Shown piece after piece: positions 1 through 64,000 of a stretch of DNA of 64,000 bases. Origin of the DNA: an uncultured Candidatus Saccharibacteria bacterium (GTDB lineage Bacteria; Patescibacteriota; Saccharimonadia; Saccharimonadales; CAZDBS01); assembly GCA_964503775.1 (NCBI GenBank), contig CAZDBS010000001.1, positions 9,621-73,620 on the forward strand, in the 5' to 3' direction. The notes beneath the pieces are model-generated. The model saw nothing but the letters and a program-made list of their open reading frames with translations. It had not been told where the DNA came from and did not search any database. Every line of letters begins with the position of its first letter. Position 1 is the stretch's first letter. A program made the translations under genes and the position numbers.

Positions 1-1027
1 TCAGGTTGCGGTAGTAGATTGATGCCCAGGTCAGATAGACAAAGAGTAGCGGCTCGACAACTAGCATTAGTTCGCTCCACATGGCGATCGGGAGTCGGAG
101 CCAGACAAGCATCTTGGAATATTTCGGATCGCTGTTAAAAATCAGCTGACGGTTTTTGGCAACAGCCTGGAGATTACCAAATTTCCATCGATAGCGTTGA
201 TTAAGCAGACTTTTGAACGACATGACCGGTTCGGTGGTGACGATGACGTCAGAGGCATACACCAGGCGGTTGTCTTTGTTACCCAGCCCGGCAATAGACA
301 GACTTACGTCGATGTCTTCGGTTTTCATCGTTTGGTCAAAACCACCCACTGTTTTTAGAAGTGAGTAGCGATATGTGGCGCCGGCACCACCGATGATGTA
401 CTCACTGTTGGCCAGGGTGTAGAACTTCTTGGACCTGAAACTACTCATATATTCAAATCGTTGCAACAGCCCCAAAACTGTCGGCAACTCAAGCAAACGA
501 ACATTTGCAGCAAGTGCAGCAACTTTCGGATCAAGATTAAAATGCTGAACGACATTTTCGAGAGCATTGACGTCCAGTATGCAGTCGGCATCGAGAGTCA
601 TAACCAGCTCACCTTTGGCGTATTTATGAAGAGCGAAGTTTAAATTAGAACCCTTACCGTGCTTTTGACGTTTAATCAAGCGGATGTTGACCCCGGGGTG
701 TTCTTTGATGAATTTTCGAACCAGAGAAACGGTCTTGTCTTTAGACGCGTCATCGATGACGATTATTTCGAAATTCTTGTACGAGGAGTCTAGGATACTC
801 AATAGGGTTCGTTCGATGACCAACTCTTCATTGTAGGCCGGAACTAAGACAGAGATCAGTGGTTTATGTCGGAAAGCTAAACCATAGGGATGATCGCGCT
901 TTAATTTCTCACGACGCACTAATTCAAAGTCATACAGTGATGCACCGATCAGCGACATAGCCGCAAAAAACAGCGACGTAAACACCGTACAGTAGAATAA
1001 AAACCACAAAATTTCTGTAATATTCAT
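1..1027 (-). CDS. Processive family-2 glycosyltransferase (PgaC/IcaA/cellulose-synthase-like), C-terminal part beyond window edge
   Basis: Absent from the ORF track because it runs off the window. My translation from the ATG at 1027-1025 gives MNITEILWFLFYCTVFTSLFF (TM), then ISVLVPAYNEE, IIVIDDAS, MTLDADC, KTEDIDVS and NQRYRWKFG. These are the D, DxD, TED and Q(R/Q)xRW motifs of processive GT2 synthases. It starts 1 nt after the sortase stop. Confidence 0.8.
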   Translation of the reverse strand, partial: MNITEILWFLFYCTVFTSLFFAAMSLIGASLYDFELVRREKLKRDHPYGLAFRHKPLISVLVPAYNEELVIERTLLSILDSSYKNFEIIVIDDASKDKTVSLVRKFIKEHPGVNIRLIKRQKHGKGSNLNFALHKYAKGELVMTLDADCILDVNALENVVQHFNLDPKVAALAANVRLLELPTVLGLLQRFEYMSSFRSKKFYTLANSEYIIGGAGATYRYSLLKTVGGFDQTMKTEDIDVSLSIAGLGNKDNRLVYASDVIVTTEPVMSFKSLLNQRYRWKFGNLQAVAKNRQLIFNSDPKYSKMLVWLRLPIAMWSELMLVVEPLLFVYLTWASIYYRNL

Positions 1028-1028
1028 C

Positions 1029-1691
1029 TTAGATCCTCACCTTTACGAACTTAAAAGTAAACAATCGACGATTTTGATCCCAGGCACCAGAGCAGGTTTG
1101 GACAACTAGTTTTGGCGCTCCGACTTCTTGGAGAACATCAACATCAGTTGGTTTCACGTCATGGGCACCGGTGAAGACGTAGTAGAAAACTGCACCGGTA
1201 TTGGTACGAATCATGACTAGTTCACCGCCCCGCAGGTTATACAATTTACTAAAGACAGCTCGAGTATTGTGTCCATAGATAAAAGTCGTTCCCTCTCGAT
1301 TATTGGCCAGTGCCGTAACCGTAGCGTAGTAAGCCGAGGAGGGACCCAGCGTCCAGCTCTTGTTGACTTCATTGTAGTAGCCCTCAGATATCGGAACGCT
1401 CATATTGAGAGAGGAGATAATGATTTCAACCGGTTTACCACTGACAAATTTGGTTACCGGCACGTCCGCTGCAGCTGTCTTAACAGAAGCAGAGGGTCTA
1501 GCAGTCGAAGTCTCGGCCACCACTTGCTTGTCAGCAGCCTCTATTACCTCTGTTGGTACTACTATCGGTGCTTCAGCGGCACCCTCCGGCCTTACAAACA
1601 AAATCGTGGCTACAATAGCAGCCACGATCGACACGATCCCCAAAGTCATGTGAACTGCCGTGAAGGTAAGTTCTGACCTTGGTGAGCGCAT
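1029..1691 (-). CDS. Sortase family transpeptidase (N-terminal membrane anchor)
   Basis: Catalytic-triad context: H in FIYGHNTR, C in LVVQTCSG (TLxTC-like), R in QNRRLFTF. TM segment LGIVSIVAAIVATILFV. I chose the ATG at 1691 (M30 of the track ORF) because it lies 16 nt after the stop of the upstream LPNTG gene. Confidence 0.7.
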   Translation of the reverse strand: MRSPRSELTFTAVHMTLGIVSIVAAIVATILFVRPEGAAEAPIVVPTEVIEAADKQVVAETSTARPSASVKTAAADVPVTKFVSGKPVEIIISSLNMSVPISEGYYNEVNKSWTLGPSSAYYATVTALANNREGTTFIYGHNTRAVFSKLYNLRGGELVMIRTNTGAVFYYVFTGAHDVKPTDVDVLQEVGAPKLVVQTCSGAWDQNRRLFTFKFVKVRI

Positions 1692-1707
1692 AACGTCTAT
1701 TCCCCGC

Positions 1708-1890
1708 TTATTTAGTGCGAAGAGAATGACGGTAGAGGGCGACACCGAGCTGTAATACAACAGCTGTGACACCAACAACGATTGCTACAACAGCGATCGT
1801 GCTGAGAATCGTGCGACTCCCTGTGTTTGGTAATACTGCGATTCCTGCAGCGGTTGATGTACCGCCTAGGACAACACCTCGTCCGTACAT
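1708..1890 (-). CDS. 60-aa minimal LPXTG (LPNTG) sorting-signal protein
   Basis: Reads MYGRGVVLGGTSTAAGIAV-LPNTG-hydrophobic stretch-YRHSLRTK. An AAGGAG RBS lies about 7 nt upstream of the ATG and an AT-rich promoter-like region lies further upstream. It sits immediately upstream of the sortase. Confidence 0.55.
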   Translation of the reverse strand: MYGRGVVLGGTSTAAGIAVLPNTGSRTILSTIAVVAIVVGVTAVVLQLGVALYRHSLRTK

Positions 1891-2092
1891 ACGTCTCTCC
1901 TTTGAATCATTAGATTTATAGATGTACGAGCGAATATTACCCTATATATGCGTATTTGTAAAGAGTATTTTATTACATGCTTATGCTTACCAAACAGCTT
2001 ATCTTTATAATACTCTTGTAATTTGCACCATATTCTTGTAAAATCAGCATCAAATTGAAAAATTTAACTGATGTTAAGGAGCAGTGTAGATT

Positions 2093-3538
2093 ATGAAGAA
2101 ACTTAAATTCAAAGGTTTTCGTCTAGCGTTGGCTGGCTTACTACTTTTGGGAAGCATAGTCTCAAGCGTGCCAAAAGCCACCGCAGCAACACTAACACCA
2201 ACCGCTCAGGTTTCGTTTACTTTTGACGATGCCTTAGCGAGCACCTACACAAAAGCAGCACCTACACTTGCTAAATACGGTCAAACCGGAACAGTTTATG
2301 TCACGACCGGTTGTGTTGGCAGTGTCGGCACATGCCCAGCGGACCCTCAATCAACATATATGACTTGGGACCAGGTCAGCGCCCTGAAAACAACTTACAA
2401 CTGGGAAATCGGTGCACACACCGTGTCTCACCCTCAACTCGCTACTGATGGCTTGACGACAGCCCAGATTGTCAGCGAACTGAGTGATAGTAAAAATGAT
2501 CTGACCGCCCATGGTTTCAATGCGCAGGCCTTCGCCAGCCCATACGGGGATTACAACCCAACAGGTAACCCAGTTCTAGCCGAGATAGCCAAGCTCTACA
2601 GTTCACACCGTGGTTTTGCCGATACTGGTTACAACTCCTTCCCAAACAATGACTATCTACTGAGAGATCAACAGGTTCAGGCCGGAGTTACTGTAGCAAC
2701 AGTCAAAGGTTATATCGACCAAGCTATCGCCAGTAAGACATGGTTGGTTCTCACCTTCCATGATATTCAAGATACGCCGAACACCGACCCCGAGGAGTAC
2801 GAATATGCTACTGCGGATCTCGACGCTATTGCCGCCTATGTCAAAAGCAAAAATCTACGAGTGGTCAATGTTAGCGACGGTTTGGCAACGAGTGCAACTA
2901 ACATGCTAACCAACTCATCTTTCGACAACGGCTTAGCTGATGGTTGGACAACCGACAATGCCACGAGCGTCAAACTCAACACTGCCAACAACGGCAGCTA
3001 CCCAAGTCCCAAAAACTCGATTGAGTTAAACTCATCCACAACCAACGTTCATTTATTCTCCCCAACCGTTGATGTCGATTCTGCCCAAACCTACGTTGTT
3101 AAAAGTTTTCTCAATGTTCTCAAGCACGCTAGTGGTGAAGTCGCGTATTACGTGGACGAATATGATCTGAACGGAGTGTGGTTACAAACTCAGTATAAGA
3201 AAAGTGAGCCTACGGCTTTCGTCGAGACTATCAATTTCGAATACAAGCCTACCTCAGCAACTGTCAAAAAAGCTCGCGTACAGGTTGTAGTGACGGCTAA
3301 CTCTGGCATCCAAGCCTTTGTAGACAATTTCCAGATGTTCTCCGAATCAGGTACAACTCCTCCTGTAGCCCAGACACCAGGCGATGTAAATGGTGATAAG
3401 ATCGTGAACGCCCTCGATCTCAGTATCCTGCTGACCAACTGGTCTAAGACAGCTACCCGTGCCCAGGGTGATCTCAGTGGTGATGGTGTAGCAAACGCCC
3501 TCGATCTGTCGATATTACTAACGAACTGGAGTAAATAA
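2093..3538 (+). CDS. Secreted polysaccharide deacetylase (CE4/NodB domain) with CBM-like middle region and C-terminal dockerin repeats
   Basis: Signal peptide MKKLKFKGFRLALAGLLLLGSIVSSVPKATA. NodB motifs FTFDDA and HTVSHPQL. Two dockerin Ca-binding repeats, GDVNGDKIVNALDLSILLTNWSK and GDLSGDGVANALDLSILLTNWSK. GGAG RBS before the ATG. Confidence 0.8.
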   Translation: MKKLKFKGFRLALAGLLLLGSIVSSVPKATAATLTPTAQVSFTFDDALASTYTKAAPTLAKYGQTGTVYVTTGCVGSVGTCPADPQSTYMTWDQVSALKTTYNWEIGAHTVSHPQLATDGLTTAQIVSELSDSKNDLTAHGFNAQAFASPYGDYNPTGNPVLAEIAKLYSSHRGFADTGYNSFPNNDYLLRDQQVQAGVTVATVKGYIDQAIASKTWLVLTFHDIQDTPNTDPEEYEYATADLDAIAAYVKSKNLRVVNVSDGLATSATNMLTNSSFDNGLADGWTTDNATSVKLNTANNGSYPSPKNSIELNSSTTNVHLFSPTVDVDSAQTYVVKSFLNVLKHASGEVAYYVDEYDLNGVWLQTQYKKSEPTAFVETINFEYKPTSATVKKARVQVVVTANSGIQAFVDNFQMFSESGTTPPVAQTPGDVNGDKIVNALDLSILLTNWSKTATRAQGDLSGDGVANALDLSILLTNWSK

Positions 3539-3540
3539 TT

Positions 3541-4461
3541 ATGAATCGAATCAAATCTATCAGCCTTAGCCTTGCACTCGCTGCGGCGACAGTTTTCGGA
3601 TATATGCCCACAAATGTCCAAGCCCTTGGTGCTGCCAGTTTATCTCTAACTGGAGCGGGTTCTCACCAAGTCAACAGCACATTCTCAGTCTCTGTCTACG
3701 AGAACAGTGGTGCCGATATGGTAAACGTTGTCCAGAGCGATATCGCATATGACGTTTCCAAATTGCAGTTCGTCAGTATCGACGCCAGCGGTAGCGCTTT
3801 TGGTATCGACGCCTACTCTGCTAACACCGGCAATGTCGTAACGATTACACGAGGCGTATCTGGTGGTGCGACCGTCACAGGTAGTAAGTTAGTAGCTTCT
3901 GTCATCTTTAAAGCTTTGGCCGGCAGTGGCTCTACAAGTATCAGCTTCCAACCAAGCTCGAAAATTTATCGATCAACCGATAACACTGACATATGGAACC
4001 AAGTCACGACAGGTGCCTCGTATAGTTTCACCACCCCAGCTCCGACACCAACTCCTACGCCAACCCCGACCCCAACACCAAAGCCTGCCACTACACCAAA
4101 AGTTACCATGCAGTCTACACCCAGCACAGTAGCTTCTACTCCGACTCCAACTCCTACAAACACCCTAGGTGCTACGGAGCAACCGAAAGCAGAAACGACC
4201 ACCACATCTACAACAGATTCAGAATATCACCCTGCTCAGGTAACCAATACCAGCAACGGAACCAAAGTCTGGGGCTTCATGGCCGCATTTGCCGCTATTG
4301 CACTCGGTATCCTGGCAGTAAAACGGAACTTCGTACCAGCTAAATCAGCAGCCGTGGTCTACACTGCGCCAGAAGCTAAGGTCACAAAATCAAAATCTAG
4401 CGCTACCAAGAAGAAAACAGCCAGCAAGTCCACGACTGCTAAAAAGACTAAAAAGTCATAA
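3541..4461 (+). CDS. Membrane-anchored cohesin-domain protein with Pro/Thr linker and Lys-rich cytoplasmic tail
   Basis: Signal peptide, then a cohesin-like block (STFSVSVYENSGADMVNVVQSDIAYDVSKLQFVSIDASG...KLVASVIFKAL). This is followed by a (PTPT)n linker, the TM segment VWGFMAAFAAIALGILAV and a K/S/T-rich tail. It starts 3 nt after the dockerin protein stop. Confidence 0.7.
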   Translation: MNRIKSISLSLALAAATVFGYMPTNVQALGAASLSLTGAGSHQVNSTFSVSVYENSGADMVNVVQSDIAYDVSKLQFVSIDASGSAFGIDAYSANTGNVVTITRGVSGGATVTGSKLVASVIFKALAGSGSTSISFQPSSKIYRSTDNTDIWNQVTTGASYSFTTPAPTPTPTPTPTPTPKPATTPKVTMQSTPSTVASTPTPTPTNTLGATEQPKAETTTTSTTDSEYHPAQVTNTSNGTKVWGFMAAFAAIALGILAVKRNFVPAKSAAVVYTAPEAKVTKSKSSATKKKTASKSTTAKKTKKS

Positions 4462-4486
4462 GCCTGACGAGGTTGCTACGTCGTGA

Positions 4487-4514
4487 AGGGAGGAGTTCTA
4501 GCTCCTCCCTTTTA
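4487..4514 (+). terminator. Rho-independent terminator after cohesin gene
   Basis: agggaggag / ctcctccct 9-bp stem with a 6-nt loop, followed by a T-run. Confidence 0.65.
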
Positions 4515-4545
4515 TGATATAATTACCCCTGTTCTAAAGATTAAT

Positions 4546-4620
4546 GCGGGTGTCGTACAACGGCTAGTATATGAGTTTTCCAAACTCAGGACGAGGGTTC
4601 GATTCCCTCCACCCGCACCA
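4546..4620 (+). tRNA. tRNA-Gly(UCC), CCA encoded
   Basis: Manual cloverleaf: acceptor gcgggtg/cacccgc, anticodon stem tgagt/actca, loop tt-TCC-aa, T-arm gaggg-ttcgatt-ccctc. Confidence 0.9.
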
Positions 4621-4621
4621 T

Positions 4622-4698
4622 GCCCTCGTAGCTCAGTTGGATAGAGCAGGAGACTTCTAAGCTCAAGGTCGCAGGTTCGATCCCTGCCGAGGGTACCA
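4622..4698 (+). tRNA. tRNA-Arg(UCU), CCA encoded
   Basis: Acceptor gccctcg/cgagggt (G1-U72), D-arm gctc-agttggata-gagc, anticodon loop ct-TCT-aa, T-arm gcagg-ttcgatc-cctgc. The anticodon stem ggaga/gctca has mismatches at both ends. Confidence 0.8.
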
Positions 4699-4780
4699 AA
4701 TTGAATTTGATTGTGATGATGCTCACAGCAAGTTTGCTTGCTTTGTAGGAGTATACTAGAGGTGTAAACAGGAGAGATTT

Positions 4781-5203
4781 ATGAACAGCGATGATCAAGG
4801 CAAGAAACCATATGTGGTCAATATCGAGGACCTGACGAAAGCCAATACAAACTTCCGTACTGCCCAGTGGACTGGTCAATATTTTCAGATGACTCTCATG
4901 TCTATACCGGTAGGCGGAGAAGTCGGGTTAGAGGTCCACCCTGACACTGATCAGTTCTTGCGACTCGAGCAAGGTAAGGCCAAGGTGCTCATGGGACTAT
5001 CCCAGGATAACTTGGATCAAACATTTGAAGCTGAAGATGATTTTGCAATCTTCGTTCCTGCTGGCACATGGCACAACATCATCAATGATGGCGACGAAGA
5101 TCTGAAATTGTATTCCATCTACGCCCCGCCACACCACCCGTTCGGCACCGTTCACGCGACATACGCCGACGCCCAAGCTGCCGAAACGGCCGAAGAGCAC
5201 TAA
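4781..5203 (+). CDS. Cupin-domain protein
   Basis: Small beta-barrel signature, GGEVGLEVHPDTDQF...FVPAGTWHNIIN (two cupin motifs). GGAGAG RBS upstream. Confidence 0.7.
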   Translation: MNSDDQGKKPYVVNIEDLTKANTNFRTAQWTGQYFQMTLMSIPVGGEVGLEVHPDTDQFLRLEQGKAKVLMGLSQDNLDQTFEAEDDFAIFVPAGTWHNIINDGDEDLKLYSIYAPPHHPFGTVHATYADAQAAETAEEH

Positions 5204-5258
5204 GATTCGGGTCTGATTGCTTTATCCACTGAGTTCAAGTATAATCACCCCCGTTAAT

Positions 5259-5336
5259 GGCGGGCGTAGCTCAGTTGGTTAGAGCGCCAGTTTGTGGTAC
5301 TGGATGTCGTGGGTTCGACCCCCATCGCTCGCCCCA
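5259..5336 (+). tRNA. tRNA-His(GUG) with genomically encoded G-1 and CCA
   Basis: Extra 5' G opposite discriminator C73. Acceptor gcgggcg/cgctcgc, anticodon stem ccagt/actgg, loop tt-GTG-gt, T-arm gtggg-ttcgacc-cccat. Confidence 0.9.
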
Positions 5337-5343
5337 CACAAGG

Positions 5344-5367
5344 ACCCGGGCTTTGTCCGGGTTTTTG
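5344..5367 (+). terminator. Rho-independent terminator after tRNA-His
   Basis: acccgg / ccgggt stem with loop gctttgt, followed by ttttt. Confidence 0.7.
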
Positions 5368-5390
5368 TGTGGACAAATGATGGATGTCCG

Positions 5391-5506
5391 AACCCAGAAC
5401 CACGAAGTGTTGGGTGCGTGTAGCGACTGGCGCGCGCAGAAGTTTATATCGAGCATGATAGGAACGGAAATAGGGAGCGAAGCGACCGTCTTCCCATCGC
5501 TCCCCC
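5391..5506 (+). repeat. Degenerate tRNA-His 3'-half copy interrupted in the T-loop by a ~60-nt conserved insert (copy C of a 3-member family)
   Basis: tggatgtc (identical to the tRNA-His variable region) ... gttgggtgcg | tgtagcga..gcgcgcaga..atcgagcatg..ggagcgaag | cgacc..cccatcgctcccc (matches the tRNA-His 3' end cccatcgctcgcccc). The core is shared with 37096-37185 and 56549-56636. Confidence 0.6.
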
Positions 5507-5536
5507 TAAATTAACAAGGTTTGGTTTTCATTATCA

Positions 5537-6745
5537 CTATCGGACATATTCCAAATACTTATCCATGTCCCATGGCCCAAGACCACACCCCACTGATGTG
5601 TTCTTTGCTAATCGAAGTGTCACTGAGTTCACTAGCTGTATAAGAATACTTATCTTGCTATTCGGTGATCCAGTGCCACTATCAACCTCATAACAGTAGG
5701 TCTTGTCGTCTCTTACTAAACTAAAGTCGAGATTAATTGCGCCCTTTGTAGTGGGATCAAAGCTATAAATACTACTCGTTATCATACCTAGCTGTTGTGC
5801 CATATTGCCGATCGAGATAACACCTCTGGTCGAATCATAATTACTGTGCACGAGCGCCAATGACCCACCCACGTCCCAGAGCCCCGATGGGTCTGAATCC
5901 TTACTCATCCATATTCCCTGGACAGTATTCGGCACATCCTGGTATATCGTGCCACACGGCAGTACCTTAGACTGTCTTAGCATACCCCCAAAATCACCAA
6001 TTTTAGCGTACAGCTGCTTTGATACGTCGCTTGAATAATAATCCAATGTACATACGTAGTGACGCTCGCTGTCAGGCCATCGTTTCAGGTTTGCCAATAC
6101 CGGGTTGGGTATCCTCTTATCGATAAGTGCAAAATCCAGCCCATCCGGGTAACCTCGTTCACCACCCGCCCAACCCAATACCTCTCCGGCTTTTAATTTC
6201 ACCTCCACTTCCTTGTAATCATTGTGCGACCTCTTGGCTTTGCCAACATCACTTTCTTGGGTGCGATCATATGGCGGTTGCATAGCTGCAGCTAGGGCAT
6301 CATTGAGTTTTTGAACCAGTATAAAATACCCAGTTACATCTTTGCATATTTTAAAATCGATACGATAGGCTTCATACGGCTTATCCAAGTCGTTGTTATC
6401 CATTTTCATCATCTGTGTGACGGTCATGTCGGCCGGCACATAGAGTGTTGTTTTGTTTGGACCATTGTCAGTGTGGATATAGTTGTAATACATGTGAGTT
6501 GTCGGCAAGACATGTCCGGGCGGCGCGAGATTACCAAGAGGTACGATCGTACTGATCTCTTCTAATTTTACAGGCGGGTTTTGTAAAATCCTCTCCTTCG
6601 ATACACAATCCGATCCACTACTCGCCATATTGTGCTGTTTTTTGAATACAATCGCCCCGACTAAGGTGATTACTAAGATTACCAACCCTATCATGACAAT
6701 GTGAGCAAAGCCATGGTCGCTAACTCTGGAAGAAACCATAAGCAA
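5537..6745 (-). CDS. Secreted/membrane-anchored hypothetical protein, paralog of 61971-63218 (possible distant LytM/M23-like barrel)
   Basis: N-terminal module SDHGFAHIVMIGLVILVITLVGAIVF. Shared blocks with the 61971 ORF: PPGHVLPTTHMYY vs AGAHVTPIDHLYF, YRIDFKICKDVTGYFILVQKL vs YRFEIQHSCQTVSYFDLVTKL, KLKAGEVLGW vs AVKAGQEVGR. Confidence 0.5.
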   Translation of the reverse strand: MLMVSSRVSDHGFAHIVMIGLVILVITLVGAIVFKKQHNMASSGSDCVSKERILQNPPVKLEEISTIVPLGNLAPPGHVLPTTHMYYNYIHTDNGPNKTTLYVPADMTVTQMMKMDNNDLDKPYEAYRIDFKICKDVTGYFILVQKLNDALAAAMQPPYDRTQESDVGKAKRSHNDYKEVEVKLKAGEVLGWAGGERGYPDGLDFALIDKRIPNPVLANLKRWPDSERHYVCTLDYYSSDVSKQLYAKIGDFGGMLRQSKVLPCGTIYQDVPNTVQGIWMSKDSDPSGLWDVGGSLALVHSNYDSTRGVISIGNMAQQLGMITSSIYSFDPTTKGAINLDFSLVRDDKTYCYEVDSGTGSPNSKISILIQLVNSVTLRLAKNTSVGCGLGPWDMDKYLEYVR

Positions 6746-6781
6746 AATATACGCTTAACAACTCTCGACGTCCATAGAGTA

Positions 6782-7948
6782 TCAGTCTGCTGCGCAGCTT
6801 TGGGTGCTGACGGATGTATTCGAAGTTTTAGCAACTTCTACCTTATCCGAGAACTCTGAGGCAGCAATCGTATAACCGTATCCATCCTCAGTAACTGCCT
6901 TCGCGAATGTCATACCGGCCACTTTCCCACTAGCAAGTAACATAGGCCCGCCCGAATCACCCGATTCAACATCGGCCTGAACTTCATACACCATGCGACG
7001 ATTGATACTTGAGTCATAGATATCGCGCCCCAGTACACGTACCCGATTTATGACAGCACCAGGGGTAACTGTCAATCCCCCTCCTTCTGGATAGCCCAAC
7101 AACGCTACGACCGAACCTTTGGGCGTTGCTTCTGGGTCAAGCGAAAGTGGAGCACCGGCTAGATCTCTCACCAGCAGGAAAGCTACGTCTAAACCCGGAT
7201 CGAAGAAAACTGGTGTTGCTCCGTGTTTACCATTTCGATCGTAGACTACCGGACGACTGACGCCCGCTACAACGTGGGCATTGGTTATGACTAGGTCTTC
7301 GCTTACCACAAAACCTGAACCGGTTAGTATCCCGCCACACCCAAACCCCTGAATTTTCACTGTTGAGGCGGAGGCTTTGTCGGCGGCAGTCTGCAGCTCG
7401 GGTGAAGCAATAAGTGGAATCGTCACTTGGTGGCGACCCTCGACAGTCAGACCCTGTAGAATTTCCGGATTTACAAAACGTTTCAGCTGCGCCAGTACCG
7501 TTGGCGGTGTTGGCATAATTCGATTCATCGTTCGCACAACAAATGAACTTTGAATGTCCCTATCGCCCATAGTAGTTGGTAACTGCGCGAGGCTGGCAGC
7601 AAGTAGCCAGACGACTATCAGTACCGAAGTGACACTCACCATGACACCGAGTGAAGATTCGACAAATTTCAGCACGCTTCTATCAGTGACTTTTTTTAGT
7701 CTGCTGCCCAAGCTATCACCGATACCCGACATCGAAAAAGCAATCGCGAAGACAACCACGATGCCCAAGATCAGGTTAATTTCTGAACTTATAAAATACC
7801 TAAACAACATAGGCATCAGCCAACTAGCCAGCAGCAGGCCTAGGAAAAAGCCGACAATCGAAAACAATTGCCGAGAAAACCCAATACGCAGTCCTCTGCC
7901 CACAGCGGCTACGAGAAATAGGATGATAATACCGTCAACTATATTCAT
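6782..7948 (-). CDS. CvpA-family membrane domain fused to trypsin-like serine protease (MarP-like)
   Basis: N-terminal CvpA-like 4-TM region (MNIVDGIIILFLVAAVGRGLRIGF...). C-terminal S1 protease motifs TNAHVVAG (His), a candidate Asp in GLDVAFL, and GDSGGPM (Ser). Confidence 0.8.
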   Translation of the reverse strand: MNIVDGIIILFLVAAVGRGLRIGFSRQLFSIVGFFLGLLLASWLMPMLFRYFISSEINLILGIVVVFAIAFSMSGIGDSLGSRLKKVTDRSVLKFVESSLGVMVSVTSVLIVVWLLAASLAQLPTTMGDRDIQSSFVVRTMNRIMPTPPTVLAQLKRFVNPEILQGLTVEGRHQVTIPLIASPELQTAADKASASTVKIQGFGCGGILTGSGFVVSEDLVITNAHVVAGVSRPVVYDRNGKHGATPVFFDPGLDVAFLLVRDLAGAPLSLDPEATPKGSVVALLGYPEGGGLTVTPGAVINRVRVLGRDIYDSSINRRMVYEVQADVESGDSGGPMLLASGKVAGMTFAKAVTEDGYGYTIAASEFSDKVEVAKTSNTSVSTQSCAAD

Positions 7949-8010
7949 ACTTCAGCAATCCCGATCATTACCTGGATATATTGTAAACCCACTACCAAGA
8001 GGACGCGATG

Positions 8011-8727
8011 TTACGCACTGATCACCGAAGCCAACATATCACCGAGCACATATGCCAGAGTAGCAGCTATGCCACCCAGCAACAGGGTCTCGACTAGAGA
8101 TTTCCATCGATTGGTCGCCGTAACCCGTCCTTTGAGATAGCCGATCATCCCAAATGTTAGTGCTGTTAGGATTAGTGATGCATAGAACATCGTGTGTTCT
8201 TCCAACGAGGCACTGAGACCGATAAAGTACGAAACGAGCGGCACAGCACCGGCTGCACCAAACCCAGCAAAAGTTGCAGCCGCATCTTTAAAAGCTATGG
8301 TTTTGGAGGTGTCGGTGTTGACCACGCCGAACTCGTTGTGCATCAAATGTCTGATGACTTTTGACTCTTCCTTCATAGCTTCGTCCATAGCTTGTTGAAG
8401 CATTTGACCCTCAAATCCATAGTCGTTTTGGAAATGATGCTTGAGTGATGTCGCTACACGTATGTCACTCGTGGCATACCAATTGTGATAGCGCTTCTCA
8501 GCAAGTATTTTCTGTTGCTGTTCCGACCGTCTCGACACATAAGCACTGGCGGCCATCGAGAAACCGTCACCGACAAGGTTGGCGATACCTAAAATAAGCA
8601 CGAACTTAGGCGAGATGCCTGCACCGTAAGCGCCGGCCACTACTGCAAACGTCGTCACCGTCCCATCCACAGCACCATAGACAAACTGAGCAAAATAGGT
8701 GTTAAATTTGTGTTTAAGGGTGTTCAT
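8011..8727 (-). CDS. VIT1/CCC1 family iron/manganese transporter
   Basis: FVYGAVDGTVTTFAVVAGAYGAG N-terminal signature, a central cytoplasmic helical region and C-terminal TM helices. Confidence 0.75.
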   Translation of the reverse strand: MNTLKHKFNTYFAQFVYGAVDGTVTTFAVVAGAYGAGISPKFVLILGIANLVGDGFSMAASAYVSRRSEQQQKILAEKRYHNWYATSDIRVATSLKHHFQNDYGFEGQMLQQAMDEAMKEESKVIRHLMHNEFGVVNTDTSKTIAFKDAAATFAGFGAAGAVPLVSYFIGLSASLEEHTMFYASLILTALTFGMIGYLKGRVTATNRWKSLVETLLLGGIAATLAYVLGDMLASVISA

Positions 8728-8811
8728 CGGTTAAATCATACCACAATCGATCCCTGTTCTATCGCCTTTGAACAGATGGATGATAAAAGCTCAGTTGCCC
8801 AGGTCGGTTAA

Positions 8812-9459
8812 CTAGAAAAACAACTGATTAGCGATTAGGCCGGCCACGATCGGCAAGGCGATATTGTCGATGCCATAAATCCCCAGAGCTTCAGTCAACA
8901 TAAGTACGGACGAACCACCGCTGATATATATCGTCTTGGTTAGAGACTGTGAGTCAAACTCGTCCTTGATGGCCAACAAGCCACAAAAAATTAGTACGCA
9001 AGTCAGATAAAAAGCCAAACTACCCTCGAGACTTTTGGTGTCTTTACCGACTCGATATTTATGTTTGCCCCACTTGGTACCGATGAGCGCAGCTAGGGCG
9101 TCGGCGACAGCCATGACGAGCACCGCACTCGCAAATACCCGAGGCTGAGGGAAAAGCACGGCACTTATGCCGATACCGATAGCGTAGCTATATTCTCCAT
9201 AACTCTTGCGATCAACAGAGTGTATTGATTTGAAAACGCTGAATCGCTTAGAAACATAGACGGCGGCGATAAAACACATCGACAATGCCTGAATGGTTCG
9301 AAAAGATATGAGTAAAGGCCAAGCAGCGACGAGAAGCCCAGCCGTCATGTGCACAAACTTCCGCCCCATTTCACCGCGGATAAGCCGCATATGCCAGAGA
9401 ACTTCTGACACCACGAGAAGAACGAAGATACTGCCGACCGCTACTGCAAGCTGATACAT
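8812..9459 (-). CDS. CTP-transferase-1 family membrane protein (dolichol/polyprenol kinase or CdsA-like)
   Basis: Polytopic membrane protein with RKFVHMTAG and GTKWGKHKY...KSLEGSLAFY blocks, typical of the phosphatidate cytidylyltransferase / dolichol kinase superfamily. Confidence 0.5.
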   Translation of the reverse strand: MYQLAVAVGSIFVLLVVSEVLWHMRLIRGEMGRKFVHMTAGLLVAAWPLLISFRTIQALSMCFIAAVYVSKRFSVFKSIHSVDRKSYGEYSYAIGIGISAVLFPQPRVFASAVLVMAVADALAALIGTKWGKHKYRVGKDTKSLEGSLAFYLTCVLIFCGLLAIKDEFDSQSLTKTIYISGGSSVLMLTEALGIYGIDNIALPIVAGLIANQLFF

Positions 9460-9510
9460 ACTTAAAGTCTATTGTACTACTTAACGGCTATTTGATTTAT
9501 AATCACGCAG

Positions 9511-10137
9511 ATGCAGCACACTATCTTTGATCTACCCTTCGAGGGTCAATGGCTTACGTTTTGGGGAGGTGACAACTCTGAACAAAACACTCATCATGAT
9601 AATTACCTGCAGCAGCACGCTTTTGACTTTATCCAAGTTGATGAATCGGGTAAGTTTTTTCGTACCGATGGCAAAACTAACGAAGATTACTATTCCTTTG
9701 GCCAGCCGATCCTTGCCCCGGCCGGTGGAGAAATAATAGAAGCTGTCGATGGCATGCGGGACAATCTTCCTGGCGCGTCGAATCATTACATGGCTATGGG
9801 TAACTTTGTGCTGATTAGGCATAGCGACCACGAATACTCCCTTCTAGCACATCTTCGCCAGGGAAGCGTCTGCGTTAAGGCGGGTCAGCACATCAAACCC
9901 GGTGAGAAAATTGGCGAATGCGGCAATAGTGGTAATTCATCAGACCCCCATCTTCATTACCATCTACAGGATTCAGATATCATCGCTCGCTTTGATGAGA
10001 ACTATAAACAACGAGATGTTGCTAGAGGAGTCAAAGTCACTTTTTCAAATGTTTCGGTAGTCAAAAATGGTCTACTCACATCGAAGAAGACATACTCGCC
10101 AGTCAAAGGTGACGTGGTTCAACCAACCGATTCGTGA
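9511..10137 (+). CDS. M23 family metallopeptidase (no signal peptide)
   Basis: HAFDF (HxxxD) and GNSGNSSDPHLHYHL (HxH) motifs with the typical V.AG..I..GE.IG barrel segment. Confidence 0.8.
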   Translation: MQHTIFDLPFEGQWLTFWGGDNSEQNTHHDNYLQQHAFDFIQVDESGKFFRTDGKTNEDYYSFGQPILAPAGGEIIEAVDGMRDNLPGASNHYMAMGNFVLIRHSDHEYSLLAHLRQGSVCVKAGQHIKPGEKIGECGNSGNSSDPHLHYHLQDSDIIARFDENYKQRDVARGVKVTFSNVSVVKNGLLTSKKTYSPVKGDVVQPTDS

Positions 10138-10183
10138 GGGGATTCACGAATCGGAAAGCGTAAGAATTGATGGAGGTTGGAAG

Positions 10184-10207
10184 TTAAAACAGCTCCCGCT
10201 GTTTTAA
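10184..10207. terminator. Bidirectional hairpin terminator between the M23 gene and tRNA-Pro
   Basis: ttaaaacagc-tccc-gctgttttaa perfect stem flanked by A/T runs on both strands. Confidence 0.6.
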
Positions 10208-10232
10208 CGGAAGCCGTAATGCAATTCTAAGC

Positions 10233-10309
10233 TGGTCGGGGTGGCGGGATTTGAACCCACGACCTCGTCGTCCCGAACGACGCGCGCTACCAAGCTGCGC
10301 TACACCCCG
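10233..10309 (-). tRNA. tRNA-Pro(CGG), CCA encoded
   Basis: The reverse complement starts cggggtg. Anticodon stem cgtcg (gtcgt)/acgac with loop tt-CGG-ga, T-arm gtggg-ttcaaat-cccgc. Confidence 0.9.
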
Positions 10310-10334
10310 TTGTCTTTATATGCCTATTACTGTA

Positions 10335-10356
10335 AAAACCCACGTATGTGGGTTTT
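10335..10356. terminator. Hairpin terminator between the two tRNA-Pro genes
   Basis: aaaaacccac-gtat-gtgggttttt. Confidence 0.6.
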
Positions 10357-10360
10357 TATT

Positions 10361-10437
10361 TGGTCGGGGTGAAAGGACTCGAACCTTCGACCTCCGCGTC
10401 CCAAACGCGGCGCGCTAGCCAACTGCGCCACACCCCG
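10361..10437 (-). tRNA. tRNA-Pro(UGG), CCA encoded
   Basis: The reverse complement is cggggtgtggcgcagttggctagcgcgccgcgtTTGGGacgcgg..., anticodon loop tt-TGG-ga, T-arm gaagg-ttcgagt-ccttt. Confidence 0.9.
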
Positions 10438-10524
10438 AGAAGTGTGAAATCGTGATGAATTATAGCGTAAATAACAGATAAAATCCATCTATCCAAACAA
10501 GCTTATGCTAATGTTTAGGTAAGT

Positions 10525-11397
10525 ATGAAAGTTTTATTGATTCCTCTACTCGCGGCGATAGCTGAACCGGCGAATATGATCATCGCCAAAATCAGCCTGA
10601 CACGAATCCGAATCAGCATACGAGACTACATGCCTGGATCATTTGTATTTCTCACGCTATGCTCGGCACTCTCGCTCGTAAAACTTGGGCACTTCTCGAC
10701 CTTTCATATGACAGGCAACGGTATCCTTAAGCTAGGGGCTATTATCGTCGTTGCTTCAGTCTGGAACGTCCTCTATTACAAAGGTCTCAGCAAAGAGAAG
10801 CTTAATACGACAGAAGGCATAACCATTCTGATGCCCCTAGCCACGATTGCCCTGTCCTGGTTATTCGTGCCGACCAGTTTTAACGTACACATCGCCGTTA
10901 CCGCATCTCTCGCAACTGCCATCATCATTTGGACATATCGTTCAAAAAACATCTTCAGACCGGATCGATACAGCATCATGCTGGCGGTAGCTGTCATACT
11001 GATCGCACTCGAAGACAATCTAGTGTCACAGGTGCTGACCGAGAATTCCATTTCACCAGCGTTGTTATATACCATCAGAGTAAGTGTTATATCGGTCATC
11101 ATGTACATGATTTACAGGCCCTCACTTCGCAAGCTTAAACCCAAAAGCCTGTTTGTTTTGGCGCTCACTGGTGCAATCGGAACAACAACTATGCTACTTC
11201 TCTATTATGGACTGCGTGATGCCGGAGTCGTTGCTACGGCTTTTATCTACATCCTCGTGCCCGTCCTCGTACTTTTCTCTGCACACAAATATCTTCATGA
11301 AAAAATCAAACCGAGCCGACTTTTGGCAATGACTGCGGTGTGTTCTTTAATTCTCTTTGCAATGTTAACCAATTATTCTCAGATCTCGAACAAATAG
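10525..11397 (+). CDS. Polytopic membrane protein, DMT/EamA-like transporter (tentative)
   Basis: About 10 predicted TM helices in two similar halves. No diagnostic motif recognised beyond topology and size. Confidence 0.4.
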   Translation: MKVLLIPLLAAIAEPANMIIAKISLTRIRISIRDYMPGSFVFLTLCSALSLVKLGHFSTFHMTGNGILKLGAIIVVASVWNVLYYKGLSKEKLNTTEGITILMPLATIALSWLFVPTSFNVHIAVTASLATAIIIWTYRSKNIFRPDRYSIMLAVAVILIALEDNLVSQVLTENSISPALLYTIRVSVISVIMYMIYRPSLRKLKPKSLFVLALTGAIGTTTMLLLYYGLRDAGVVATAFIYILVPVLVLFSAHKYLHEKIKPSRLLAMTAVCSLILFAMLTNYSQISNK

Positions 11398-11476
11398 GCT
11401 CACGGGCGTGGTAGTTTTGCCAAGGCTATCGAAATGATGCTATAATTAGCGTAATTTCAGGGGTAAAACTTGGCGT

Positions 11477-11635
11477 ATGAAATATGCATCTATAACCGTT
11501 ACACTATTTTTCATCTGGCTTGCTGTTGTCCTTATAGCTGTCCTCGTACGCAAGACCGACCAAGTCTTCCAACTCTACCTTATGTTGGTTTTCTTTACCG
11601 TAACAATGTTTATCATCGGATTTCGTCATAACTAG
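11477..11635 (+). CDS. 52-aa two-TM membrane protein (below the ORF-track cutoff)
   Basis: My translation is MKYASITVTLFFIWLAVVLIAVLVRKTDQVFQLYLMLVFFTVTMFIIGFRHN. The stop lies 1 nt before the ABC1 kinase ATG. I prefer it over the antisense track ORF 11504-11737. Confidence 0.45.
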   Translation: MKYASITVTLFFIWLAVVLIAVLVRKTDQVFQLYLMLVFFTVTMFIIGFRHN

Positions 11636-11636
11636 C

Positions 11637-13262
11637 ATGGCACCTGTCAGGCGCAAACACAGAGCACTCAAGCGAACTGCTCGTCGAGCTGGAGTTACGA
11701 GTTCGCGTATGAGTGCACAGATGAAACGGCAACGCACCGCGCGATTGATGAAAACTCTATCACGGGCTTATTATCACCATAAGCGCGGTGAGGAAAAGTT
11801 AGTCCACCAGATCATAGTCGAAGATTTTGTCAGTTTTGGCGGCGTGTATGTCAAGTTTTTACAAGGCGTATTGCTCCAAAGTCGAATTCTCAAAAATGCC
11901 AACATCGAAGACCGGCTCAAGGTCTTCGAAACACTTGATCCTGAACCGGTTGATATCCTCGAGCACTTACAACGAGAGCTCCCACCTCATAAATTATCGC
12001 GCATCAAAGCAATTGGTCGATTGCCGTTCGCTGCCGGCTCATTCGGACAGGTCTATATGGGTGAGTTGGACACGGGTCAGCGCATCATTATCAAACTCCT
12101 GCGCCCACATATACGCGAGACCCTAACGTTTGATCTGCGTATTCTGAGTAGTTTTGCACGAGCCACCACAGGCTGGTTCATGAAGAACATCGAAGCTGAC
12201 TACACGTCAGCTATACAGGACTTCAAGCGGGCAACGTTGGGCGAAACCGATTACGTTGCCGAAGCTCATTTCGCACATCAAATGTACACTTATTACAAAG
12301 ATCATCCAGATTTCATAGTCCCAGAAACATTCTTGGATCTCTGCACCGCCAATATTATTGTCCAGGAATTTGTAGACGGCATCTCTGGAGCAGAGCTCAT
12401 CAAGATCAAGGAAAAGCAGGGCATCGAACCTGCCACATACATCAAACAAACATTGCAATCTGATCTAGCTTTGCAGCTCGAGATGTTTGGTTATGAGTTT
12501 TTGTACGGTGTTTTCTCCCACGGTCTCATACAGGGCGACCCCCATCCTGGCAACGTCAAGTTCTTAAGCGGAAACCGTGTCGGACTCATCGACTTCGGGA
12601 TCTCGGCACATGCGCCTAGAGATAAGTTCGGGCTCCTGGAACTCATCAAGCAGTACCAAAAGATCCTCGACGGTGCTCCGGATGTCACTGAGCTTTACGC
12701 TCAATTCATGCGCTTTTTTGTAGCCGATCTTTACAAAGCCTTGAAAACCCTTGGCAAATTACGAACCTCAGCCACTGACGAAGATTTGACCAACATTATC
12801 GGCTCCGTTGCTGGCAAAGCTTTTGAAACAGAAATCGGCCAGGACAGTGAGAAAGTCAAAGCCATGGTCAAAGACGGTTCATTGCTAACCATGATCAACC
12901 GCACCATGAACAAAGGCAATCGGTTCGGATTTGTCGTTCAGTTGCAGGCCGGTGACATGTTGCGAGCTGCCCGTACATACATAGCGTTGCTCGGCTCTCT
13001 CAACTTGCGTAACGAAGTTATGCCGATAGTCTTTGAGAAAGTAGCGGCTGACGTCCAGACTAATGCTCACGAACTTGGGATCAACGCAGATTCTGAGGCA
13101 GCGATCAGTATGGATACTGCCGTGCAGACTATCGCCTCTTGGCTCGAGCGCGTCGCCGAACGCGATCCTGCCCTACTGTCTCAGTTGATGAAGAAAATCT
13201 ACGCCAATGAACTGCCAGGCATATCGCCCACTGTTCAAGACACGAAGGAGAAAGTAGAATAA
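11637..13262 (+). CDS. ABC1/UbiB/AarF family atypical protein kinase
   Basis: AAGSFGQVYMGEL...IIIKLLRP (nucleotide loop plus Lys), QGDPHPGNV (catalytic loop) and LIDFG (DFG). Confidence 0.8.
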   Translation: MAPVRRKHRALKRTARRAGVTSSRMSAQMKRQRTARLMKTLSRAYYHHKRGEEKLVHQIIVEDFVSFGGVYVKFLQGVLLQSRILKNANIEDRLKVFETLDPEPVDILEHLQRELPPHKLSRIKAIGRLPFAAGSFGQVYMGELDTGQRIIIKLLRPHIRETLTFDLRILSSFARATTGWFMKNIEADYTSAIQDFKRATLGETDYVAEAHFAHQMYTYYKDHPDFIVPETFLDLCTANIIVQEFVDGISGAELIKIKEKQGIEPATYIKQTLQSDLALQLEMFGYEFLYGVFSHGLIQGDPHPGNVKFLSGNRVGLIDFGISAHAPRDKFGLLELIKQYQKILDGAPDVTELYAQFMRFFVADLYKALKTLGKLRTSATDEDLTNIIGSVAGKAFETEIGQDSEKVKAMVKDGSLLTMINRTMNKGNRFGFVVQLQAGDMLRAARTYIALLGSLNLRNEVMPIVFEKVAADVQTNAHELGINADSEAAISMDTAVQTIASWLERVAERDPALLSQLMKKIYANELPGISPTVQDTKEKVE

Positions 13263-13266
13263 ACGC

Positions 13267-13452
13267 ATGAAGGAACTCCTACTCTTTGTTAAACACCCCT
13301 ACACAGCCATTATCATAGCCACGCTCTGGCTAGGTACAGCTGCTCTCATAGGTATCGATCGTAAATTACCTATTACTAAGATGGTCTTGATAAACATGGT
13401 CGCCAGCCTCGTCATGGCGACGGTCGGATTCAAAACAAAAAAAGAGTCCTGA
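13267..13452 (+). CDS. 61-aa two-TM membrane protein
   Basis: Hydrophobic hairpin YTAIIIATLWLGTAALIGI ... MVLINMVASLVMATVGF. Starts 4 nt after the kinase stop. Confidence 0.45.
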   Translation: MKELLLFVKHPYTAIIIATLWLGTAALIGIDRKLPITKMVLINMVASLVMATVGFKTKKES

Positions 13453-13507
13453 GTAACTCCCCTTGTATTTACAAATGAACCGGGTTATAACATTAGCATA
13501 AGCAAAA

Positions 13508-14755
13508 ATGCAAAGGATCGACAACATGCCCGCCAAAACTAAGAAAAAAACAACAAAGACACGAAGCACTAAATCAAAAAAAAGCGCTGGCCTAAAGTCA
13601 AGTTATAGTTTTAATGGCAAGCATATCTCATCCGTCGTGATGATGTTTATACTGTTTGGCGCCATCCTAGGTGGATATGTCCTGATTCGTTCTTTTGCAA
13701 CTCTTGGTAACACCAGTACCGTCCTACCACCGAGCGATGTAAAACTTTGTAAGAATCCTGAAAACCCAACTGCCGGCACTAGATACGACTGGGTTGTTGC
13801 GCCAAACAACAACACAGCACTATGTAGTTTGGTATGGGCAAATCAGCAAGCTCACCCCCAATTCATTGATCCTATGGGCGGTAGTCAAACGGTATATCGA
13901 CTCACTAAGTCACGCTACCTAGTGGATCTGAAAAACGACCCAATTCCAAATGCCCAAAGTACTAACATCGTTGATTTTGGTATCCTACTTAACCACACAC
14001 TTACCAACAAGTCAGTCGCGAGTGATTATGTCGATGGTGACGATTCGGCAATTCCTATCTATCAAAACGGCGGAGGCTTACCTGGCTATGACGTGACGTG
14101 TCGCAGCGATACTGGGGTCAATGGCGACTTCAAATCTGGCGATAACACCATCCGACTTGTAGTTACTATGTACAATACAGGTAGTACTACCTGGAAGCCA
14201 ACGCAATACGCCTTATCTTATACGCCGGTTAGTGCCAATGTATTCAGCGGAAGTAGTGTTGTTGCGAATCTTACCAAAGAGGTGGGGCGTGGCGATAAAT
14301 TCGACTTCAACGTAACGTTGCCTATGCCACAAGCCAATGGATACTACTTGCTCGATACGGTCATGACAAATAACGGCAAGCCGTTTGGCGCAATCGCCGT
14401 CTGTCAATTACAACGTTTCCGGGATGGTTGGTTCGATTACTCAGGGACAGTTGCTGCCACCGCAACACCGACTGTAAGCTTCAATGTAGCTAGTTCGGTT
14501 GCAGCAGGAACAAACATCGGCCAGCTCGTCCAGGATCAACTGCGAAAACTAGTACCCGGTACGACTGCAGTTATCAAAACCGGCAGTTGGCAATCCACAT
14601 CCAATTCAGTGACAATTACAAACACTACAGATGTCTCAAACATGACGTTCCCCTCGGGAGATTACGTCATCAACGTCAAAGACTCTACCGGCGTCACGAT
14701 TGCCACAAAACGAGTAACAGTTCGACAAGTACCCTCAAGCAACTGGAATCAGTAG
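13508..14755 (+). CDS. Membrane-anchored extracellular protein with NBR1/Ig-like domain (hypothetical)
   Basis: Lys-rich N-terminal tail, the TM segment ISSVVMMFILFGAILGGYVLI, and the block TIRLVVTMYNTGSTTWKP...GDKFDFNVTLPMPQANGYYLLDTVMTNNGKPFG, which resembles bacterial NBR1-FW-like domains. Confidence 0.4.
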   Translation: MQRIDNMPAKTKKKTTKTRSTKSKKSAGLKSSYSFNGKHISSVVMMFILFGAILGGYVLIRSFATLGNTSTVLPPSDVKLCKNPENPTAGTRYDWVVAPNNNTALCSLVWANQQAHPQFIDPMGGSQTVYRLTKSRYLVDLKNDPIPNAQSTNIVDFGILLNHTLTNKSVASDYVDGDDSAIPIYQNGGGLPGYDVTCRSDTGVNGDFKSGDNTIRLVVTMYNTGSTTWKPTQYALSYTPVSANVFSGSSVVANLTKEVGRGDKFDFNVTLPMPQANGYYLLDTVMTNNGKPFGAIAVCQLQRFRDGWFDYSGTVAATATPTVSFNVASSVAAGTNIGQLVQDQLRKLVPGTTAVIKTGSWQSTSNSVTITNTTDVSNMTFPSGDYVINVKDSTGVTIATKRVTVRQVPSSNWNQ

Positions 14756-14756
14756 T

Positions 14757-15548
14757 TCATCGCTCGATCGTTTGTTGAATTGAAACAATCGACGAAGCCA
14801 ATCCTTTTGCGTTTGTCTGGATAAGGACGGCATTAAATTGCCAAGGACCGTCATATTCAATCTCATTGCGATTCACCACACCATCTCGCCAACGCGGTAT
14901 GACCGCATCCAGTTTTATCCCCAGACTGGAGTGCAGAATCCCAGTCATACCAACATCTGTGATATGTGCCGTGCCCCTCGGAAGTACCATCGCATCGGCC
15001 GTCGGTACGTGCCAATGATCGCCAATGACGGCGCTAACTTTTCCATCGAGATAGTAACCGAATATAACCTTCTCGCTGCTGTAGTCGCCGTGGATATTGA
15101 CGATAGTAGCGACTCGCTCGATGTCTCTGTTTTCCGCCAGTATGGCGTCAACAGTCTGTAGTGGATTCTTCGTAACAACGCGTTTATCGATAACTGTTGC
15201 CAATATGCTAATGACCAGCACTTTACCATGTTTGGTTTCGATATATTTCCAACCTCGTCCCGGGCAACCAAGCATATTTGCTGGGCCTATGACCGGTTGG
15301 GAAAGGTCTTCGAGTAAGGGGTTCAACCCGTCTAGCTTCGGAGTGTGATTGCCACCGGTGAAAAAATCCACGCCAGCTGTTTGCAGACGTTTCATATCCC
15401 CTAACGACATACTGCGTCCATTTGTGACATTCTCAGCCTGAGCGATAACTAGATCAATCTGGCGTTCTTTTCGTAAATCCGGCAAGACCGTCTCGATAGT
15501 CTCGATACCTGGCCTCGCCATGATGTCACCGATGTACAGAATCTTCAT
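14757..15548 (-). CDS. ymdB: YmdB-family metallophosphoesterase (2',3'-cyclic-nucleotide phosphodiesterase)
   Basis: MKILYIGDIMARPG N-terminus, GNH and GDHWH metal ligands. Lies directly downstream of rny, as in Firmicutes. Confidence 0.85.
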   Translation of the reverse strand: MKILYIGDIMARPGIETIETVLPDLRKERQIDLVIAQAENVTNGRSMSLGDMKRLQTAGVDFFTGGNHTPKLDGLNPLLEDLSQPVIGPANMLGCPGRGWKYIETKHGKVLVISILATVIDKRVVTKNPLQTVDAILAENRDIERVATIVNIHGDYSSEKVIFGYYLDGKVSAVIGDHWHVPTADAMVLPRGTAHITDVGMTGILHSSLGIKLDAVIPRWRDGVVNRNEIEYDGPWQFNAVLIQTNAKGLASSIVSIQQTIER

Positions 15549-15551
15549 CGG

Positions 15552-17063
15552 CTACTTGGCGTACTCTATTGCACGAGTTTCACGAATCACATTGACTTTG
15601 ATCGTACCGGGATACTGCATCGTAGACTCGATCTTGGTCGCTACATCTCGGGCTAGCTTGATAGCGCCCAAGTCGTCCATCTCGGTCGGTTTGACAAAGA
15701 CACGGACTTCACGACCAGCACTGATAGCATAGGCCTTCTCAACACCCGTGAAGCCACTAGCAACGTTCTCAAGATCCTTCATCCGTTCGACGAAATTCTC
15801 AGCCGAGATATTACGAGCACCAGGGCGAGCAGCACTGATAGCATCGACAACCCGAACGATCATAGCCTCGGCAGTGGTAGCCTCAATGTCATCATGATGA
15901 GCTTCAGCAGCATGGGAGACATTCTCGGGGACACCATATTTACGAAGCATCTCGCCACTGATGTGATGATGCTTGCCCTCGATCTTATGTGTTAGAGCCT
16001 TACCTAGATCATGAACGAGTGCCGCATATTTACAGATCTTCACGTCGGCACCGATCTGATCGGCCAGAAGTCCAGCCAGGTGAGCCATCTCGGTAGAGTG
16101 TTTAAGAACGTTCTGTCCATACGATGTGCGGAACTTGAGCTCACCGAGAAGCTGCAAGACTTCCTTTGGTATGCCAATGATACCGACTTCGCGAGAGGCA
16201 TCTTCAGCAGCACGGACAACTTCTTTCTGAACATTGGCCTGGGCCTTCTCGACCACTTCCTCGATCCGCCCCGGGTGAACACGACCGTCTTTCAACAGCA
16301 TCTCCATAGCTTGCCGAGCTACTTCCCTACGAATCGGGTCAAAAGAGCTCAGGATGATCATACCTGGCGTATCGTCCACGAGGATGTCGACACCGGTTGC
16401 TCGTTGCAGAGCTTGGATATTCCGTCCCTCTTTCCCGATGATGCGACCTTTCATCTCTTCGTCTTCGAGCTTGACTGCCGTAACCGTCCTCTCAGATGTG
16501 ACTTCGCTCGCCATGCGCTCCATAGCGCTTGTCAAGATAAGTTGAGCTTGATCTTCGGCGTCTTCTTTGGCGTCATTCTGGAGTTTATTCACGAGACCGA
16601 CGAGATCTTCCCTGATGTCCCGCTCGGTCATCTGCATCAACTTATCAGCAGCATCTTTCTTATTCAGTCCAGCGATTTTCTCAAGCTTCTCTTGTTGCTT
16701 AGTGCGAATATCCCTGATTTCGTCCTTCAACTTCTCGACTTCGTCTTCCTGTTTACGAAGTCCTTCTGAACGCTTATCCAGATCGTCCAGTTTTCGATCT
16801 AGGGTCTCTTCTCGATTAACAATACGTTGCTCTAGATCCTTGAGCTCGTTACGACGTTTCTGTTCGTCTCTTCTCGATTCCTCTAGAAGTTTGTTAGCTT
16901 CCTCTTGAGCCTTAGTAATAGCTTTGTTAGCTTCTTTTTCAGCGGCGGCAAGCTTCTTCTCAGCCTCATCAGCAGCCGATCCAATTTTACGCTTGGTGGT
17001 TGCCATGTTAATTACAAAACCGGCAACAGCACCAGCAAGAGTGAACGCAATAGCTGGTCCCAT
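15552..17063 (-). CDS. rny: Ribonuclease Y
   Basis: N-terminal TM, long coiled coil, KH domain (GRIIGKEGRNIQALQ) and HD domain (LVHDLGKA...HH). Confidence 0.95.
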   Translation of the reverse strand: MGPAIAFTLAGAVAGFVINMATTKRKIGSAADEAEKKLAAAEKEANKAITKAQEEANKLLEESRRDEQKRRNELKDLEQRIVNREETLDRKLDDLDKRSEGLRKQEDEVEKLKDEIRDIRTKQQEKLEKIAGLNKKDAADKLMQMTERDIREDLVGLVNKLQNDAKEDAEDQAQLILTSAMERMASEVTSERTVTAVKLEDEEMKGRIIGKEGRNIQALQRATGVDILVDDTPGMIILSSFDPIRREVARQAMEMLLKDGRVHPGRIEEVVEKAQANVQKEVVRAAEDASREVGIIGIPKEVLQLLGELKFRTSYGQNVLKHSTEMAHLAGLLADQIGADVKICKYAALVHDLGKALTHKIEGKHHHISGEMLRKYGVPENVSHAAEAHHDDIEATTAEAMIVRVVDAISAARPGARNISAENFVERMKDLENVASGFTGVEKAYAISAGREVRVFVKPTEMDDLGAIKLARDVATKIESTMQYPGTIKVNVIRETRAIEYAK

Positions 17064-17318
17064 GTTATTTCCTTTCTATTGTTGGATGTCTAGAACAATT
17101 CAGTAACGCACACAAACAACAGATACAAATCGATCTGTCATGACTAATATGCTACCCTTCATAGTCTTATTCGCAATCTGGCAACATCGCAATCTCATCC
17201 TTAGTCGCCAATCGCTAACATCCATTCAACTAGTTATCGTTACATACATAATCGACTCTCAAACTAGAGTCCTGTGGCATATCATACGCCTATATTTACC
17301 CATCTACCAGGGATTTTG

Positions 17319-17708
17319 TTACTTTTTCTGAGGAGTTGTATGAACCTCGCTGCCGTATTCTGGGAGCGAAATTATCTCGGATTCACCAAGGCTTATTCGC
17401 TCGATGCCTCGCTTGATCCAATCCTCGCCTGTTTCAGAAACAATTGGTAAACGCAGGCTATTGGCCAGTGCATTAGCAACCGTGATCCCGATCCTTAAAC
17501 CCGTAAATGAACCGGGACCCTTATAACACAAGATGCCAGTCAGTGATTGGAGTGTTGATTTGTTGTTTCGAAGCAATGATTCGATCCGAGTATGAATCGT
17601 TGACGACAATTCGCGATGTGCGAGCCAAGTATCGTATGCCACCTGTTTGTCATTCAGGTAGAGACCTATTTCGGCTTCAGGTTTATCAGTACGAATGGTC
17701 AGAATCAC
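17319..17708 (-). CDS. tsaB: tRNA t6A biosynthesis protein TsaB, short (N-terminal domain only, 129 aa)
   Basis: GPGSFTGLRIGITVANALA signature. Its start overlaps the tsaE stop (ATGA-type coupling). Confidence 0.75.
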   Translation of the reverse strand: MILTIRTDKPEAEIGLYLNDKQVAYDTWLAHRELSSTIHTRIESLLRNNKSTLQSLTGILCYKGPGSFTGLRIGITVANALANSLRLPIVSETGEDWIKRGIERISLGESEIISLPEYGSEVHTTPQKK

Positions 17709-18166
17709 GCCCGACCCTCCAGTACTTCACCTATATAAACCCAGGCATCGGGATAATCAACCACGATATCGCGCTCATCATCACTCTGTTTCGAAAAGGT
17801 AATCCGTATGCGTTCCGTCGGCAGGATGTCGTGCACGACTTCGCCCCACTCGATGGCCACGACGCCTGATTTGTCCTGAATGTGTTCGGACAGCTCAGCC
17901 CCCACCACCCCAGCGTCTTGAAGCCTATAAAAATCGAAATGATATAACTTCAAGCGACCCTGATATTCACGTACAACAGTAAACGTCGGACTGGCTACTG
18001 GATCCTTGCTGTCTAGTCCCCGAGCCAGACCACGGACAAATGTCGTCTTACCACCTCCAATATCACTAACTAACTCAACTATTTCACCGCCACGACAAGC
18101 TCGTCCCAGTCGCTCGCCTAGCGCTTCGGTTGCGGCGGAATCGGTAGAAAGCATTTGATACGTCAT
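17705..18166 (-). CDS. tsaE: tRNA t6A biosynthesis ATPase TsaE
   Basis: Walker A variant DIGGGKTTFVRGLARGL, SPTFT and YHFDFYRL motifs. Confidence 0.85.
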   Translation of the reverse strand: MTYQMLSTDSAATEALGERLGRACRGGEIVELVSDIGGGKTTFVRGLARGLDSKDPVASPTFTVVREYQGRLKLYHFDFYRLQDAGVVGAELSEHIQDKSGVVAIEWGEVVHDILPTERIRITFSKQSDDERDIVVDYPDAWVYIGEVLEGRA

Positions 18167-19538
18167 GGCGGTATTCTAGTGCACCATACAAGATTGCGCC
18201 AGTGACCGCTAAGCCAATCAGTCGGAGGTTAACCGGCTGCGCTGGTGCAAGCGGCGGGTCACTGATCTCGGTTCGTGCATTTGAACTACTCGAGGCCTTG
18301 GTTTTGGAAGTTGCGGCCGTTGACTTTGAAGTACTCGTACCCTTGGAAGATGCTTTACTGCTCTTCACGGCACCTGATAAGCCTGATGCTTTCGTGATAA
18401 CTGGCGGTGCAACCATCTGATTGGGCGCTCCTGGGGTAGGCGTTATCGTCCATAGCCATTGCCGGCCATCATATGCCCATGCTTGACCATCCGGTCCACC
18501 CTCATAACTAACTGTCGCACCTATTGTCTGTCCATCTGGACCAAGTAAGCGGACGTTACTTATCGTGTTCGACAAGACTATAGACGTCGTCCCCGATGTT
18601 AGTACTAGGTAGCCGTTCGCCACAATGTGTTGTCCGCCCAACGGTTGTGAATGACTAAAGTTAGTGCCTGTTTGTATGATGTACCCATCTAGCGAGATAT
18701 CGTCAGGATTTGGGTTGTATATCTCTACGAACTCATCTTGAGCATCAGTTTGTGGTGCCTTGGGATTTGGCAGTATTTCATTAATCACAAGTAGCGGAAT
18801 TGAGGCAGCTTGGGTTGTGTCGCCTAAAGTATCGGAGGTTGATGATGACTGAGTATTTGTAGTTAGTGGCGGGGAAGTTGTGGTTTGATCAGGTGGGGAA
18901 GTGGTCGTCGGGGCAGGGGACTGATCGATAACAGAAGGGTCACCAGCTGGTGGTTCATTGTCAGAAACCGGCTGGCTGGTAGTTGAAATTGCAAAATCGG
19001 CTAAGTTTACGTCGCTGTCGATATACTCAGCACTGTCATTGACTTTACGCACGAGAGCTTCACTACTGGCGGGTGCGAGTGCCGGCTGATTCCCTTCTGC
19101 CCCATTGGCTGTACTCCCCCATCCTATCGTATCTTGAACGGTCACCGGATCGCTAGCTGTTATCCCTAACTGCACAATCCGTACGTGTCCGGCTGTCGAT
19201 GCCAATCCAGCCGAGAAATGATCATCAGCAAGTTCATCAAGATAGCCAGTACTAGTGATCAGATAATGTTTATGTGCATACAGCGTACCGTGCAGAGTAA
19301 CCTTGGCCGTCCAGCTCGAACCCGTAGCTGATTTGTACTGAAGTTGCCAATTAGAGATATTGACCGGCGCATCGGTGCGGTTGTACAACTCGACATATTC
19401 CTCACTGGCCGAACTCGCAGTGCCCACTTGAATACGTACTATCAGAATCGGCGATGAGACAGTTCCGACTACTGCCTGGACAATAAGAGCAGGCCATAAC
19501 AGAGCTACAACTAGCGCGTGGTGGATTATGCGCTTCAT
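18084..19538 (-). CDS. Secreted protein with two lamin-tail (LTD) domains, Pro/Thr/Ser linker and C-terminal TM anchor
   Basis: Signal peptide MKRIIHHALVVALLWPALIVQA, using the start at M17 of the track ORF. LTD signatures EYVELYNRTDAPVNISNWQL and EFVEIYNPNPDDISLDGYII. C-terminal TM LIGLAVTGAILYGAL. The 3' end overlaps tsaE by about 80 nt. Confidence 0.65.
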   Translation of the reverse strand: MKRIIHHALVVALLWPALIVQAVVGTVSSPILIVRIQVGTASSASEEYVELYNRTDAPVNISNWQLQYKSATGSSWTAKVTLHGTLYAHKHYLITSTGYLDELADDHFSAGLASTAGHVRIVQLGITASDPVTVQDTIGWGSTANGAEGNQPALAPASSEALVRKVNDSAEYIDSDVNLADFAISTTSQPVSDNEPPAGDPSVIDQSPAPTTTSPPDQTTTSPPLTTNTQSSSTSDTLGDTTQAASIPLLVINEILPNPKAPQTDAQDEFVEIYNPNPDDISLDGYIIQTGTNFSHSQPLGGQHIVANGYLVLTSGTTSIVLSNTISNVRLLGPDGQTIGATVSYEGGPDGQAWAYDGRQWLWTITPTPGAPNQMVAPPVITKASGLSGAVKSSKASSKGTSTSKSTAATSKTKASSSSNARTEISDPPLAPAQPVNLRLIGLAVTGAILYGALEYRHDVSNAFYRFRRNRSARRATGTSLSWR

Positions 19539-19613
19539 AGCGTACCTGGCTCGAACTATACGCTTACGCTTATAGGTATGCAACAATTCATATCAAAGCT
19601 GTAGAATAACTGT

Positions 19614-20189
19614 ATGTTGTACCTAATCGAGCATTTTGCGGACATGGCCGTCATGAGTCTCCAAGTCGGCGGGCAAATCGCCCGCTTGGAACGACCACTC
19701 ATTAACCCGAATAACCTCCAGATACTGGGTTTCTATGTCAGCGGAGCCCTACATGGAGGCAAAATACTACTAACCAGTGACATACGTGAATTGAGCGATC
19801 TGGGGGCTCTCGTTGATCATGAAGATAAACTATCCAATGTCGAAGATCTTGTGCGTTTACGAGATATCATCGAGATCGATTTTCAGCTAATTGACAAACC
19901 AGTGGTGACGCTCCGAGGTAAACGTATGGGCAAAGTTATTGATTACATCGTCGATGATGTGTCGTTTATGGTCCAAAAGATCCATATCAAACAATCGGTT
20001 CTCAAGAACTGGGCTGCCGATCAACTAGTAGTTCACCGCTCACAAATCGTCGAAGTTACTGATAAAAAGATTGTCATAAAAGATAACTTGGAAGCTGTCA
20101 AAGAAGAAGATAGGGAAGTGGTCCAAGCTGAAGTAGCGAGCGCCTATTCACCGGCGCCTTCGTCAAGTGCTTCAACAATATCAGAATAA
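19614..20189 (+). CDS. PRC-barrel domain protein (two repeats)
   Basis: YlmC/YmxH-like pattern: MSLQVGGQIARLERPLINPNNLQILGFYV, and a second repeat GKRMGKVIDYIVDDVSFMVQKIHI. The start may instead be the ATG at 19644. Confidence 0.5.
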   Translation: MLYLIEHFADMAVMSLQVGGQIARLERPLINPNNLQILGFYVSGALHGGKILLTSDIRELSDLGALVDHEDKLSNVEDLVRLRDIIEIDFQLIDKPVVTLRGKRMGKVIDYIVDDVSFMVQKIHIKQSVLKNWAADQLVVHRSQIVEVTDKKIVIKDNLEAVKEEDREVVQAEVASAYSPAPSSSASTISE

Positions 20190-20755
20190 CTGAATCCTTG
20201 ACGTGTTAAGTATTGCATGAGTTTGAGTTTGTCTTTGTAACGAGCCTGACGTTGTTTCTTGGCGATTAGTTGGCGCAGAGCAGCTTGTTCGCTTTCCTTA
20301 GGGTTATCAAGTAATTCGTGCAACAGTTCCCTATCGATCCCCTTCTGAAGCAGTTCTTGATACAGTCGTCTCGTACTTCTCTGTTTACTCCGCCGACGCG
20401 ACTCGATCCATGCCTCTGCAAAAACCCGATCATCGAGATATCGATATCCATATAGCCGTGCCACGACCGCATCGATAAGTTCTGGATCATAGTGTTTCCG
20501 ACGAAGATAATCGCGAATCTCATATTCGCTATGCAGACGACGGAGAAGCTTCATAGTACACAATAAATACGCCTTGCTCTCTAATCCGCTTTTTTTGAGC
20601 TGTTCTAGCTGGACATCATCCAGTTCATCCTTTCTACGCAGCCCTCGAGCAACGACCTCATCCATACTCAGTGAGCAACAGTACCCCCCGTCCACGTAGA
20701 TATTGACACGCTCCGGGTTTTTTGACTGCTGCGAAATTTGCGTGATAACGGGCAT
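20144..20755 (-). CDS. recX: RecA regulator RecX
   Basis: Three-helix repeat architecture (RVNIYVDGGY...SEYEIRDYLRRK...), immediately downstream of recA. Confidence 0.8.
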   Translation of the reverse strand: MPVITQISQQSKNPERVNIYVDGGYCCSLSMDEVVARGLRRKDELDDVQLEQLKKSGLESKAYLLCTMKLLRRLHSEYEIRDYLRRKHYDPELIDAVVARLYGYRYLDDRVFAEAWIESRRRSKQRSTRRLYQELLQKGIDRELLHELLDNPKESEQAALRQLIAKKQRQARYKDKLKLMQYLTRQGFSYSDIVEALDEGAGE

Positions 20756-20770
20756 CGGATAGCCCTTTCT

Positions 20771-21826
20771 CTAGTCTTGAATTTCTGCCTTTTCCGATTT
20801 GGTCTCAGCTGCTAGCACTTCCTTGGTTATTTTCTCTAAGACTTTGGGGTTATCTTTCAGATACTGCTTGGTCGCTTCTCGCCCCTGCCCAATTTTGGAA
20901 CCGTCGTAGTCATACCACGCCCCCATCTTGCCCACAATTCCCTTCTCGGCCGCTAGATCTAGCACATCGCCCTCGACTGAAATACCTTGGTTGTACATGA
21001 TATCAAACTCGGCTTCGCGAAATGGTGCAGCTACCTTGTTCTTAACCACTTTGACGCGAGTTCGATTCCCAATCACCTCTTCCCCGCTCTTAATCTGAGA
21101 GATGCGACGGATATCCATGCGAACCGAGGCATAAAATTTGAGAGCATTACCACCAGTTGTCGTCTCGGGGTTACCAAACATAACACCGATCTTCATACGC
21201 AGCTGGTTCAGAAATATGACAGTTGTTTTGCTGCGACTGATGATGCCGGTCAACTTACGAAGCGCCTGACTCATGAGACGAGCCTGCAGACCCATGTGGC
21301 TATCTCCCATCTCACCTTCGATCTCGGCTCGAGGCGTAAGTGCCGCCACCGAGTCAATCACGACTATATCAACTGCGTTGGACCGCACCAGCGTCTCCAC
21401 TATCTCGAGTGCTTGCTCGCCGTCATCAGGTTGGGAGATCAGTAGTGTCCCTAGATTGACGCCAAGCCGGCTGGCGTACTGCGGATCGAGAGCATGCTCG
21501 GCATCGATGAAGGCTGCCGTACCTCCTGATTTTTGTACCTCGGCAATAGCATGCAGGCTCAGTGTCGTCTTACCAGATGACTCAGGACCATAGATCTCGA
21601 TGATTCGTCCTTTGGGGATGCCACCACCTAGTGCAATATCGAGGCTGATGCTGCCGGTCGAGATCGTTTCAACATTGATTTTGTGGGTGTCAGTCAGACG
21701 CATGATCGCGCCTTTGCCAAACTGTTTTTCGATTTGGTCCATAGCAAGACCGAGGGCTTTGGTTTTGCTATCGCTCTTATCAGTTGTCGTGTCGATCGGT
21801 TCGCCTGTCTTTGACTTGTTGGCCAT
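20771..21826 (-). CDS. recA: Recombinase RecA
   Basis: [10 protein letters not shown] Walker [10 protein letters not shown], and near-universal RecA blocks throughout. Confidence 0.97.
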
Positions 21827-21978
21827 TTCAGTAATCCCTCCGTTAATCTTCTCAAATTATACACACTTTTGCGTTAGAGTCAGTTTTAGTGTGATATTTG
21901 TCTATATGCAGTTTGGTGCAGAATACTTGTGGAAGTTTTTATGTCATAAGCATTATGAGTTATACTTGAATCAAAATT

Positions 21979-23772
21979 ATGCGCGTCTCAGATAAAACCG
22001 TCGAGCAGTTACTCAAAAAATCGGGCAAAGTCGATGCTGACTTGTTGACTAAATTACACGAGCAAAGTGATAGCGAAAAAAAACCACTTCAAGACATAGC
22101 TATCAAAAGCGGAGCGATAACTGAACTTGAGCTAACTAAACTCTATGCTCAAGTTGTCGACGTACCATTTGTCGAACTCAATCCCAAAGAAATCAAGCGT
22201 GAAATTATGCAACGCATACCCGAGCGAGTTGCTCGCCAATACAACGTCATTCTCTATGGCATCGGCGACGATCAAGTCTCCCTTCTCGCCATGGAGGATC
22301 CGGACGACATCCAAGCAATCAGTTTCCTGCAGAAACAACTCGGAGATAACATCCGTGTCTACATCGCTACGAAATCTCAGATCCTAGAAGCACTTGAACA
22401 ATACCGCGAAAATATTGGGTCAGAACTTACCAAAGTCGCCTCAGAGACCGGCGAGGACGAGGCAGTCGAAGAAGTCAGTGCCGCAGACGTCGCCGAAGAC
22501 TCGCCTATTGCTCAAACGGTTAACCTAATCATCGAATTCGCCGTAAAATCGAGTGCGTCCGACATTCACATCGAACCACGCGAAAACTACGTTTCCGTCC
22601 GTTATCGCATCGATGGCATCCTGAAAGAAGTAAACAAATTACCCAAAAAAGTCATGGCGGCACTGGTATCGCGCATCAAAATCCTCTCCAATCTAAAGAT
22701 CGACGAGCGGCGCGCACCCCAGGACGGACGAATCAAGGTTCAGCTTAATGGCATGGTCTATGCCCTGCGTGTCTCCACCTTACCGATAATGGATGGTGAG
22801 AAAGTCGTCATGCGTATCCTGGATGAGACCAGCAAGGCCTTGACTCTTGAGGAGCTAGGTTATTGGGGCCAAGCCCTAGAGACTATTAACAAAGCAATTA
22901 TCCAGCCCCACGGCATGATTCTGGTAACTGGACCGACTGGGTCGGGTAAATCGACCAGTCTATTCAGTGTGCTTAGTATGCTCAACAGCCCAACCGTCAA
23001 TATCTCCACTGTCGAGGACCCAGTTGAATATCGTATCGCCGGCGTTAACCAAACTCAAGTAAATCCCGTTGCCGGCATGACTTTCGCCAACGGCCTGCGA
23101 GCACTTCTACGCCAGGACCCCAACATTATCATGGTTGGTGAGATCCGTGACGGTGAAACCGCGGGCTTAGGCGTCCAAGCCGCCCTGACGGGCCACTTGG
23201 TGTTCTCTACGCTACACACCAATAATGCCGCGACCTGCTTGCCTCGCTTACTAGATATGGGGATTGAGCCATTTCTCATCGCCAGTACGGTACGGGCTGT
23301 TGTCGGCCAGCGTCTCGTGCGGCGATTGTGCGTTGATTGCCGTGAGCAATACGTACCTGACGAAGCAGCGCTCAAACAAATCAGAGAAATTTTCCATATA
23401 GAAGACACAGCACGGATGAAACATATCCATGATCTAGAAGACGCTGCCGCCAAAGCCGGTATTGGCACAAACGGTGATAAGCCAATGGAGTTGGCAAGTG
23501 ACGAGAAAGGCTTAGTGAAGCTTTGGAAGGCTCACGAAGGTGGCTGTGATCAATGCGGACACAACGGCTACAAAGGTCGTATGGGCATCTATGAGGTACT
23601 GGATAATACGTCGAATGTCCAAAATCTTATCGTCAGCAATGCCACTAGTGAGGTTATCCAGCAACAGGCCGTTACTGACGGTATGGTCCCCATACAGCTC
23701 GATGGGTTCGTCAAGGCACTTCGTGGTCAAACAAGCATAGAAGAGATCTTGCGCGTAACCTCTGAGAACTAA
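21979..23772 (+). CDS. pilB: Type IV pilus assembly ATPase PilB (GspE family)
   Basis: T2SSE N-domain, Walker A GPTGSGKST, Asp/His boxes, and the tetracysteine motif CVDC...CDQCGHNGYKGR. Confidence 0.9.
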   Translation: MRVSDKTVEQLLKKSGKVDADLLTKLHEQSDSEKKPLQDIAIKSGAITELELTKLYAQVVDVPFVELNPKEIKREIMQRIPERVARQYNVILYGIGDDQVSLLAMEDPDDIQAISFLQKQLGDNIRVYIATKSQILEALEQYRENIGSELTKVASETGEDEAVEEVSAADVAEDSPIAQTVNLIIEFAVKSSASDIHIEPRENYVSVRYRIDGILKEVNKLPKKVMAALVSRIKILSNLKIDERRAPQDGRIKVQLNGMVYALRVSTLPIMDGEKVVMRILDETSKALTLEELGYWGQALETINKAIIQPHGMILVTGPTGSGKSTSLFSVLSMLNSPTVNISTVEDPVEYRIAGVNQTQVNPVAGMTFANGLRALLRQDPNIIMVGEIRDGETAGLGVQAALTGHLVFSTLHTNNAATCLPRLLDMGIEPFLIASTVRAVVGQRLVRRLCVDCREQYVPDEAALKQIREIFHIEDTARMKHIHDLEDAAAKAGIGTNGDKPMELASDEKGLVKLWKAHEGGCDQCGHNGYKGRMGIYEVLDNTSNVQNLIVSNATSEVIQQQAVTDGMVPIQLDGFVKALRGQTSIEEILRVTSEN

Positions 23773-23774
23773 TC

Positions 23775-25004
23775 ATGGCTAAGTTTACATATACAGCTCT
23801 CGGACAAAACGGCAAACAGGTAACCGGTACGGCCGACGCTCAAAATCGAGAAAAACTCATAGAGCTACTCCAAAAACAAAACCTGAAACCTCTGACAGTC
23901 GAGGAAGGAGGTGGTAAAAAGGGTGAGATAAGCCTAGGGTTTTTGACCAAAGGCAAAAAAGTCAAAACCAAAGATCTCGTTGTTTTCACCAGGCAACTGG
24001 CAACTATGATTTCGGCCGGAGTCCCCCTAACCCGTAGTCTTGCTACTTTGCAGGCCCAGGCCGAGAATAAAGCATTCAAAGAGATAATTGGTAAAATCGC
24101 CAAGGACGTCGAGGGCGGAACGCAGCTGGCCGATGCTTTTGCTAAATTTCCCCGTGTTTTTTCGGACGTATACGTTAACATGATGCGAGCCGGTGAAGCC
24201 GGGGGCATCTTAGATAAGATCATGGATCGTTTGGCAGCACAGGTCGAGAAGGAGGCTAGCATCAAAAAGAAAATCAAGAGCGCCTCGACCTATCCTCTTG
24301 TTATATCGTTCATCACGGTTATCGCTTTCTTCGGTATGATGACATTTGTCGTTCCAAAGTTGGGCAAGCTTCTAACTGACTTGGGTGGCCCAAACTCCAA
24401 ACTACCCGTACAGACCCAAATATTGCTTAATATCAGTGACTTTGTGCGACACAACATTATCTTCATACTAGTCGGACTTATAGGTGGCGGCATCGGACTC
24501 AGGCGCTACACCAGGACAACTCGCGGCAAATATCAGTTGCATGCCCTACTACTGAGAATCCCCGTACTCAAAACAGTTATTATCAAAATCTCCATCGCTC
24601 GTTTTGCCCGAACATTTGCCTCACTTATGTCAGCCGGCGTCTCGGTACTGGATGCTCTCGAAGTTACCGGTGGAGCTATCGGCAACAAAGTTATCGAGAA
24701 GGAACTAAAAGAGGCTGCCTTGGAAGTACGCAACGGCAAGCAGTTATCTGAACCATTGTCCAAAAGTAAGCATTTCCCGCCAATCGTCAGTCAGATGTTA
24801 TCAGTTGGTGAAGAGACAGGTAAAGTCGATACTATTCTGCTCAAAGTTGCTGATTTCTACGAAGAAGAAGTTGACGCCGTTATCGATGGCCTAGCATCAA
24901 TCATAGAGCCCATCATGATCATAGTCCTGGGCGGGATGGTCGGTCTTTTGGCAGCTTCAATCATGGGACCAATAGCTGGCCTTAGTAAGAATATCGGTAA
25001 TTAG
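23775..25004 (+). CDS. pilC: Type IV pilus platform protein PilC (GspF family)
   Basis: Two T2SSF repeats (FTRQLATMISAGVPL... and FARTFASLMSAGVSVL...) and 3 TM segments. Confidence 0.9.
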   Translation: MAKFTYTALGQNGKQVTGTADAQNREKLIELLQKQNLKPLTVEEGGGKKGEISLGFLTKGKKVKTKDLVVFTRQLATMISAGVPLTRSLATLQAQAENKAFKEIIGKIAKDVEGGTQLADAFAKFPRVFSDVYVNMMRAGEAGGILDKIMDRLAAQVEKEASIKKKIKSASTYPLVISFITVIAFFGMMTFVVPKLGKLLTDLGGPNSKLPVQTQILLNISDFVRHNIIFILVGLIGGGIGLRRYTRTTRGKYQLHALLLRIPVLKTVIIKISIARFARTFASLMSAGVSVLDALEVTGGAIGNKVIEKELKEAALEVRNGKQLSEPLSKSKHFPPIVSQMLSVGEETGKVDTILLKVADFYEEEVDAVIDGLASIIEPIMIIVLGGMVGLLAASIMGPIAGLSKNIGN

Positions 25005-25128
25005 TCGCAATAACCGCTTGACGCCGTAACGGTAATGCTTAATAATGTGCGTCAGATACTTGTCGCTTATCCTCGGAGCGGCGCAAGGTCTTGTTACTAA
25101 ACTAAACAACAAGGAGGGTGGGACCTTT

Positions 25129-25620
25129 ATGGTTGCACTAAACAAAAGAAAAGAAGGCTTCACAATTGTTGAGCTTTTGATTGTTATCGTTGTCATTGGT
25201 ATCTTGGCCTTGATTACGATCACAACATTTACAGGCGTTACAGCAAAGGCTCGTAACACCGAACGTCAAGCAGATGTTAAGGCGATTCATGGACAGCTCG
25301 AAGCATTTCGTGCTGAGAAGGGTTACTACCCGACTCTAGCTCATATGAACGACTATGCTGGTTTCGTCAACGTAAGTCTCAAAGGCCTAGACAAGGAAGC
25401 TTTGAAAGACCCGGGTGCTACAGCAACTGACGGTACTGAATACCAACTCAGTAGCTCAGCCAGCACGAACGTCTACCAGTACACGGTTGGCAGTACCGCA
25501 GCTCTTGATGCCGCCGCATTGGCAGCCTGTGCAGCCACTGAGAGTAGCTGTCTCTACTACACCTTGACTTCAACGCTTGAGAACGGTGGCGGCACCTTCT
25601 CCAAAGTAAACCTTCAGTAG
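25129..25620 (+). CDS. Major type IV pilin (prepilin with class III signal)
   Basis: MVALNKRKEG|FTIVELLIVIVVIGILA with Glu5. AGGAGG RBS 8 nt upstream of the ATG at 25129. C-terminal Cys pair. Strong terminator downstream. Confidence 0.85.
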   Translation: MVALNKRKEGFTIVELLIVIVVIGILALITITTFTGVTAKARNTERQADVKAIHGQLEAFRAEKGYYPTLAHMNDYAGFVNVSLKGLDKEALKDPGATATDGTEYQLSSSASTNVYQYTVGSTAALDAAALAACAATESSCLYYTLTSTLENGGGTFSKVNLQ

Positions 25621-25642
25621 CTCTACTGATCGAAGTCTTGCA

Positions 25643-25674
25643 ATAAGCCCCAGATTAACCTGGGGCTTATTTGT
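25643..25674 (+). terminator. Rho-independent terminator after major pilin
   Basis: ataagcccca / tggggcttat 10-bp stem followed by ttgt. Confidence 0.7.
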
Positions 25675-25706
25675 ACCAAAATGCTATACTACTTATAAAC
25701 ATAATC

Positions 25707-26102
25707 ATGTTCAGAAAACTCACATCTCATGGTTTTACATTGACTGAGCTGGTCATCGCTATCAGTTTGTTTGGCTTGATAATCCCTATAATTGCGCTCA
25801 GCGTAACCGAACTAACTATCTTGAACGCCCGTTCTAGGAATATACTTCTGGCGAATACCGCCGCTCAAAACAAAGTGGAAACTCTAAGGAGCCAGGGCTT
25901 TAACTCTATACCTACCGGCACGGTTGACTTCAGCTCAGAACTGTCCTCGCTACTCTCCAGCCCCAAAACAGCGAGTTACACCATCACCAACAGTACGGCG
26001 AGCATTAAAGATGTATCAATCACTATCAGCTTTCGTGACGGGACAACTACTCGTACAACCCAGTACCAAACGTCAATTAGCGAGCTTGGGGTGGGCCAAT
26101 GA
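25707..26102 (+). CDS. Minor pilin (prepilin-type N-terminal cleavage/methylation domain)
   Basis: MFRKLTSHG|FTLTELVIAISLFGLI, using the start at the internal ATG 25707. Confidence 0.75.
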   Translation: MFRKLTSHGFTLTELVIAISLFGLIIPIIALSVTELTILNARSRNILLANTAAQNKVETLRSQGFNSIPTGTVDFSSELSSLLSSPKTASYTITNSTASIKDVSITISFRDGTTTRTTQYQTSISELGVGQ

Positions 26103-26773
26103 CTTACTTCATCAATCTCAACGACCAGGACAGAGGCTTCACCCTAGTCGAGGTTCTCATATCACTATCGATCGCTGGGGTCTTGTCTGGAATCCTTTTC
26201 ATGGTCACCTACTATTTTTATGCCAATATGATGCAGAACAACACCGCGACCCAGATGACGCTTGATACCCAGATAGTACTACGTAGTTTGACTGAAGATA
26301 TTCGCCTCGCTGACAAAATAAACACCACAAATATCATAGCTGATTCTAATCAGCCCGGGGGTTGGACAACGAGCAACCCCAGCAGCATACTTATTATTAG
26401 CGACCCTGCTGTAAATAGTTCTAACCAGATAATTTATGATGAGGCGACTGGCTATCCGTACCGCAACGAAAACATTTACTTCGTGCAAAACGGCACACTC
26501 TATAAAAGAACACTGAAGAACACTGATGCCTCGGGTAATGTTGCGGTCACTACCTGTCCGACTTCAACCGCATCGAGCAGCTGTCCACCAGATAAAGCGT
26601 TCAGCACCTACGTTAGTAATTTACAGTTCTCGTTTTATGATGCAACCGACACCTCTACGGCTGATGCAGAGCTGGCTCGCTCCGTCAGCTACACCGTATC
26701 GATGTCGGCTACCGTCTACGGTAGAGCTATGTCAACAACCAATAATACACGTGCTACGATGAGGAACCAGTAA
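26099..26773 (+). CDS. Minor pilin (PilW-like)
   Basis: DRG|FTLVEVLISLSIAGVL. ATGA overlap with the preceding gene. Confidence 0.75.
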   Translation: MTYFINLNDQDRGFTLVEVLISLSIAGVLSGILFMVTYYFYANMMQNNTATQMTLDTQIVLRSLTEDIRLADKINTTNIIADSNQPGGWTTSNPSSILIISDPAVNSSNQIIYDEATGYPYRNENIYFVQNGTLYKRTLKNTDASGNVAVTTCPTSTASSSCPPDKAFSTYVSNLQFSFYDATDTSTADAELARSVSYTVSMSATVYGRAMSTTNNTRATMRNQ

Positions 26774-28222
26774 ATGATACAAAACACTACGAATCGACGT
26801 CTGATAGCAGAGAGACAGTCAGGATTTGTGCTACCTGTTCTCATCATTGTCATGATTGTTGTTGTCATCCTGTTTCTCGCCATATCAAACGTCGCGACAC
26901 AGAACGTCGTACTATCCAACCAAGAAATAGCCAAGACCAACACCCAGATGACTGCTGATGCGGGACTAGACAGCGCCATCGTCAATTTGACTGGTGATTC
27001 TGATTGGACGGGCGATACGTCCGAAGTCACTATGCTCAATACTAGCTCACTCCGAACTACCTATCAGGCGGCCATATCTGATGGGTCATCAGATACCAAA
27101 AAGATTGTTACCGTGACAGCTCGTTCGTACACTCCTGCTACGTCCACAACGGCCTCGTTCACGCGCAAATACCAAATGGATGTCGAGGCCGTGACCTCGG
27201 GCACGGGTCCGTCATCCGTTGTAAGCGGTATAGGTGGTCTCATCCTGAGTAATAATTCCAAGATCTCAGGTGGAGATGTCTTGGTAAATGGCAAAATCAC
27301 CATGAGCAACAACTCTCAGATAGGACTTCAAACTAACCCCCTAAACGTACGCGTAGCTCACCAAAGCTGCCCTAATCCACCTAATAGTACATATCCCCAG
27401 GTCTGCGGTGCGGGCAGTGGAGAACCTATCACACTGGGCAGTAACAGCAAGATTTATGCTAATGTCCAAGCCACCAACCAAGTAACTGGTACCAACATGA
27501 GCAACCCCGGGCTTATACCAAATTCGACGTTTGCCCCTGTTGCGCTACCAACCTACGACCGCGCCGCTCATAAAGCAGCGGTAGTCTCGACTTACGCGTC
27601 AACCGACTCTACGGTGGCATGTGGCAACAATCAATCCAAAACTTGGCCAGCAAATGTCAAAATAACCGGCAACCTAACCCTAGGAAACAACTGCACCGTG
27701 ACGCTGCTTGGAAATATCTGGCTAACAGGTAATCTGAACTTTGGGAATAATGCCAAGATTGTTGTTTCCAATAGCGTCGGGGCAACCCGCCCCGTTTTTA
27801 TGATTGATGGTCAGTCAGGTTTAATATTTGGCAACAACTCGTCTATACAGGCTAACAATGTCAATACTGGAATCGAAGTGATATCGTTCTGGTGGAACAC
27901 CAACACGGCCACCAACGGTAACTTCAATTGTGGTGGTATCGCTGATTTATTTGACTGCACTAACGTCACGGGCTTGGCGCTGTCATCAAGCCAAAACGTC
28001 ACAACCATTAACCTAAGTAACAACGGATCTGCACCTTATACCGTTTTGCGTACGATGTGGACTAAGGTTACCATCTCAAACAATGCGGCCCTCGGAGCCG
28101 TCCAAGGACAGACCATCCAGCTAGGCAATAACGCGGTAATCAATTTTAGCTCTTCTGTGCCAGGTAGCGACAACCAGGTAACTACCTGGGTCAAGCGCGG
28201 CTACATGCGCGTCTTTAACTAA
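26774..28222 (+). CDS. Large minor pilin / pilus-tip candidate (PilX/GspK-like, no Glu5) with beta-helix-like repeats
   Basis: RQSG|FVLPVLIIVMIVVVILFLAISN prepilin-like N-terminus lacking Glu5. The C-terminal part has repeats such as KITGNLTLGNNCTVTLLGNIWLTGNLNFGNNAKIVV. Confidence 0.6.
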   Translation: MIQNTTNRRLIAERQSGFVLPVLIIVMIVVVILFLAISNVATQNVVLSNQEIAKTNTQMTADAGLDSAIVNLTGDSDWTGDTSEVTMLNTSSLRTTYQAAISDGSSDTKKIVTVTARSYTPATSTTASFTRKYQMDVEAVTSGTGPSSVVSGIGGLILSNNSKISGGDVLVNGKITMSNNSQIGLQTNPLNVRVAHQSCPNPPNSTYPQVCGAGSGEPITLGSNSKIYANVQATNQVTGTNMSNPGLIPNSTFAPVALPTYDRAAHKAAVVSTYASTDSTVACGNNQSKTWPANVKITGNLTLGNNCTVTLLGNIWLTGNLNFGNNAKIVVSNSVGATRPVFMIDGQSGLIFGNNSSIQANNVNTGIEVISFWWNTNTATNGNFNCGGIADLFDCTNVTGLALSSSQNVTTINLSNNGSAPYTVLRTMWTKVTISNNAALGAVQGQTIQLGNNAVINFSSSVPGSDNQVTTWVKRGYMRVFN

Positions 28223-28288
28223 TCGAAAGTAACTACTCCCTATCGACAGTCTGATATACTTACTAAGAGAAAGTGCTTATCTTTATCT

Positions 28289-29371
28289 ATGAGTCAATCT
28301 TTGTTTTACCATGACAAACCCATCTTCGGACTTGATATTGGTTCAAGTAGTGTGAAGGCCATGCAGATGGAATTTGATAGAAAAAATGGTCGGATGCGAG
28401 TCCTCGGCTATGGATTAACCAATTTTGACAACAAAGTCATGGAAAACGGTGTCATCACGGACTACAAATCGATGGCCAAACCCATCTATCAACTGTTTAG
28501 CAAAGAATTGGTTGGATCCATTGGTACCCGGCGTGTTGTTTTATCGATACCGACAGCCCACGCTTTTAGTAGAATTCTCAATCTACCCAAACTGAACCGC
28601 AAGGCACTTCGTGAGGCTGTCCGACTGGAAGCCGAGCAATACATACCGGTCCCGATCGATGATTTGTATATTGATTACGAACAGGTTTCTGATAAGCCAG
28701 ATGCCGAGGGGTTGGTTGAAATACTGGTCGTAGCAGCTCCCAAAAAGATAGTCGATGCCTACCTCAATCTCATGAAAATGTTAGACCTGGAGGTCGTGGC
28801 TGTTGAGACTAACCTATCGGCAGCGACGCGCCTCATCTCTCTCACCGAGAACAAAGACAATATACCAACACTCCTCATAGATGTCGGTAGCGAGTCGATC
28901 GATATTAGCGTCCTCGACAAATCGCTCCGTGTTACTGGCACAGTGACTAGCGGAGGTAATGACTTCACTAAAGCAATTGCCTCCCAATTACAGATTGCCC
29001 CTAATGAGGCGACTGCCATCAAAGCCCATTTTGGGTTAGCCGTTAGTAAGCACCAGAAATCGGTCAAGATAGCCGTAACGCCCATCATCGACCAGCTCGT
29101 CAAAGAAGTCCAACGTCTTATGAGGTACTACTCTGAGCGCATCAATGATCACGATCATATCCAGCAAGTAATAACTATGGGCGGAGGGGCCAATATGCCC
29201 GGTCTCAGTGACTATCTTACCGAGCAGTTACGCTTGCCGGCTCGTCAGTGTAGTCCCTGGCAAATGTTAAGCTTTGGGGATTTGCAGCCACCGCATGACC
29301 TGGAGAGCTCTATGTACATCACGGTTGCTGGTCTGGCGCTGGTTAACCCCAGGGAGGTGTACGGCAGATGA
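28289..29371 (+). CDS. pilM: Type IV pilus assembly protein PilM (actin-like ATPase fold)
   Basis: GLDIGSSSVKAMQ phosphate-1 motif and overall PilM/FtsA-like layout, followed by pilN/pilO. Confidence 0.85.
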   Translation: MSQSLFYHDKPIFGLDIGSSSVKAMQMEFDRKNGRMRVLGYGLTNFDNKVMENGVITDYKSMAKPIYQLFSKELVGSIGTRRVVLSIPTAHAFSRILNLPKLNRKALREAVRLEAEQYIPVPIDDLYIDYEQVSDKPDAEGLVEILVVAAPKKIVDAYLNLMKMLDLEVVAVETNLSAATRLISLTENKDNIPTLLIDVGSESIDISVLDKSLRVTGTVTSGGNDFTKAIASQLQIAPNEATAIKAHFGLAVSKHQKSVKIAVTPIIDQLVKEVQRLMRYYSERINDHDHIQQVITMGGGANMPGLSDYLTEQLRLPARQCSPWQMLSFGDLQPPHDLESSMYITVAGLALVNPREVYGR

Positions 29372-29952
29372 TAAATCTACTGCCTCCCGATTCCAAGACC
29401 GCTATCACGTATGCTCGGTGGAATTTCATGCTCCTGCGCTACTGTATCTTGGGTCTGTTCGTGCCACTTGGCGTCGTCGCGATTGTTTTGTTTGGTCAGT
29501 ACTACATCGGTCGTTCAGAGAGGGCTTTACAAGAAAGTGCCGACACCGGCCAGGCCAAAGTCACTTCACTGCAAAGCGTACAACGTGAAGCAGAGGCCTT
29601 GTCAACAAAAATTACGACTATCAACCAACTTTTTAGCAAAGAATTGAACTTTGGTGAAATTCTAAAGAAGATCGGCGCTATCCTGCCTGACGGAGCTACG
29701 TTGAATGGTTTGGAACTGAGTCAGAAGACATTGAATGCTCCCATCAGCATCACCGTAAACACCCTCAGCCACCAGGTTAGCGCCCAGGTTGTGGCAAATC
29801 TACAGGATCCACAGAACAATCTGTTCGACAGAGCTGATATAGAGAGTGCCACCTGTACCAAAACCAGCACTAACGGTTTTCCGTGTCAAACTGTCATCCG
29901 GGCGGTGTTCAAAAAACAATCAGCGACTCCCGCCGCAGAGGTGAAGCCATGA
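29368..29952 (+). CDS. pilN: PilN-like bitopic pilus alignment protein
   Basis: MINLLP N-terminus (the conserved PilN INLLP motif), a single TM, then a coiled coil. ATGA overlap with pilM. Confidence 0.75.
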   Translation: MINLLPPDSKTAITYARWNFMLLRYCILGLFVPLGVVAIVLFGQYYIGRSERALQESADTGQAKVTSLQSVQREAEALSTKITTINQLFSKELNFGEILKKIGAILPDGATLNGLELSQKTLNAPISITVNTLSHQVSAQVVANLQDPQNNLFDRADIESATCTKTSTNGFPCQTVIRAVFKKQSATPAAEVKP

Positions 29953-30578
29953 AAAAACTCTCAGCTCCACAGATCACGTTCTTTGCCATGCTCGTCGTCC
30001 TAATACTGACCTTCGGACTAAGCGTCGGCGGCGTGTGGTACGGTCAGAAAATGTTAAAGAAGCGTTCTGAAAAAGTCGTTGAACTAAAAATAAAGAACGA
30101 GACACTAGACAAACAACAAGCCGTATACGAACAAGCTCGTCGAGACGTTGAAAAGTACAAATACTATGGTGAAGTGGCCGACCAAGTACTGCCCAAGGAC
30201 AAAGATCTGGCAACCGTTACCAAAGAGCTAGTAACAATCTCAGGTGAGTTCGGAATCAACATCGCCAGTATCACCTACCCTGTTTCTAATGTCGGAGCCT
30301 CTGCCGCCCCGACTACCGGAACACCCAAGACATCGTCGAGCCTGCCGTCCACATCATCATTGACTCAAACAAAGCCAGTCGAGGGTCTCAGTGGCGTTCT
30401 GGCAGTTGAGGTTAATGTCACTCCAGAAAATTCCATATCCTATACTAATTTCCTGGCCTTCCTAGATCGTTTGTCTCAAAACCGCCGAAAACTACAAGTC
30501 ACTCGTGTCGGTCTGAGCACCGACAAAGAAGGCCTGATCACTTTTTCACTAACTCTTAACTTATTTGTGAAACCCTAA
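29949..30578 (+). CDS. pilO: PilO-like bitopic pilus alignment protein
   Basis: MKKLSAPQITFFAMLVVLILTFGLS TM followed by a coiled coil. The start at 29949 overlaps the pilN stop (ATGA). Confidence 0.6.
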   Translation: MKKLSAPQITFFAMLVVLILTFGLSVGGVWYGQKMLKKRSEKVVELKIKNETLDKQQAVYEQARRDVEKYKYYGEVADQVLPKDKDLATVTKELVTISGEFGINIASITYPVSNVGASAAPTTGTPKTSSSLPSTSSLTQTKPVEGLSGVLAVEVNVTPENSISYTNFLAFLDRLSQNRRKLQVTRVGLSTDKEGLITFSLTLNLFVKP

Positions 30579-30586
30579 GGAACTAT

Positions 30587-30913
30587 ATGGCACTCAAACT
30601 TGATATCTCAGTACTCAAAAAATTACATCTAGGAAAACTGACCCAACCACTCAAGCAACTATTCGGCAAGGTTCACGTAGCCGTCCTCGCCATACTTATC
30701 GTCGGATTGTACGTCTACCTGCTACTCCAAGTCGGCAAATTCGCAAACGCCGAACCAACGCAAGATCAGATAACTGAGAGTATCGTTACTATCAAACAAG
30801 TCAAAATTAAACCCGAAGACATTGCGCGACTCGAATCGCTACGCGAGACCAATGTTGAAGTGAAAGCTATCTTTGACCAGACTAGAGACAATCCCTTCAC
30901 CGACAAGAAATAG
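30587..30913 (+). CDS. 108-aa bitopic protein, last gene of the pilus operon (function unknown)
   Basis: Single TM VAVLAILIVGLYVYLLL. Lies 8 nt after pilO. Confidence 0.45.
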   Translation: MALKLDISVLKKLHLGKLTQPLKQLFGKVHVAVLAILIVGLYVYLLLQVGKFANAEPTQDQITESIVTIKQVKIKPEDIARLESLRETNVEVKAIFDQTRDNPFTDKK

Positions 30914-30917
30914 CAAC

Positions 30918-31529
30918 CTAACCCTTGAAACCCGGTAGGTTCAGTCGATCATTGCCGCGTTTTGCAGCCGCCGGCTCTGTTTCTATGTAGTGTTCACGGG
31001 CTTCTAGAATAGCTTTGGCAACACGCTGAACGTCCGGACAGTACTTGAATGTGAAATTCTCCTGCTCGCCGGCAGTTTCCACTGTTAATGAGCCAAACTG
31101 CAGAAAGGTCGCAAAAAATCCTATTTGATGAGCCGTGACATCCTCGACATTAGCTAAGGAAAGTTGTGATGTAGTTCTGAAAAATATACCCTTCTGGATA
31201 ATTTGGGTGAGATTTTTGTTCGTCACCAGCAACTTACTCTGTCGATAGAGTATAAGCGCTCCAAACATCAACAGGATTGCCGCTCCGGAGACAAGCAGGA
31301 CAATGAGCACGATGAGATTGTATGTCGACGAATCCTTCTCGATGACGTTTGGTATGAAATAACCGACAGTACCGATGGCAAAACTGATACCTAGACCGAA
31401 TAGCAGAAGCTGTACGATGATGCCAAACGGATGTCTGTGAACAATAGTAATCTCTTGTTCGTCAGTATCGATCGTGCCTAGAGGTCGAAGCAACTGAGCA
31501 TCGATCGGAGGTGGAACCTGTGGAGCCAT
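30918..31529 (-). CDS. Membrane protein with bacterial PH domain (YdbS/YdbT-like, bPH_2)
   Basis: Two TM helices followed by TNKNLTQIIQKGIFFRTTSQLSLANVEDV...GSLTVETAGEQENFTFKYCPD. Confidence 0.6.
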   Translation of the reverse strand: MAPQVPPPIDAQLLRPLGTIDTDEQEITIVHRHPFGIIVQLLLFGLGISFAIGTVGYFIPNVIEKDSSTYNLIVLIVLLVSGAAILLMFGALILYRQSKLLVTNKNLTQIIQKGIFFRTTSQLSLANVEDVTAHQIGFFATFLQFGSLTVETAGEQENFTFKYCPDVQRVAKAILEAREHYIETEPAAAKRGNDRLNLPGFKG

Positions 31530-31561
31530 ATGGACAATCCTTGTCTACGTTTATCCCAAGA

Positions 31562-32596
31562 TTATAACAGGCTTTGTTGTGGTGTCACCTCTGGGATGGG
31601 ATGGCCAAGATGTTCGAATGCTCTTGGCGTAACCTTACGGCCCCGAGGTGTACGTTCGAGTAAACCTATCTGCATGAGATAGGGCTCGTAGACATCCTCG
31701 ATAGTCGAGCGCTCTTCACTAGTCAAAGCGGCCAATGTTTCGACTCCAACTGGTCCGCCTCGATAGTGAGTTATGATGGCAGTTAGTAAGTGGCGATCCG
31801 CTGGATCCAAGCCCAGTTCGTCAATTTCCAGCAGTTGCAGGGCACTCTTGGTCACCAAAGTATCGATTATGCCGTCGTTATTCATATCGGCATAATCTCT
31901 GACCCGTTTCAGCAGTCGGTTCGCGATGCGTGGCGTCAACCGTGCCCGCTGCGACAATAGGCCGGCGGCTTCTGGAGCAATCTTTGCACCCAAGATATCG
32001 GCGGCTCGTTCGATAATACTTGAGATCTCAGTCGGACTATAAAACTCCAGGCGATGCGTTATCCCGAAACGATCGCGCAGCGGGGCAGCCAAGGCACCGG
32101 TACGAGTCGTAGCGCCAATGATAGTGAATTTCGGGAGATCCAGGCGAAGACTGCGGGCCGAGGGGCCTTTACCAAGCATGATGTCGAGCTTGAAATCTTC
32201 CATAGCCGGATAGAGGACTTCCTCGACCGAACGATTTAGTCGATGTATCTCATCTATGAAGAGGATATCCCCGTCTTCCAAGTTTGTGAGCAAACTAGCC
32301 AGGTCGCCCGCCCGTTCGATCGCCGGTCCCGATGTGATGCGGATCGTCGCACCCATTTCGTTAGCAATTACCGACGCCATAGTCGTTTTACCCAAACCGG
32401 GCGGGCCATAAAGCAGTACATGATCAAGCGGTTCACCGCGTTTTTTGGCAGCATCGATAGCCAGCTTCAAGTGTTTTTTTAGCCGCTCCTGCCCGATATA
32501 GTTGGCGAAGTCTTTGGGACGAAGGTTGTTATCTAGTTGGACATCGTCAACCGGGACATCAGAATCACTCGGCGTGACAATTCGTTCTATAGCCAT
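31562..32596 (-). CDS. ruvB: Holliday junction helicase RuvB
   Basis: [12 protein letters not shown] Walker A, FIDEIHRL Walker B, and universal RuvB blocks. Confidence 0.97.
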
Positions 32597-32622
32597 ACCA
32601 TCATTATCTCACACAATCCAGA

Positions 32623-33216
32623 TCAATTGTGGGAGGTATTGCTCTTGGAGCGTAAAGCGTACCGGATTTTTTGTTCCAGGGGCAGGGAAGTGTCAACTCC
32701 CAAGAGGGCAGTGGTTGCGTCTTGGGTAGTATAGCCGAGGGACATAAGTGCTTGGACCGCTTCATCTCCTTGAACGTTCGGTCCCTGCAAGAAATTGGTA
32801 GCCGAATCAGACGCCGCTAAACCAACTTTATCCTTGAGCTCAACAATGACTCGCTCAGCTACGCGTTTTCCGACGCCATTGGCAGCTTGGATCCATTTGA
32901 CATCACCGGTGGCAATTGCCTGGCGAACCTCCCCTGTCGTACCTATGCTTAACATGTTAAGTGCCATTTTAGGACCGACTCCATTGACACTGAGCAACAG
33001 CTCGAACAGACGCTTGGTGTCGAGTTTCGTAAATCCATACAGATCATGAGTGTCTTCTCTCATATGTTCGTAGATATAGACCTTGGTCTCCTCCCCTACC
33101 GTCAGTTGGCTATAATCTTCGATACTGACTAATAGCCCATAACCGACTCCCTGAACATCCAAGATGATAATATCCGGTAATTTTTCACTCACCTTCCCTA
33201 TGAGCTGTGCAATCAT
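32623..33216 (-). CDS. ruvA: Holliday junction DNA-binding protein RuvA
   Basis: MIAQLIGKV...VQGVGYGLL N-terminus (start at M18 of the track ORF) and the HhH motifs NGVGPKMAL and ANGVGKRVAERV. Confidence 0.9.
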   Translation of the reverse strand: MIAQLIGKVSEKLPDIIILDVQGVGYGLLVSIEDYSQLTVGEETKVYIYEHMREDTHDLYGFTKLDTKRLFELLLSVNGVGPKMALNMLSIGTTGEVRQAIATGDVKWIQAANGVGKRVAERVIVELKDKVGLAASDSATNFLQGPNVQGDEAVQALMSLGYTTQDATTALLGVDTSLPLEQKIRYALRSKSNTSHN

Positions 33217-33224
33217 GTCAGGTA

Positions 33225-33689
33225 TTATGCTTGATAACACAGGGCCGCAGCAAGGGCATCGGCGCAATCATCTGGTTTCGGCCGCTCTTTTAGTCCCAAC
33301 ATCACTCTAACCATTTCTTGGATTTGGGCCTTTTCGGCCTTTCCATATCCCGTCAAAGCTTGCTTGATTTGTAGTGGCGTTACTTCGACGATCTGCAGCC
33401 CATGTCTCTTGCCGAGTAGCAAGACAACACCCCGAGCATGACTTACCGACATAGCAGTCGTGACATTACGAGCAAAATACAATAACTCCACCACCATGAC
33501 CGTTGGTCTGTGCTCGGTTATAAGTTCTTCCAGCTCGTTATAAATAGTTTCCAGACGATCGGGTAGTGGCTGCTTGACAGGCGTTCGGATGACACCCGCA
33601 TCTACCAACTTAGGTTTGGATTTGTCTGTATCGACGATGCCAAATCCGAGAATACCAGTACCTGGATCGATCCCCAGTACCCGTGTCAT
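33225..33689 (-). CDS. ruvC: Holliday junction resolvase RuvC
   Basis: VLGIDPGTGILGFG, plus catalytic acidic residues. Overlaps the yebC stop. Confidence 0.9.
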   Translation of the reverse strand: MTRVLGIDPGTGILGFGIVDTDKSKPKLVDAGVIRTPVKQPLPDRLETIYNELEELITEHRPTVMVVELLYFARNVTTAMSVSHARGVVLLLGKRHGLQIVEVTPLQIKQALTGYGKAEKAQIQEMVRVMLGLKERPKPDDCADALAAALCYQA

Positions 33690-34414
33690 GAAACTGTGAC
33701 GCCCTCTGCGATATCGAAATTCGTATGGGTATTCACTACATCGTCGAGCTCATCCAAAGCTTCCATAAGTCTCATCACTTTGCCGGCCGTCTCAGAATCA
33801 CTGATCACGATGGTATTTGTCGGCTCATATGTTAGCTCGGCTTCGATAACTTCAACTCCAGCTGCCTTGAGGCCATCCCTAACCCTGGCCAGAGCCTTCG
33901 GATCGGTATAGACCAAGGATTCACCTTCTAGTTCTTGTACGTCCTCTGCGCCGGTATCAAGAGCCGTTAGAACCAGCTCGTCCCCACCGCCCTTCACTCG
34001 TATCTGTCCTTTGTGGGCAAACTGGAACGCCACAGCACCCTTCTCAGCGATATTGCCGCCATGCTTAGTAAATGCTAGGCGAACTTCCGGATAAGTACGG
34101 TTGATATTGTCAGTCGCGCACTCCACCAGGATAGCCACGCCGCCCGGCCCGTAACCTTCGTACATTACTTCCTCGACTTGGGCTGATGACTTATCGGCGA
34201 CACGTTGGATAGCTCTTTCGATATTACTCATAGGCATGTTGGCTGCTTTGGCCTTCTCAATAGCCATAGCTAGAGATGGATTCATCGCCGGATCGCTACC
34301 ACCTCGAGCGGCAATGGCAATTTGGTGACCTATTTTGGTGAACAACGCGCCACGCTTGGCGTCATTGGCGCCTTTTTCCCGCTTGATTGATGCCCATTTG
34401 CTATGGCCTGACAT
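33686..34414 (-). CDS. yebC: YebC/PmpR family DNA-binding regulator
   Basis: MSGHSKWASIKREKG N-terminus is diagnostic. Confidence 0.92.
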   Translation of the reverse strand: MSGHSKWASIKREKGANDAKRGALFTKIGHQIAIAARGGSDPAMNPSLAMAIEKAKAANMPMSNIERAIQRVADKSSAQVEEVMYEGYGPGGVAILVECATDNINRTYPEVRLAFTKHGGNIAEKGAVAFQFAHKGQIRVKGGGDELVLTALDTGAEDVQELEGESLVYTDPKALARVRDGLKAAGVEVIEAELTYEPTNTIVISDSETAGKVMRLMEALDELDDVVNTHTNFDIAEGVTVS

Positions 34415-34435
34415 AACGATAACTCCTTAACATTC

Positions 34436-35881
34436 TCAGGATAATTGTACTTCATCTGTCAGGGGCTCGTCGAGTCGCCGAACCTTGAGCTTCATGATGA
34501 AAATGATAGTAAGCACGGCGACATAGTAGAGAATGAACTGCTCTCTGGTAATCTGTACCTCCCTAAGCGCTCCGGGTATACGCGCCAACAACTCGACGAG
34601 CTGAACGATCACCCCCAGGACCGTTCGCGCTGGCCAGGCTAACCAACCGGCCAGGTACGGCGAAAACATACCAGCTAGTCCAGCCACAGCTGTCAGTAGC
34701 ATAGCCATAGGGACTAACGGCAAGATGACTAGGTTTGCCAGCAAGGCCACTATAGATAATTCGCCGAATATGTAGGCGATAAGTGGTATGGTCATGAGTT
34801 GGGCGCTTGTCGTCTCGATGATAATCTGCGGTACCAGCCGCGGCTTTTTGGCTTTATAGAGTCGTTTGGTGATAGTTGGAGCCACTACGATAATTCCGAA
34901 AAAGGCTAAGAACGATAGATACCAACCGAGATCAGTCCAGAAATACAATGGCTGGAACATGGCACTGATTGTGGCCGCCGTGATCAATAGTATAAATGGC
35001 TGAATAGTTCGCCCAAAATACCACGCCCAGAGTGTCAGTGTTGAGACAATTGCGGCCCGTACAATCGAGGCACTAAATCCCGTAATAGCTATGAAGACAC
35101 TGATCAAACCAAGCGATGAGATCGTCGTGAGATATTTGGAGCGCTTTGATAACATTCGCCTCATGGTATCCACCAAAATCGTCAGGTTATAACCCGACAC
35201 GGCGACAATATGTGTCAGTCCTGTCGCCGTGAGTTCTTTGGTTAGATCATCAGGTAGTAAACTCCGTGCCCCGACCAGGAACCCCAGACCCAATGAAGCC
35301 TGAGGTTCCGGTAGGGCTGAGTATAACCCTGCAAAAAACCGACCGCGTATGCGTTCGACAAACGAATCGCGTCGACCGATAATCTCGATGTCGGCAAAAC
35401 TCATAGCTGCTTGATTGGCACCAAAACCACGGCGCAACTTGCCTGTTACGGTGACGATGTCACCCCGGAGTACGCCCGGACTGAAGCCTTTGATAGCAAT
35501 TTTACCCGGGACTTCAGCATCGTCATTATCACGGACATCCACGATGTGAAACGATAGTTGTCCTCTGTCACTATAGGCCGCATCGTCACTGACGATTCCT
35601 TGCAGCGTCACCGTACGGTCAAACCAATCATCATAGTGTTGAATTCCGCCGAGTAGTGTCTGACCTCGCCACAAGCCCAACGACATACCCAGTGTCATCA
35701 TGACAAATAGCGCCGGCCATTTACGTTTGAAGACGAGAGGCATTAACAGAACAGACTCAAATGCATAGCTTATGTTGGGCGGATGGCCGAATCGAGCCCA
35801 CAACAACCCCCCAAGCATCCCCAGACACAATACGACGACAAACCAGGTTTGCGGTACCCGTCGGCGCCAAATAGACTGCAT
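34436..35881 (-). CDS. comEC: ComEC/Rec2 DNA internalisation channel (481 aa, no C-terminal metallo-beta-lactamase domain)
   Basis: DUF4131-like OB region, then a competence domain (TGLTHIVAVSGYNLTIL...). The protein ends after the TM core. Confidence 0.8.
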   Translation of the reverse strand: MQSIWRRRVPQTWFVVVLCLGMLGGLLWARFGHPPNISYAFESVLLMPLVFKRKWPALFVMMTLGMSLGLWRGQTLLGGIQHYDDWFDRTVTLQGIVSDDAAYSDRGQLSFHIVDVRDNDDAEVPGKIAIKGFSPGVLRGDIVTVTGKLRRGFGANQAAMSFADIEIIGRRDSFVERIRGRFFAGLYSALPEPQASLGLGFLVGARSLLPDDLTKELTATGLTHIVAVSGYNLTILVDTMRRMLSKRSKYLTTISSLGLISVFIAITGFSASIVRAAIVSTLTLWAWYFGRTIQPFILLITAATISAMFQPLYFWTDLGWYLSFLAFFGIIVVAPTITKRLYKAKKPRLVPQIIIETTSAQLMTIPLIAYIFGELSIVALLANLVILPLVPMAMLLTAVAGLAGMFSPYLAGWLAWPARTVLGVIVQLVELLARIPGALREVQITREQFILYYVAVLTIIFIMKLKVRRLDEPLTDEVQLS

Positions 35882-35960
35882 GAGTGAATTATGCCGACGT
35901 TACATAAAAACTACAAGAATCGGCTAGAAACTCTTCATAACATAGCGTGATTACAGCCAG

Positions 35961-36260
35961 TTAAGTAACGTCTTTAACTTGAATGACAAATTCACAAGCC
36001 TTACCAATTGAAATCAAAGCGTTTGTTCGTATTTCTTTCTTAATCGGCAGCAAATACGATCCAGACTTCTTATCAGGGAAGATAGACGTATGCCAAGAAA
36101 TTCCCTTTACCTCAGCTTTGACTTTTACTGAGCCAAATCCTTTTCGGTATTCTGAAGTCAAAACCTTGATCTCGTCTGATATATCCCCGGGTAGTGTTAC
36201 AAAAACCCACGCTCCGGCGCCATCGTATAACCAAGGTTTAGCTTTAAATGTATACTCCAT
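35961..36260 (-). CDS. DUF1905 domain protein
   Basis: AWVFVTLPGDISDEI...GFGSVKVKAEVKGISWHTSIFP pattern. Confidence 0.6.
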   Translation of the reverse strand: MEYTFKAKPWLYDGAGAWVFVTLPGDISDEIKVLTSEYRKGFGSVKVKAEVKGISWHTSIFPDKKSGSYLLPIKKEIRTNALISIGKACEFVIQVKDVT

Positions 36261-36287
36261 AAGACAATACTAACAGAGCTACCAAGA

Positions 36288-37052
36288 TTAAGGTCGGAGG
36301 GTTCCGGCAAATACTTGCCAAGCCAGCAATGACTTAGCGACTAGGCTTAAGATGACATACATCCTCTCACCATACAGATAGTCCTTCCATGGGCCCACTT
36401 TTCTGTACTGCAAAATCATATTTACTGCAAAGCAGCTAAAGAACACGAATATTGATACAAAAATCCAGTATACAAATGTAGGTGCCGGACTTCCTTGATT
36501 AGCGCCTAGCCACATGTACATAGCAATCACAATCCACGGCATGATGCCCGCAAAGCACCCTATGTAGTAACTCAGCCAGTTTGTCTTTTTTGTTGTTTGA
36601 TTATGTATTTCCATGACCAAGCCCATGAGGTTCATTATGGCCGTTAACGAAAATATCATCATCAAACTGCTCAAATCATAAACTCCTACCAACATAGCTA
36701 TGGCAATCATCATTACACTAGCCGAGATAGAGTATTCTACCCATCTCATTTTATTCATTCCGAGTTTTAGATCAGAGTTATATCGTTTGTTGTGTAGGGT
36801 TGCAATGTAAAAATGAAAAACCGATGATATAAAGAAAAACAATGCAATCAATAACGGAAGTTGCAAGTTAAACAAATCGGTAGTAGCTGGCTCTAAAGCC
36901 TTACTTGAATCATTAAAAAACAAGAAATTACCAGTTACGGGTATTGCAAAGCTTTTACTTAGTACCACCACCAGAACACCCTGGAATAAATGCAAGAATC
37001 CCGCTACGAGGTTTAGTCTTTTGAATTTTGATTCGGTGATTATTTTAGTCAT
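36288..37052 (-). CDS. Heliorhodopsin
   Basis: From memory it is close to the prototype HeR 48C12. Shared blocks: VAGFLHLFQG, SSVFHFYI, RWVEYSISASVM (counterion Glu), YIGCFAGIMPWI, and YLYGERMYVILSLVAKSLLAWQVFAGTLRP (retinal Lys in SLVAKS). Confidence 0.9.
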   Translation of the reverse strand: MTKIITESKFKRLNLVAGFLHLFQGVLVVVLSKSFAIPVTGNFLFFNDSSKALEPATTDLFNLQLPLLIALFFFISSVFHFYIATLHNKRYNSDLKLGMNKMRWVEYSISASVMMIAIAMLVGVYDLSSLMMIFSLTAIMNLMGLVMEIHNQTTKKTNWLSYYIGCFAGIMPWIVIAMYMWLGANQGSPAPTFVYWIFVSIFVFFSCFAVNMILQYRKVGPWKDYLYGERMYVILSLVAKSLLAWQVFAGTLRP

Positions 37053-37095
37053 GCTTACATGATAACAAGAATGGGGGCAAGTATCTCAGATTTGT

Positions 37096-37185
37096 GGCCC
37101 AGCGGGGTCGCTACGCTCCTCCGCTCAGACATGCTCGATGCAAGCATCTGCGCGTGTCTTCGCTACACCGAACCCGCTTCGCGTG
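37096..37185 (-). repeat. Degenerate tRNA-Lys 3'-half copy interrupted in the T-loop by the conserved ~60-nt insert (copy A)
   Basis: Minus-strand sense: cgcgaa-gcgggttcg | gtgtagcgaagacacgcgcagatgcttgcatcgagcatgtctgagcggaggagcgtag | cgaccccgctgggcc. The flanks match the tRNA-Lys T-arm and 3' acceptor. Confidence 0.6.
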
Positions 37186-37204
37186 TTCCAATCTCACAGA
37201 GATC

Positions 37205-37266
37205 TCTCCATGAAAAACACCCACGCAAGGTGGGTGAATTTCATGGAGGGCCCAGCGGGGCTCGGT
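37205..37266 (-). repeat. Perfect 21-nt duplicate of the tRNA-Lys 3' end (cgagccccgctgggccctcca) with its own terminator hairpin
   Basis: 37246-37266 is identical to the 3' end of the intact tRNA at 37437-37457. It is followed, in minus-strand sense, by tgaaattc and the hairpin cacccac-cttgc-gtgggtg-ttttt. Confidence 0.7.
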
Positions 37267-37436
37267 CACCTTCGGCGACCCCGGAACTTTCATACTTTCA
37301 ACGGAGTTGAAAATCTGAAAGATTCCCTTGCGATCCGCCACTGGCGGATCTCACCCCCGACACGCTCCGCGTATCGAGAGCCCGAACTCACTAGAATCTC
37401 CAAATTCAAAACCCCTCCTTCGAGGGGCTCTGAATT

Positions 37437-37512
37437 TGGAGGGCCCAGCGGGGCTCGAACCCGCGACACGCGGCTTAAAAGGCCGCTGCTCTACCAGCTG
37501 AGCTATGGGCCC
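37437..37512 (-). tRNA. tRNA-Lys(UUU), CCA encoded
   Basis: The reverse complement is gggccca-ta-gctc-agctggta-gagc-a-gcggc-ctTTTaa-gccgc-gtgtc-gcggg-ttcgagc-cccgc-tgggccc-t-cca. Confidence 0.9.
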
Positions 37513-37575
37513 AAACCCAAAAACTACTCCTGTAAATAAAGCATATTTACAGATGAAAAGCAAATCAAACTACTC

Positions 37576-38061
37576 TCACTTATCTTCCTTTTCGCCGCCG
37601 TGGTTTTCAAACATGATAGTTATTAGACTCACGCCGACGGCAAAAAGCACAATCCAGGTTTTGTATGTTTGAAACAAACTCCAGACCGATGAGTTGCGCA
37701 GCGAATCTCGCGCGCCATAAGGTAAATAATCCGCTATGAACACCGTGATAAGCGCTACAACCCCAACAGATGGAGCAATCTGTGTGATGAGTTTACTGGC
37801 AGATTTTTGTGAGTCTCTAAAGTACAGTGCGATCAGTACCCCAGGTGCTAGGATCATAGCCAGCTGCACAAATGAATCCAATGGCAGAGATATCGATCCC
37901 TGGAGGTTTTTAACACCCGTAGAAGCCGCTTGGCCGATATTAGCTACCAATACTGAACCTGCACAGAGTGCCAGCACCACGAAGGCGCTATGGGTCTTCA
38001 TAACGATGAGGCCTAAGAATACTACCAAGAATAGACCAGCCAGTATCATATCGATGGTCAT
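37576..38061 (-). CDS. Polytopic membrane protein (hypothetical)
   Basis: I chose the start at MTIDMILAGLFLVVFLGLIV (M56 of the track ORF), which avoids overlap with the upstream DUF192 gene. 4-5 TM helices. Confidence 0.45.
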   Translation of the reverse strand: MTIDMILAGLFLVVFLGLIVMKTHSAFVVLALCAGSVLVANIGQAASTGVKNLQGSISLPLDSFVQLAMILAPGVLIALYFRDSQKSASKLITQIAPSVGVVALITVFIADYLPYGARDSLRNSSVWSLFQTYKTWIVLFAVGVSLITIMFENHGGEKEDK

Positions 38062-38083
38062 ATACCTCAATATACCACAAGCG

Positions 38084-38602
38084 CTATGGGTTGCTGGGGA
38101 TAAATTCGAGACGTTGCCCGGAACGTAACTTTGACGCTTGGCCGGCGGCAACTTCCAAGACATACCTTGCTGGTTTCGTTGGCTGAAAGACTTTCGGGTA
38201 GGTATTGGGTTTGACGTTACGCTCAACGGTTACGATCCGCTTATTCGCATCAATCCATATGATATCGATGTCCATACGCATGTCTTTCATCCAAATGCCA
38301 TGCCGGTCATCAGTCTCAAAAACGAACAACATACCATCGTTACCAGGAATCTTGGTTCGATTGGCAAGACCTCGTTGTTTCTCAGTTTCGGTCTTGACAG
38401 CCCTGGCGCACATGAGCTTGGTAGAAGTCGACCTATCTACGATCGTCACTCTGCCACCACTACAAGACACCACTGTTGGTCGTTGCTGTTGGGTTAGTAT
38501 GCCAAGCCAAATAGCTAGAAGTAGCAGAAATATGAGTTGTGGAATAAATCTAGGCGCCGATTTTATCTTTGCGGTGACGCTGCTTAGCGTTTTTCTCGAC
38601 AT
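38084..38602 (-). CDS. DUF192 (COG1430) family protein with signal anchor
   Basis: GMLFVFETDDRHGIWMKDMRMDIDIIWIDANKRIV...YVLEVAAG is the DUF192 core. The start is uncertain (38602 or 38626), and either choice overlaps the rimK 3' end. Confidence 0.6.
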   Translation of the reverse strand: MSRKTLSSVTAKIKSAPRFIPQLIFLLLLAIWLGILTQQQRPTVVSCSGGRVTIVDRSTSTKLMCARAVKTETEKQRGLANRTKIPGNDGMLFVFETDDRHGIWMKDMRMDIDIIWIDANKRIVTVERNVKPNTYPKVFQPTKPARYVLEVAAGQASKLRSGQRLEFIPSNP

Positions 38603-39455
38603 ACTCGATAATTTTTGTAGCAACATCTCGGTTGGTCATTAATTCTGGTGTCTTAATACTGGCAGACGAGTTAACCTCGAGCACGAGTGGACCCTTCTCA
38701 GACCGCATCATATCGACACCGCAGATCGTCAATCCCATAGCTTTGGCAGCTCGGATGGCAGTTTTCTCTTCTTCGTCAGTCAATTTAACTGGTTTACCAA
38801 CACCACCCTGATGCGTGTTAGACCGGAAATCGTCATCAAGACTCTGTCTCTGAACACTGGCTACAACTCGACCACCTACCACAAGAGCACGAATATCCGT
38901 ACCGGCTGATTCTTTGATAAACTCTTGAACCAGGAAACCTACGTTCTCGACAAAGAACGCCTGCATCACGGCTTTGGCAGCTTTGGTAGTTTCGGCAAGC
39001 ACCACTCCGTTGCCATGAGTACCACGAGCGACTTTGATAATTACTGGCGCACCGCCCACTAGCTCTATCACTGCATCAAAATCAGCGGTCTCACGGGCGA
39101 AGACCGTCTTGGGTACCCCTACGCCGTTTTTGGCTAAGATCTGATAAGCGCGAAGCTTGTCGCGTGAGCGTACGATAGATATAGAACTGGCAGTTGTGTA
39201 TACACCCTGCATTTCAAACTGTCGAACGACAGCCGAGCCATATTTCGTATAGCTCTGAGCGATACGTGGAATAACAGCGTCGATATCGTGGAGCGGCTCA
39301 CCTTTGTAATACACCAGCGGGTGGCCTTTCTCAATTGTCATATAACACTTCGCGTAGTTCACGATGCTGACTTTGTGCCCATGCTGCAACGCCACTTCTT
39401 TGAGGCGTTTGGTTGTGTAGTTGGCAGAACCTTTGGAGAGTATGACAATGTTCAT
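38550..39455 (-). CDS. rimK: RimK-type ATP-grasp alpha-L-glutamate ligase
   Basis: Collinear with E. coli RimK from memory: MNIVILSKG..YTTKRLKEVALQHGH, DAVIPRI, RDKLRAYQILAKNGV, GAPVIIKVARGTHGNGVVLAET, DIRALVVGGRVVA, DFRSNTHQGG, CGVDMMRSEKGPLVLEVNSS. Confidence 0.88.
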   Translation of the reverse strand: MNIVILSKGSANYTTKRLKEVALQHGHKVSIVNYAKCYMTIEKGHPLVYYKGEPLHDIDAVIPRIAQSYTKYGSAVVRQFEMQGVYTTASSISIVRSRDKLRAYQILAKNGVGVPKTVFARETADFDAVIELVGGAPVIIKVARGTHGNGVVLAETTKAAKAVMQAFFVENVGFLVQEFIKESAGTDIRALVVGGRVVASVQRQSLDDDFRSNTHQGGVGKPVKLTDEEEKTAIRAAKAMGLTICGVDMMRSEKGPLVLEVNSSASIKTPELMTNRDVATKIIEYVEKNAKQRHRKDKIGA

Positions 39456-39459
39456 ATTG

Positions 39460-40839
39460 TTACTCCTTTATGCTTAATGAAGGGTTGATTAGGAAACGAC
39501 CGCCTAGAACTCGCCTGCCTATGAGAACCGGGAAACGCATGGATCCACGATTAGTCAGTGTGAAAGAAGTCACAAACGAGCGGCCACCCAGTCGTAACCG
39601 CGTCCTAATTATATACCTTCGCTCTGTAACTTTATCCGATTTTTTTACCAGAGATACCCCGAAGTCTTCGCTTTCGCATAGTCGCAATTTATCGATTCGA
39701 TCTTTGCGAGCAACTTCCGGTACCTCAAACTGAAGCACTGTTTTGTTGCCACGTTTTACCTCACGAATGTTTTCGGCGTGGATTGATGAGCGATATGCAC
39801 CCGTATCAACCTTCGCATGAGCGTCGGTAACACCAAGTTCCGGCAAATCAACAGTTTCGTGCAGTCCTATGACCTGTAATTTCCCATGAGGCAATCGTTT
39901 GTCTAATTTAATGCGTGATTTTGCCATACGAGCTACGTATTTATTGAACTCGTCTATGATAGCCACTTGATCGCCCGACGTATCACCAGTCACGATTTGC
40001 GAACCTTGATTGGCTTCCAATACTACATACTTGGTCTGTTTGAGATTTGGTAGAACATCTACACCTGAAACCTGGAGGCCGACCGCGTCTGCAGCCTGTT
40101 CCGCCAGCTCGAATACTTTTTTTGGCACTTGAGAACTCGGGATAAACGAGGAAGCACCACCTGCTGACTCATTGTTTAGATGGCTTCCTTCTTTGCCAAC
40201 CCGACGTACTGCCACAACCGCCTTGCCGCCATAAACCTGAATTCGATAGTCAAACTTATTGGCTATATAGTGCTGTACCAGAAATGTCGTCTCTGGATAA
40301 TTTTTGATGATAGCCAATGCTTTCTTCTGCGATTTCGCTAAGAAGTTCAATTTACCCTTTTGGCCGTTGGCGTCTTTGATAATCAGCGGATATTCTAGGC
40401 TGGTTCGTTCTAGTGCATATACAGTGTGTTGTGGAGCGCAGTAAAGTGTATCGGCTACTGGTACGCCGTTTGACCAGAAACGAAACTGTGACACTAACTT
40501 ACTTCCGTCATTTTTGTTGGCAACGAGACTATCTGAAAAAGGTATGCCTATCGCCTGTAGGTAGATTGATAGAGCAGCTGCCTCATCTGGCATACTCATC
40601 CAGCGCTTGAAATATACCCAAGTATAGCCCTGTATATACCGCTCGGTTCTAGCATCAAAAATGGTTGCCACATTGTTTTTAATTTCAAAGATGAGGTCCT
40701 CAAGTGCTACATAGTCGATATCGATACCTTCTAGACCCGGTCGTTTTTGAAGTCGCTTCACAAAACCACCGAACCAAGTACTGTTTTCACTACGACGCTC
40801 AGTAAAGACCACGAGTGCTCTAGGGTTAGACTTTTTCAT
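39460..40839 (-). CDS. ATP-grasp ligase fused to C-terminal retropepsin-like (PF05618 'ATP-dependent zinc protease', RimB-type) domain
   Basis: ATP-grasp blocks PLIIKDANGQKGKLNF, FLVQHYIANKFDYRIQVYGG and SGVDVLPN...VVLEANQGSQ. The C-terminal 140 aa carries VIGLHETVDLPELGV..AHAKVDTGAYRSSIHA and RFPVLIGRRVLGGRFLINP. Confidence 0.75.
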   Translation of the reverse strand: MKKSNPRALVVFTERRSENSTWFGGFVKRLQKRPGLEGIDIDYVALEDLIFEIKNNVATIFDARTERYIQGYTWVYFKRWMSMPDEAAALSIYLQAIGIPFSDSLVANKNDGSKLVSQFRFWSNGVPVADTLYCAPQHTVYALERTSLEYPLIIKDANGQKGKLNFLAKSQKKALAIIKNYPETTFLVQHYIANKFDYRIQVYGGKAVVAVRRVGKEGSHLNNESAGGASSFIPSSQVPKKVFELAEQAADAVGLQVSGVDVLPNLKQTKYVVLEANQGSQIVTGDTSGDQVAIIDEFNKYVARMAKSRIKLDKRLPHGKLQVIGLHETVDLPELGVTDAHAKVDTGAYRSSIHAENIREVKRGNKTVLQFEVPEVARKDRIDKLRLCESEDFGVSLVKKSDKVTERRYIIRTRLRLGGRSFVTSFTLTNRGSMRFPVLIGRRVLGGRFLINPSLSIKE

Positions 40840-41767
40840 GAGAGTCTTTCATTTCGCCATAAGCCAACTCTTGAAGATACTGCATGAGTACAGGGATTTT
40901 GACTTCCGGCTGTGCACCAACTTGAATAGCTGGTTGGTCGTTAACTTCGAGGATGTAGTGCTTGCCAGTCTGATTGTTGATGATGAGATCAACACCCGCG
41001 AAACCACTGCGTCGCACTTTGTCGGCAGCCTTCAATACATCCCTTTGCTGGATGTCAGAGAGCGTACTTATCGGGACAAACTCAGCCTCGGCGCCCGCTG
41101 ACGTGTTATTAACATGCGTACCGGAGTTTTGGTCACGCATTCGCTTCATAACGAGGCGAATTTTGCCCCCCATGACAAGTACTCGATAGTCGCAGTCATT
41201 GGGTATAAACTCCTGCAGGACAAAAGACTGTTCCGGGTGGTTCGTCAGAGCGATTTTAAGTTCGTCGTAATTATTGACTAAGTAATTCATCTTGCCACCG
41301 AACGTGTCGGCCGCTTTGGCGATGAAAGGGTAGTCGAAGCGAGGATGTTTCTTGAACACCAGCAAAATCTCGCGTTTGCTGCTCATGAAGGTATTGGGCA
41401 ACGGCACATCACCACCTGACATCGTTACAAGTTCACTGACTTTAGTGTCGCTCAACACGCTCAATGGTTCTTCGGTAGTGACAGGGATACCTTGTCTCTT
41501 AAGATAAGTTACAGCTGCGAGGGCTTGTTGGGGAGCCATGAGCCACATTTCCAGATCAACGGCAGCGAAAGTATCGAGGCGCCGGTCAGTCATCGAGTCG
41601 GTTACGATTAACTCATTATCGATGATCTCGGTATGTAAATCTTTCAGGGAACCCTGAAATAACTGTAGTCCATACTCACCTTCCACAGCTTTGAGGGGCT
41701 CGAACATGATCCGATAATAATCGGTTTTGTGCTTACGATAACTAAAAAATACGAGTACGTCTTTCAT
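40826..41767 (-). CDS. Divergent RimK-like ATP-grasp ligase
   Basis: YPFIAKAADTFGGKMNYLV, FVLQEFIPNDCDYRVLVMGGKI, NNTSAGAEAE, AGVDLIINNQTGKHYILEVNDQP. Its 3' end overlaps the next ATP-grasp gene by 14 nt. Confidence 0.7.
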   Translation of the reverse strand: MKDVLVFFSYRKHKTDYYRIMFEPLKAVEGEYGLQLFQGSLKDLHTEIIDNELIVTDSMTDRRLDTFAAVDLEMWLMAPQQALAAVTYLKRQGIPVTTEEPLSVLSDTKVSELVTMSGGDVPLPNTFMSSKREILLVFKKHPRFDYPFIAKAADTFGGKMNYLVNNYDELKIALTNHPEQSFVLQEFIPNDCDYRVLVMGGKIRLVMKRMRDQNSGTHVNNTSAGAEAEFVPISTLSDIQQRDVLKAADKVRRSGFAGVDLIINNQTGKHYILEVNDQPAIQVGAQPEVKIPVLMQYLQELAYGEMKDSHEKV

Positions 41768-41808
41768 AGCATATACCTCGTGTGCAGCTTGCCTTGAGAC
41801 CAGGCTAT

Positions 41809-42387
41809 TTACGCAGCCTCTTTTAATAGATGTTTGTTTACGCGCTCAATCAACCACAGATAAGCCAAAACAATTGTATATTCCTTGCTTTCGTCACTCA
41901 CCGCCTCACCTAAGTTATGTCGTACTACCTCGTGTAGTTTGTGCATCGCCTCTAGTGCCCGTTCAGTGTCATCGCTATGCTCTGGGTTTGCTAACAATCT
42001 CGCGATTCTTGGAACTTCTTTATGTCGGTCAGGCTTTGGGGCTGGGACATCGCCTCGTATCCGTATAGTAACTACTTTGCCAAAAGTTTCCACAAATCCA
42101 CCCACAAAATCATCTCGCGGCTCGACACCACTCAATAATTTTCGTTCACCCTCACCTGGCACGTATATACGTCGGCCTTTTTTGCCGCACTGGAAATACT
42201 TCAACTGATCTGGGTCGTTTGGTTCAGGCGTATTTACAACGACCGGGATCTCACCTATTTCAGGAAAGTCATCTTCAAAACCACGCAAAAGCTCTGTACC
42301 CAAAGCCTCCATAGCTTCAGGGGTCAAGAGAGCCTCATGTTGGGGATCTTGATTATGGTTTTCTCCATTTGACGATACTTCACTCAT
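41809..42387 (-). CDS. Acidic 192-aa hypothetical protein, first gene of the ATP-grasp operon
   Basis: No recognisable domain. Same strand, 41 nt upstream of the first ATP-grasp gene. Confidence 0.45.
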   Translation of the reverse strand: MSEVSSNGENHNQDPQHEALLTPEAMEALGTELLRGFEDDFPEIGEIPVVVNTPEPNDPDQLKYFQCGKKGRRIYVPGEGERKLLSGVEPRDDFVGGFVETFGKVVTIRIRGDVPAPKPDRHKEVPRIARLLANPEHSDDTERALEAMHKLHEVVRHNLGEAVSDESKEYTIVLAYLWLIERVNKHLLKEAA

Positions 42388-42462
42388 GAGGTGTATTTTA
42401 CCATAGATCTAGTTATTTGGCAATGCCCTCAATCTGTTTAAAACCTATCTATCAAATCACTT

Positions 42463-42567
42463 CTATTGTGAGGAAACCCGCCAAAATGCCGCAACTATCA
42501 CAACTAATACGATTACCAAGATAGCCGCAAGCATTATTACAAAACCATTTTCTGTCAATCGCTTCAT
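42463..42567 (-). CDS. 34-aa peptide consisting only of the GF...[WT]RV N-terminal module (tentative)
   Basis: My translation is MKRLTENGFVIMLAAILVIVLVVIVAAFWRVSSQ. It is below the ORF-track cutoff, and I saw no strong RBS. Confidence 0.3.
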   Translation of the reverse strand: MKRLTENGFVIMLAAILVIVLVVIVAAFWRVSSQ

Positions 42568-42629
42568 GATGCGCGCCCGCCCTAGCGCTTTGTTAATCAG
42601 AGTATATGACGAATAAGCATAGGCGTAAA

Positions 42630-43736
42630 CTAGAATATTCGACGTTTTGGCTTATCTTTAAACTCTTCTAGCAATTCCGCTTGTTTTTTACTGAGTTTAG
42701 TTGGCGTATCTACGAGAATAGTCACGATATGGGAACCTCGACTGGAGCCTTTGAGATGAGGTACGCCATGGCCAGATAACTTGAAATCTGAACCGCTTTG
42801 CGTGCCAGCTGGAACCTTCATATTTACTGGACCATCGACTGTTTCGACTTCTATCGTCGTGCCAAGGGCGGCATCAACCATCTCGACATGTTCTTTGGAT
42901 AGGATAAGGTCACCTTCGCGGGTAAATTTCTTGTGTGGTTTGACCCTTACATTGACATAGAGATCGCCTTTCGGTCCGTTGGCGATAGCCTCACCGTGCT
43001 CACGCAAGCGAATAGTGGCCCCATCATCAATACCGGCTGGGATTTTGAGATTTATGGTTTGCTGCTCGGGTGAAGTACCTTTGCCCCGACACACGCTGCA
43101 AATTTTCTCCGGTACTTTACCTCTACCGTTACAGACATGACAGACAATTGCCTGTTGGATATTACCGAAAATGGTTCGAGTAGCCGTGACCACTTGTCCT
43201 CGTCCGCCACAAGTTTCACAAGTTTTGAGCTCATGGCCTGGCTCGACTGTCGTACCTTTGCAGTGTTCGCAAGTATCATCCAGACGAATATGCAAATCTT
43301 TCTCGACACCAAACACTGCTTCTTCGAAACTTAGTTCAACACTGGTCTGGACGTCGTGACCTCGCGCTTGACGACCCCCACGCTGTTGCCCACTGAATCC
43401 GCCGCCGAAGAAACTACCCAATATATCCCCGAGACCCAAGTCTCCGAAATCAAAATGAACATTTTGGCCATCAAAGCCGCCAAAACCATTAAACCCACCA
43501 CCGTCACTCGCGGCACTTGATCCAACGCCGGCATGACCAAATTGATCATAACGTTTGCGTTTCTCGCTGTCTTTCAGAACTTCATACGCTTCGTTAAGCT
43601 CTTTGAACTTACTCTCATCGCCACCCTCTTTATCTGGGTGATGCTGGACGGCCAGCCGACGAAAGGCTTTTTTGATCTCGTCAGCACTGGCATTTTTGGA
43701 AACACCTAAGACTTCGTAATAGTCTCGTTTGGACAT
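42630..43736 (-). CDS. dnaJ: Chaperone DnaJ
   Basis: J-domain with HPD (QHHPDK), G/F region, and four CxxCxGxG zinc-finger repeats. Confidence 0.96.
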   Translation of the reverse strand: MSKRDYYEVLGVSKNASADEIKKAFRRLAVQHHPDKEGGDESKFKELNEAYEVLKDSEKRKRYDQFGHAGVGSSAASDGGGFNGFGGFDGQNVHFDFGDLGLGDILGSFFGGGFSGQQRGGRQARGHDVQTSVELSFEEAVFGVEKDLHIRLDDTCEHCKGTTVEPGHELKTCETCGGRGQVVTATRTIFGNIQQAIVCHVCNGRGKVPEKICSVCRGKGTSPEQQTINLKIPAGIDDGATIRLREHGEAIANGPKGDLYVNVRVKPHKKFTREGDLILSKEHVEMVDAALGTTIEVETVDGPVNMKVPAGTQSGSDFKLSGHGVPHLKGSSRGSHIVTILVDTPTKLSKKQAELLEEFKDKPKRRIF

Positions 43737-43742
43737 TAGACC

Positions 43743-45638
43743 CTACTTATCTTTTTCGTCTACGACTTCACCCTCGACAGGCTCATCGGTTTTCTTGTCA
43801 GTATCCTTTTCTGAGTCAGCATTGGCTTCTGTGCCTTTTGCTGCTTCATACATCTTAGCGCCAATTGGCATAATTTTGTCAGTCAGATCCTTGGCGGCTT
43901 TTTCAATTTCATCTTTATCAGTAGATTCCAGGGCTTTTTTGGCCTCCGTAACAGCCTCATCGATGGTTTTGACATCTTCCTCGGCCAGTTTGTCTTTATT
44001 CTCAGACTTCATCTTTTCAGCTTGGTATATAGCGCTATCCAGCATATTTTTGGCTTCAGCGGCTTCACGCTTCTTCTTGTCTTCCTCGGCGTGTGCTTCA
44101 GCCTCTTTGGCGGCTTTTTCAACCTCGGTTTTATCGAGGTTCCCAGAGTTCTGGATGGTGATGCTCTGTTCTTTACCCGTGCCTTTGTCTTTGGCGGTCA
44201 CATTCAGTATACCGTTGGCATCGAGATTGAACGTCACTTCGATTTGTGGTACGCCGCGAGGCGCTGACGGGATACCGTCCAGTACGAAACGACCCAGGCT
44301 CTTGTTGTCGACCGACATCTCACGTTCTCCTTGCAATACATGAATCTCTACTGACGACTGTCCATCGGCAGCTGTTGAGAATACTTCGTTCTTGCTGGTT
44401 GGGATAGTGGTATTTCGTTCGATGAGTTTAGTCGTCACACCACCCAGAGTCTCGATACCAAGACTTAAGGGCGTTACATCGAGCAGGAGGACGTCTTTGA
44501 CATCTCCCTGCAGGACACCACCTTGGATAGCGGCACCGACAGCCACAACCTCATCAGGATTGACACCTTTGAGCGGTTCTTTGCCAAAGATTTCTTTGAC
44601 CTTATCGATGACAGCCGGCATGCGCGTCATGCCACCAACCAAGACAACTTCGTCGATGTCTTTGGCTTCTAGACCAGCGTCTTTGAGTGCTTTTTTGCAT
44701 GGTTCGACAGTCTTGTCGATCATTTCTTGGACAAGCTCGACGAGCTTAGCGCGCGTTAACTTGTATTCGAAGTGCTTTGGACCATCTGCATCAGCTGTGA
44801 TGAAAGGCAGGTTGATGTCAGCTACTTCGGTTGTCGAGAGCTCTTTCTTGGCCTTCTCGGCTTCGTCTTTGAGGCGCTGCATAGCAGCGTTATCACCTTT
44901 AAGATCGATTCCTTGTTCTTTCTTGAACACCTCTAGGAAGTGGTTGACGATGCGATTGTCGAAGTCTTCGCCACCGAGATGCGTATCACCATTGGTACTC
45001 TTAACTTCAAACACACCATCACCTAGTTCGAGAATAGAGACGTCGAACGTACCACCACCGAGGTCGAAAACCACGATTCTCTCTTCTTTTTTACTGTCCA
45101 GACCGTAAGCCAGAGCGGCAGCAGTTGGCTCGTTGATAATTCGTTTTACCTCGAGTCCAGCGATTTTACCAGCGTCTTTAGTAGCTTGACGCTGCGAGTC
45201 GTCAAAATATGCGGGGACGGTGATGACGGCTTCAGTAACAGGTTCACCTAGGTAGGCCTCGGCGTCGGCTTTCAATTTGCCTAGAATCATAGCGCTGACT
45301 TCTTCCGGGCTATAGTCTTTGTCAGCCATGGTTACTTTGACGCCACTACCGCTTTTCACGATCTTGTAGGGCATGATGTCGATGTCTTTTTGGACTTCCT
45401 TGTCCTCAAACTTGCGACCGATGAGTCGCTTGACACCATAGATGGTATTCGAGGCATTGGTTACACGCTGCCGTTGTGCAACTTGCCCGACGAGACGTTC
45501 GCCGTTTTTGTTGATAGCTACGACAGATGGCGTGGTGCGATTACCTTCAGCATTGGCGATGATTTCTGGCTTGCCAGACACCATGACTGCCATAGCCGAG
45601 TTAGTAGTACCTAAGTCAATTCCGATAATCTTACCCAT
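43743..45638 (-). CDS. dnaK: Chaperone DnaK (Hsp70)
   Basis: [17 protein letters not shown], and universal Hsp70 blocks. Confidence 0.98.
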
Positions 45639-45672
45639 AAGATTGCTCCTTTTATGCTAAAAATGTGAGATT

Positions 45673-45699
45673 CTGGCACTCATTATACTACAGTGCCAA
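45673..45699 (-). promoter_or_regulatory. CIRCE-like operator (degenerate) upstream of dnaK
   Basis: ctggcactc-N9-cagtgccaa, compared with the consensus TTAGCACTC-N9-GAGTGCTAA. Confidence 0.55.
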
Positions 45700-45719
45700 T
45701 TGATAGAAATTGTATTATT

Positions 45720-45746
45720 CTGGCACTCTCATGTCAAGAGTGCTAA
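45720..45746 (-). promoter_or_regulatory. CIRCE operator between grpE and dnaK
   Basis: ctggcactc-tcatgtcaa-gagtgctaa. Confidence 0.75.
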
Positions 45747-45748
45747 TC

Positions 45749-46216
45749 CTATTTCGATGAAACTTTTACCATCGCTGGACGGATGACCATGTCGCCGACC
45801 TTATAACCTGATTGCAATTCTTCGACTATTGTCTCTACCTCACCTTCACCTTCTTCCACGCTGACTGCTTCATGCAGGTTTGGATCAAATGGTTCGCCGA
45901 CAGTCTTTATTTTCTCTACACCTAAATCAGATACAGTTTTTTCGAATTGCTTTACAATGCCCTCGATACCGCGTACGAACTCGTTACTCTCCAAGTCTTT
46001 CGGAATGTGTTTTAGAGATCGCTCAAAGTTATCTATGACCGGCAGCAAGTCGCGGATAATACCTGTCTTGACTAAATCTTTGAGTCCAGTTATCTGCTCT
46101 TCGTGACGACGGCGAATATTCATAGCATCTGCCCTCTCGCGTTGCAAAGCTTCAGTCAATTCCCGAAGTTTTGCTTCAAGATCATCGTGCTTTGGGTGCT
46201 GTGGTTTTTTACTCAT
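45749..46216 (-). CDS. grpE: Nucleotide exchange factor GrpE
   Basis: Coiled coil ALQRERADAMNIRRR, and C-terminal FDPNLHEAV...V..GY..GD.VIRPA.V.V. Confidence 0.9.
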   Translation of the reverse strand: MSKKPQHPKHDDLEAKLRELTEALQRERADAMNIRRRHEEQITGLKDLVKTGIIRDLLPVIDNFERSLKHIPKDLESNEFVRGIEGIVKQFEKTVSDLGVEKIKTVGEPFDPNLHEAVSVEEGEGEVETIVEELQSGYKVGDMVIRPAMVKVSSK

Positions 46217-46225
46217 TCTTCCCTC

Positions 46226-46924
46226 CTACAAAACCTGCTCTAATGCTTCACCGGCTCTTTGGACTAAAGCAATCGTACCTCTGTAGCTTTGGCGGGTTGG
46301 ACCCAAAACCCCGATATAACTTCGATCACTATACGGGCTACGGAAACGACTAATAATTAAACTACAACCAGAATTGCGACCTATGGGATTCTCTTGACCA
46401 ATATAGACACTCAACGGTTTGTTAGGCGCCGCTTCACGCAGCCAGGGCTCCAAGTTATCGAGTAAACGAGCTACCTCCTTCACTTGACCTGCTTGCATAA
46501 ATTCCGGCTGACCAAAGAGATTGGAAAGACCACTCATGTACAGCTGATCACCAATTGTAGCGAGACCTAGATTATGTGTCAGTTCGACAAGCGTATCGAC
46601 GGCGTTACGAATGGTGCGCTCGGGTAACCCACCGTCCATCACACGCGTAGTAAGGGCCCGTTCTGCTCGTCGTTCAGAAGCCGTCTCGTCGATATCGGCG
46701 ACATTGTTCACGTAATATCGATAGCCTTTATCGGTAGGGATGCGTCCAGCCGAGGTGTGGGGCTGCATGATGTAGCCTTCTCGTTCAAGATCGGCCATCT
46801 CAGCCCTTATAGTTGCACTAGAGACGTCGAAAGCGCGCGCCAACAGGCTCGAGCCCACTGGGCTCGCTACTTCGGCATATTGCTCAACAATAGCTCTTAG
46901 GATGGCCGTTTGTCTCTCTGTCAT
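46226..46924 (-). CDS. hrcA: Heat-inducible repressor HrcA (compact, ~232 aa)
   Basis: MTERQTAILRAIVEQY...SSATIRAEMADLEREGYIMQPHTSAGRIPTDKGYRYYV wHTH. I chose the start at M22 of the track ORF because the CIRCE operator lies just upstream of it. Confidence 0.85.
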   Translation of the reverse strand: MTERQTAILRAIVEQYAEVASPVGSSLLARAFDVSSATIRAEMADLEREGYIMQPHTSAGRIPTDKGYRYYVNNVADIDETASERRAERALTTRVMDGGLPERTIRNAVDTLVELTHNLGLATIGDQLYMSGLSNLFGQPEFMQAGQVKEVARLLDNLEPWLREAAPNKPLSVYIGQENPIGRNSGCSLIISRFRSPYSDRSYIGVLGPTRQSYRGTIALVQRAGEALEQVL

Positions 46925-46945
46925 ACTGTCTATATGGTAAGTTAG

Positions 46946-46972
46946 CTGGCACTCCGGAGTCAAGAGTGCTAG
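46946..46972 (-). promoter_or_regulatory. CIRCE operator upstream of hrcA-grpE-dnaK-dnaJ
   Basis: Minus strand: ctagcactc-ttgactccg-gagtgccag. Confidence 0.75.
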
Positions 46973-47012
46973 CAGCTTCTCGCGCAATGATATAGTAGAT
47001 TGATAGCACTAT

Positions 47013-47486
47013 ATGGAGGAACTGATGAAACAAGCACCTGATTTTACACTGCCAGACCAAAACGGCACGGAGCACTCTCTGAAAGACTATCGTGGTCACT
47101 GGGTTGTTCTGTATTTTTATCCGCGAGACAATACCCCGGGATGTACCGTCGAAGCGTGTAGTTTCCGTGATGCTCGCGATGCTATCGCCGAGTACGGTAA
47201 CGCAGTGGTGATCGGCATCAGTAAAGATTCAGTCAAAAGTCACGAGAACTTTACTAAGAAGTTTAACCTCAATTTCACTCTGCTCAGCGACCCAAGCACT
47301 GAGACAATCCAGGCTTATGACTCGTGGAAAGAGAAATCAATGTATGGTCGGAAATACATGGGTATCATGCGCAACACTTTTATCATCAACCCTGACGGTG
47401 AAATTGTCAGAGAGTTTATCAAAGTCAGCCCGCTGAAACATGTGAGAGAAATCCTCGACGCCCTCGCCGAACTGCAAAAAGCCTAA
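47013..47486 (+). CDS. bcp: Thiol peroxidase Bcp (peroxiredoxin)
   Basis: APDFTLPDQNG..., YFYPRDNTPGCTVEAC (peroxidatic and resolving Cys, CxxxxC). Confidence 0.9.
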   Translation: MEELMKQAPDFTLPDQNGTEHSLKDYRGHWVVLYFYPRDNTPGCTVEACSFRDARDAIAEYGNAVVIGISKDSVKSHENFTKKFNLNFTLLSDPSTETIQAYDSWKEKSMYGRKYMGIMRNTFIINPDGEIVREFIKVSPLKHVREILDALAELQKA

Positions 47487-47531
47487 AATTCTAATGGTAC
47501 TTGCGTAGAGGACCGTCCCCTACGCAAGTAC

Positions 47532-49409
47532 TTAGTCGCGTTTTAGCATGACTGTAAAGGCCTCGGCGGGGATGTCGACTTTACCGAAGCGCTTCATACG
47601 CTCTTTGCCCTTTTTCTGCTTAGCCCACAACTTTTTCTTGCGTGAGACGTCGCCGCCATAGAGATACCCGGTCACGTCTTTTTTCATAGCTGGGATATCC
47701 TCTCGAGCGATAAACTTACCGCCGATAGCAGCCTGGAGACTAACTTGGAACATTTGTCTGGGGATGACTTCTTTAAGCTTTTCAACCGTCTCTCGGCCAA
47801 TTGTTTGCGACTCCGAACGATGCACCATAATACTTAGTGCATCGACACGGTCACCAGCGACGTAGAAATCCAAACGCACTAGATCCTCAGCTCGATAATC
47901 GTTCAGTTCATAATTGAACGACCCGTAACCACTGGTGATACTTTTGAGCTGGTCATAAAAATTGGTGAGCAGGTTTGCCAAAGGAGCTTCAAAGTCTATA
48001 ACCGCCAGCTGGGCGTCGACGTAGTTGATATTTTTGTGTTGTCCACGAGAAGTCGTGATAAGTTGCAGTACTGAACCGACGAAAGTCTTCGGGCAAACTA
48101 CCTCACCCTTGATCCATGGTTCGCGAATCTCTCGGATACTTGCCACATCAGGCAACTCCGAAGCCGATTTGATAATCAGTTCCTCGCCGTTCAACAGCGA
48201 CACTTCGTAGTCTGTTGATGGGTTAGTTATGATGAGTTCGAGATTGTATTCACGTTCCAAACGCTCTTTTACGATGTCCATATGAAGCAAACCCAGGAAA
48301 CCAACTCGGAAGCCAAAACCAAGCACCGGTGAGTTTTCAGGATCAAATACTAGTGCCGAGTCACTTAGTGATAATTTGGCGATAGCGTCTTTGAGTAGTT
48401 GGTAATTCTCATTGCTGTCAGGGAATAGCCCAGCGTAGACGAATGGCTTCACGTCTTTATATCCCGGTAACTGCTCGACACTCGGGTTTTTGACGAGCGT
48501 CACAGTATCACCGACCTTGGCTTCACTGGTCGATTTCAGGTTGGTGATGATGTAGCCGATCTCGCCAGTGGTAAGTGCCGGTTGTGAACTGGTATTTGGT
48601 ACCAGCGAACCAACTTCGAGAGCAATGCCCTGACTCCCGGTGCCGATCATCAGTATAGCGTCGCTTTTATTTATGCGACCGTCCACAACGCGAGCATAGA
48701 GGATAACGCCTCGATAGTCGTCGTAATAGCTGTCAAAGATAAGAGCTCTAGCGGGCGCCTCGACATCACCATGTGGTGGTGGGACTAGTCGAACGACATG
48801 CTCCAAGACCTCATCGACTCCCTGGCCAGTTTTTGCCGAGATAAGTAATATGTCTTCTTTCTTGCAGCCCAGAAGACTGACAACTTCATTGCTTACGCGT
48901 TCGACATCAGCGGCTGGCAGATCAATTTTGTTCAGCACAGGGATAATCGTCAAATCTGCGGCCAGAGCCAAGTACACGTTCGCCAGAGTCTGAGCCTGGA
49001 TTCCTTGAGATGCATCGACGACGAGCAGCGCGCCCTCACAGGCCTCCAGACTACGGGACACTTCATAGCTAAAATCAACATGCCCAGGGGTATCGATCAG
49101 GTTTAATTCGTAATCTTTGTACTTCATCCGTACTGGTGCCAACTTGATGGTAATGCCCTTCTCACGCTCCAGATCCATCTTGTCTAACAGCTGTTCTTTC
49201 ATCAAGCGCTTTTCGACTGTTCCGGTCAACTCGAGCAAACGATCAGCCAGCGTGCTCTTGCCATGATCTATATGCGCAATAATACAAAAATTCCGAATCA
49301 TTGACTGATCGGTCACACTGCCCTGCTTAGCGCCAGAGTCGCTAACTCTGGCAGTGTTTTTGGCGAATTGCGGCGTTAACGACTCCGATGCTCGCTCATC
49401 GTATGTCAT
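47532..49409 (-). CDS. lepA: Elongation factor 4 (LepA)
   Basis: IRNFCIIAHIDHGKSTL G1 motif, DTPGH, NKID, and the LepA C-terminal domain. The start is uncertain: TTG 49454, ATG 49409 or ATG 49301 (MIRNF). The Ser/Glu-rich N-terminal extension is unusual. Confidence 0.9.
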   Translation of the reverse strand: MTYDERASESLTPQFAKNTARVSDSGAKQGSVTDQSMIRNFCIIAHIDHGKSTLADRLLELTGTVEKRLMKEQLLDKMDLEREKGITIKLAPVRMKYKDYELNLIDTPGHVDFSYEVSRSLEACEGALLVVDASQGIQAQTLANVYLALAADLTIIPVLNKIDLPAADVERVSNEVVSLLGCKKEDILLISAKTGQGVDEVLEHVVRLVPPPHGDVEAPARALIFDSYYDDYRGVILYARVVDGRINKSDAILMIGTGSQGIALEVGSLVPNTSSQPALTTGEIGYIITNLKSTSEAKVGDTVTLVKNPSVEQLPGYKDVKPFVYAGLFPDSNENYQLLKDAIAKLSLSDSALVFDPENSPVLGFGFRVGFLGLLHMDIVKERLEREYNLELIITNPSTDYEVSLLNGEELIIKSASELPDVASIREIREPWIKGEVVCPKTFVGSVLQLITTSRGQHKNINYVDAQLAVIDFEAPLANLLTNFYDQLKSITSGYGSFNYELNDYRAEDLVRLDFYVAGDRVDALSIMVHRSESQTIGRETVEKLKEVIPRQMFQVSLQAAIGGKFIAREDIPAMKKDVTGYLYGGDVSRKKKLWAKQKKGKERMKRFGKVDIPAEAFTVMLKRD

Positions 49410-49506
49410 ATACGACTCGCTCTGCTTCTCGTCGTAGCCTTGCACTTCAACCAAACCGACTGCAATGATTTAGAGAATTGATTCATATCCAGCAGAGTAT
49501 AACAGA

Positions 49507-51102
49507 TCAGGTGATTGGACTATCGGGTTTGGCTTGGAAGAATATGGCCCGTTTGACTCTTTTTATAATCGGATCAGCTTCACGAAGCTTGAACAATGCC
49601 GAGACGATGACATACACGATCATGCTGCAACCGACGATGATACTGAACTTAGGCATGAGCGAGAAAAGCCCCTTGTCAGAGACTCGCAACGGCAAAACCC
49701 TTATAAGAGTATAGAGAACAAACGACATGATACCCGTCGCTGAAATCATCCGCAGGATACCTGTCAGAAACGACATAGTGAAAAATCCAGGGTAACGTTT
49801 CGTCAGAACAGTGATCAGAATCATCACTTCCACAAGCGCGGTTAGAGATTGGGCAATTGCTAGGCCTTGTATGCCATAAGCACCTGGCCTGGCAAGTGTA
49901 ATGGCGAGGGTGATGTTAAGCAATATCGAGAAAACCGAGATTTTGAGCGGCGTTTTGGTATCGTGATGAGCATAATAGACACGAGACATGATATGGAATA
50001 TCGAACGGAAGAAAATCGATACCACTAGTAACCCGACCAGGGAGGCCACGACCTTGTTGCCCTGACCCGTGACGAGACGAACTAGATATCCGCGACCAAA
50101 ATAAGCTATGGCACTGACCGGCATCGCCAGCCAGATGATAATTCGAAGTACTGCGAGTAGTTCCTTTTTGAACAGATCAGGACGACCCTGGTTGATACGC
50201 TCCGTCATCTGCGGGAATGCCGCCGTTGATATCGCGACACCGATGAGGTTGATTGGCACAGCATGTAGGTTGAAAGCGACCTGATATAGACCGACCGCTG
50301 TCTTACTGATCCCCGAAGCGATGTTATTCTCGACGATGTTATTCACATAGTCAATGCTCTGGTCAAAAGAACGAGCCGGCAAGATGCGCAAAACTTCCCG
50401 AAATCCATGGTTTTTCCAAAAAATCCTGGGGAAGTAAACGAACCCTAAGCCCTGTAGCCCACTGGCCGCAGTGATGAGCTGCACGATGGCTCCGATGATC
50501 ACGCCGAAAGCTACACCCTCTATACCGAAGCGCGGGTAGAGATAGATGACCCCGAGGATGATACAGAGATTGTAAACAGACGGTGCCAACGCTACGAAGA
50601 AAAATCGCCTGACAGCTTGTTGCATACTAGCCATCACGCTCGAGATCGCAAACAGGAATGGATTGACAGACATTAACCTCATCATTGTCGCTACGTGAGC
50701 CTGTAGTTCACTGTCAAAACCAGGCGCCAGTAATTTACTGAGAGGCCCCGCAAAAATAATCATGATGATCGAAGCAATGAGAGCCAACAGAGCCATGAAG
50801 TTCATCAGACTTGACGACAGCTCCCAGGCTGATTTGCGGTTGCCCTTGCTCAGACGCTCGCTGAGTATTGGAATAAACGTCACACTTAGTGCGCCGGAGG
50901 TCAGTATGGCAAACATGAAATCCGGTACGCGGAATGCCGTTAGGTAGGCGCTATACAATGGATTGTTTAGTCCAACATTACCGGCCAGTAAGCGTTCGCG
51001 CCATAATCCTAAGAACATCGACATAAATGCCGAACCTGATAACAACCAGGCAGCATTGCCGACAGTTAGTTTGGCATTGGCACGTCTAAGGAAGCGATTC
51101 AT
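49507..51102 (-). CDS. murJ: Lipid II flippase MurJ (MviN)
   Basis: 14-TM MOP-family layout, with LGLWRERLLAGNVG and AFRVPDFMFAIL N-terminal blocks typical of MurJ. Confidence 0.85.
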   Translation of the reverse strand: MNRFLRRANAKLTVGNAAWLLSGSAFMSMFLGLWRERLLAGNVGLNNPLYSAYLTAFRVPDFMFAILTSGALSVTFIPILSERLSKGNRKSAWELSSSLMNFMALLALIASIIMIIFAGPLSKLLAPGFDSELQAHVATMMRLMSVNPFLFAISSVMASMQQAVRRFFFVALAPSVYNLCIILGVIYLYPRFGIEGVAFGVIIGAIVQLITAASGLQGLGFVYFPRIFWKNHGFREVLRILPARSFDQSIDYVNNIVENNIASGISKTAVGLYQVAFNLHAVPINLIGVAISTAAFPQMTERINQGRPDLFKKELLAVLRIIIWLAMPVSAIAYFGRGYLVRLVTGQGNKVVASLVGLLVVSIFFRSIFHIMSRVYYAHHDTKTPLKISVFSILLNITLAITLARPGAYGIQGLAIAQSLTALVEVMILITVLTKRYPGFFTMSFLTGILRMISATGIMSFVLYTLIRVLPLRVSDKGLFSLMPKFSIIVGCSMIVYVIVSALFKLREADPIIKRVKRAIFFQAKPDSPIT

Positions 51103-51160
51103 TACCGACTAATTATAGGGACGTCGTCCTTTTCCACCAAGCCGATATATTTCGAGGTTT

Positions 51161-53041
51161 CTAAGCCAGAAGTGCAGCGTCTTTGGGTAATTTAGTACCA
51201 ACAAAAAGTTTCTTCACTTCGTCAGCGTCTAGGGTTTCTTTCTCTAGTAGGGCGACTTTGATCTTCTCCAGGAACACTTGGTTTTGTCTGATAACGACCT
51301 CGGCTCGCTTGGCGGCTTCATCGATAAGCTCGGCGACTTCCTCGTCAATCATCTTGGCTGTTTCTTCTGAGTAGTTACGTTCATGAACCAAGCGATCTAA
51401 CATCATGCCATCCTCAGTATGAAACGCTTTGTTGCGAAGTTTGGAACCCATCCCCTGCTCAGCTACCATCTCGCGAGCCATTTGTGCCGCTTTCTGGAGA
51501 TCGTTGCCAGCACCCGTGGTGACCGAGTTGTCACCATAGATAACCTTTTCGGCTACACGTCCACCCAAGACACGAGCCAATACGTCTTTGTACTCGTTGA
51601 TTGAATGATAACTTTTGTCATCTTCATCGAGGAACCAAGTGACCCCGCCCGTACCGCCTCTCGGGATGATTGTGACCTTGTGGACATAACTTTCGCGTGA
51701 GAGTACTGCACCTACTAGCGCATGACCGCCCTCGTGGTAAGCAGAAAGTTCTTTTTCCCTGTCTGACATGGCTCTAGACTTACGCTCAGGACCGATAGCA
51801 ACCTTCTCGAAAGCTTCGGTAACATCAGAATCGGTGATGATCTTGCGATTGTTGCGTGCGGCGATGATTGCCGCTTCGTTGGCTAGGTTGGCAAGGTCTG
51901 CCCCAGCCATGCCAGCTGTTTTCTTCGATAATTCTTTGATCTTCACAGTCGAGTCGAGTGGTTTTTTGTCGAAGTGGACTTTGAGAATCGCTTCGCGTTC
52001 AGCCCGTTCCGGGAGGCTGATCATCACCCGACGATCAAAGCGTCCAGGACGTAGCAACGCCGGATCAAGCACGTCTGCTCGGTTGGTTGCCGCCAGCACT
52101 ATGACATTGGTACCTTGTTCGAACCCGTCCATCTCCACCAATATCTGATTGAGAGTTTGTTCACGTTCATCGTGTCCGCCGCCCATACCCGACCCACGAC
52201 GACGCCCGACGGCATCAATCTCGTCGATGAAGATGATGCAAGGCGCATTCTTCTTGGCTTTGGCGAACAGATCACGGACACGCGAGGCACCAACACCCAC
52301 GAACATCTCGACGAACTCTGATCCAGAGATTGAGAAAAACGGAACATTGGCTTCGCCAGCCACCGCACGGGCCAACATCGTCTTACCAGTACCGGGAGGG
52401 CCTACAAGCAGCACACCTTTAGGAATTTTGGCGCCAACTTCTTCGAATTTCTTCGGAAATTTGAGAAACTCCACAACTTCCTGCAAATCCTGCTTCGCCT
52501 CAGCATTACCGGCAACGTCTTTAAAACTAACTATGTCCTTCTCGTTGCCATAGAGCCGAGCTTTGGATTTTCCGAAACTCATCGCTTGATTACCCTGACC
52601 CTGAGCCTGTTTCATCATCCAGAATATGCCAAGGAAGAACAACAGAGGTATAAACAGTTGTCCACCAATGATCCACAGACTCCCGGTATCTGATTCTTTG
52701 CGATACTCCGTAGCAACTTTGGTAGTATCTAAGCCTTCATCCTTGAGACTTGTTTGAGGGTCTTTGCGACTTTTGAGAGTCGGCTTGTCTTTGTCGCGTT
52801 CGGTTATATCGATATTGCCACTGCTGATACCAACCTCGAGTTTTTTCAGCTCCCCGTTGTTGGCGCGCGTCACAACCTCAGAAAGCGGAATCTCCTTCAA
52901 TGTCGGTTTGTTGCCAGACGTCGCCGCCCACACCACTAGGCCTATGAGCACCAACAGTGCCAAGAAGCCGGCATTTTTCATCCCGCGACGACCGGGTTTC
53001 GGTACATTTGCCATACGTTTTTTCTCCATAGCTTTCTTCAT
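51161..53041 (-). CDS. ftsH: ATP-dependent zinc metalloprotease FtsH
   Basis: [22 protein letters not shown], the SRH region, and the zinc site HEGGHAL. Confidence 0.97.
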
Positions 53042-53988
53042 TATACTGTCTCCCCACCTCTATCCACAATCTGAATACGTTCACGCCAAATTTTCATATC
53101 TATATGATGACATACATTGATAAGTTTACGAGATGGTAGATTCATGATCCCGTATAGTAGTCTATCGACAGATCTGCGGTCAACATCCCTAGCTTGATGC
53201 TGACGCAATACTGCCATCAACACTTCCCTTTGTACTTCTATTGGCAGCGAACGAAAATGATCTCGATCATAGCTATGTAACTCCTCGGTCTTGAGATTAT
53301 CAATTACGTCTTCGAGCATACTATCGATCTCTGTGTTGATAACTCTCATGACAGCAATGATTGATCTTAACTGGTCACACGCAGATGGATCTGCTTCGTA
53401 GAGTTTAGGCAAGACTACATGCCGGATGTAGTTGCGTCTGTATCTGGTATCAACGTTCGACGAGTCCTCGTGCCATTTCAGATGATGTTGTCTGGCATAC
53501 TCGACGAGTCTAGATTTTGGCATGTCGAGTAATGGTCGTACATATTCTCTGGTACTAGCCAGGCTTGTAAGTCCTCTTCGACCTGTACCACGCATGATGT
53601 TGTGCACCGCGGTTTCGATGACGTCATCCTCATGATGAGCGGTGATGATTGCCTCCGCCCCATACGTTTCCCTCGCTTCATTGAGAAATGCATAGCGGTT
53701 CTCTCTCGCCGTTGCTTCACTCGTATCTGGACCTAGGCTACCTCTGCCCAACACAAACTCCAGCCCGTAGTCTTTAGCAACTTTCTGTACGAGCTCAGCA
53801 TCAGCGTGACTATCTGACCGAATGCCATGATCGAAGTGCGCCACAACTAGCCTAGGTTGCGATTTCAGTAGTTGGATTTCGGAGTTTACTAACATATGCA
53901 ATAAAACCATTGAATCCACCCCGCCCGATACGGCGACAATATAGACTGATTCGCTTGTCATGATCCGTATCATATCAAAAGGCTTCAT
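53041..53988 (-). CDS. tilS: tRNA(Ile)-lysidine synthase TilS
   Basis: PP-loop VAVSGGVDSMVLLHML. The stop overlaps the ftsH ATG by 1 nt. The start is uncertain (53961-54021), and the longest form abuts the tRNA at 54022. Confidence 0.85.
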   Translation of the reverse strand: MKPFDMIRIMTSESVYIVAVSGGVDSMVLLHMLVNSEIQLLKSQPRLVVAHFDHGIRSDSHADAELVQKVAKDYGLEFVLGRGSLGPDTSEATARENRYAFLNEARETYGAEAIITAHHEDDVIETAVHNIMRGTGRRGLTSLASTREYVRPLLDMPKSRLVEYARQHHLKWHEDSSNVDTRYRRNYIRHVVLPKLYEADPSACDQLRSIIAVMRVINTEIDSMLEDVIDNLKTEELHSYDRDHFRSLPIEVQREVLMAVLRQHQARDVDRRSVDRLLYGIMNLPSRKLINVCHHIDMKIWRERIQIVDRGGETV

Positions 53989-54021
53989 AACAGATAAGAA
54001 ATATGATAGTATTCCCCTCAC

Positions 54022-54098
54022 GGCAGGGTAGCTCAGTTGGTTAGAGCACAGGACTCATAAGCCTGGGGTCGCGAGTTCAAATCTCGCCCCTGCTACCA
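54022..54098 (+). tRNA. tRNA with CAU anticodon (elongator Met or Ile2/lysidine substrate), CCA encoded
   Basis: ggcaggg-ta-gctc-agttggtta-gagc-a-cagga-ctCATaa-gcctg-gggtc-gcgag-ttcaaat-ctcgc-ccctgct-a-cca. The overall sequence resembles elongator tRNA-Met. Confidence 0.85.
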
Positions 54099-54103
54099 AA
54101 TCA

Positions 54104-54128
54104 AAAACCCCGAGTAATCGGGGTTTTT
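54104..54128 (+). terminator. Rho-independent terminator after tRNA-CAU
   Basis: aaaaaccccg-agtaat-cggggttttt. Confidence 0.75.
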
Positions 54129-54487
54129 GATTGATTCATCTACTCGCCTTATGAGGCGGATGACTCACTGAGTAATTCGTCGATCCAGTCAAACCTTTCA
54201 TCAGGCGTGTCTGAAAGCTCATACTCAAATTTGTATTGATTAGATTCTGGTGATTTAGCCATTGTTTTCTACCCTTTTTCTGCGTCCACAGTTCCTAAGA
54301 ACTGCGGGTTACTGTTTAATGTTTGTTGTCATGACAGTGATTAAATATTAGCATAAGCTTGTTATTTTGTCAATAACTTTCTACTGGTACTATTATCCCT
54401 GCCTGTAGCGCCAGGGTATTTATATTGCATATCAGTTATGTTAAAATTCCAGTAGTTTTATCAAACAAAAACGACTAAACTTCAGAT

Positions 54488-55852
54488 ATGTCATCTCCAC
54501 TCAAAACATCATTCGACGTCATTGTAATCGGTAGCGGTGCGGCCGGTGGTGTAGCCGCTCATATCTTAGCCGGCGCAGGCAAAAGTGTCGCGATTGTTGA
54601 GCAGGACCATCTCGGAGGAGATAGTGTGCATTACAGCGTTGTCCCTCGGGCGTCACTCATCGAATCAGCCCGTCGTTACCGTGAGGCACGTAGCAATATG
54701 CCCTTCGGAGTTCGCACTCCATCCATCACCTATAGTTATCCGTCGTTCCGAGGTCGCAAAGATGAGGTCATCGCATCGATATCACCAGGCAAAGCCACTT
54801 ATCAGGATGATGGGATTGTCGTTATCAATGGCAAAGCTATGTTTACTGGTCACCACACCATCCTAGTTGGCGACCAGAAATACAAAGCTCGAGATTTTAT
54901 CATCGCTACCGGGAGTAGCCCGGCTATCCCAGATGTTGACGATTTGGAAGAACTGGGTTTTCTCACTTACAAAGAAGCGGTCAATCTCAATTCCCCACCC
55001 AAGATCCTGGCGATTATCGGCAGCGATGCCACGGCCGTCGAGTTTGCCGATTACTTCGCCACACTTGGTTCGCAGGTGACTATCATCACGTCTGACACCA
55101 GACTATTGGTTGAGGAGGACAAATCCACCAGTGATTTTGTGGAGAATAACTTCCGAGCCAGAGGTATTGAGGTGCTGGTCGGCAGCACAGCGCTTGGTGT
55201 TGATAAATTCCGAGGTCGCAAAGTCGTAACTTATCTCCGAAACGGCGCACAACACGAGATCAGCTGTGATGACATCCTCGTTTCAACCAAATATACCCCA
55301 AGAGTCGATCTAAATCTCGAAGCAGTTGGCGTCAAATACAACGTGCGAGGTATCAAAGTAGATGAAACCATGAGGACTTCGTCCTCTCATGTATATGCTA
55401 TCGGCGATGTAACCAACGAAGCTCCCTACCACGACGCCGCCATCCAGCAGGCCAAAGTTGCCGCTCACAATCTACTACACAAGCGCAAAGTCCTCATGCA
55501 TTATCACGCCATCCCGAGAGTAATCTTCACCAACCCCGAGATTGCAGTTGTCGGACACACTGAAACCGAAGCCCGTGAGGCGGGGGTAAAACTGCATGTC
55601 GCCACCGCTTCGATCGCAACCGTCGGTAAATCCCACGTCACCGATGAAGATTATGGATTTGTCAAAGTCATCACTAGTAAGTCCGGCCAGATCCTTGGCG
55701 GAACAGTCATCGCTCCGAATGCCAGCGAAGTTATTCACGAGCTGGCACTTGCCGTCAGTGTCGGTCTGACCGCTGCCGACATAGCCAATACCATCCATGT
55801 CTTTCCTAGTTACTCTGAGGCCGTCAAGATCGCCTGTCAGAAGCTTGTGTAA
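54488..55852 (+). CDS. Class I pyridine nucleotide-disulfide oxidoreductase homolog (Lpd/GR/MerA-like) lacking the redox-active Cys pair
   Basis: FAD fold FDVIVIGSGAAGG and C-terminal dimerisation domain with HVFPSYSE. The canonical GGTCxNxGCxPSK reads GGDSVHYSVVPRAS here, so both Cys are replaced. Confidence 0.75.
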   Translation: MSSPLKTSFDVIVIGSGAAGGVAAHILAGAGKSVAIVEQDHLGGDSVHYSVVPRASLIESARRYREARSNMPFGVRTPSITYSYPSFRGRKDEVIASISPGKATYQDDGIVVINGKAMFTGHHTILVGDQKYKARDFIIATGSSPAIPDVDDLEELGFLTYKEAVNLNSPPKILAIIGSDATAVEFADYFATLGSQVTIITSDTRLLVEEDKSTSDFVENNFRARGIEVLVGSTALGVDKFRGRKVVTYLRNGAQHEISCDDILVSTKYTPRVDLNLEAVGVKYNVRGIKVDETMRTSSSHVYAIGDVTNEAPYHDAAIQQAKVAAHNLLHKRKVLMHYHAIPRVIFTNPEIAVVGHTETEAREAGVKLHVATASIATVGKSHVTDEDYGFVKVITSKSGQILGGTVIAPNASEVIHELALAVSVGLTAADIANTIHVFPSYSEAVKIACQKLV

Positions 55853-55909
55853 AACTCTTGCATTTCCCAAAATTGGGAGCATCATGGATGTAGAGAGGAG
55901 AAAATAAAA

Positions 55910-56275
55910 ATGTCATTAATTGATGTGGCTATTTCTCCAGCAGAAGTAGCTCAGATAGTCGGACCGGATTATTTCGAAGAACGGATAAACACGGTTGCCT
56001 GTATGCAACCCGAGACGCGAGATGTTTTTCGCAAACTTCGTGATGAATCCGGGTGGAATATGTCTCCCGAAGCGACAGAGCTATTAGGACACGTTAAAAG
56101 CTTATGTGGGCAATGTGCGATACTAGATCACTGCGGTAATTTAGCTCCCACTACAGGAGAGGCACGGTGGCGAGGCATATTCGATGGTCTTACTGCCAGA
56201 GAACGATTCGAGAGGACCGATGGGCACTATTACGATGAAGAAGTTAGCTTAAGTATGGGCATGTCGGTAGAGTGA
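55910..56275 (+). CDS. WhiB-like (Wbl) 4-Cys protein
   Basis: Cys pattern ACMQPETRDVF ... LCGQCAILDHC (C-x2-C-x5-C), followed by RWRGIFDGLTARER, which resembles the G[VI]WGG turn plus the basic tail of Wbl proteins. GGAGAA RBS. Confidence 0.6.
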   Translation: MSLIDVAISPAEVAQIVGPDYFEERINTVACMQPETRDVFRKLRDESGWNMSPEATELLGHVKSLCGQCAILDHCGNLAPTTGEARWRGIFDGLTARERFERTDGHYYDEEVSLSMGMSVE

Positions 56276-56300
56276 GTCTGGGATTTGTTACAATTGATAC

Positions 56301-56504
56301 ATGAAAGACGCTCAAAAGTTAGCCACCCAGGTATTTATCTCAGCATCAATTCTTTTTGGAGTCATGGGCGTCACTATGATCCTCAGTACGCCTATGGACG
56401 GCGCACCGCCCGAATTACTATTCAAAGTTCTCCTCGCACTCGGATTCGTAGTCTTATCCTCGTTTGGTGTCAGCGCCGGGTTGAAGTATTTGTCGGATAA
56501 ATAG
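56301..56504 (+). CDS. 67-aa two-TM membrane protein
   Basis: VFISASILFGVMGVTMIL ... LLFKVLLALGFVVLSSFGV. Confidence 0.4.
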   Translation: MKDAQKLATQVFISASILFGVMGVTMILSTPMDGAPPELLFKVLLALGFVVLSSFGVSAGLKYLSDK

Positions 56505-56548
56505 GCACGCGACTTCCAGTATTCAGGTGGTCACTATGCACTTTAAAA

Positions 56549-56636
56549 CCGGCCGGTCCTCGCTGCGCTCGCGCATTTCGTCATGCTCGATACGAGTATC
56601 TGCGCGTGACTCCACTGGCGTCGAATCCGGCGACTA
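56549..56636 (-). repeat. Degenerate tRNA-fMet 3'-half copy interrupted in the T-loop by the conserved ~60-nt insert (copy B)
   Basis: Minus-strand sense: agtcgccggattcga | cgccagtggagtcacgcgcagatactcgtatcgagcatgacgaaatgcgcgagcgcag | cgaggaccggccgg. The flanks match ggtcgccggttcgagtccggccc of the adjacent tRNA. Confidence 0.6.
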
Positions 56637-56728
56637 TCATCTTTGCTTTCAGCAAATCTGAGTCGCCAATTCAAAACCTGACCCAGATTACCAAAACAAA
56701 ACCCCCACCAAAGGTGAGGGATTTGTTT

Positions 56729-56803
56729 TGGTAGCGGGGGCCGGACTCGAACCGGCGACCTTGTGGTTATGAGCCACACGAGCTGCCACTGCTCTACCCC
56801 GCG
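56729..56803 (-). tRNA. Initiator-type tRNA-Met(CAU), CCA encoded
   Basis: The reverse complement is cgcgggg-ta-gagc-agtggca-gctc-g-tgtgg-ctCATaa-ccaca-aggtc-gccgg-ttcgagt-ccggc-ccccgct-a-cca. The 1:72 position is unpaired (C1xU72) and the 5' end is CGCGGGG, as in bacterial initiators. Confidence 0.85.
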
Positions 56804-57082
56804 GTATCATCGGAATGACGATCAGCTTCTGTTCCGCCTTAGCGGGACTTCCACTCTCTAGTCGCTTCCTCTTCGCAAATTTGGTGAACTACAACAATAG
56901 CTTCAAAAGGCTTAGATATCCTAACAGATCTGATACGACCAGTCAATGAAGGTTAGGGATGATGAATCGCAAGCTTCAAGACAGTTTTTTGTTTCATGTC
57001 TGGTAGATCATACTCTATGTGACGTAGCGCACATACTTTTTGGATCATCACGACCATAATGAGCCTGTAACAGGAGATAGAT

Positions 57083-57232
57083 ATGCTTTTAACTGTCGCG
57101 GTCATACTGGGAGTATTGTGGCTACTTGGGGTGGTTGCTATCAATGTCACTACACCGCTCATACACGTTATCCTCGTAGTCGCCTTGATTGTATTTATCT
57201 ACGACGTGGTCGCTCGACGAGGCAGAGGCTAA
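57083..57232 (+). CDS. lmo0937-family small membrane protein (49 aa)
   Basis: My translation is MLLTVAVILGVLWLLGVVAINVTTPLIHVILVVALIVFIYDVVARRGRG. AGGAGA RBS about 7 nt upstream. Confidence 0.6.
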   Translation: MLLTVAVILGVLWLLGVVAINVTTPLIHVILVVALIVFIYDVVARRGRG

Positions 57233-57267
57233 GACTTGCCCACATCTAACATAGAGAGGAATTCACA

Positions 57268-57657
57268 ATGAACGAAGATACCCAAAAAATCACCGAGACG
57301 ACTACTCAGTCCGGCGATACAGTACAGAAAACAACTAACATCTCAGATAGTCAAGACAACAAGGCTCATCAACGTAATGTTGCCGAGAGAGTCGTTTGGT
57401 TTGTCTCAGGCGTACTGCTAGTACTGCTTGGGTTTAGGTTTGCGCTTTCGCTGTTGGGCGCCAACACTACAAACGCCTTTGCGAATATAATCTACGACAT
57501 GTCTCACCCATTCGTAGCACCGTTTTTTAGTTTGTTTGGCTATGACAACTACTCATACGGTGTATCGCGCTTTGAGGTATACACTTTAGTAGCGATGGTA
57601 GTTTACGGTGTAGTTGCGTGGGGAGTAGCAAAGCTCGTCACATTAAATAAAGATTGA
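57268..57657 (+). CDS. YggT-family membrane protein
   Basis: RVVWFVSGVLLVLLGFRFALSLLGAN...ANIIYDMSHPFVAPF and a second TM VYTLVAMVVYGVVAW. GAGAGG RBS. Confidence 0.65.
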   Translation: MNEDTQKITETTTQSGDTVQKTTNISDSQDNKAHQRNVAERVVWFVSGVLLVLLGFRFALSLLGANTTNAFANIIYDMSHPFVAPFFSLFGYDNYSYGVSRFEVYTLVAMVVYGVVAWGVAKLVTLNKD

Positions 57658-57689
57658 AACTAACAGCTTAAGCGTAGGCGTCACACAAC

Positions 57690-57714
57690 AAAAGACCCCT
57701 CGTAGGGGTCTTTT
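57690..57714. terminator. Bidirectional hairpin terminator
   Basis: aaaagacccct-cgt-aggggtctttt, between convergent genes. Confidence 0.75.
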
Positions 57715-57720
57715 GTGTCA

Positions 57721-57930
57721 CTATGAGATGTGATTCCGCAACTTCTGTGCAGTCCTGCGGAATTGCCGCCTCAAGAGATAACTATTCTCTAGTAACTCTG
57801 CGTCAAGTTCTGCCGGTGAGGCACCCGAGAAATCATCAGGCGACTCCCCGGAGTTATAGAGGTACTGTCTGAAACTAACTTTTGGGCGATTTTGTTGTTT
57901 GTCTCTCGATGATCGAAAATCATACGACAT
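57721..57930 (-). CDS. 69-aa hypothetical protein
   Basis: ORF only. Charged, with no recognisable motif. Confidence 0.3.
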   Translation of the reverse strand: MSYDFRSSRDKQQNRPKVSFRQYLYNSGESPDDFSGASPAELDAELLENSYLLRRQFRRTAQKLRNHIS

Positions 57931-58104
57931 ATTTGCCCCTTCCCAAGGTTGGACTTAGCGAACAAAGCCTAGCATTTTTGTACATCCCCCCTCGTAATGC
58001 ACTCTACAATGACAGCGTGCTACTGATTACTATAGTGCTTTTGACAGAAATTATATGTGTGCTTTATCACAAAGACATACAAGTTATACGTATATACTGA
58101 CACT

Positions 58105-58770
58105 ATGGCCATATACACCCAGTCCGCAGAGGAGTCTATAGAAGCTTATTTCAGTGATGGGCTCCTCATGCACTTCACCAAAGACGAAACGATCATCAAT
58201 GGTTTCGACGAGCCGGAAGGGGTATATCTTATAAAGGATGGTTTTGTCAAAGCTCACTCTGTATCCAAAGTGGGACACGGGAACCTCCTGATTATCCATG
58301 AGGCGGGTGAATTTATACCCCTGCCATGGGCGCTGGACGGAGCCCACACGACAGGCTTATCGTATGAAGCCATGACAGACGTCACGGTTCTCCGAGCGCC
58401 CAAAGACAGACTTCGCACCGCCATGGGCAACAATAGCTGGCTATCTCAGGAGGTGCTGAAACAAGCCGTCAATATTATCACTGACTACACTCAGAGAATT
58501 CAAACACTTGAGTTCCGCTCCGCTCGAGAAAGAGTAGTATCCGAACTAATCGGTCTGGCTGAGAGATTTGGCAAGAACATCGGCTCAGAGATTTTAATCA
58601 ACGTCCCTGTAACTCATCAAGACATTGCCGACTCTATCAATACGACAAGAGAGACGACAAGCCGAGCCCTAGAATTACTTTTCGAAGAGGAACTCGTAGG
58701 TCAAAAGGAGCATCTCTTTACGCTCCTCAATTTGCCTAAACTACAGGCAATTCTCGGTCAGAATATGTGA
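58105..58770 (+). CDS. Crp/Fnr family transcriptional regulator
   Basis: cNMP-binding beta-roll (GVYLIKDGFVKAH...GEFIPL) and C-terminal HTH (THQDIADSINTTRETTSRALELL). The start is at ATG 58105. Confidence 0.8.
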   Translation: MAIYTQSAEESIEAYFSDGLLMHFTKDETIINGFDEPEGVYLIKDGFVKAHSVSKVGHGNLLIIHEAGEFIPLPWALDGAHTTGLSYEAMTDVTVLRAPKDRLRTAMGNNSWLSQEVLKQAVNIITDYTQRIQTLEFRSARERVVSELIGLAERFGKNIGSEILINVPVTHQDIADSINTTRETTSRALELLFEEELVGQKEHLFTLLNLPKLQAILGQNM

Positions 58771-58836
58771 CAATTCGGTCGCATTAGGTGCCCACAATAA
58801 CTATGTCTGTCAGTCCGAAGACAGGTAGGATCTCTG

Positions 58837-59784
58837 TTACAGCTTCTGTTCTATAAGTTCAAACATTTGCTTCGCAAGGCCGAGCGAACTCGTCGTCAAT
58901 GCACCGTGCCCACCGTTGGGGTCAGAGAGCGTGCCGAGTACTGTTGCGCCTTTGTTGCTCACGAAGGTTTTGGTGGCTTCCATAGCTTCACACCCGTCTC
59001 GCGTCGGGTTAGGATCCTTTTTGCCACAGGCCAGTATCCAGTAGACTCCACCAAATATCTTCGACTGCGTTTTGGCAGGAATGCTCTTGGTTGTTGAATC
59101 GTAGTACGTAGACTCGGCACCACCAGAAGACGATACGACCAGATCAATCATGGGCGACGAATCGCTTCGATCAAGTGCTGCAACAGAATAAGAATTAGCG
59201 CTCCCCCGCGAAAAACCCTCGAGCACAACCACATCACCAGACGCATATCCTTGACTCGATAGAAAATCATGAATCTGGGCCTTGATGACATCTGGCGCAG
59301 TATAGTCGGAGGTTTGATCGCCACTTCCATCCCACCAATTCAGAGTGGCTAGCGCAAATTGCGTCTCTTTGACGAACGGTTTCCAAATTTCATAATCTTT
59401 CTCGGCAGACCCTTCAGTACCGTGGAGAGTTATAAAGATCTTCTTGGGAGAAGCGTTGTTCTGACCAGCTGGTGCACCATAGTAGAAATACTGTCCGCCG
59501 GTTTTAGTAGCGACTTTCTGGGGACTATCAATAGTCGAAGCACTGTCTGGGTCTTTGGCTTTGGGTGTGGATGGTGTGGTTTTGGTATTGGTAGTATTTG
59601 TCGTACCGCTCTTGGTCGTGTTCGATGTAGTGGTCTCTGTGGCTACCGTACTCGTCTTAGTCGTGTCAGTACCAGAACTAGTGGCTACCCGCCAACCAAC
59701 GAATCCCACAACAGCGACCACAACTAAAATCACTACAATTAGAACATGTGAGAAACCAGCTTCTCGAGTAGTGTATATGTTCAC
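58837..59784 (-). CDS. Secreted alpha/beta-hydrolase (esterase/depolymerase-like) with Thr-rich linker
   Basis: Nucleophile elbow VVLEGFSRGSANSY (GxSxG), FITLHGTEGS. N-terminal module REAGFSHVLIVVILVVVAVVGFVGWRV. I prefer the GTG start at 59784 because it leaves 94 nt for the divergent promoters. Confidence 0.6.
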   Translation of the reverse strand: MNIYTTREAGFSHVLIVVILVVVAVVGFVGWRVATSSGTDTTKTSTVATETTTSNTTKSGTTNTTNTKTTPSTPKAKDPDSASTIDSPQKVATKTGGQYFYYGAPAGQNNASPKKIFITLHGTEGSAEKDYEIWKPFVKETQFALATLNWWDGSGDQTSDYTAPDVIKAQIHDFLSSQGYASGDVVVLEGFSRGSANSYSVAALDRSDSSPMIDLVVSSSGGAESTYYDSTTKSIPAKTQSKIFGGVYWILACGKKDPNPTRDGCEAMEATKTFVSNKGATVLGTLSDPNGGHGALTTSSLGLAKQMFELIEQKL

Positions 59785-59878
59785 GCTAGAAGCATAAACG
59801 AAATATATCGAATAATCCACGGCTTTACTTAACTCAAATTTGCATCCTACAATCATTACGCTTATCCTTTAATCAAGT

Positions 59879-60664
59879 ATGATGAAAAAGCATAACGAAT
59901 ATGGCTTTGGCCATATAATCGCAATAGTCCTGATAGTTACTATCGTCGCTGTTGGCCTAATAGGGTGGCGTGTAACTCAAAAAGACAAAAAGTCAGTTAC
60001 ACAAACAAACATTAGTACAGCTTCGGCAACCGAAAAATCATCAGCTTCAACTGCCGAATCAGACATCAGTCTTCAGAACCTAGGAGTGAATCTTTCGGAT
60101 GTACTAATCACCAAAGACGCGACTCGGGAGTTCACGAGCCAAGGCCTCAAAGGCTTCTATGTATTTGGTGACAAACTTAGCGGTAATAGACTGAATCCAA
60201 ACTTCGAATTCTCATCGCTGAAGAGCGGCACCAAACTCATCTCAGCTATCGATGGCATCGTCGGATTTATCAAAGAACAGCCCGAGACCAGTGACTGGGA
60301 GGTATTTATCCAACCCAAAGCCAATTCCAAATGGACTATCGGTTACGACCATGTCACCAATGTGGCGGTGAAAAAAGATGGAGTCGTCAAAGCCGGCGAC
60401 GTCATCGGTGAACCGGCCAAACAAGGCAACGGCGCACTTCGCTTCGAGATCCAGATCAACAAAGACGAAGGTGACACGACAACACACCTCTGCCCGACTA
60501 CTCTCCTCGCTTCCAGCGTCAAAGACAAACTTATCAGTGACCTAACTAAGACGCAGAACGATTGGGAGACAACTACAGGACTCGAACTCTACAATCCTGC
60601 AGCTCAGGATCCAATCGGTTGCTTGAAAAAGACGCTAACAGTCAACGAAGCCGAAGGCAAATAA
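59879..60664 (+). CDS. Secreted hypothetical protein with M23/LytM-like barrel segment
   Basis: N-terminal module NEYGFGHIIAIVLIVTIVAVGLIGWRV. C-terminal part ISAIDGIVGFI...WTIGYDHVTNVAVKKDGVVKAGDVIGEP. Confidence 0.5.
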   Translation: MMKKHNEYGFGHIIAIVLIVTIVAVGLIGWRVTQKDKKSVTQTNISTASATEKSSASTAESDISLQNLGVNLSDVLITKDATREFTSQGLKGFYVFGDKLSGNRLNPNFEFSSLKSGTKLISAIDGIVGFIKEQPETSDWEVFIQPKANSKWTIGYDHVTNVAVKKDGVVKAGDVIGEPAKQGNGALRFEIQINKDEGDTTTHLCPTTLLASSVKDKLISDLTKTQNDWETTTGLELYNPAAQDPIGCLKKTLTVNEAEGK

Positions 60665-60708
60665 CCCACAGTGGGTTGCTTACAAGTATGAGGCTATGAA
60701 CGTGTTTG

Positions 60709-61872
60709 TTATTTCTTGACTGGAGACGCTTCAAGATCGTAAGTTGGAGTTGGTGTTCGTTGGAATATGTCGAGTAGTAGCATGCCCGAACCCAGCCACA
60801 TCACGGCGAGTAAAGCCAGGAAGCCAACGATCGGTATGAAGTAGAGGACAAGTAAGATGCTGGCGCCCAATAACATGATGAGTAGTGGTTTCTTGGAGTC
60901 AGGCAGTATGAGGCGACCCAGATAGTAGCCAAAGAGCGGGCCACTGAGCAACAGCACGACGAACCAGAGTAGCATAACCATCAGAGCTAGAGGTATACCG
61001 ATGACCGTAATCGCTAGGAGAATGAGCACAAACGGCAGCGCAGCGTTCGCCAGAAAACCAGTTAGTGCGGCCTTCCATGGATTAGGCATGGCTTTATCAG
61101 TTACGGACTGCAACATACGCGGGAAAAGGAGTGCAATGACCATCGCCGTGAGCAGCATTGAGGCAAACCAGTAGACGAACCACCATATCCCAAAACCGAA
61201 GACTGCCCAGTGCTTGGACTTGTTGGGTTGAACCGGCTCTGTACGCTTGATAGTACCACTCACCGTAGCCCCTGAGTCCCTAGTGAGGTCTTTGGTACTC
61301 GTATAGTTGATATCACCATTAACCCGGGCTCTGGACGACAGAGTCAAGGTATTGAGTGATCCTTTGATATTCCTACCGACTTCACCAGTGATCGTTACCG
61401 AGTCACCACCGACCGCCATATCTCTCCCAACCACACCGTTGATGACTGCGTCGGTTGAACCGATTGTTAAATCACCGCCAATCTTGCTCCCCGACTCTAG
61501 CGTAAAACTCTGTCCGGCGACCGTAGCGTTACCTGCTACAGTGGCCCCGAGAGTTACGGTCTGTCCGGCCAGACGGACATCACCATCAACTTTGCCCGAG
61601 ACATTAACCGTCTGTCCGGCACAAAGTACGTCTCCGTGCACAACTCCCGACACATGCACTGTCTGTCCGGCACAGAAAATATCCCCGAAAACTTCATTGT
61701 CGATATCAATCGTCCGTCCACCAGCAAATACCGACTCATGGATAGACTGACCTTGACTCAAAGTTACCGATGTCCCTGAGTGAAAACTATGCGCGTTTGC
61801 TAAACCAACCCAGCCAAGTGATATAGCAACCACCACCAACCCTGTCAGGGCTAGAGATTTAAATCTGCTCAT
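60709..61872 (-). CDS. Membrane protein with extracytoplasmic bactofilin-like (polymer-forming) beta-helix repeats and C-terminal polytopic domain
   Basis: Signal peptide ending LANA. Repeats GDIFCAGQTVHVSGVVHGDVLCAGQTVNVSGKVDGDVRLAGQTVTLG. Then 5-6 TM helices. Confidence 0.55.
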   Translation of the reverse strand: MSRFKSLALTGLVVVAISLGWVGLANAHSFHSGTSVTLSQGQSIHESVFAGGRTIDIDNEVFGDIFCAGQTVHVSGVVHGDVLCAGQTVNVSGKVDGDVRLAGQTVTLGATVAGNATVAGQSFTLESGSKIGGDLTIGSTDAVINGVVGRDMAVGGDSVTITGEVGRNIKGSLNTLTLSSRARVNGDINYTSTKDLTRDSGATVSGTIKRTEPVQPNKSKHWAVFGFGIWWFVYWFASMLLTAMVIALLFPRMLQSVTDKAMPNPWKAALTGFLANAALPFVLILLAITVIGIPLALMVMLLWFVVLLLSGPLFGYYLGRLILPDSKKPLLIMLLGASILLVLYFIPIVGFLALLAVMWLGSGMLLLDIFQRTPTPTYDLEASPVKK

Positions 61873-61970
61873 AACCTACCTCCGTTCTAAACTCCAGTAT
61901 AATAACGGCTTTTCAAATGTGTATGTGATATCTATCACATACGTGACATATTCAACAATACAGACAGGTT

Positions 61971-63218
61971 TCAGCGTTCGTATGTCTTGGCAGCACTGGT
62001 AAAGCCAGAGACCTGGGCGCCAGTTTTACCGACAAAAGTTTCGACTTTTAGCTTCTCGCCATCTAACACTTGTAGTAGTATCACTCCCCTCACTTGCTGC
62101 GGACCCTGTTGTGCCGTCCTCTGCCCATCAGGTCCAACCCCGGCTGGAGCTTGAACTAGTTCATATTTGATAACACCGTCGGTTTTGGTAACTTTCGCTG
62201 GGTCTGGAGTGTTTCCCACAACGGCAAAGGCCTCCGGCTGCCCATTCGTAAACTCGCCGACAGAGACAATTATCATGGTGGGATCGTAAGCATCGGGGAA
62301 TATGGCTAAATGACCACTCCAGTAGCCTCTACCACCAGAACCTACACCATATGTGCCGCTTTTCGACCCTGCGTACCCATAAGTTCCCTCGAGGAACCAG
62401 TTGCCGATTAGCTTACCGGGCTGGTCATAGTCAATCTTGCCACTCCGTGGCTCTGCCTTACGTGCGTTTTTGGCCAGCATCTGACTAAGTAGCGGCTCTC
62501 TGAAATAGCTGAAAAAATCGTCGGTATGAATTTTCCATGGCTCGGCTTTGTACAAAGATGGGGTGATGAATCCAGGTAGAGTCAGGTCCATATTATAGAC
62601 GGCTGTATCTAGCGATTGGGCACCGATTCTACCTACCTCTTGTCCGGCTTTGACCGCTATGCGCTTGTTAGTCCCTTTAGTCGCCGCATCCGGTGCCTCT
62701 TTGAGTATGCTTTGATCAAGCTTTGTTACTAGATCAAAATAGCTAACTGTCTGGCACGAATGTTGGATCTCGAATCGGTACTCGGGAGGGCGTTGCTCCC
62801 CGGAGCTAACATTGACGCCCCGTACGCTAATCCCGATGATCGTTCCGTCTGCCATCGCGTAGACCGGATATTTGTCACGAGGTCCCTCTTTAGGATAAAA
62901 ATACAGGTGATCAATCGGCGTGACATGCGCTCCTGCTACTAGTCCATATGGTGTCACCGTCGCCACATCGTCGATATTCATCGGTAGATGTGTCATCATG
63001 ACTTTATCCTTACCGGAGCACCCTTTCTTCCACTCATTATCCCGATCATTATCCGAGTCAGCACTTTCCTCGCCTATACTGATAGGTCCTAATTTAAGCC
63101 CACTGTTTTTCCTAGCGACACGAGTACCGATGACCCCGATGAGCGCTACAACCACAACTACGCACAGTACTAACCAAATATGAGCAAAGCCTGAGTGTAA
63201 GACTTTGTTACGTTTCAT
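61971..63218 (-). CDS. Secreted hypothetical protein, paralog of 5537-6745
   Basis: N-terminal module LHSGFAHIWLVLCVVVVVALIGVIGTRV. Shared blocks are listed under 5537-6745. Confidence 0.5.
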   Translation of the reverse strand: MKRNKVLHSGFAHIWLVLCVVVVVALIGVIGTRVARKNSGLKLGPISIGEESADSDNDRDNEWKKGCSGKDKVMMTHLPMNIDDVATVTPYGLVAGAHVTPIDHLYFYPKEGPRDKYPVYAMADGTIIGISVRGVNVSSGEQRPPEYRFEIQHSCQTVSYFDLVTKLDQSILKEAPDAATKGTNKRIAVKAGQEVGRIGAQSLDTAVYNMDLTLPGFITPSLYKAEPWKIHTDDFFSYFREPLLSQMLAKNARKAEPRSGKIDYDQPGKLIGNWFLEGTYGYAGSKSGTYGVGSGGRGYWSGHLAIFPDAYDPTMIIVSVGEFTNGQPEAFAVVGNTPDPAKVTKTDGVIKYELVQAPAGVGPDGQRTAQQGPQQVRGVILLQVLDGEKLKVETFVGKTGAQVSGFTSAAKTYER

Positions 63219-63262
63219 GGCCTCATTCTAGCATAAGCGATTCTGGGGCTCGTAATCGATGC

Positions 63263-64000
63263 CTAGTCAGTCAAGTGACGCTCTAGATTACTTATCGGGT
63301 CATACCAACCTCTATCTAACACATAGGTTTGAAGTTTTTTGTCTAGTCCGAGGATGACCATGACACCAACGATTACAAATAGCAGACCTAACACTCGCTT
63401 GAACCAGCCCTCAGGGTTACTCAGCCAACGGAGTTTGGCTACAAAAGCTTGCCCCACATACGCCACCAACAACAACGTAACGCTCATCCCTACCGCATAT
63501 GCCGTGAGATAGATTACACCTTTGGCAAATGACACCGGTAGTACTGTGGCGACAATCAAAGCATATGTCGGACTACAGCTACTGAAAACCGGACCCAGTG
63601 CCGCACCGATGAGGATAGGCGTCGCGAGACCTTGATGCTGGTAAGCTTTCCCTAGAACGACATTGGTTTGCGTAAATAGCCCGGTTCTGGCCGACAGCTT
63701 CTCCCATCCGTGCGGCCATAGATAATAAACTCCAAATAATGCCACAATGCCGCCCGACGCGACCTGCCAGACCATCTGCGGTACTCCCAGCAGCGCCGTC
63801 GTAGCTTTGATAAGTAGCGTGAACAATATGATCGATATTGCCAAGCTCAGGGCTATAACCAAGGGCCGTAACCAGCGCCTAGTAGGTTTATCCTTGGAGG
63901 ACTCCAGCAGTGAACTACCTATGATAACTGGCAGTAGAGGCAAGACACATGGTGCTGCTACCGTGAGTACTCCCGCTATAAACGAAAGTATCAGCAGTGC
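63263..64000 (-). CDS. ccdA: CcdA/DsbD-family thiol-disulfide transporter, N-terminus beyond window edge
   Basis: The reading frame stays open to position 64000 (ALLILSFIAGVLTVAAPCVLPLLPVIIG...). The APCVLPLLP motif and a 6-TM layout are present. The TTG start in the track is probably internal. Confidence 0.7.
   Translation of the reverse strand, partial: ALLILSFIAGVLTVAAPCVLPLLPVIIGSSLLESSKDKPTRRWLRPLVIALSLAISIILFTLLIKATTALLGVPQMVWQVASGGIVALFGVYYLWPHGWEKLSARTGLFTQTNVVLGKAYQHQGLATPILIGAALGPVFSSCSPTYALIVATVLPVSFAKGVIYLTAYAVGMSVTLLLVAYVGQAFVAKLRWLSNPEGWFKRVLGLLFVIVGVMVILGLDKKLQTYVLDRGWYDPISNLERHLTD

Follow-up and report, generated by a model that had tools for sequence, protein, structure and literature searches.

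A conserved mini-protein with little beyond an LPXTG sorting signal, encoded beside a sortase and a PgaC/IcaA-like synthase in Saccharibacteria

Introduction

The accepted role of sortases is to attach exported, folded proteins to the cell wall. GspA of Actinomyces oris is a normal secreted protein that is glycosylated through an LCP enzyme. Synthase-dependent polymers have no lipid-pyrophosphate carrier that would make them accessible to LCP ligases. Among small membrane proteins, the Pf3 coat protein is a single N-out helix that has a short, weakly charged N-terminal tail, a basic C-terminal tail and no signal peptide. Saccharibacteria live as obligate epibionts and attach to host bacteria by means of their envelope.

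Here we analyse a stretch of 64,000 nucleotides from an uncultured Candidatus Saccharibacteria bacterium (assembly GCA_964503775.1, contig CAZDBS010000001.1, positions 9,621 to 73,620), hereafter the window, in which a sorting-signal gene of only 60 codons is followed by genes for a sortase and a glycosyltransferase of family GT2. An earlier note on this DNA could not place the arrangement in a described family, and we likewise found none in the family libraries and the literature searched. The publications that we searched on sortases of Saccharibacteria and Patescibacteria, on short LPXTG proteins and on LPXTG proteins without a signal peptide describe no such protein, and we found no precedent there for a sortase substrate that lacks both a signal peptide and a passenger.

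Results

The earlier note had read a tripartite sorting signal and a strong AAGGAG ribosome binding site from the open reading frame at 1708-1890, and our translation returns exactly the 60 residues that it quoted. The mini-protein is laid out as MYGRGVVLGGTSTAAGIAV-LPNTG-SRTILSTIAVVAIVVGVTAVVLQLGVAL-YRHSLRTK, such that 19 residues rich in Gly, Ala, Ser, Thr and Val stand ahead of the motif, and a hydrophobic stretch and the basic tail follow it. The segment that spans the predicted cleavage motif reads TAAGIAVLPNTGSRT. AlphaFold models a confident helix from residue 27 to residue 59 (pLDDT 85-92) and a flexible N-terminus of low confidence. The AT-rich, promoter-like region reported upstream of the gene holds a candidate TTTACA-17-TAATAT site (1962..1934), one of four returned by a consensus scan in a region where 1.6 were expected. 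The coordinates of these and neighbouring features are collected in Table 1.

Table 1. Features at the mini-LPXTG locus (window coordinates)
Feature	Position	Strand	Remarks
PgaC/IcaA-like membrane GT2	1..1027	-	First 342 of 426 aa, runs off the window; QRYRW
Sortase	1029..1691	-	220 aa; N-terminal membrane helix, ~50-residue low-confidence linker, catalytic barrel with His141, Cys200, Arg208
Terminator-like hairpin and tract	1594..1629	-	Stem-loop 1629..1602; 12-bp stem, 4-nt loop, tract TTGTTTGT
Mini-LPXTG gene	1708..1890	-	60 aa; stop codon 1708-1710; from sequence and relatives
Codons of residues 25-60	1711..1818	-	Membrane helix (mid-helix Gly is residue 40) and basic, putatively cytoplasmic tail
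LPNTG codons	1819..1833	-	Residues 20-24; predicted sortase cleavage motif
Shine-Dalgarno AAGGAG	1897..1902	-	6 nt 5' of the mini-ORF ATG; read from sequence
Promoter-like site TTTACA-17 nt-TAATAT	1934..1962	-	AT-rich spacer common to the divergent deacetylase gene; consensus scan only
Secreted CE4 polysaccharide deacetylase with C-terminal dockerin	2093..3538	+	Divergent; PF01522 1e-15, PF00404 1e-8
Membrane-anchored cohesin protein	3541..4461	+	Signal peptide, cohesin domain, Pro/Thr linker, TM helix, Lys-rich tail

No dedicated Pfam or NCBIfam family covers the mini-protein. The generic LPXTG anchor model alone matches, and only weakly, as the window protein scores 15.2 bits with TIGR01167, just under the cutoff of 15.9, and 33 of 65 relatives are matched at E <= 0.1. 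Searches of the window protein with PF00746, and of the mini-protein with exosortase and CTERM models, gave no match.

The combination of a sortase, a small LPXTG ORF and a GT2 gene recurs among relatives, since the same mini-ORF arrangement is present in 56 of 80 species-level Saccharibacteria loci. The proteins encoded at these 56 loci are 51-68 aa long, usually begin with 'MY' and are preceded by a strong ribosome binding site. Start and binding site are conserved in 55 loci, with a GGAG-type sequence lying 5-9 nt ahead in nearly all. When a profile of the mini-protein was run exhaustively against 1.84 billion representatives, it recovered 261 clusters at 50% identity, almost all of them 48-98 aa in length. 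Codon differences among the mini genes are synonymous in 181 cases and non-synonymous in 64, and changes number 212 at third positions versus 50 at first and 30 at second positions; the gene is under purifying selection at the amino-acid level. The small ORF is a genuine and conserved gene that codes for a protein with little beyond the tripartite sorting signal.

Both the ORF and its motif have been kept across the family. In 256 members the L, P and T of the motif are invariant, N and G are each found in 88%, and 79% read LPNTG. The mid-helix Gly is kept in 94%, the best 19-residue hydropathy of the helix has a family median of 2.47, and the mean count of Lys plus Arg is 0.36 in the N-terminal part and 3.58 in the tail. 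Helix and tail are conserved better than the N-terminal part, showing no indels and a recurring R..AKK tail. The N-terminal tail ahead of the motif ranges from 10 to 32 residues (median 19) and is mildly hydrophobic, with a median best 15-residue hydropathy of 1.31; its composition is also conserved, and Tyr occupies residue 2 in 77% of the family. The statement that the window protein has no canonical signal peptide agrees with our data, given that a mere 19 residues of low hydropathy precede its motif. Judged from tail length and hydropathy, the mini-protein has neither an N-terminal signal peptide nor a passenger domain. We rejected, as a general rule, an N-terminal stretch that acts as a membrane hairpin arm or as a cleaved signal peptide, on the grounds of its low hydropathy and of its length, which is below 18 residues in 28% of members; the longer members might still possess one or the other.

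Sister lineages have longer homologues at the position of the mini gene, namely normal LPXTG proteins with a signal peptide. The mini profile aligns to the last ~55 residues of these proteins (profile positions 4-57), and by this alignment the mini-protein is homologous to the linker and sorting signal of the sister substrates. Therefore, the mini form is probably derived, a version without a passenger that selection has maintained rather than a decayed one. The longer sister proteins could also be taken to mean that the small ORF is what is left of a longer, decaying LPXTG gene, or else an upstream ORF whose translation serves only to regulate the operon. The earlier note had named, as findings that would refute its reading, a long LPXTG protein at orthologous loci whose 5' part is frameshifted here and a small ORF or LPNTG that is not conserved, and both of these conditions fail. 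The stop-to-stop frames around the mini-ORF measure only 57-107 codons in all loci, so the ORF is not part of a broken long gene, and size, start and motif are kept in the 56 loci and the 261 clusters. With closed frames, a conserved start with its ribosome binding site and selection at the amino-acid level, we rejected a pseudogene or frameshift remnant, and we regard the remnant and upstream-ORF readings together as having a next to negligible chance of being correct.

The adjoining enzyme had been described as a sortase with a His/Cys/Arg catalytic context that starts 16 nt downstream of the mini stop codon, and this assignment is well founded. PF04203 matches the protein at E = 1e-15, the residues His141, Cys200 (in QTCSG) and Arg208 are invariant across 12 relatives, and the AlphaFold model adopts the sortase fold of an 8-stranded barrel with a core pLDDT above 85. 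We took the ATG at 1691 as the start, in agreement with the gene call in the related locus L001, and a longer version from a TTG at 1778 is possible. Foldseek matched the model to sortases of classes E, C and A, all near 1e-8 (probability 1.0, TM ~0.66-0.72 on the target), and matches in the PDB, by sequence or by fold, are about equally good for classes A, C and E. The NCBIfam models of classes A-F all score far below cutoff, with class E best at 34 bits versus 160; class C reaches 14.8 bits versus a cutoff of 160, and classes D and F also fall below the class E score. The DP[WFY] lid motif is absent from the sequence.

A sortase gene is adjacent in 72 of the 80 loci. Within the 64-kb window no sorting-signal ORF other than the mini ORF occurs, and the 853 kb of related loci (sortase neighbourhoods of ~12 kb each) contain only ~3 other credible ones. 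The genome of Southlakia, a cultured relative, encodes two sortases, a 448-aa essential one and a 199-aa one annotated as class E, the latter not adjoining a GT2 gene. The Southlakia EPS genes SEML1_0081-0083 were considered as the same operon and rejected, as they constitute a Wzy/flippase-type cluster.

Translational coupling of all three genes, as originally proposed, applies to part of the cluster. Sortase and GT2 are tightly joined, with the GT2 ribosome binding site inside the 3' end of the sortase gene and, as had been noted for this processive-type enzyme with its QRYRW motif, an ATG (at 1027) that begins 1 nt past the sortase stop. The proposal does not extend to the mini gene, because a terminator-like hairpin intervenes in most loci. 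Hairpin and tract fall 64-106 nt past the mini stop codon, within the 5' (membrane-anchor) codons of the sortase gene. In the window the hairpin has a dG of -20.4 kcal/mol (z = -3.84), and 0 of 200 shuffled sequences fold as well; the stem is identical in locus L009, where the loop is changed. An equivalent hairpin with a T-tract is found in 42 of 55 mini loci versus 42 of 269 control windows (16%). Such an element 3' of the mini gene suggests that the mini product is made in excess of the enzymes.

Precursor-peptide operons have a similar gene order, in which a small gene and a leaky terminator precede the genes for enzymes. This resemblance speaks for a soluble N-terminal peptide, released by a sortase that acts as a hydrolase and functioning as a signal or a surface-active agent, or for peptides that are polymerised in the manner of pilins. 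The low complexity of the peptide and its variability in sequence and length argue against release as a soluble product. Because Lys is present in the N-terminal part of only 24% of mini-proteins, there is no conserved pilin-type nucleophile; given also that the class C lid is absent and no class C model passes, pilin-like polymerisation was rejected. We consider release or polymerisation, taken together, to be very improbable.

The window GT2 matches TIGR03937 at E = 2e-47, and a full-length copy in locus L001 aligns to positions 5-406 of the 407 in PgaC_IcaA. The architecture is the same, yet despite the QxxRW motif and this end-to-end alignment the equivalog cutoff is not reached (175 bits versus 422). 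The window-type GT2 also matches TIGR03111 and an XrtP-associated model at 100 bits, far below the cutoff of 364. Wherever the contig of a mini locus extends far enough to judge, the sortase has a membrane GT2 as its neighbour; the GT2 gene is co-directional and encodes QxxRW in 49 of 55 mini loci, with the remainder located upstream or convergent.

The dockerin-bearing deacetylase of the window has weak matches to HfsH and PgaB. Its DAC_dock-type relatives occur in six related loci, and most loci have a CE4 deacetylase of the DAC2 type. A CE4 deacetylase is usually near the mini gene, in divergent members as well, and in loci L091 and L092 the mini gene, sortase, PgaC-like synthase and deacetylase form one co-directional four-gene cluster. 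The N-terminal domain of the cohesin protein matches PF00963 (E = 1.7e-6; 28.7 bits versus a cutoff of 24.1), and its gene adjoins that of the dockerin deacetylase in L002, L009, L010, L042 and L063. The cohesin protein is likely the surface tether of this deacetylase. Neither an annotated IcaD-/PgaD-like gene nor an LCP gene was found in the cluster. GH10 is a frequent hydrolase neighbour of the mini loci.

Given these neighbours, the sortase might bypass peptidoglycan and ligate the peptide to amines of the GT2 polymer that have been freed by the CE4 enzymes, to yield a peptide-decorated polysaccharide or a bridge between polymer and wall. The four genes co-occur and are neighbours in most loci, only deacetylation would equip such a polymer with a nucleophilic amine, and a cohesin-dockerin pair appears to hold the window deacetylase at the surface. 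Furthermore, curated models pair this GT2 subfamily with two exosortase systems, XrtG and XrtP, and the XrtG operon has the identical order of sorting-signal protein, sorting enzyme and GT2s. Sortase A can ligate peptides to amino sugars in vitro (Samantaray 2008, cited in PMC6414994). It weighs against this ligation that no natural sortase is known to use a sugar amine, that the GT2 stays far below the PgaC cutoff, that xylan of the host or the environment could be the target of the GH10 and CE4 neighbours, and that the sortase of sister loci with large substrates adjoins either no GT2 or a different one without QxxRW. We judge ligation to the polymer to be unlikely.

Discussion

Our best explanation, which we hold with as much doubt as conviction, is that the mini-protein serves as a dedicated, highly expressed substrate of the adjoining sortase and consists of a sorting signal and linker without passenger or signal peptide. 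The protein would insert N-out, which places the short N-terminal tail, almost free of charge, outside and the basic tail inside, as in small YidC-type substrates such as the Pf3 coat protein. Given the mild hydrophobicity of the N-terminal tail, the longer mini-proteins might adopt other topologies. Given an intact motif and intact catalytic residues, the sortase would cleave between Thr and Gly of LPNTG to form an acyl-enzyme that carries a 23-residue peptide rich in Gly, Ala, Val and Thr. Transfer of this peptide to an amine of the envelope, most likely that of a peptidoglycan precursor as in canonical sorting, would create a wall densely decorated with short neutral peptides, alongside a PNAG-like GT2 polymer modified by tethered CE4 deacetylases. 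Speculatively, the peptide might provide a wall-side attachment or interaction point for the GT2 polymer. Gene order is what prompts us to connect mini-protein and polymer, and the connection is likewise speculative.

Since the C-terminal half is better conserved than the supposed cargo, function could instead reside in the membrane fragment. The product that matters would then be the cleaved fragment or the uncleaved protein, acting as a subunit or regulator of the synthase (like IcaD or PgaD) or as a membrane signal, and the sortase would be an enzyme of maturation or turnover. This proposal gains from the strong conservation of helix and tail beside an N-terminal part of variable length, from the lack of an annotated IcaD-/PgaD-like gene in the cluster and from a two-component kinase of Streptococcus gordonii that senses remnant sorting-signal peptides (PMC11326707). 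However, the same helix and tail, including the tail type of the window, are found in the large canonical substrates of sister loci without the PgaC-like synthase, and thus they look like sorting-signal features of this sortase clade. A terminator placed 3' of the mini gene speaks for production in excess and not for 1:1 stoichiometry, and the N-terminal composition and Tyr2 are conserved as well. Function as a membrane fragment or intact regulator therefore strikes us as decidedly unlikely, and a stoichiometric substrate accords better with the evidence than a regulator does.

If the dedicated-substrate reading of the mini-protein is true, the concept of a sortase substrate changes, in that the peptide itself or the membrane remnant becomes the product. 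A broader idea, which we offer as a rather doubtful one, is that a sortase has been co-opted for work on polysaccharides, where an abundant, ribosomally made peptide without a passenger would be the acyl donor to a de-N-acetylated polymer or would bridge polymer and peptidoglycan. Given that synthase-dependent polymers lack a carrier for LCP ligases, a sortase bridge would be a new way of fixing such polymers to the cell. If true, the envelope or the adhesive layer of these epibionts would contain a new class of peptide-glycan conjugate. A natural mini-substrate and a small sortase could also be of practical use in sortase-based ligation.

Comparison with known systems

Canonical LPXTG substrates (TIGR01167 / PF00746) share with the mini-protein the LPXTG motif, the hydrophobic helix and the basic tail, and the mini gene lies next to the gene of a sortase with the His/Cys/Arg triad. 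In contrast to them, the mini-protein has no signal peptide and no passenger, and the part that precedes the motif is confined to the 10-32 residues of its tail. The Pf3 coat protein is useful solely as a model for insertion and implies no homology.

The Actinomyces oris pair of GspA and class E SrtA is similar in that the fate of a sortase substrate is tied to glycan attachment, and class E sortases, including this SrtA, are among the best structural matches to the window enzyme, on a par with those of classes C and A. The IcaADBC and PgaABCD systems have the same GT2 architecture with QxxRW, CE4 partners and a small membrane protein encoded alongside. Unlike in those systems, a sortase gene lies within the operon of the present locus, the small protein bears a sortase motif and shows no relationship to IcaD or PgaD, and GH10 is the usual hydrolase neighbour.

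The Firmicutes XrtG system (Firmicu-CTERM protein, exosortase and GT2s) follows the same operon logic of signal protein, transpeptidase and PgaC-like GT2 (PMC12854382), and the PEP-CTERM/EpsH exopolysaccharide loci also carry PF01522 deacetylases (PMC1569441). The present locus differs from XrtG/PEP-CTERM systems in having a single-pass sortase instead of a multi-pass exosortase and an LPXTG signal, and we view the resemblance as analogy and not as membership. The link of a sortase to a PgaC-like synthase and tethered deacetylases mirrors the association between exosortases and exopolysaccharides, and would offer a simpler, testable model of the Gram-positive type.

The mini-LPXTG gene cluster

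The 60-residue LPXTG ORF, the sortase and the GT2 (a processive-type membrane glycosyltransferase) with QRYRW proposed in the earlier note were confirmed from the sequence and from relatives. Since all related loci belong to Saccharibacteria, the window is from a genome of that group.

Features of the window and of related loci that carry long LPXTG proteins
Feature	Position	Strand	Remarks
Mini-ORF	1708-1890	minus	60 residues, matching the sequence quoted in the earlier note
AAGGAG Shine-Dalgarno	1897-1902	minus	6 nt before the mini ATG
Promoter-like site TTTACA-17-TAATAT	1962..1934	minus	Upstream of the mini-ORF
Hairpin	1629..1602 (with T-tract, 1594-1629)	minus	dG -20.4, z = -3.84
Sortase, 220 aa	1029-1691	minus	Starts 16 nt past the mini stop codon
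Membrane GT2 with QRYRW		minus	Starts 1 nt past the sortase stop; continues beyond the window edge
Secreted CE4 deacetylase with C-terminal type I dockerin	2093-3538	plus	Divergent to the mini cluster
Membrane-anchored protein with N-terminal cohesin domain	3541-4461	plus	Divergent to the mini cluster
tRNA clusters (Gly-Arg, His, Pro-Pro)	4546-4698, 5260-5336, 10233-10437		Small, near the locus; ordinary-looking
Long-LPXTG loci L022, L024, L041, L046, L049, L065, L069, L070, L072, L078, L080, L083, L088	about 5200-5880		
Further long-LPXTG loci L059, L062, L079, L087			

The sortase matches PF04203 (E = 1e-15), and 12 relatives all retain its His141, Cys200 and Arg208. The core of its AlphaFold model is confident, with class E, C and A sortases as the best Foldseek matches (all near E = 1e-8). 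No class model came near its cutoff (34 bits versus 160 for class E), and we class the enzyme as a sortase outside every curated class. A full-length GT2 is available from L001, a related locus whose mini-protein and sortase are identical to those of the window. It aligns end to end with PgaC/IcaA, at 175 bits versus an equivalog cutoff of 422, and resembles GT2s curated as partners of the exosortases XrtG and XrtP; we take it to have the PgaC architecture and not to be a PgaC equivalog. Judged from the 1-nt gap and a GT2 ribosome-binding site within the 3' end of the sortase gene, these two genes are truly coupled. The proposed translational coupling of all three genes holds for this pair, but a terminator appears to follow the mini gene instead.

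The divergently encoded cohesin protein begins with a signal peptide and the cohesin domain (PF00963 at E = 1.7e-6, which passes the cutoff); a Pro/Thr linker, a TM helix and a Lys-rich tail follow. It appears to tether the dockerin deacetylase to the cell surface, and the two form a minimal cohesin-dockerin pair in a Saccharibacterium; the gene pair is also found in L002, L009, L010, L042 and L063.

Conservation of the mini-ORF and its neighbourhood

Among 80 species-level Saccharibacteria loci retrieved via the sortase, 55 (56 counting L082) have a mini-ORF directly upstream of that gene, representing 52 distinct sequences of 51-68 aa with 11-29 residues ahead of the motif. Nearly all have a GGAG-type RBS 5-9 nt upstream of the ATG, and most begin with 'MY'. 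Their stop-to-stop frames span only 57-107 codons, and therefore no mini-ORF is a truncated long gene. In 12 close pairs, 181 codon differences are synonymous versus 64 non-synonymous, and changes number 212 at the third codon position, 50 at the first and 30 at the second. Given these closed frames and purifying selection, a non-functional remnant, which would have refuted the earlier reading, is unlikely. The mini form does have longer relatives among the substrates of sister lineages.

A mini-protein profile run against a 5.8-billion-protein collection recovered at least 535 clusters, defined at 90% identity. The best 120 of these carry the names 'hypothetical' or generic 'LPXTG anchor' protein, and all but two are 55-64 aa long; the two exceptions, of 78 and 91 aa, have extended start calls. 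HMMER, run exhaustively over 1.84 billion representatives, found 261 matches at E <= 1e-3, of which the best 150 are nearly all 48-98 aa. In the divergent members that were individually checked, sortase, GT2 and CE4 deacetylase again come after the mini gene. One protein from the profile search (P0063) is labelled 'Candidatus Limnocylindria bacterium' (Chloroflexota), probably a binning error; every other named family member is from Saccharibacteria.

Wherever the contig extends far enough to tell, mini loci have a membrane GT2 beside the sortase; in 49 of the 55 this is a co-directional gene for a protein of about 425 aa with QxxRW. The apparent exceptions have it convergent (L052, L055-57) or directly upstream of the sortase (L048, 1789-3598 and 4271-6462; L073, 2810-4926). 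In these last two loci the mini gene lies about 1.5 kb off on the other strand, with the motif LPSTG or LPSTS. L048 also encodes a second sortase (308 aa) next to a 284-aa secreted protein, and therefore two sortase systems within one genome.

CE4 deacetylases, often together with GH10 hydrolases, occur within a few kilobases of the mini loci. In L002 (13530-15311; PF00331, E = 3e-79) and many others the GH10 adjoins the deacetylase-sortase-GT2 cluster. This recurrent enzyme has about 270 aa of additional N-terminal sequence. It may serve as the hydrolase cognate to the polymer, or it may degrade xylan together with the CE4 enzymes.

Anatomy and probable origin

Across 256 family members the L, P and T of the motif are invariant, LPNTG occurs in 79% and residue 2 is Tyr in 77%. 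Conservation of the ORF and its LPXTG in related genomes, on which the earlier note made its reading depend, is thus borne out. The part before the motif has 10-32 residues (median 19) and is rich in Gly (21%), Ala (16%), Val (15%), Thr (11%) and Ser (7%); it is mildly hydrophobic and often not long enough to cross a membrane. AlphaFold gives this part of the window protein low confidence and helix 27-59 high confidence, and a mid-helix Gly is kept in 94% of members. Because mean K+R is 0.36 ahead of the helix versus 3.58 in the tail, the positive-inside rule predicts an outside N-terminus and an inside C-terminus. The protein has the motif, helix and tail of a sorting signal and lacks the signal peptide and passenger of sortase substrates; the window member scores 15.2 bits against a generic LPXTG anchor model (cutoff 15.9). 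Pilin-type polymerisation is unlikely, given that only 24% of N-terminal parts contain Lys and that class models score far below cutoff.

In about 19 other loci, a 175-430-aa LPXTG protein occupies the mini-gene position, with a normal signal peptide, a four-Cys Asn/Thr/Ser/Gly-rich domain (no Pfam match) and an Ala/Thr/Pro linker. After the sortase comes a different GT2 (often about 390 aa) without QxxRW, or none, and most of these sortases cluster separately from those linked to mini genes in a quickly built neighbour-joining tree. Long LPXTG protein, sortase and GT2 form a second uncharacterised pairing. The mini profile, nearly full length, aligns with the last ~55 residues of several long proteins (positions 4-57 for that of L024, E = 2e-9), and the window protein has a tail (..LQ..V.LYR..) of similar type to theirs. 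The mini-protein thus looks like a linker and sorting signal left after loss of passenger and signal peptide, then kept under selection.

Expression and function

A strong hairpin with a T-tract lies 30-110 nt past the mini stop in 42 of the 55 loci, with mini-sortase spacers from L010-L081 among them; control windows trigger the same detector in 16% of cases. The window and its closest relative, L009, have a short intergenic gap, with the hairpin inside the first (membrane-anchor) sortase codons and an identical stem. This terminator-like element points to mini-gene transcription well above the sortase-GT2 level, an arrangement reminiscent of major structural subunits and precursor peptides. 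The same element speaks against a 1:1 stoichiometry, and so against placing the function in the membrane remnant, whether as synthase subunit or as signal. That proposal draws on the better conservation of helix and tail, and on remnant-peptide sensing in Streptococcus gordonii (compare PMC11326707), but the helix and tail features are common to large substrates of loci without this synthase, and we regard it as quite improbable.

The most economical reading, to which we would give an even chance, is that the mini-protein is a dedicated, abundant sortase substrate. It would insert N-out without a signal peptide, in the manner of the Pf3 coat and other small YidC-type proteins. The sortase would then cleave LPNT|G and transfer the short neutral peptide to an envelope amine, by default that of a peptidoglycan precursor, acting together with a polymer that the coupled synthase would make and surface-tethered deacetylases would modify. 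The main rival, in which the de-N-acetylated polymer itself is the acceptor, is favoured by the co-occurrence of the four functions, by the pairing of the same GT2 subfamily with exosortases and by ligation of amino sugars by sortase A in vitro (Samantaray 2008, as cited in PMC6414994). However, no natural case is known, and we consider this rival unlikely, though less so than a role for the membrane remnant. Release of a free peptide as the product is also unlikely. Within the reach of sequence evidence, the earlier interpretation holds, with two corrections, the longer relatives and the terminator.

Comparison with known systems

In the literature we searched, LPXTG proteins that lack a passenger or a signal peptide are not described, and neither is a mini-sortase-GT2 operon. 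The mini-LPXTG system is widespread in one phylum and undescribed, and its mechanism is directly testable. The cultured Southlakia epibionticum has two sortases, of 448 aa and 199 aa; by Tn-seq the longer (SEML1_0327) is essential, and the shorter (SEML1_0711, annotated 'class E sortase'), which adjoins neither a GT2 nor an annotated mini gene, is dispensable, its disruption conferring a growth advantage (PMC10633639 supplement). By analogy, these data fit the view that short sortases like that of the window are specialised. A broader resemblance is to PEP-CTERM/EpsH, which is associated with exopolysaccharide genes, PF01522 deacetylases among them (PMC1569441). In gene organisation the Firmicutes XrtG system, with a Firmicu-CTERM protein, an exosortase and two GT2s, is the nearest analogue (PMC12854382); both likenesses are of analogy, not membership.

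Follow-up and report, generated by a model that had tools for sequence, protein, structure and literature searches.

A Saccharibacterial Gene Pair for a Dockerin-bearing CE4 Enzyme and a Membrane-anchored Cohesin, a Predicted Surface Tether

Introduction

In the strict sense, a cellulosome is built on a multi-cohesin scaffoldin that integrates a number of dockerin-bearing glycoside hydrolases; a cellulose-binding CBM3 is usually present as well. The OlpA and OlpC proteins of Clostridium thermocellum are attached to the S-layer or wall through SLH modules. In Cellulosilyticum lentocellum the adjacent genes for ClcC and ClcD specify one cohesin and one dockerin, and the two proteins form a 1:1 heterodimer in vitro (PMC13487519, 2026). 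Saccharibacteria in culture grow attached to other bacteria, their hosts. In a Tn-seq study of Southlakia, the proteins that proved essential included envelope proteins with dockerin domains and other domains related to glycans; no cohesin partner was identified in that study (PMC10633639). The gene pair described here offers a concrete model for the organization of the Saccharibacterial surface, in particular the display of enzymes and adhesin-like proteins.

Results

The window, which is the whole 64-kb stretch of DNA analyzed and belongs to the genome of a member of the Saccharimonadales (Saccharibacteria), contains a single cohesin and a single dockerin, encoded by neighboring genes. Both ORFs lie exactly where the original prediction had placed them (Table 1), and every motif it quoted was found: FTFDDA, HTVSHPQL, the repeats GDVNGDKIVNALDLSILL and GDLSGDGVANALDLSILL, the (PT)n run, the hydrophobic helix, and the Lys-rich tail. 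The TAA stop codon of gene 1 (3536-3538) is separated by a 2-nt gap from the ATG of gene 2. Ribosome-binding sites are found 11 nt 5' of each ATG, AAGGAG for gene 1 and, within the 3' end of gene 1, GGAG for gene 2. The hairpin that closes the unit has a minimum free energy of -29.4 kcal/mol (z -5.7; none of 200 shuffles was equally stable). It was missed by a consensus terminator scan, and a strong terminator-like hairpin is found solely after gene 2. The layout of the pair is operon-like, and the two genes are probably co-transcribed. The promoters of both divergent units are presumed to lie in the AT-rich region upstream of gene 1, where promoter-like hexamers occur on both strands at chance level.

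Table 1. Coordinates of the gene pair, its domains, and the flanking features in the window
Feature	Position	Strand	Details and basis
Processive GT2 synthase, 5' part	1..1027	-	QRYRW motif; runs off window start
Sortase	1029..1778	-	Pfam Sortase 57.5 bits; orthologues in L002 and L014
Mini-LPXTG ORF	1708..1890	-	60 aa: Gly-rich 20 aa, LPNTG, TM, basic tail
AT-rich divergent intergenic region	1891..2092	.	Separates the mini-LPXTG/sortase/GT2 unit from the CE4-dockerin/cohesin unit
Gene 1 (CE4-dockerin)	2093..3538	+	481 aa; ORF list, Pfam; model pTM 0.76
Signal peptide	2093..2185	+	aa 1-31, MKKLKFKG...PKATA/A; read from sequence; low-pLDDT N-terminus
CE4/NodB catalytic domain	2201..2887	+	aa 37-265; Pfam, homologue alignment, model, PDB profile matches
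CBM4_9/16/22-like beta-sandwich	2900..3346	+	aa ~270-418; Foldseek, sub-threshold Pfam
Dockerin	3377..3535	+	aa 429-481; Pfam Dockerin_1, PDB dockerin matches
Gene 2 (membrane-anchored cohesin protein)	3541..4461	+	306 aa; ORF list, junction sequence, homologues
Cohesin domain	3628..4038	+	aa 30-166; PF00963 on isolated domain, PDB profile, model, Foldseek
Pro/Thr/Ser-rich disordered linker	4039..4269	+	aa 167-243, ~77 residues; pLDDT <60, no secondary structure
Single transmembrane helix	4273..4323	+	aa 245-261; helix H245-261 in model; hydrophobic stretch VWGFMAAFAAIALGILAV
Lys/Ser/Thr-rich tail	4324..4458	+	aa 262-306; sequence
GC-rich hairpin + UUUUAU, intrinsic-terminator-like	4480..4518	+	End of two-gene unit
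tRNA-Gly	4546-4620		Downstream of terminator-like hairpin

The architecture originally proposed for the gene 1 product was borne out by sequence and Pfam for the signal peptide, the CE4 domain, and the dockerin. Cleavage of the signal peptide is predicted at PKATA/A. The catalytic domain matches Polysacc_deac_1 (PF01522) at 58.2 bits (E 1.1e-15), its barrel is modeled at pLDDT >90, and it contains the motifs TFDD (Asp-45 and Asp-46), HTVSH (His-109 and His-113), and PYG (150-152) along with Arg-173 and His-223. With the HMM match, the metal and catalytic motifs, and the motif 5 His all present, the domain belongs to the CE4 (NodB homology) family. Asp-45, Asp-46, His-109, Arg-173, and His-223 are invariant in 32 homologues and His-113 is nearly so (at least 90%); the predicted deacetylase keeps an intact set of catalytic residues. 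The β-sandwich reached only 19.1 bits with Pfam CBM_4_9, below the cutoff of 25.9, and its description as CBM-like was upheld by fold, its model matching CBM16, CBM22, CBM4, and CBM61 structures in Foldseek with a TM-score of ~0.8. Dockerin-less paralogues carry this module two to three times per protein. A Pfam search of the gene 1 protein found no peptidoglycan-binding domain (LysM, SH3b, or PG_binding).

The best NCBIfam matches of the CE4 domain were HfsH (70.7 bits, cutoff 400), PgaB (31.4, cutoff 321.9), and IcaB (24.8, cutoff 248). The domain is not a PgaB/IcaB equivalog on these scores, and the likeness to PgaB, IcaB, and HfsH holds at the level of the CE4 family only. Among solved structures, the best profile matches were 6dq3 and the PNAG deacetylases BpsB/PgaB, nearly equaled by the acetylxylan esterases 2cc0 and 7ax7 at 30-31 bits; PgdA, PdaA, and PdaC were matched weakly (17-22 bits), and the first CE4 match by fold was 7fbw. 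The ranking thus leans toward de-N-acetylases of GlcNAc polymers, from which the acetylxylan esterases are not clearly separated. The CE4 family is greatly expanded in the Saccharimonadales, with 781 matches at E<1e-10, and relatives bear the JGI name 'peptidoglycan/xylan/chitin deacetylase'.

A type-I dockerin is defined by two tandem segments of ~22 residues, in each of which a 12-residue EF-hand-like Ca2+ loop with Asp or Asn at positions 1, 3, 5, 9, and 12 precedes a helix. Two such loop-helix segments close the gene 1 product: the loops are DVNGDKIVNALD and DLSGDGVANALD, the second with Ser at position 3, and after each comes LSILLTNWSK, the two helices, (NA)LDLSILLTNWSK, being identical. 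The match to Pfam Dockerin_1 (PF00404), at 35.3 bits (E 1.4e-8) where the cutoff is 22.9, spans profile positions 1-52 of 57 and confirms the two canonical Ca2+-binding repeats that had been recognized; the PDB dockerin 2y3n_B was matched at E 9e-5. In the gene 1 model the dockerin region is of low confidence (pLDDT ~35) and is covered by only 2 of the 32 alignment rows. Within the helix pair 8 of 14 codons differ, all synonymously and with no non-synonymous change, a pattern that shows purifying selection on both helices. Because its two halves are identical and kept so by selection, the dockerin probably has a dual binding mode, with two alternative orientations on the cohesin.

The gene 2 protein appears to start with a signal peptide. 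At full length it gave no cohesin match in Pfam, even at E≤1, and this half of the HMM check on the predicted cohesin failed; the isolated domain (aa ~27-164) passed with 28.6 bits (E 1.8e-6), above the PF00963 cutoff of 24.1, and the same HMM matched 23 of 30 homologous domains. When the PDB was searched with a profile of the family, type-I cohesins (6kgc, 2vn5, and 1g1k) were matched at E ~1e-5, and the AlphaFold model of the cohesin has pLDDT >90 over aa 31-170. All top 30 PDB matches of this model in Foldseek were cohesins (best E 1.6e-10, TM-score 0.75-0.78); the domain has the nine-stranded β-sandwich (jelly-roll) that characterizes cohesins, and the unrelated Ig-like fold that would have spoken against the prediction was not seen. 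From the isolated-domain score, the matches of the family, and the fold, we conclude that the full-length miss is an artefact, caused by the biased composition of the PT linker and the Lys-rich tail. Membrane-anchored cohesins of this lineage are routinely missed in full-length Pfam scans. The original prediction had named the lack of a cohesin match as grounds for abandoning it, and the full-length scan alone gave that outcome.

Sequence and model agree with the predicted (PT)n linker, single transmembrane helix, and Lys-rich tail of gene 2. The linker is probably a wall-crossing stalk, and the tail is predicted to be cytoplasmic by the positive-inside rule. Similar tails are found in the relatives P0001, P0007, P0008, P0011, and P0020.

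The divergent unit upstream of gene 1 includes a GT2 gene that is cut by the window edge; its top NCBIfam match was PgaC_IcaA, at 162 bits against an equivalog cutoff of 422. The full-length orthologue in L002 had the same top match at 145 bits, and orthologues are present in both L002 and L014. No counterparts of PgaA/PgaD or IcaC/IcaD are evident among the listed neighbor genes. The mini-LPXTG ORF gave near-threshold matches to LPXTG models and is conserved in L002 and L014. Translation of the overlapping sortase gene probably begins at an internal Met, that of MRSPRSEL.

The pair recurs. A CE4-dockerin gene lies directly 5' of a cohesin gene in three more Saccharibacterial lineages (four with the window), at cohesin identities of 46-57% (L002/L003), 76% (L004/L014/L015), and 36-46% (L013), ranges that vary with the alignment used; the lowest identity is thus 36%. 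All four dockerin-bearing CE4 genes found have a cohesin gene immediately downstream. Among the top 120 CE4 homologues a dockerin is carried only by the window's own cluster (P0037) and by P0136. More broadly, a dockerin gene adjoins the cohesin gene at 10 of 11 distinct related loci, and at nine it is immediately upstream on the same strand. The cohesins of the 10 loci are only 30-45% identical and their cargos (CE4, Ig-like/fn3, or BNR) are unrelated. The dockerin HMM behind this count was built partly from loci that it then scored; of the 9 non-window loci, 8 have dockerin genes that Pfam Dockerin_1 recognizes as well, the exception being L006, and the third dockerin gene of L012 (5351-6628) has no such confirmation. 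L012 and L005 each encode several dockerins and cohesins, and the L011 cohesin has no detectable dockerin neighbor. Cohesin and dockerin identity matrices were correlated (Mantel r 0.66, reached by 3 of 5000 permutations), a correlation confounded by common phylogeny. Positions 10-11 of the dockerin loops differ between loci and match within each dockerin. GH10 genes scoring 267-277 bits occur in the conserved neighborhood of L014 and L002, in both divergently adjacent to a CE4 gene; they lack a dockerin and lie outside the window. On the short contig of L013 the GT2, sortase, and GH10 neighbors are absent. Membrane-anchored cohesins are common in the Saccharibacterial lineage and almost always encoded beside a dockerin cargo, and the pair in the window would be one case of a recurrent design of an anchored cohesin gene with at least one neighboring cargo gene.

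Discussion

We consider it likely that the CE4 enzyme is kept on the cell surface through its dockerin, by the cohesin anchor encoded next to it. Physical binding, surface location, and co-transcription are inferred. This reading draws support from the family tests of both modules, the anchor topology, and synteny in four lineages, and further support from the 10-of-11 dockerin adjacency and the correlated divergence of the two modules. The gene 1 product would be exported by Sec and would fold into three parts: a CE4 de-acetylase that depends on metal, a β-sandwich of carbohydrate-binding type, and a C-terminal Ca2+-binding dockerin. The gene 2 product would likewise be exported, lose its signal peptide, and be held in the membrane by its C-terminal helix with the Lys-rich tail inside; its type-I-like cohesin, at the N terminus, would be raised through the wall by the Pro/Thr stalk. 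The dockerin would then plug into the cohesin 1:1 and retain the enzyme at the cell surface, making the gene pair a cargo with its dedicated surface anchor.

As to the substrate, our leading candidate, put forward tentatively and at somewhat less than an even chance, is a surface polysaccharide or exopolysaccharide that contains GlcNAc and is produced by the PgaC/IcaA-like GT2, as suggested by the presence of this synthase in the conserved neighborhood. The tether would in this case replace the lipid or membrane attachment of PgaB and IcaB, and a surface-tethered CE4 enzyme linked to the PgaC-like synthase would implicate a deacetylated exopolysaccharide in CPR adhesion. The lean toward a PNAG-type polymer is weakened by PgaC, PgaB, IcaB, and HfsH scores far below equivalog cutoffs, by the GH10 in the relatives' neighborhood, by the nearly equal scores of CE4 acetylxylan esterases, and by the missing neighbors on the short L013 contig, and the conserved neighborhood may reflect plain synteny of related genomes, not a functional cluster.

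The strong GH10 near the relatives' pairs and the xylan-type CBM fold suggest acetylxylan as an option beyond the peptidoglycan, chitin, and PNAG of the original prediction. It is a lesser possibility that the same tether displays a surface acetylxylan (hemicellulose) esterase working with the neighboring GH10 xylanase as a minimal cellulosome-like harvester of plant polysaccharide, which would bear on the feeding of soil Saccharibacteria. The β-sandwich does resemble the xylan-binding CBM22/CBM4 modules of GH10 xylanases, but it also matches CBM16 and CBM61, binders of other glycans. The standing of 2cc0, 7ax7, and 7fbw among the structural matches fits an esterase, as do the dockerin-bearing CE4 esterases that cellulosomes contain (2c71), but the top sequence matches are de-N-acetylases. 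The GH10 itself has no dockerin and lies outside the window, and the linked PgaC-like GT2/sortase unit would be left unexplained.

A tethered de-N-acetylase of peptidoglycan or chitin (PgdA/PdaA-like), acting on the organism's own wall for protection from lysozyme and autolysins or on the wall of an actinobacterial host during episymbiosis, strikes us as unlikely. The CE4 family does include PgdA, PdaA, and PdaC, but these peptidoglycan deacetylases were its weakest PDB matches here, and the domains expected of a peptidoglycan binder were missing from the Pfam search. The JGI name of the relatives, the family expansion in Saccharimonadales, which fits a lifestyle-related role, and the epibiotic life of cultivated Saccharibacteria with their essential envelope proteins bearing glycan-binding domains (PMC10633639) are on its side.

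That the modules are not partners at all is improbable. In favor of this reading, cohesin- and dockerin-like modules outside cellulosomes mostly have no known partners, the 64 kb visible leave room for true partners elsewhere, partner choice is not self-evident at L012 and L005, and L011 lacks a dockerin neighbor, so that the cohesin could bind another ligand (a host surface or a dockerin encoded elsewhere) and the dockerin another cohesin, or be merely a Ca2+-stabilized module, in an inherited gene order; but adjacency at 10 of 11 loci despite divergent cohesins and unrelated cargos makes inherited order alone hard to accept, all four CE4-dockerin genes precede a cohesin gene, the window's sole dockerin and sole cohesin are neighbors, and the analogous pair of C. 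lentocellum binds (PMC13487519).

Taking the preferred surface tether further, we can only speculate that operon-encoded cognate pairs serve Saccharibacteria as a general means of non-covalent surface display, with the CE4 pair inside an envelope module that builds and edits glycans for host attachment. Each membrane-anchored cohesin would have its own neighboring cargo (CE4, Ig-like/fn3 adhesin-like, BNR, or cohesin-dockerin adaptors), with specificity set by dockerin loop positions 10-11. The module would comprise the PgaC-like synthase, the sortase, the 60-aa 'sorting-signal-only' LPXTG peptide, a second CE4, and GH10, and its product would be a partly de-N-acetylated adhesive glycan by which the episymbiont attaches to hosts.

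Comparison with Known Systems

A cellulosome in the strict sense was considered and rejected. With one cohesin and one dockerin in the window, a CE4 enzyme in place of a glycoside hydrolase as the cargo, and no CBM3 on the anchor, the pair is not classed as a cellulosome.

Several described systems combine similar parts in other ways. The PgaB, IcaB, and BpsB enzymes with PgaC/IcaA, and HfsH/HfsG of the Caulobacter holdfast, resemble our locus in having an envelope-kept CE4 de-N-acetylase near a processive GT2, but retention of the PgaB/IcaB type uses a lipid anchor or hydrophobic loop where cohesin and dockerin would serve here. C. thermocellum Xyn11A-CE4 (2c71, matched here at 16.8 bits) likewise has a CE4 domain and a type-I dockerin in one polypeptide, whereas such modules belong to multi-enzyme xylanases, which attach to scaffoldins with multiple cohesins. 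The Clostridium perfringens GH84C/GH33 toxin complexes (2jh2, 2vo8, and 2w1n) and the Archaeoglobus fulgidus cohesin (2xdh), whose cohesins took ranks 12-20 in the Foldseek search, also use these modules outside cellulose degradation. However, those of C. perfringens join secreted glycosidases to one another and not to the cell, and none of these systems is a membrane-anchored cohesin with an operonic CE4 cargo.

The gene 2 protein seems to work like a single-cohesin anchoring protein. As in OlpA and OlpC, one type-I cohesin on a cell-bound protein would capture dockerin enzymes without a multi-cohesin scaffoldin, and the Coh-OlpC-Doc435 complex (4dh2) ranked 11 among the Foldseek matches. OlpA and OlpC work within a large cellulosome system, where they serve many dockerin enzymes, and are not known to have a dedicated cargo encoded alongside, whereas the anchor here is a transmembrane helix and the predicted partner is in the same two-gene unit.

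With ClcC/ClcD the locus shares a single-cohesin protein and a single dockerin enzyme, encoded by adjacent and apparently co-transcribed genes with a ribosome-binding site each. The cargo of ClcC/ClcD is a GH5 cellulase instead of a CE4 deacetylase, and its host is a cellulolytic Firmicute instead of a Saccharibacterium. Its cohesin protein has CBM3 and X2 and lacks a cell anchor, whereas the gene 2 product is a predicted type-I membrane protein without a CBM. Its dockerin is asymmetric with a single predicted binding mode, in contrast to the symmetric dockerin of gene 1. Since an adjacent pair has already been shown to bind in C. lentocellum, the Saccharibacterial pair is best seen as a variant and not the first case. 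It may represent a minimal, non-cellulosomal form of cellulosome attachment on an adjacent-pair principle already known from C. lentocellum, extending the idea of the minimal cohesin-dockerin pair beyond cellulose degradation.

Organization of the gene pair

Both open reading frames of the pair lie exactly where the original prediction placed them and contain every motif that it quoted. Coordinates are collected in the table below. The genes are separated by a 2-nt spacer (...TGG AGT AAA TAA tt ATG...), with GGAG 11 nt upstream of the gene 2 ATG and AAGGAG at the same distance from the ATG of gene 1. Upstream of gene 1 is a divergent, AT-rich intergenic region of 200 bp, in which a σ70 consensus scan found promoter-like hexamers at the frequency expected by chance. 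The matches of a terminator consensus scan were likewise no more frequent than chance, and the real hairpin that follows gene 2 escaped it. We infer that genes 1 and 2 are co-transcribed. The window contains one cohesin and one dockerin in total, and these adjoin.

Features of the window in the region of the cohesin-dockerin gene pair
Feature	Position	Strand	Description
Processive GT2 gene	1-1027	-	QRYRW motif; continues past window start
Sortase gene	1029-1778	-	Left of pair
60-aa mini-LPXTG ORF	1708-1890	-	~20 Gly-rich residues, LPNTG, TM segment, basic tail
Gene 1 (CE4-dockerin)	2093-3538	+	481 aa
Gene 2 (cohesin anchor)	3541-4461	+	306 aa
Hairpin	~4480-4518		GC-rich, -29.4 kcal/mol, z -5.7, then UUUUAU; 3' of gene 2, ahead of tRNA-Gly
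402-aa ORF	5537-6745	-	N-terminal TM segment; between tRNA-His and CvpA/trypsin-like protease gene

Protein 2 contains a cohesin domain

Full-length protein 2, the product of gene 2, has no cohesin match in Pfam even at E ≤ 1. Taken literally this would contradict the cohesin-like domain of the original prediction, but it is an artifact: the isolated domain matched PF00963 with 28.6 bits (gathering threshold 24.1, E = 1.8e-6), and 23 of 30 family domains matched PF00963. The PT linker and Lys-rich tail of the full-length protein trigger composition-bias correction, which accounts for the miss. The same correction explains why several relatives, P0001, P0009, and P0012 among them, have no precomputed Pfam domain, and this suggests that cohesins are under-counted in CPR genomes. 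Matches of the full-length protein to HHH_RecD2, SslE, myosin light chain, and GP1 (Pfam, NCBIfam, and PDB) were low-complexity noise, ruled out by use of the isolated domain.

The N-terminal domain of ~138 residues can be aligned across the family, and PF00963 is precomputed in homologues, one of which is a named cohesin-domain protein from Candidatus Saccharimonadales. A profile of the family matched the type-I cohesins 6kgc, 2vn5, and 1g1k in the PDB with E values of about 1e-5. The AlphaFold model has pLDDT >90 at residues 31-170; beyond these come a linker that is disordered and, at residues 245-261, a helix. In a Foldseek search of the PDB with this model the top 30 matches were all cohesins, not unrelated Ig-like folds. 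CohA2 of Clostridium acetobutylicum and cohesins of C. cellulolyticum ranked best (E 1.6e-10 to 1e-8, TM 0.75-0.78); OlpC, a single-cohesin anchor, is also among the 30, as are non-cellulosomal cohesins of A. fulgidus and C. perfringens. By profile and predicted structure, the module is thus a cohesin and not a generic Ig fold.

Domain structure of protein 1

Pfam detected Polysacc_deac_1 at residues 37-158 of protein 1 (58.2 bits) and Dockerin_1 at residues 429-475 (35.3 bits, cutoff 22.9), with a sub-threshold CBM_4_9 match at residues 270-401 (19.1 bits). Among 32 homologues the CE4 residues Asp-45 and Asp-46 (TFDD), His-109, Arg-173, and His-223 are invariant and His-113 is nearly so. The CE4 barrel and β-sandwich were modeled by AlphaFold with pLDDT >90; the dockerin part of the model is unreliable. 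The sandwich resembles CBM16, CBM22, CBM4, and CBM61 structures (TM about 0.8). CBM matches dominated the Foldseek search with the full model and CE4 relatives were poorly ranked, and a CE4-domain profile search was used instead.

The two dockerin helices (NALDLSILLTNWSK) have the same protein sequence, with all differences at 8 of 14 codons being synonymous. Selection has therefore maintained their identity, which is not the mark of a recent duplication; a dual-binding-mode dockerin would require such identity. Loop positions 10-11, the classical type-I specificity positions of the cellulosome literature, vary among loci (AL, GM, LT, LL, IR, VF, and others) and usually match between both repeats within one dockerin.

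Conservation of the pair

A CE4-sandwich-dockerin gene directly upstream of a cohesin-linker-TM gene was found in three places beyond the window: an 804-kb contig (L002, with a copy on L003; cohesin identity 46%), an uncultured Saccharibacteria MAG (L004/L014/L015; 76%), and a third lineage on a 5.7-kb contig (L013; 36%, 2-nt gap). A cohesin gene adjoins each dockerin-bearing CE4 found. Those relatives of the two proteins that carry a name belong to Candidatus Saccharimonadales/Saccharibacteria.

A gene with a C-terminal dockerin adjoins the cohesin at 10 of the 11 distinct loci with a relative of the window cohesin, the sole locus without a detectable dockerin neighbor being L011. At nine loci the dockerin gene directly precedes the cohesin gene in the same orientation; at L012 a further one lies downstream. 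Pfam Dockerin_1 supports the dockerin calls at 8 of the 9 loci outside the window, L006 being the exception. The cargo varies and, besides CE4, includes Big_7/fn3/CARDB Ig-like proteins at L006, L009, and L010, an fn3 protein at L007, a BNR/sortilin-like protein of 1,521 aa at L005, and cohesin-dockerin adaptor proteins at L005 and L012. Pairwise identities of cohesins and dockerins across loci are correlated (Mantel r = 0.66, reached in 3 of 5000 permutations), to which shared phylogeny contributes. The locus search used a 7-sequence cohesin alignment against species-representative genomes only and gave three loci; further context was taken protein by protein. The 62-aa dockerin by itself, used as query in a homology search, gave three matches from nine candidates; this is unusable as a census of dockerin cargo.

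Two loci are more elaborate. L005 (1-7742) encodes in series two fn3-dockerin proteins, one being the protein with BNR/sortilin-like repeats, a 233-aa cohesin+dockerin adaptor, and a cohesin-fn3-CarboxypepD_reg protein. L012 (1713-6628) encodes a cohesin-fn3-dockerin protein, a 227-aa dockerin protein, a two-cohesin protein, and a further dockerin protein. Such arrangements suggest hierarchical assembly. The binning of L005 as "Gammaproteobacteria" may be an error.

The CE4 family is very large in Saccharimonadales (781 matches, E < 1e-10). Nearly all members are of 580-760 aa with two or three β-sandwiches and no dockerin; among the best 120 of the 781 homologues, PF00404 was found only in P0037, the window's own cluster, and P0136. 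The dockerin-bearing CE4 is hence a rare variant in which the dockerin takes the place of terminal sandwich modules. The cohesin subfamily is likewise large, with 513 representative clusters at a threshold of E ≤ 1e-30, rising to 6,383 at E ≤ 1e-10. Four of its proteins (P0160, P0229, P0198, and P0242) have 7-14 cohesin repeats and reach 2,276 aa, so true multi-cohesin scaffoldins exist among the relatives.

Genomic neighborhood

The 60-aa ORF is conserved, together with the sortase and GT2 genes, in two relatives (L002 11675-13895; L014 7668-9787), with LPKTG in L014. It has no signal peptide and is always directly ahead of the sortase gene and a PgaC/IcaA-like GT2. For a sortase "substrate" to be little more than a sorting signal, and to be tied to a polysaccharide synthase, is unusual. 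PgaC/IcaA is the best NCBIfam match of the window GT2, with 162 bits, under the equivalog cutoff.

L014 is collinear, carrying GH10, dockerin-free CE4, GT2, sortase, 60-aa ORF, CE4-dockerin, and cohesin genes, then Cupin, trypsin-like protease, and VIT1 as in the window; L002 has the same gene set in rearranged order. The GH10 genes of both are strong matches (267-277 bits) with ~260 N-terminal residues lacking domain assignment, and both have the second, dockerin-free CE4 paralogue near the pair (L014 4477-7671; L002 4469-6196, 9591-11408). From collinearity, GH10 and the second CE4 probably lie just outside the left edge of the window. The GT2, sortase, 60-aa ORF, and GH10 neighbors are absent from L013, a contig of only 5.7 kb. 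There, a 69-aa ORF and its 263-aa neighbor, divergent from the pair, were considered as a mini-LPXTG/sortase unit and are unrelated, the larger being P-type-ATPase-like.

Across the cohesin gene and up to the end of tRNA-Gly, the Logan contig L001 matches the window with 100% identity; from the exact tRNA-Gly 3' end (L001 ~1813 onward, window ~4621 onward) the two diverge completely. In L001, tRNA-Arg and the Cupin gene are missing, and other genes (bPH_3, a Crp-like regulator) are found instead. Such a break resembles either a strain-specific event at a tRNA gene (insertion or replacement) or an assembly join. The 402-aa ORF of the window has no Pfam match.

GH114 enzymes are endo-α-1,4-polygalactosaminidases acting on partly deacetylated GalNAc polymers. 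A GH114 gene follows the cohesin gene at L009 (1749-2744), a further hint that ties these cohesin loci to exopolysaccharide processing.

Candidate substrates of the CE4 domain

The best NCBIfam family matches of the CE4 domain were HfsH (70.7 bits), PgaB, and IcaB. Among solved structures its profile matched 6dq3 best (48 bits), then the PNAG deacetylases BpsB and PgaB (40.5 and 33.7 bits). On these grounds we tentatively rank a GlcNAc-containing exopolysaccharide first. Acetylxylan is a distinctly less probable second: the acetylxylan esterases 2cc0 and 7ax7 are close behind the PNAG deacetylases (30-31 bits), strong GH10 genes occur in the relatives' neighborhoods, and the protein 1 sandwich has a xylan-type CBM fold. 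Peptidoglycan or chitin would rank third.

Proposed tethering and comparison with known systems

Both proteins would be exported. Protein 2 would remain membrane-bound, its Lys-rich tail on the inner side and its PT stalk of ~77 residues holding the cohesin out past the wall. The dockerin of protein 1, with Ca2+, would dock on this cohesin, so that each anchor would keep a single CE4 at the surface. The analysis establishes the domains, fold, topology features, synteny, and selection; binding and localization are inferred. Within the reach of sequence analysis, the original prediction of a CE4-dockerin protein held by a neighboring cohesin anchor is supported.

The pair is not a true cellulosome, since it has neither a multi-cohesin scaffoldin nor GH cargo. 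Nor is the locus a pga/ica equivalog, every score being far below cutoff. In the literature, CPR dockerin and cohesin genes receive passing mentions only, and our search of the available papers turned up neither operonic cohesin-dockerin pairs nor a CE4 cargo in Saccharibacteria. Expressed cohesin and dockerin genes of Shapirobacterales were read as a cellulosome (PMC9123182), and PMC10633639 reports an essential dockerin-domain protein of Southlakia but proposes no partner for it. The latter, SEML1_0315, is not an orthologue of protein 1: it is a 927-aa Ig-domain protein beside a tRNA, not a CE4, and has no adjoining cohesin. Cognate cohesin-dockerin gene pairs as a putative Saccharibacteria surface-display system are the part most worth pursuing.

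The nearest precedent is ClcC/ClcD of Cellulosilyticum lentocellum, where adjacent single-cohesin and single-dockerin genes encode products that heterodimerize (PMC13487519). ClcC/ClcD differs in its GH5 cargo and in its unanchored, CBM3-bearing cohesin protein. In function, the protein 2 anchor resembles OlpC (4dh2) and other surface proteins with a single cohesin.

Follow-up and report, generated by a model that had tools for sequence, protein, structure and literature searches.

The 64,000-nt stretch of DNA analysed here (the window) contains intact genes for tRNA-His(GTG), tRNA-Lys(TTT) and tRNA-Met(CAT), each of which is followed on its own strand by non-coding modules that end in a second, displaced 3' end of the same tRNA (Table 1). 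Pattern search identified exactly three matches to the core motif CGCGCAGA-N7-ATCGAGCATG in the window, all of them downstream of, and on the same strand as, one of these tRNAs, and each is followed by a fragment matching the T-stem 3' strand and the acceptor strand of the tRNA at that locus. Only 0.03 cores are expected per shuffle and none of 100 shuffles reached three, confirming the observation of the initial annotation that a related insert with a shared core stands behind intact tRNAs at three loci. The covariance model revealed no fourth copy in the window, and copies A (Lys), B (Met) and C (His) represent different subtypes or states.

Table 1. Positions of the tRNA genes and unit parts at the three loci of the window.
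Feature	Positions	Strand	Basis
tRNA-His(GTG), intact	5260-5336	+	ARAGORN; Rfam tRNA, 63 bits
T1, terminator-like hairpin after CCA	5337-5372	+	sequence; same layout in 50+ homologous loci
P1 region, His	5389-5418	+	sequence; RNA fold; family architecture
Conserved insert, copy C (degenerate)	5419-5482	+	pattern search; covariance model match 5426-5463, only 20 bits
Core motif, copy C	5433-5457	+	pattern search
Displaced, decayed tRNA-His 3' end (CGACC..CCCATCGCTCCCC)	5483-5505	+	12/14 identity to tRNA-His tail at 5492-5505
tRNA-Lys(TTT), intact	37437-37512	-	ARAGORN; Rfam tRNA
Newer unit at tRNA-Lys	37244-37436	-	sequence
T1 hairpin of newer Lys unit	37401-37436	-	sequence
Perfect tRNA-Lys tail ending newer unit (CGAGCCCCGCTGGGCCCTCCA)	37244-37264	-	exact 14-nt match at 37247-37260
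T2 hairpin or terminator after internal tail, part of older Lys unit	37208-37243	-	sequence
Older Lys unit, 5' part	37169-37210	-	sequence; comparison with tRNA reverse complement; DNA and RNA folds
Conserved insert, copy A	37111-37168	-	pattern search; covariance model match 37124-37161, 62.6 bits
Core motif, copy A	37130-37154	-	pattern search
Oldest displaced tRNA-Lys 3' end (CGACCCCGCTGGGCC)	37096-37110	-	match at 37094-37107
tRNA-Met(CAT), intact	56729-56803	-	ARAGORN; Rfam tRNA
T1 hairpin or terminator at tRNA-Met	56689-56728	-	sequence
P1 region, Met	56622-56673	-	sequence; helix formed in both RNA and DNA folds
Conserved insert, copy B	56563-56621	-	pattern search; covariance model match 56576-56613, 52.9 bits
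Core motif, copy B	56582-56606	-	pattern search
Displaced tRNA-Met 3' end, truncated (CGAGGACCGGCCGG)	56549-56562	-	sequence

The element at each locus begins upstream of the initially given positions 5391, 37185 and 56636. Ahead of the insert lies a piece complementary to the 5' half of the T-arm (CGAACCC at 5389-5395, GGAAC at 37185-37189 and TGAATTGGCGAC at 56662-56673), which pairs with the pseudo-T-stem and GGTTCG and encloses a small hairpin. At tRNA-His the P1 region thus reads CGAACCC as the inverted T-arm piece, the hairpin CAC-GAA-GUG and then GGGTGCG, a direct copy of the T-arm 5' half that has decayed from GGGTTCG; at tRNA-Met the inverted copy TGAATTGGCGAC is followed by the hairpin AUUUGC-UGAAA-GCAAAG and the direct copy GTCGCCGGATTCG. 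The 3' flank of T1 pairs with the end of the tRNA itself at both loci, UGG with CCA at tRNA-His and UGGUA with UACCA at tRNA-Met. The P2 and P3 helices of copy C are weakened, and copy B belongs, by sequence comparison, to the same subtype as L094, which is located at tRNA-Phe (L numbers denote loci compared with the window).

Two tandem units stand at tRNA-Lys, the nearer one ending in a perfect tail and the farther one in a decayed tail. The nearer module (37244-37402), which separates the tRNA from copy A, repeats the architecture but has an unrelated insert; in this unit, T1 is followed by an inverted T-arm copy, the direct copy GCGTGTCGGGGGTGAG and a structured insert of ~88 nt ('ins2') that has no covariance model match. 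The older unit has the tRNA 3' half in inverted and decayed form (TGGAGAGATCTCTGTGAGATTGGAAC), then the hairpin CGC-GAA-GCG and, as direct copy, GCGGGTTCG. These lead into copy A, which is of subtype A with a shortened 3' domain, and the oldest displaced tRNA end lacks both CCA and a terminator. A heliorhodopsin gene adjoins tRNA-Lys and is possibly cargo gained at a site marked by units; its homologues share no conserved gene neighbourhood, hence no empty tRNA-Lys site could be traced through them.

Family architecture and fold

More than 100 copies of the family were recovered from Saccharibacteria/CPR genomes and metagenomes, and the covariance model yielded 117 matches in 603 kb of related loci. 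In high-GC Proteobacteria and Actinobacteria, pattern matches spaced by N6 or N8, as well as many spaced by N7, were discarded as chance occurrences inside coding sequence, and about half of the metagenome pattern matches were removed on the same grounds. The copies in relatives almost always sit behind tRNAs, as do those of the window: the core follows a same-strand tRNA at 77-131 nt in 57 loci, and at 248-287 nt in three loci, all of which have tandem units. About 25-30 tRNA species or anticodon classes act as hosts, the orientation is always that of the tRNA sense strand, and the upstream tRNAs stay intact. The displaced tail is cognate to the upstream tRNA (median 15 of 19 positions matching, against 6 for non-cognate tRNAs; p = 4e-29), and the tRNA specificity originally ascribed to both flanks is accordingly strong on the 3' side, but in many relatives the 5' flank is unspecific beyond GGTTCG. 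It speaks against a mobile reading that each unit needs a tail matching its own tRNA, yet ~30 tRNA species are served by a single family. From Saccharibacteria to Kaiserbacteria the 25-nt core hardly varies; if the mobile reading is true, this implies that a partner is conserved as well, be it a recombinase or an enzyme that binds RNA.

A unit is non-coding and measures ~170-230 bp. It opens with a replacement for the last ~19 nt of the tRNA (58/59 to CCA), followed by a hairpin or terminator. Next come the T-arm in inverted copy, a small capping hairpin and the 5' half of the T-arm in direct copy, which ends in GGTTCG. The conserved insert of ~60-105 nt closes the unit, and directly behind it stands the decaying original 3' end of the tRNA. 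The breakpoint always falls at T-loop positions 57-59, whichever the tRNA, and on the tRNA-sense strand (G)GTTCG always precedes the insert, yet it is the tRNA tail that the unit as a whole duplicates (~19 nt, and up to 57 nt in L067). In L189, tRNA-Gly stands 3 nt behind the tail, which is the native Phe-Gly tandem arrangement; the 172 nt between the two Phe tails are therefore the inserted unit, with the hairpin imported as part of it. The same logic applies to L016, where a perfect tail is followed by a terminator and then by the native promoter. More generally, the unit begins directly after a strong hairpin, usually with a U-tract, and in many copies a terminator stands directly after the tail.

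The inverted copy matches the T-arm of its own tRNA specifically (p = 1e-7 and 2e-4), while the acceptor part of this antisense arm is not maintained (p = 0.9) and is clear in four loci (L121, L157, L145 and L199). Since only the T-arm part is statistically cognate, we rejected the idea that every unit carries a full inverted copy of the tRNA 3' half. The CG or CGA repeat noticed at the junctions holds for the subtypes of the window and not family-wide: subtype A ends in ...GCU|AUCC, and in subtypes B and D the repeat is A or AT.

The insert folds into a covarying rod-like hairpin and a small 3' hairpin. Across P2, core and P3, 94.6% of cells are paired, compared with 12-31% when partners are slid; 11 of the 20 pairs of the whole subtype-A insert have changed on both sides (0/500 shuffles), and in divergent copies the changes within the inner helix and within P3 compensate one another. 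The fold includes tandem G.A pairs beside P2, a G(CUUG)C tetraloop and a single Watson-Crick pair (9-57) with G.A pairs on either side, and the invariant unpaired bases of the hairpin read C-N-C-R-C-A ... G-A-G-N'-A. Folding z-scores are modest (-1.3 to -2.6) with RNA and DNA parameters alike, and folding energies do not discriminate between the two forms; on the tRNA-sense strand, G.U pairs outnumber A.C pairs by only about 3:1. Hairpins with a C(GNA)G triloop are ~9-fold enriched; such triloops are characteristic of highly stable minihairpins in DNA and are not known as special loops of RNA. Several other candidates were set aside: a GYGNAGC minihairpin in the junction segment, because the covarying partner of position 13 is position 53; a retron-like order on the other strand, because the wobble pairs point to the tRNA-sense strand; a small ORF from the ATG of GAGCATG, because this ATG is not conserved; and, on inspection, a hammerhead-like CUGA..GAAA motif and a group II intron domain 5. 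Inspection likewise revealed no bulge-helix-bulge motif.

Turnover, cargo and the search for a partner

Occupancy differs between otherwise similar sites. An identical tRNA-Gly(TCC) has a unit in L067 and L148 and none in the window, and tRNA-Ser(GCT) carries one in L220, L016, L181 and L134 but none in L233, the gene downstream being the same, although the difference between L233 and L220 may also reflect insertion behind the native terminator. Four different subtypes occupy tRNA-Lys(TTT) across genomes, and the same subtype is also found at different tRNAs. Tandem units, present also in L110 and L107 and extended to arrays in L195 and L181, show a gradient of decay, and in L195 three near-identical units separate cargo cassettes. 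Near-identical copies occur only in arrays at one tRNA; the copies within one genome are not especially alike and give no sign of recent bursts. Cassettes flanked by tRNA tails are found in L195, L225, L206 and L055; cassette-like cargo of this kind is limited to few loci and includes Fic, HD-domain and other small cassettes, and Pfam detected no recombinase in the 6-kb cargo of L225. Neither a free or excised unit nor a strictly isogenic filled/empty pair was seen among the loci.

The units themselves encode no protein, their ~200 bp being devoid of ORFs. The 62 ORFs of the window were all assigned by Pfam to housekeeping genes, with no recombinase among them, and clustering of the proteins around ~80 units yielded no recurrent neighbouring family. 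No DEDD-Tnp, TnpA (Y1), TnpB or IntI was found in the window or beside units, no RAYT was found in the window, and no tyrosine or serine recombinase recurs near units. The recombinase or autonomous element carrying the core, which the initial annotation had suggested might be encoded elsewhere in the genome, was thus not found among window ORFs or unit neighbours, and that no enzyme was identified there counts against a mobile reading. The only integrase seen is the large serine recombinase of L123, which belongs to a separate 7-kb island in tRNA-Arg; this island crossed over at another point (GGTGTACCA) and lies upstream of a pre-existing unit.

Database searches were equally negative. Only tRNAs reach the gathering threshold in Rfam 15, nothing credible appears at E <= 10 on two units, and the bridge-RNA models do not match the units. 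The motif is absent from 2.9 million viral contigs, where pattern matches are due to chance and have neither a covariance model match nor a tRNA; phage and plasmid records gave no BLAST match, and a full-text literature search returned no description of the element. It behaves like a miniature mobile element, not described before, that has the T-loop of tRNAs as its target.

Competing explanations

We propose, with a probability of roughly one half, that the units form a family of small non-coding, non-autonomous integrative units of Saccharibacteria/CPR that are specific for the tRNA T-loop. Integration would proceed by a single crossover of the insert|tail junction against the T-loop and 3' part of a tRNA gene, catalysed in trans by an enzyme encoded elsewhere, and the last ~19 nt of tRNA-His, for example, would then be supplied by the unit. 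The invariant unpaired bases of the hairpin, right beside the crossover point, may serve as the cis handle for that enzyme, and the inverted and direct T-arm copies could pair to give a duplex mimic of the target beside this handle, making a folded site comparable in logic to integron attC or CTX-phage attP. The active fold might be single-stranded DNA or RNA read through from the tRNA promoter. Among the three options first put forward, a miniature element that targets the universal T-loop sequence comes closest, given the fixed 57-59 breakpoint, the variable presence and the subtypes that change tRNA, but its size was underestimated: the mobile unit comprises ~170-230 nt, more than the ~60-nt insert, which stands alone in a single locus (L153) of ~80. 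At a more speculative level, and with correspondingly greater reserve, the units could exemplify a class of gene-free, site-specific elements in CPR bacteria that are programmed by nucleic-acid structure, with a hairpin that recruits a trans-acting recombinase or acts as an RNA guide, and that home to the cognate T-loop, regenerate the gene and create landing pads for cargo.

The units may instead be genes for a functional structured RNA that is transcribed by read-through from the tRNA promoter and uses its tRNA-derived arms, one antisense to the T-arm 5' half and the other a 3' tail identical to the last ~19 nt of the tRNA, as guides or mimics; we consider this possible, although clearly less probable than mobile units. 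Such an RNA could be a bridge-RNA-like guide that programmes a recombinase or nuclease to the cognate tRNA gene, or it could interact with tRNA or tRNA-processing enzymes. The strong covariation and the non-canonical features are typical of folded RNAs, and the constant tRNA-sense orientation and the terminator right behind the tail in many copies point the same way. We also keep an RNA role open because the L189 unit sits within a tRNA operon, where tRNA-Gly can be expressed only if transcription passes through the unit. In IS110, the bridge RNA carries the complement of the top strand to the left of the breakpoint and identity to its right, and the arms of the units resemble this arrangement. 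Nevertheless, a unit that starts directly after a strong hairpin leaves no room for a promoter, and the copies decay and turn over rather than being kept at orthologous sites. Loss of the acceptor part of the antisense arm, the enrichment of DNA-type triloops and the lack of a partner protein encoded nearby also tell against an RNA gene, and a guide matching the intact tRNA gene immediately upstream would target its own locus. Of the structured-RNA option, structure and strong covariation have held up, and RNA may be the active form.

The same features bear on the view that the units are ordinary scars, namely attR-proximal stubs of deleted prophages or islands in tRNA genes. Classical islands do use the same tRNAs, as the island of L123 demonstrates, cargo cassettes flanked by tRNA tails exist in four loci, and elements that integrate serially and leave partial tRNA repeats are well known, tycheposons being one example. 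We nonetheless regard scars as improbable, since random deletion would not produce the same spacing and ordered parts in 57 loci and ~30 tRNA species; moreover, the conserved part is a covarying fold that is neither protein-coding nor an arm-site remnant, the one island observed crossed over elsewhere and upstream of a pre-existing unit, and the motif is missing from viral contigs and from phage and plasmid records. Uniform spacing, a covarying insert and the lack of a linked integrase similarly disfavour the suggestion of joined end-remnants of integrative elements. The original statement that integrases are normally each specific for a single tRNA, with no common filler left behind, still describes fairly what is unusual here.

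Least probable of all, and quite improbable, is that the insert is a self-splicing or enzyme-spliced T-loop intron, the downstream copies being intron-bearing pseudo-alleles. Introns at T-loop positions that spread between tRNAs are known in archaea, the position of the insert is fixed at 57-59, and in L153 the insert alone interrupts an otherwise complete tRNA-Ser(CGA), which ARAGORN recognizes again once the insert is removed in silico. This is, however, the only complete tRNA among ~80 testable copies, and it is equally explained by deletion between the direct T-arm repeats that flank the palindrome. Removal of the insert elsewhere leaves TTCG-AT in subtype A, a 6-nt T-loop without A58, or duplications of 1-3 nt in other subtypes (CG(A) in those of the window); besides, ~60-105 nt is far too small for a group I intron, and neither an Rfam match nor a bulge-helix-bulge was found.

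If the mobile reading is true, a very small, structure-defined unit joins the short list of tRNA-targeting elements, and the reduced genomes of Saccharibacteria/CPR carry an active, widespread and gene-free mobilome at their tRNA loci. The units would also account for the pseudo-tRNA fragments and extra hairpins that confuse the annotation of CPR genomes, and would mark places of cargo gene gain. The partner enzyme, once found, could provide a compact programmable system for insertion at a universal sequence.

Comparison with known systems

The non-canonical tRNA introns of archaea are likewise related short sequences at one fixed position, including the T-loop, in many tRNAs; nearly all units, by contrast, lie in 3' fragments behind an intact tRNA, have no bulge-helix-bulge and, in the main subtype, would leave no normal T-loop on removal. 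The units also differ from MITEs in that their inverted segments copy the target T-arm rather than being element-specific, that the target duplication has no fixed length (~19 to 57 nt), and that they do not form many near-identical copies per genome, those of the window being different from one another. With the IS110 bridge RNA and the TnpB omega RNA they share a structured scaffold whose flanks match both sides of the breakpoint by complement and identity; the comparison with the bridge RNA, whose target and donor guides sit in two internal loops, covers the orientation of the arms. They are, however, located outside any IS, whereas the bridge RNA is encoded in the non-coding end of an IS110/IS1111 element, with no DEDD/serine recombinase or TnpB nearby, and their arms are much longer, decay with age and have the intact target only a few dozen bases upstream.

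IS200/IS605 (HUH) elements, with their miniature derivatives and REP/RAYT, may resemble the units in inserting strand-specifically and directly 3' of a short sequence that is fixed, (G)GTTCG in this case, and in the absence of a constant target duplication; they resemble them in conserved imperfect hairpins on tiny copies served in trans. The units nevertheless lack paired left and right hairpins, duplicate ~19 nt of the target and carry an inverted target copy, and neither TnpA, TnpB nor RAYT was found in the window, nor TnpA or TnpB beside units. Islands and tycheposons that target tRNA genes come closer in geometry: they too integrate in the 3' part of the tRNA and supply a new 3' end, the old end remaining as a direct repeat, and repeated integration leads to arrays with the oldest copies farthest away and to cargo-only members. 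What sets the units apart from these is their length of ~200 bp with no integrase or other gene, the presence of one family at ~30 tRNA species, and the combination of a covarying hairpin exactly at the junction with an inverted T-arm copy.

Finally, the attC sites of integrons differ from the units in their L boxes with extrahelical bases and in their core sites RYYYAAC/GTTRRRY, in place of which P1 has (G)AGAACC ... GGTTCGG with C rather than a purine as the fourth base of R'; the bulged A and G.A mismatch of the units are analogous features only. The units have no IntI or attI, their target is the tRNA T-loop instead of attI or dif, and their use of single-stranded DNA is putative. Even so, attC and the attP(+) of CTX phage are, like the units, non-coding imperfect hairpins at cassette boundaries in which the stem varies with pairing kept around few invariant unpaired bases, and the T-arm copies of the units could rebuild a duplex mimic of their target.

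Occurrence and architecture of the units

A pattern search for the core CGCGCAGA-N7-ATCGAGCATG matched the window only at the three inserts described in the initial annotation, whereas shuffled windows contained a mean of 0.03 matches and none of 100 contained three. As originally claimed, each insert lies behind a different, intact tRNA gene on the same strand (table), and the sequence 3' of it matches that locus's own tRNA along the 3' strands of T-stem and acceptor. A core covariance model also recovered these three copies and no further ones. Two copies scored 62.6 and 52.9 bits; the tRNA-His copy, at only 20 bits, is a decayed one. The five remaining window tRNAs have plain terminators without a unit-like appendix.

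The finding is real and extends far beyond three copies. In 603 kb of related Saccharibacteria/CPR genome and metagenome loci (L-numbers), the covariance model gave 117 matches, including divergent copies that the pattern had missed, and a metagenome scan yielded at least ~65 further genuine copies. The core lies 77-131 nt past the 3' end of a same-strand tRNA in 57 loci and 248-287 nt past it in three more, the longer distance arising because two units stand in tandem; about 30 anticodon classes carry units. When a single genome from each species was scanned, genuine copies, all with N7 spacing and a hairpin-forming spacer, were restricted to Saccharibacteria and one Kaiserbacteria MAG; other matches, in high-GC phyla, were chance occurrences inside coding sequence. 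The proposed Rfam search, run against Rfam 15, gave no match to insert or unit, nor did 2.9 million viral contigs or phage and plasmid records, and we found no description of the element in the literature. One good core hairpin (53 bits), in L136, has neither a tRNA nor GGTTCG nearby; it lies upstream of a putative transketolase gene, judged from its N-terminal translation only, and is followed by three GGATAGCA repeats.

Features of the window (no locus given) and of related loci
Feature	Coordinates	Strand	Remarks
Intact tRNA-His	5260-5336	+	upstream of core copy; ARAGORN, Rfam
Hairpin after tRNA-His	5337-5372
Core, copy C	5433-5457	+	behind tRNA-His
Heliorhodopsin gene and 99-aa ORF	35961-37052	-	directly behind tRNA-Lys units; heliorhodopsin Pfam E = 1e-97
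Core, copy A	37130-37154	-	behind tRNA-Lys
Additional tRNA-Lys unit	37244-37402	-	between tRNA-Lys and copy A; inverted and direct T-arm copies, T-loop insert
Hairpin after tRNA-Lys	37401-37436
Intact tRNA-Lys	37437-37512	-	upstream of core copy; ARAGORN, Rfam
Core, copy B	56582-56606	-	behind tRNA-Met
Hairpin after tRNA-Met	56689-56728
Intact tRNA-Met	56729-56803	-	upstream of core copy; ARAGORN, Rfam
L123, island	269-7470		in tRNA-Arg(TCG)
L136, core hairpin	1955-1992		outside usual context
L153, insert in tRNA-Ser(CGA) T-loop	about 2925-3090	-	no intact copy upstream
L177, tandem core hairpins	693-778
L178, tandem core hairpins	1198-1286
L195, units and cargo	4593-8710		at tRNA-Asn
L209, tandem core hairpins	1291-1506

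The unit is larger than the ~60-nt insert and split tRNA 3' copy described in the initial annotation. Alignment of the tRNA-insert intervals revealed a constant order of tRNA, terminator-like hairpin (T1), T-arm-complementary segment, small capping hairpin, a direct repeat that spans the variable loop and the 5' strand of the T-stem up to GGTTCG, insert, and a displaced tail made up of what is left of the T-loop, the 3' strands of T-stem and acceptor, and often CCA. The T-arm part of the complementary segment is cognate-specific (positions 44-53, p = 1e-7; positions 59-65, p = 2e-4); its acceptor part shows no cognate specificity (p = 0.9), and an almost complete inverted copy, beginning TGG, survives only in L121, L157, L145 and L199. 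Since the complementary and direct T-arm copies pair (P1), the insert would branch from a duplex mimicking the T-arm region. The breakpoint falls at T-loop positions 57-59 in all cases, with the exact junction varying by subtype: the reported CG or CGA repeat holds for the window subtypes, but not for subtype A (GCU followed by AUCC) or subtypes B and D, which repeat A or AT.

The hairpin following the unit-bearing tRNAs of the window and of most related loci has pairing A-rich and U-rich flanks and ends in UGG(N), the complement of the tRNA's own (N)CCA; this could lock the 3' end of the tRNA into a long helix. Unit-less window tRNAs lack this feature.

Fold of the insert

The insert is a folded element. 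Its 38-nt centre forms one continuous irregular hairpin, composed from the outside of a variable 5-bp stem (P2), an inner helix (C / G-C, C-G, R.A, C-G with a bulged A) and a 5-bp stem (P3) closed by CUUG or CUYG. Among 63 distinct sequences 94.6% of cells were paired, compared with 12-31% with slid partners, and seven pairs had changed on both sides; no shuffle reached these values. The pattern search held the inner helix fixed, and its variation is seen only in divergent copies found by the model, where the first inner pair changes from G-C to A-U or U-A in a compensatory manner and P3 occurs as GGUGC/GCACC, GAAGC/GCUUC, CGAGC/GCUCG, GGAGC/GCUCC, GGAAU/AUUCC and GCUGC/GCAGC. Some units (in L177, L209 and L178) contain two core hairpins in tandem, the second with P3 compensatory changes (GGUGC/GCACC, GGAGC/GCUCC), and the L178 core adjoins an oppositely oriented tRNA.

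A whole-insert model was built for the commonest class, subtype A, in which a 9-nt junction segment pairs with a segment 3' of P2 (including pairs 13-53 and 14-52), tandem G.A pairs adjoin P2, a lone pair 9-57 flanked by G.A pairs is U-A in 10 sequences and C-G in 6, and the 3' part forms a 4-bp hairpin with a GAA or AAA triloop. Of its 20 pairs 11 had changed on both sides, with 94.2% of cells paired (0/500 shuffles), and the minimum-energy fold of one insert (L122) is the same. The centre is common to subtypes A to F, which differ in junction and 3' domain; subtype D makes the junction/post-P2 pairing with other sequences (AUAAAC/GUUUAU, AUAUUC/GAAUAU, AUAAU/AUUAU).

Evidence on the active form divides between RNA and folded DNA. 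The non-canonical features of the fold and its CUUG loop (the dominant tetraloop in units is G(CUUG)C) are RNA-like, wobble pairs favour the tRNA-sense strand, though by just ~3:1, and in L189 transcription has to pass through the unit. Points in favour of folded DNA are the strong hairpin, which leaves no promoter space, the position of the insert exactly at the recombination junction, the duplex mimic of the target inside the unit, the decay of displaced copies, and the enrichment of C(GNA)G-triloop hairpins such as GCGAAGC (4.6 per kb in units vs 0.49 in surrounding DNA, ~9-fold), loops noted for their stability in DNA. Folding-energy z-scores (-1.3 to -2.6) are similar for RNA and DNA parameters.

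Insertion, turnover and cargo

In L189 a tRNA-Phe is followed by hairpin, P1 region, insert, the tail GGGAGGAGCCACCA and, after 3 nt, tRNA-Gly(GCC) with its own terminator. This tail is the original 3' end, because the native tandem Phe-Gly context is kept, and the 172 nt that separate the two tails were inserted at the T-loop, importing a new 3' end and hairpin. Similarly, a perfect tail in L016 precedes a terminator and then the promoter and gene start that directly follow the tRNA in the unit-less L233. The internal tail at the window tRNA-Lys is perfect with CCA and the distal one decayed; tandem units are consistent with serial insertion. The picture is less clear for the pair L233 and L220, in which the tRNA-adjoining hairpin resembles the empty-site terminator, so insertion after the terminator, or later rearrangement, may have occurred at some loci.

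An identical tRNA-Gly(TCC) gene is followed by a unit in both L067 and L148 but lacks one in the window, and the empty sites sought in relatives exist: tRNA-Ser(GCT), tRNA-Ser(CGA) and tRNA-Arg(GCG) occur filled and empty among related contigs. At tRNA-Lys(TTT) the subtype differs from genome to genome, and the window Met copy shares its subtype with the Phe copy of L094. Copies within a genome are not particularly alike, giving no evidence of recent bursts.

The same architecture also houses unrelated structured inserts, in the first unit behind the window tRNA-Lys and in units of L068 (tRNA-Ser CGA), L190 (tRNA-Thr) and L181 (tRNA-Arg GCG). The tRNA-Lys unit has a perfect tail with CCA, its own hairpin and a ~88-nt insert with hairpins AUCCGCC..GGCGGAU, UUUCAAC..UUGAAAG and GGUCGCC..GUGACC, unrelated to the core family. 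Behind tRNA-Thr(CGT) in L178 and L232, a ~55-nt spacer precedes a second, unbroken copy of the 3' half of the tRNA. In these genomes, tiny insertions seem to concentrate generally at tRNA 3' ends.

Larger segments occur as well. Three near-identical 260-nt units in L195 stand at tRNA-Asn and behind each of two cargo cassettes, which include a Fic-domain gene, a SHOCT-domain gene, an XRE-type regulator and other small genes; in L206/L123, L055 and L225 cargo is followed by one more tail. The window heliorhodopsin gene may be cargo acquired at tRNA-Lys, its homologues (80-84% identity) lying in four quite different neighbourhoods without tRNA-Lys.

Nature of the element

We believe, at a probability of about 0.5, that these are integrative units of one family, gene-free and non-autonomous, whose specific target is the tRNA-gene T-loop; the conserved hairpin beside the crossover point would be the cis-acting handle for a putative enzyme. 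The units lack ORFs, their surroundings share no recurrent protein family, and the 62 window ORFs, among them RecA, RuvABC, DnaK/J, type IV pilus genes, ComEC and heliorhodopsin, are housekeeping genes with no integrase, transposase or reverse transcriptase among them; the putative driving factor must act in trans, encoded elsewhere in the genome. A functional guide-like or tRNA-related RNA, to which the RNA-like fold would be suited, is a tentative alternative at perhaps half that weight.

That the units are scars of ordinary islands is improbable. An island of 7 kb does occur in L123, upstream of a pre-existing unit, as a separate integration; it encodes a large serine recombinase of 550 aa, the C-terminal coding end of which runs across the tRNA in antisense, and putative XRE/ImmA-type regulator and PIN-type nuclease genes (judged from translations only), and a relic ACGGTGTACCA with terminator marks its right end. 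We consider a T-loop intron more improbable still: L153 alone, with a subtype-A insert within a complete tRNA-Ser(CGA), argues for it, and is equally well explained by deletion between direct T-arm repeats. L153 represents either the primary insertion state or such a deletion, which killed a dispensable tRNA.

The L195 layout is integron-like, with no integrase in the 14 kb of sequence that covers the locus. Set against known tRNA-targeting integrative elements, the integrative units favoured here would be a new variant of these, whose mechanism, structure- or RNA-programmed homing, may be new in kind.
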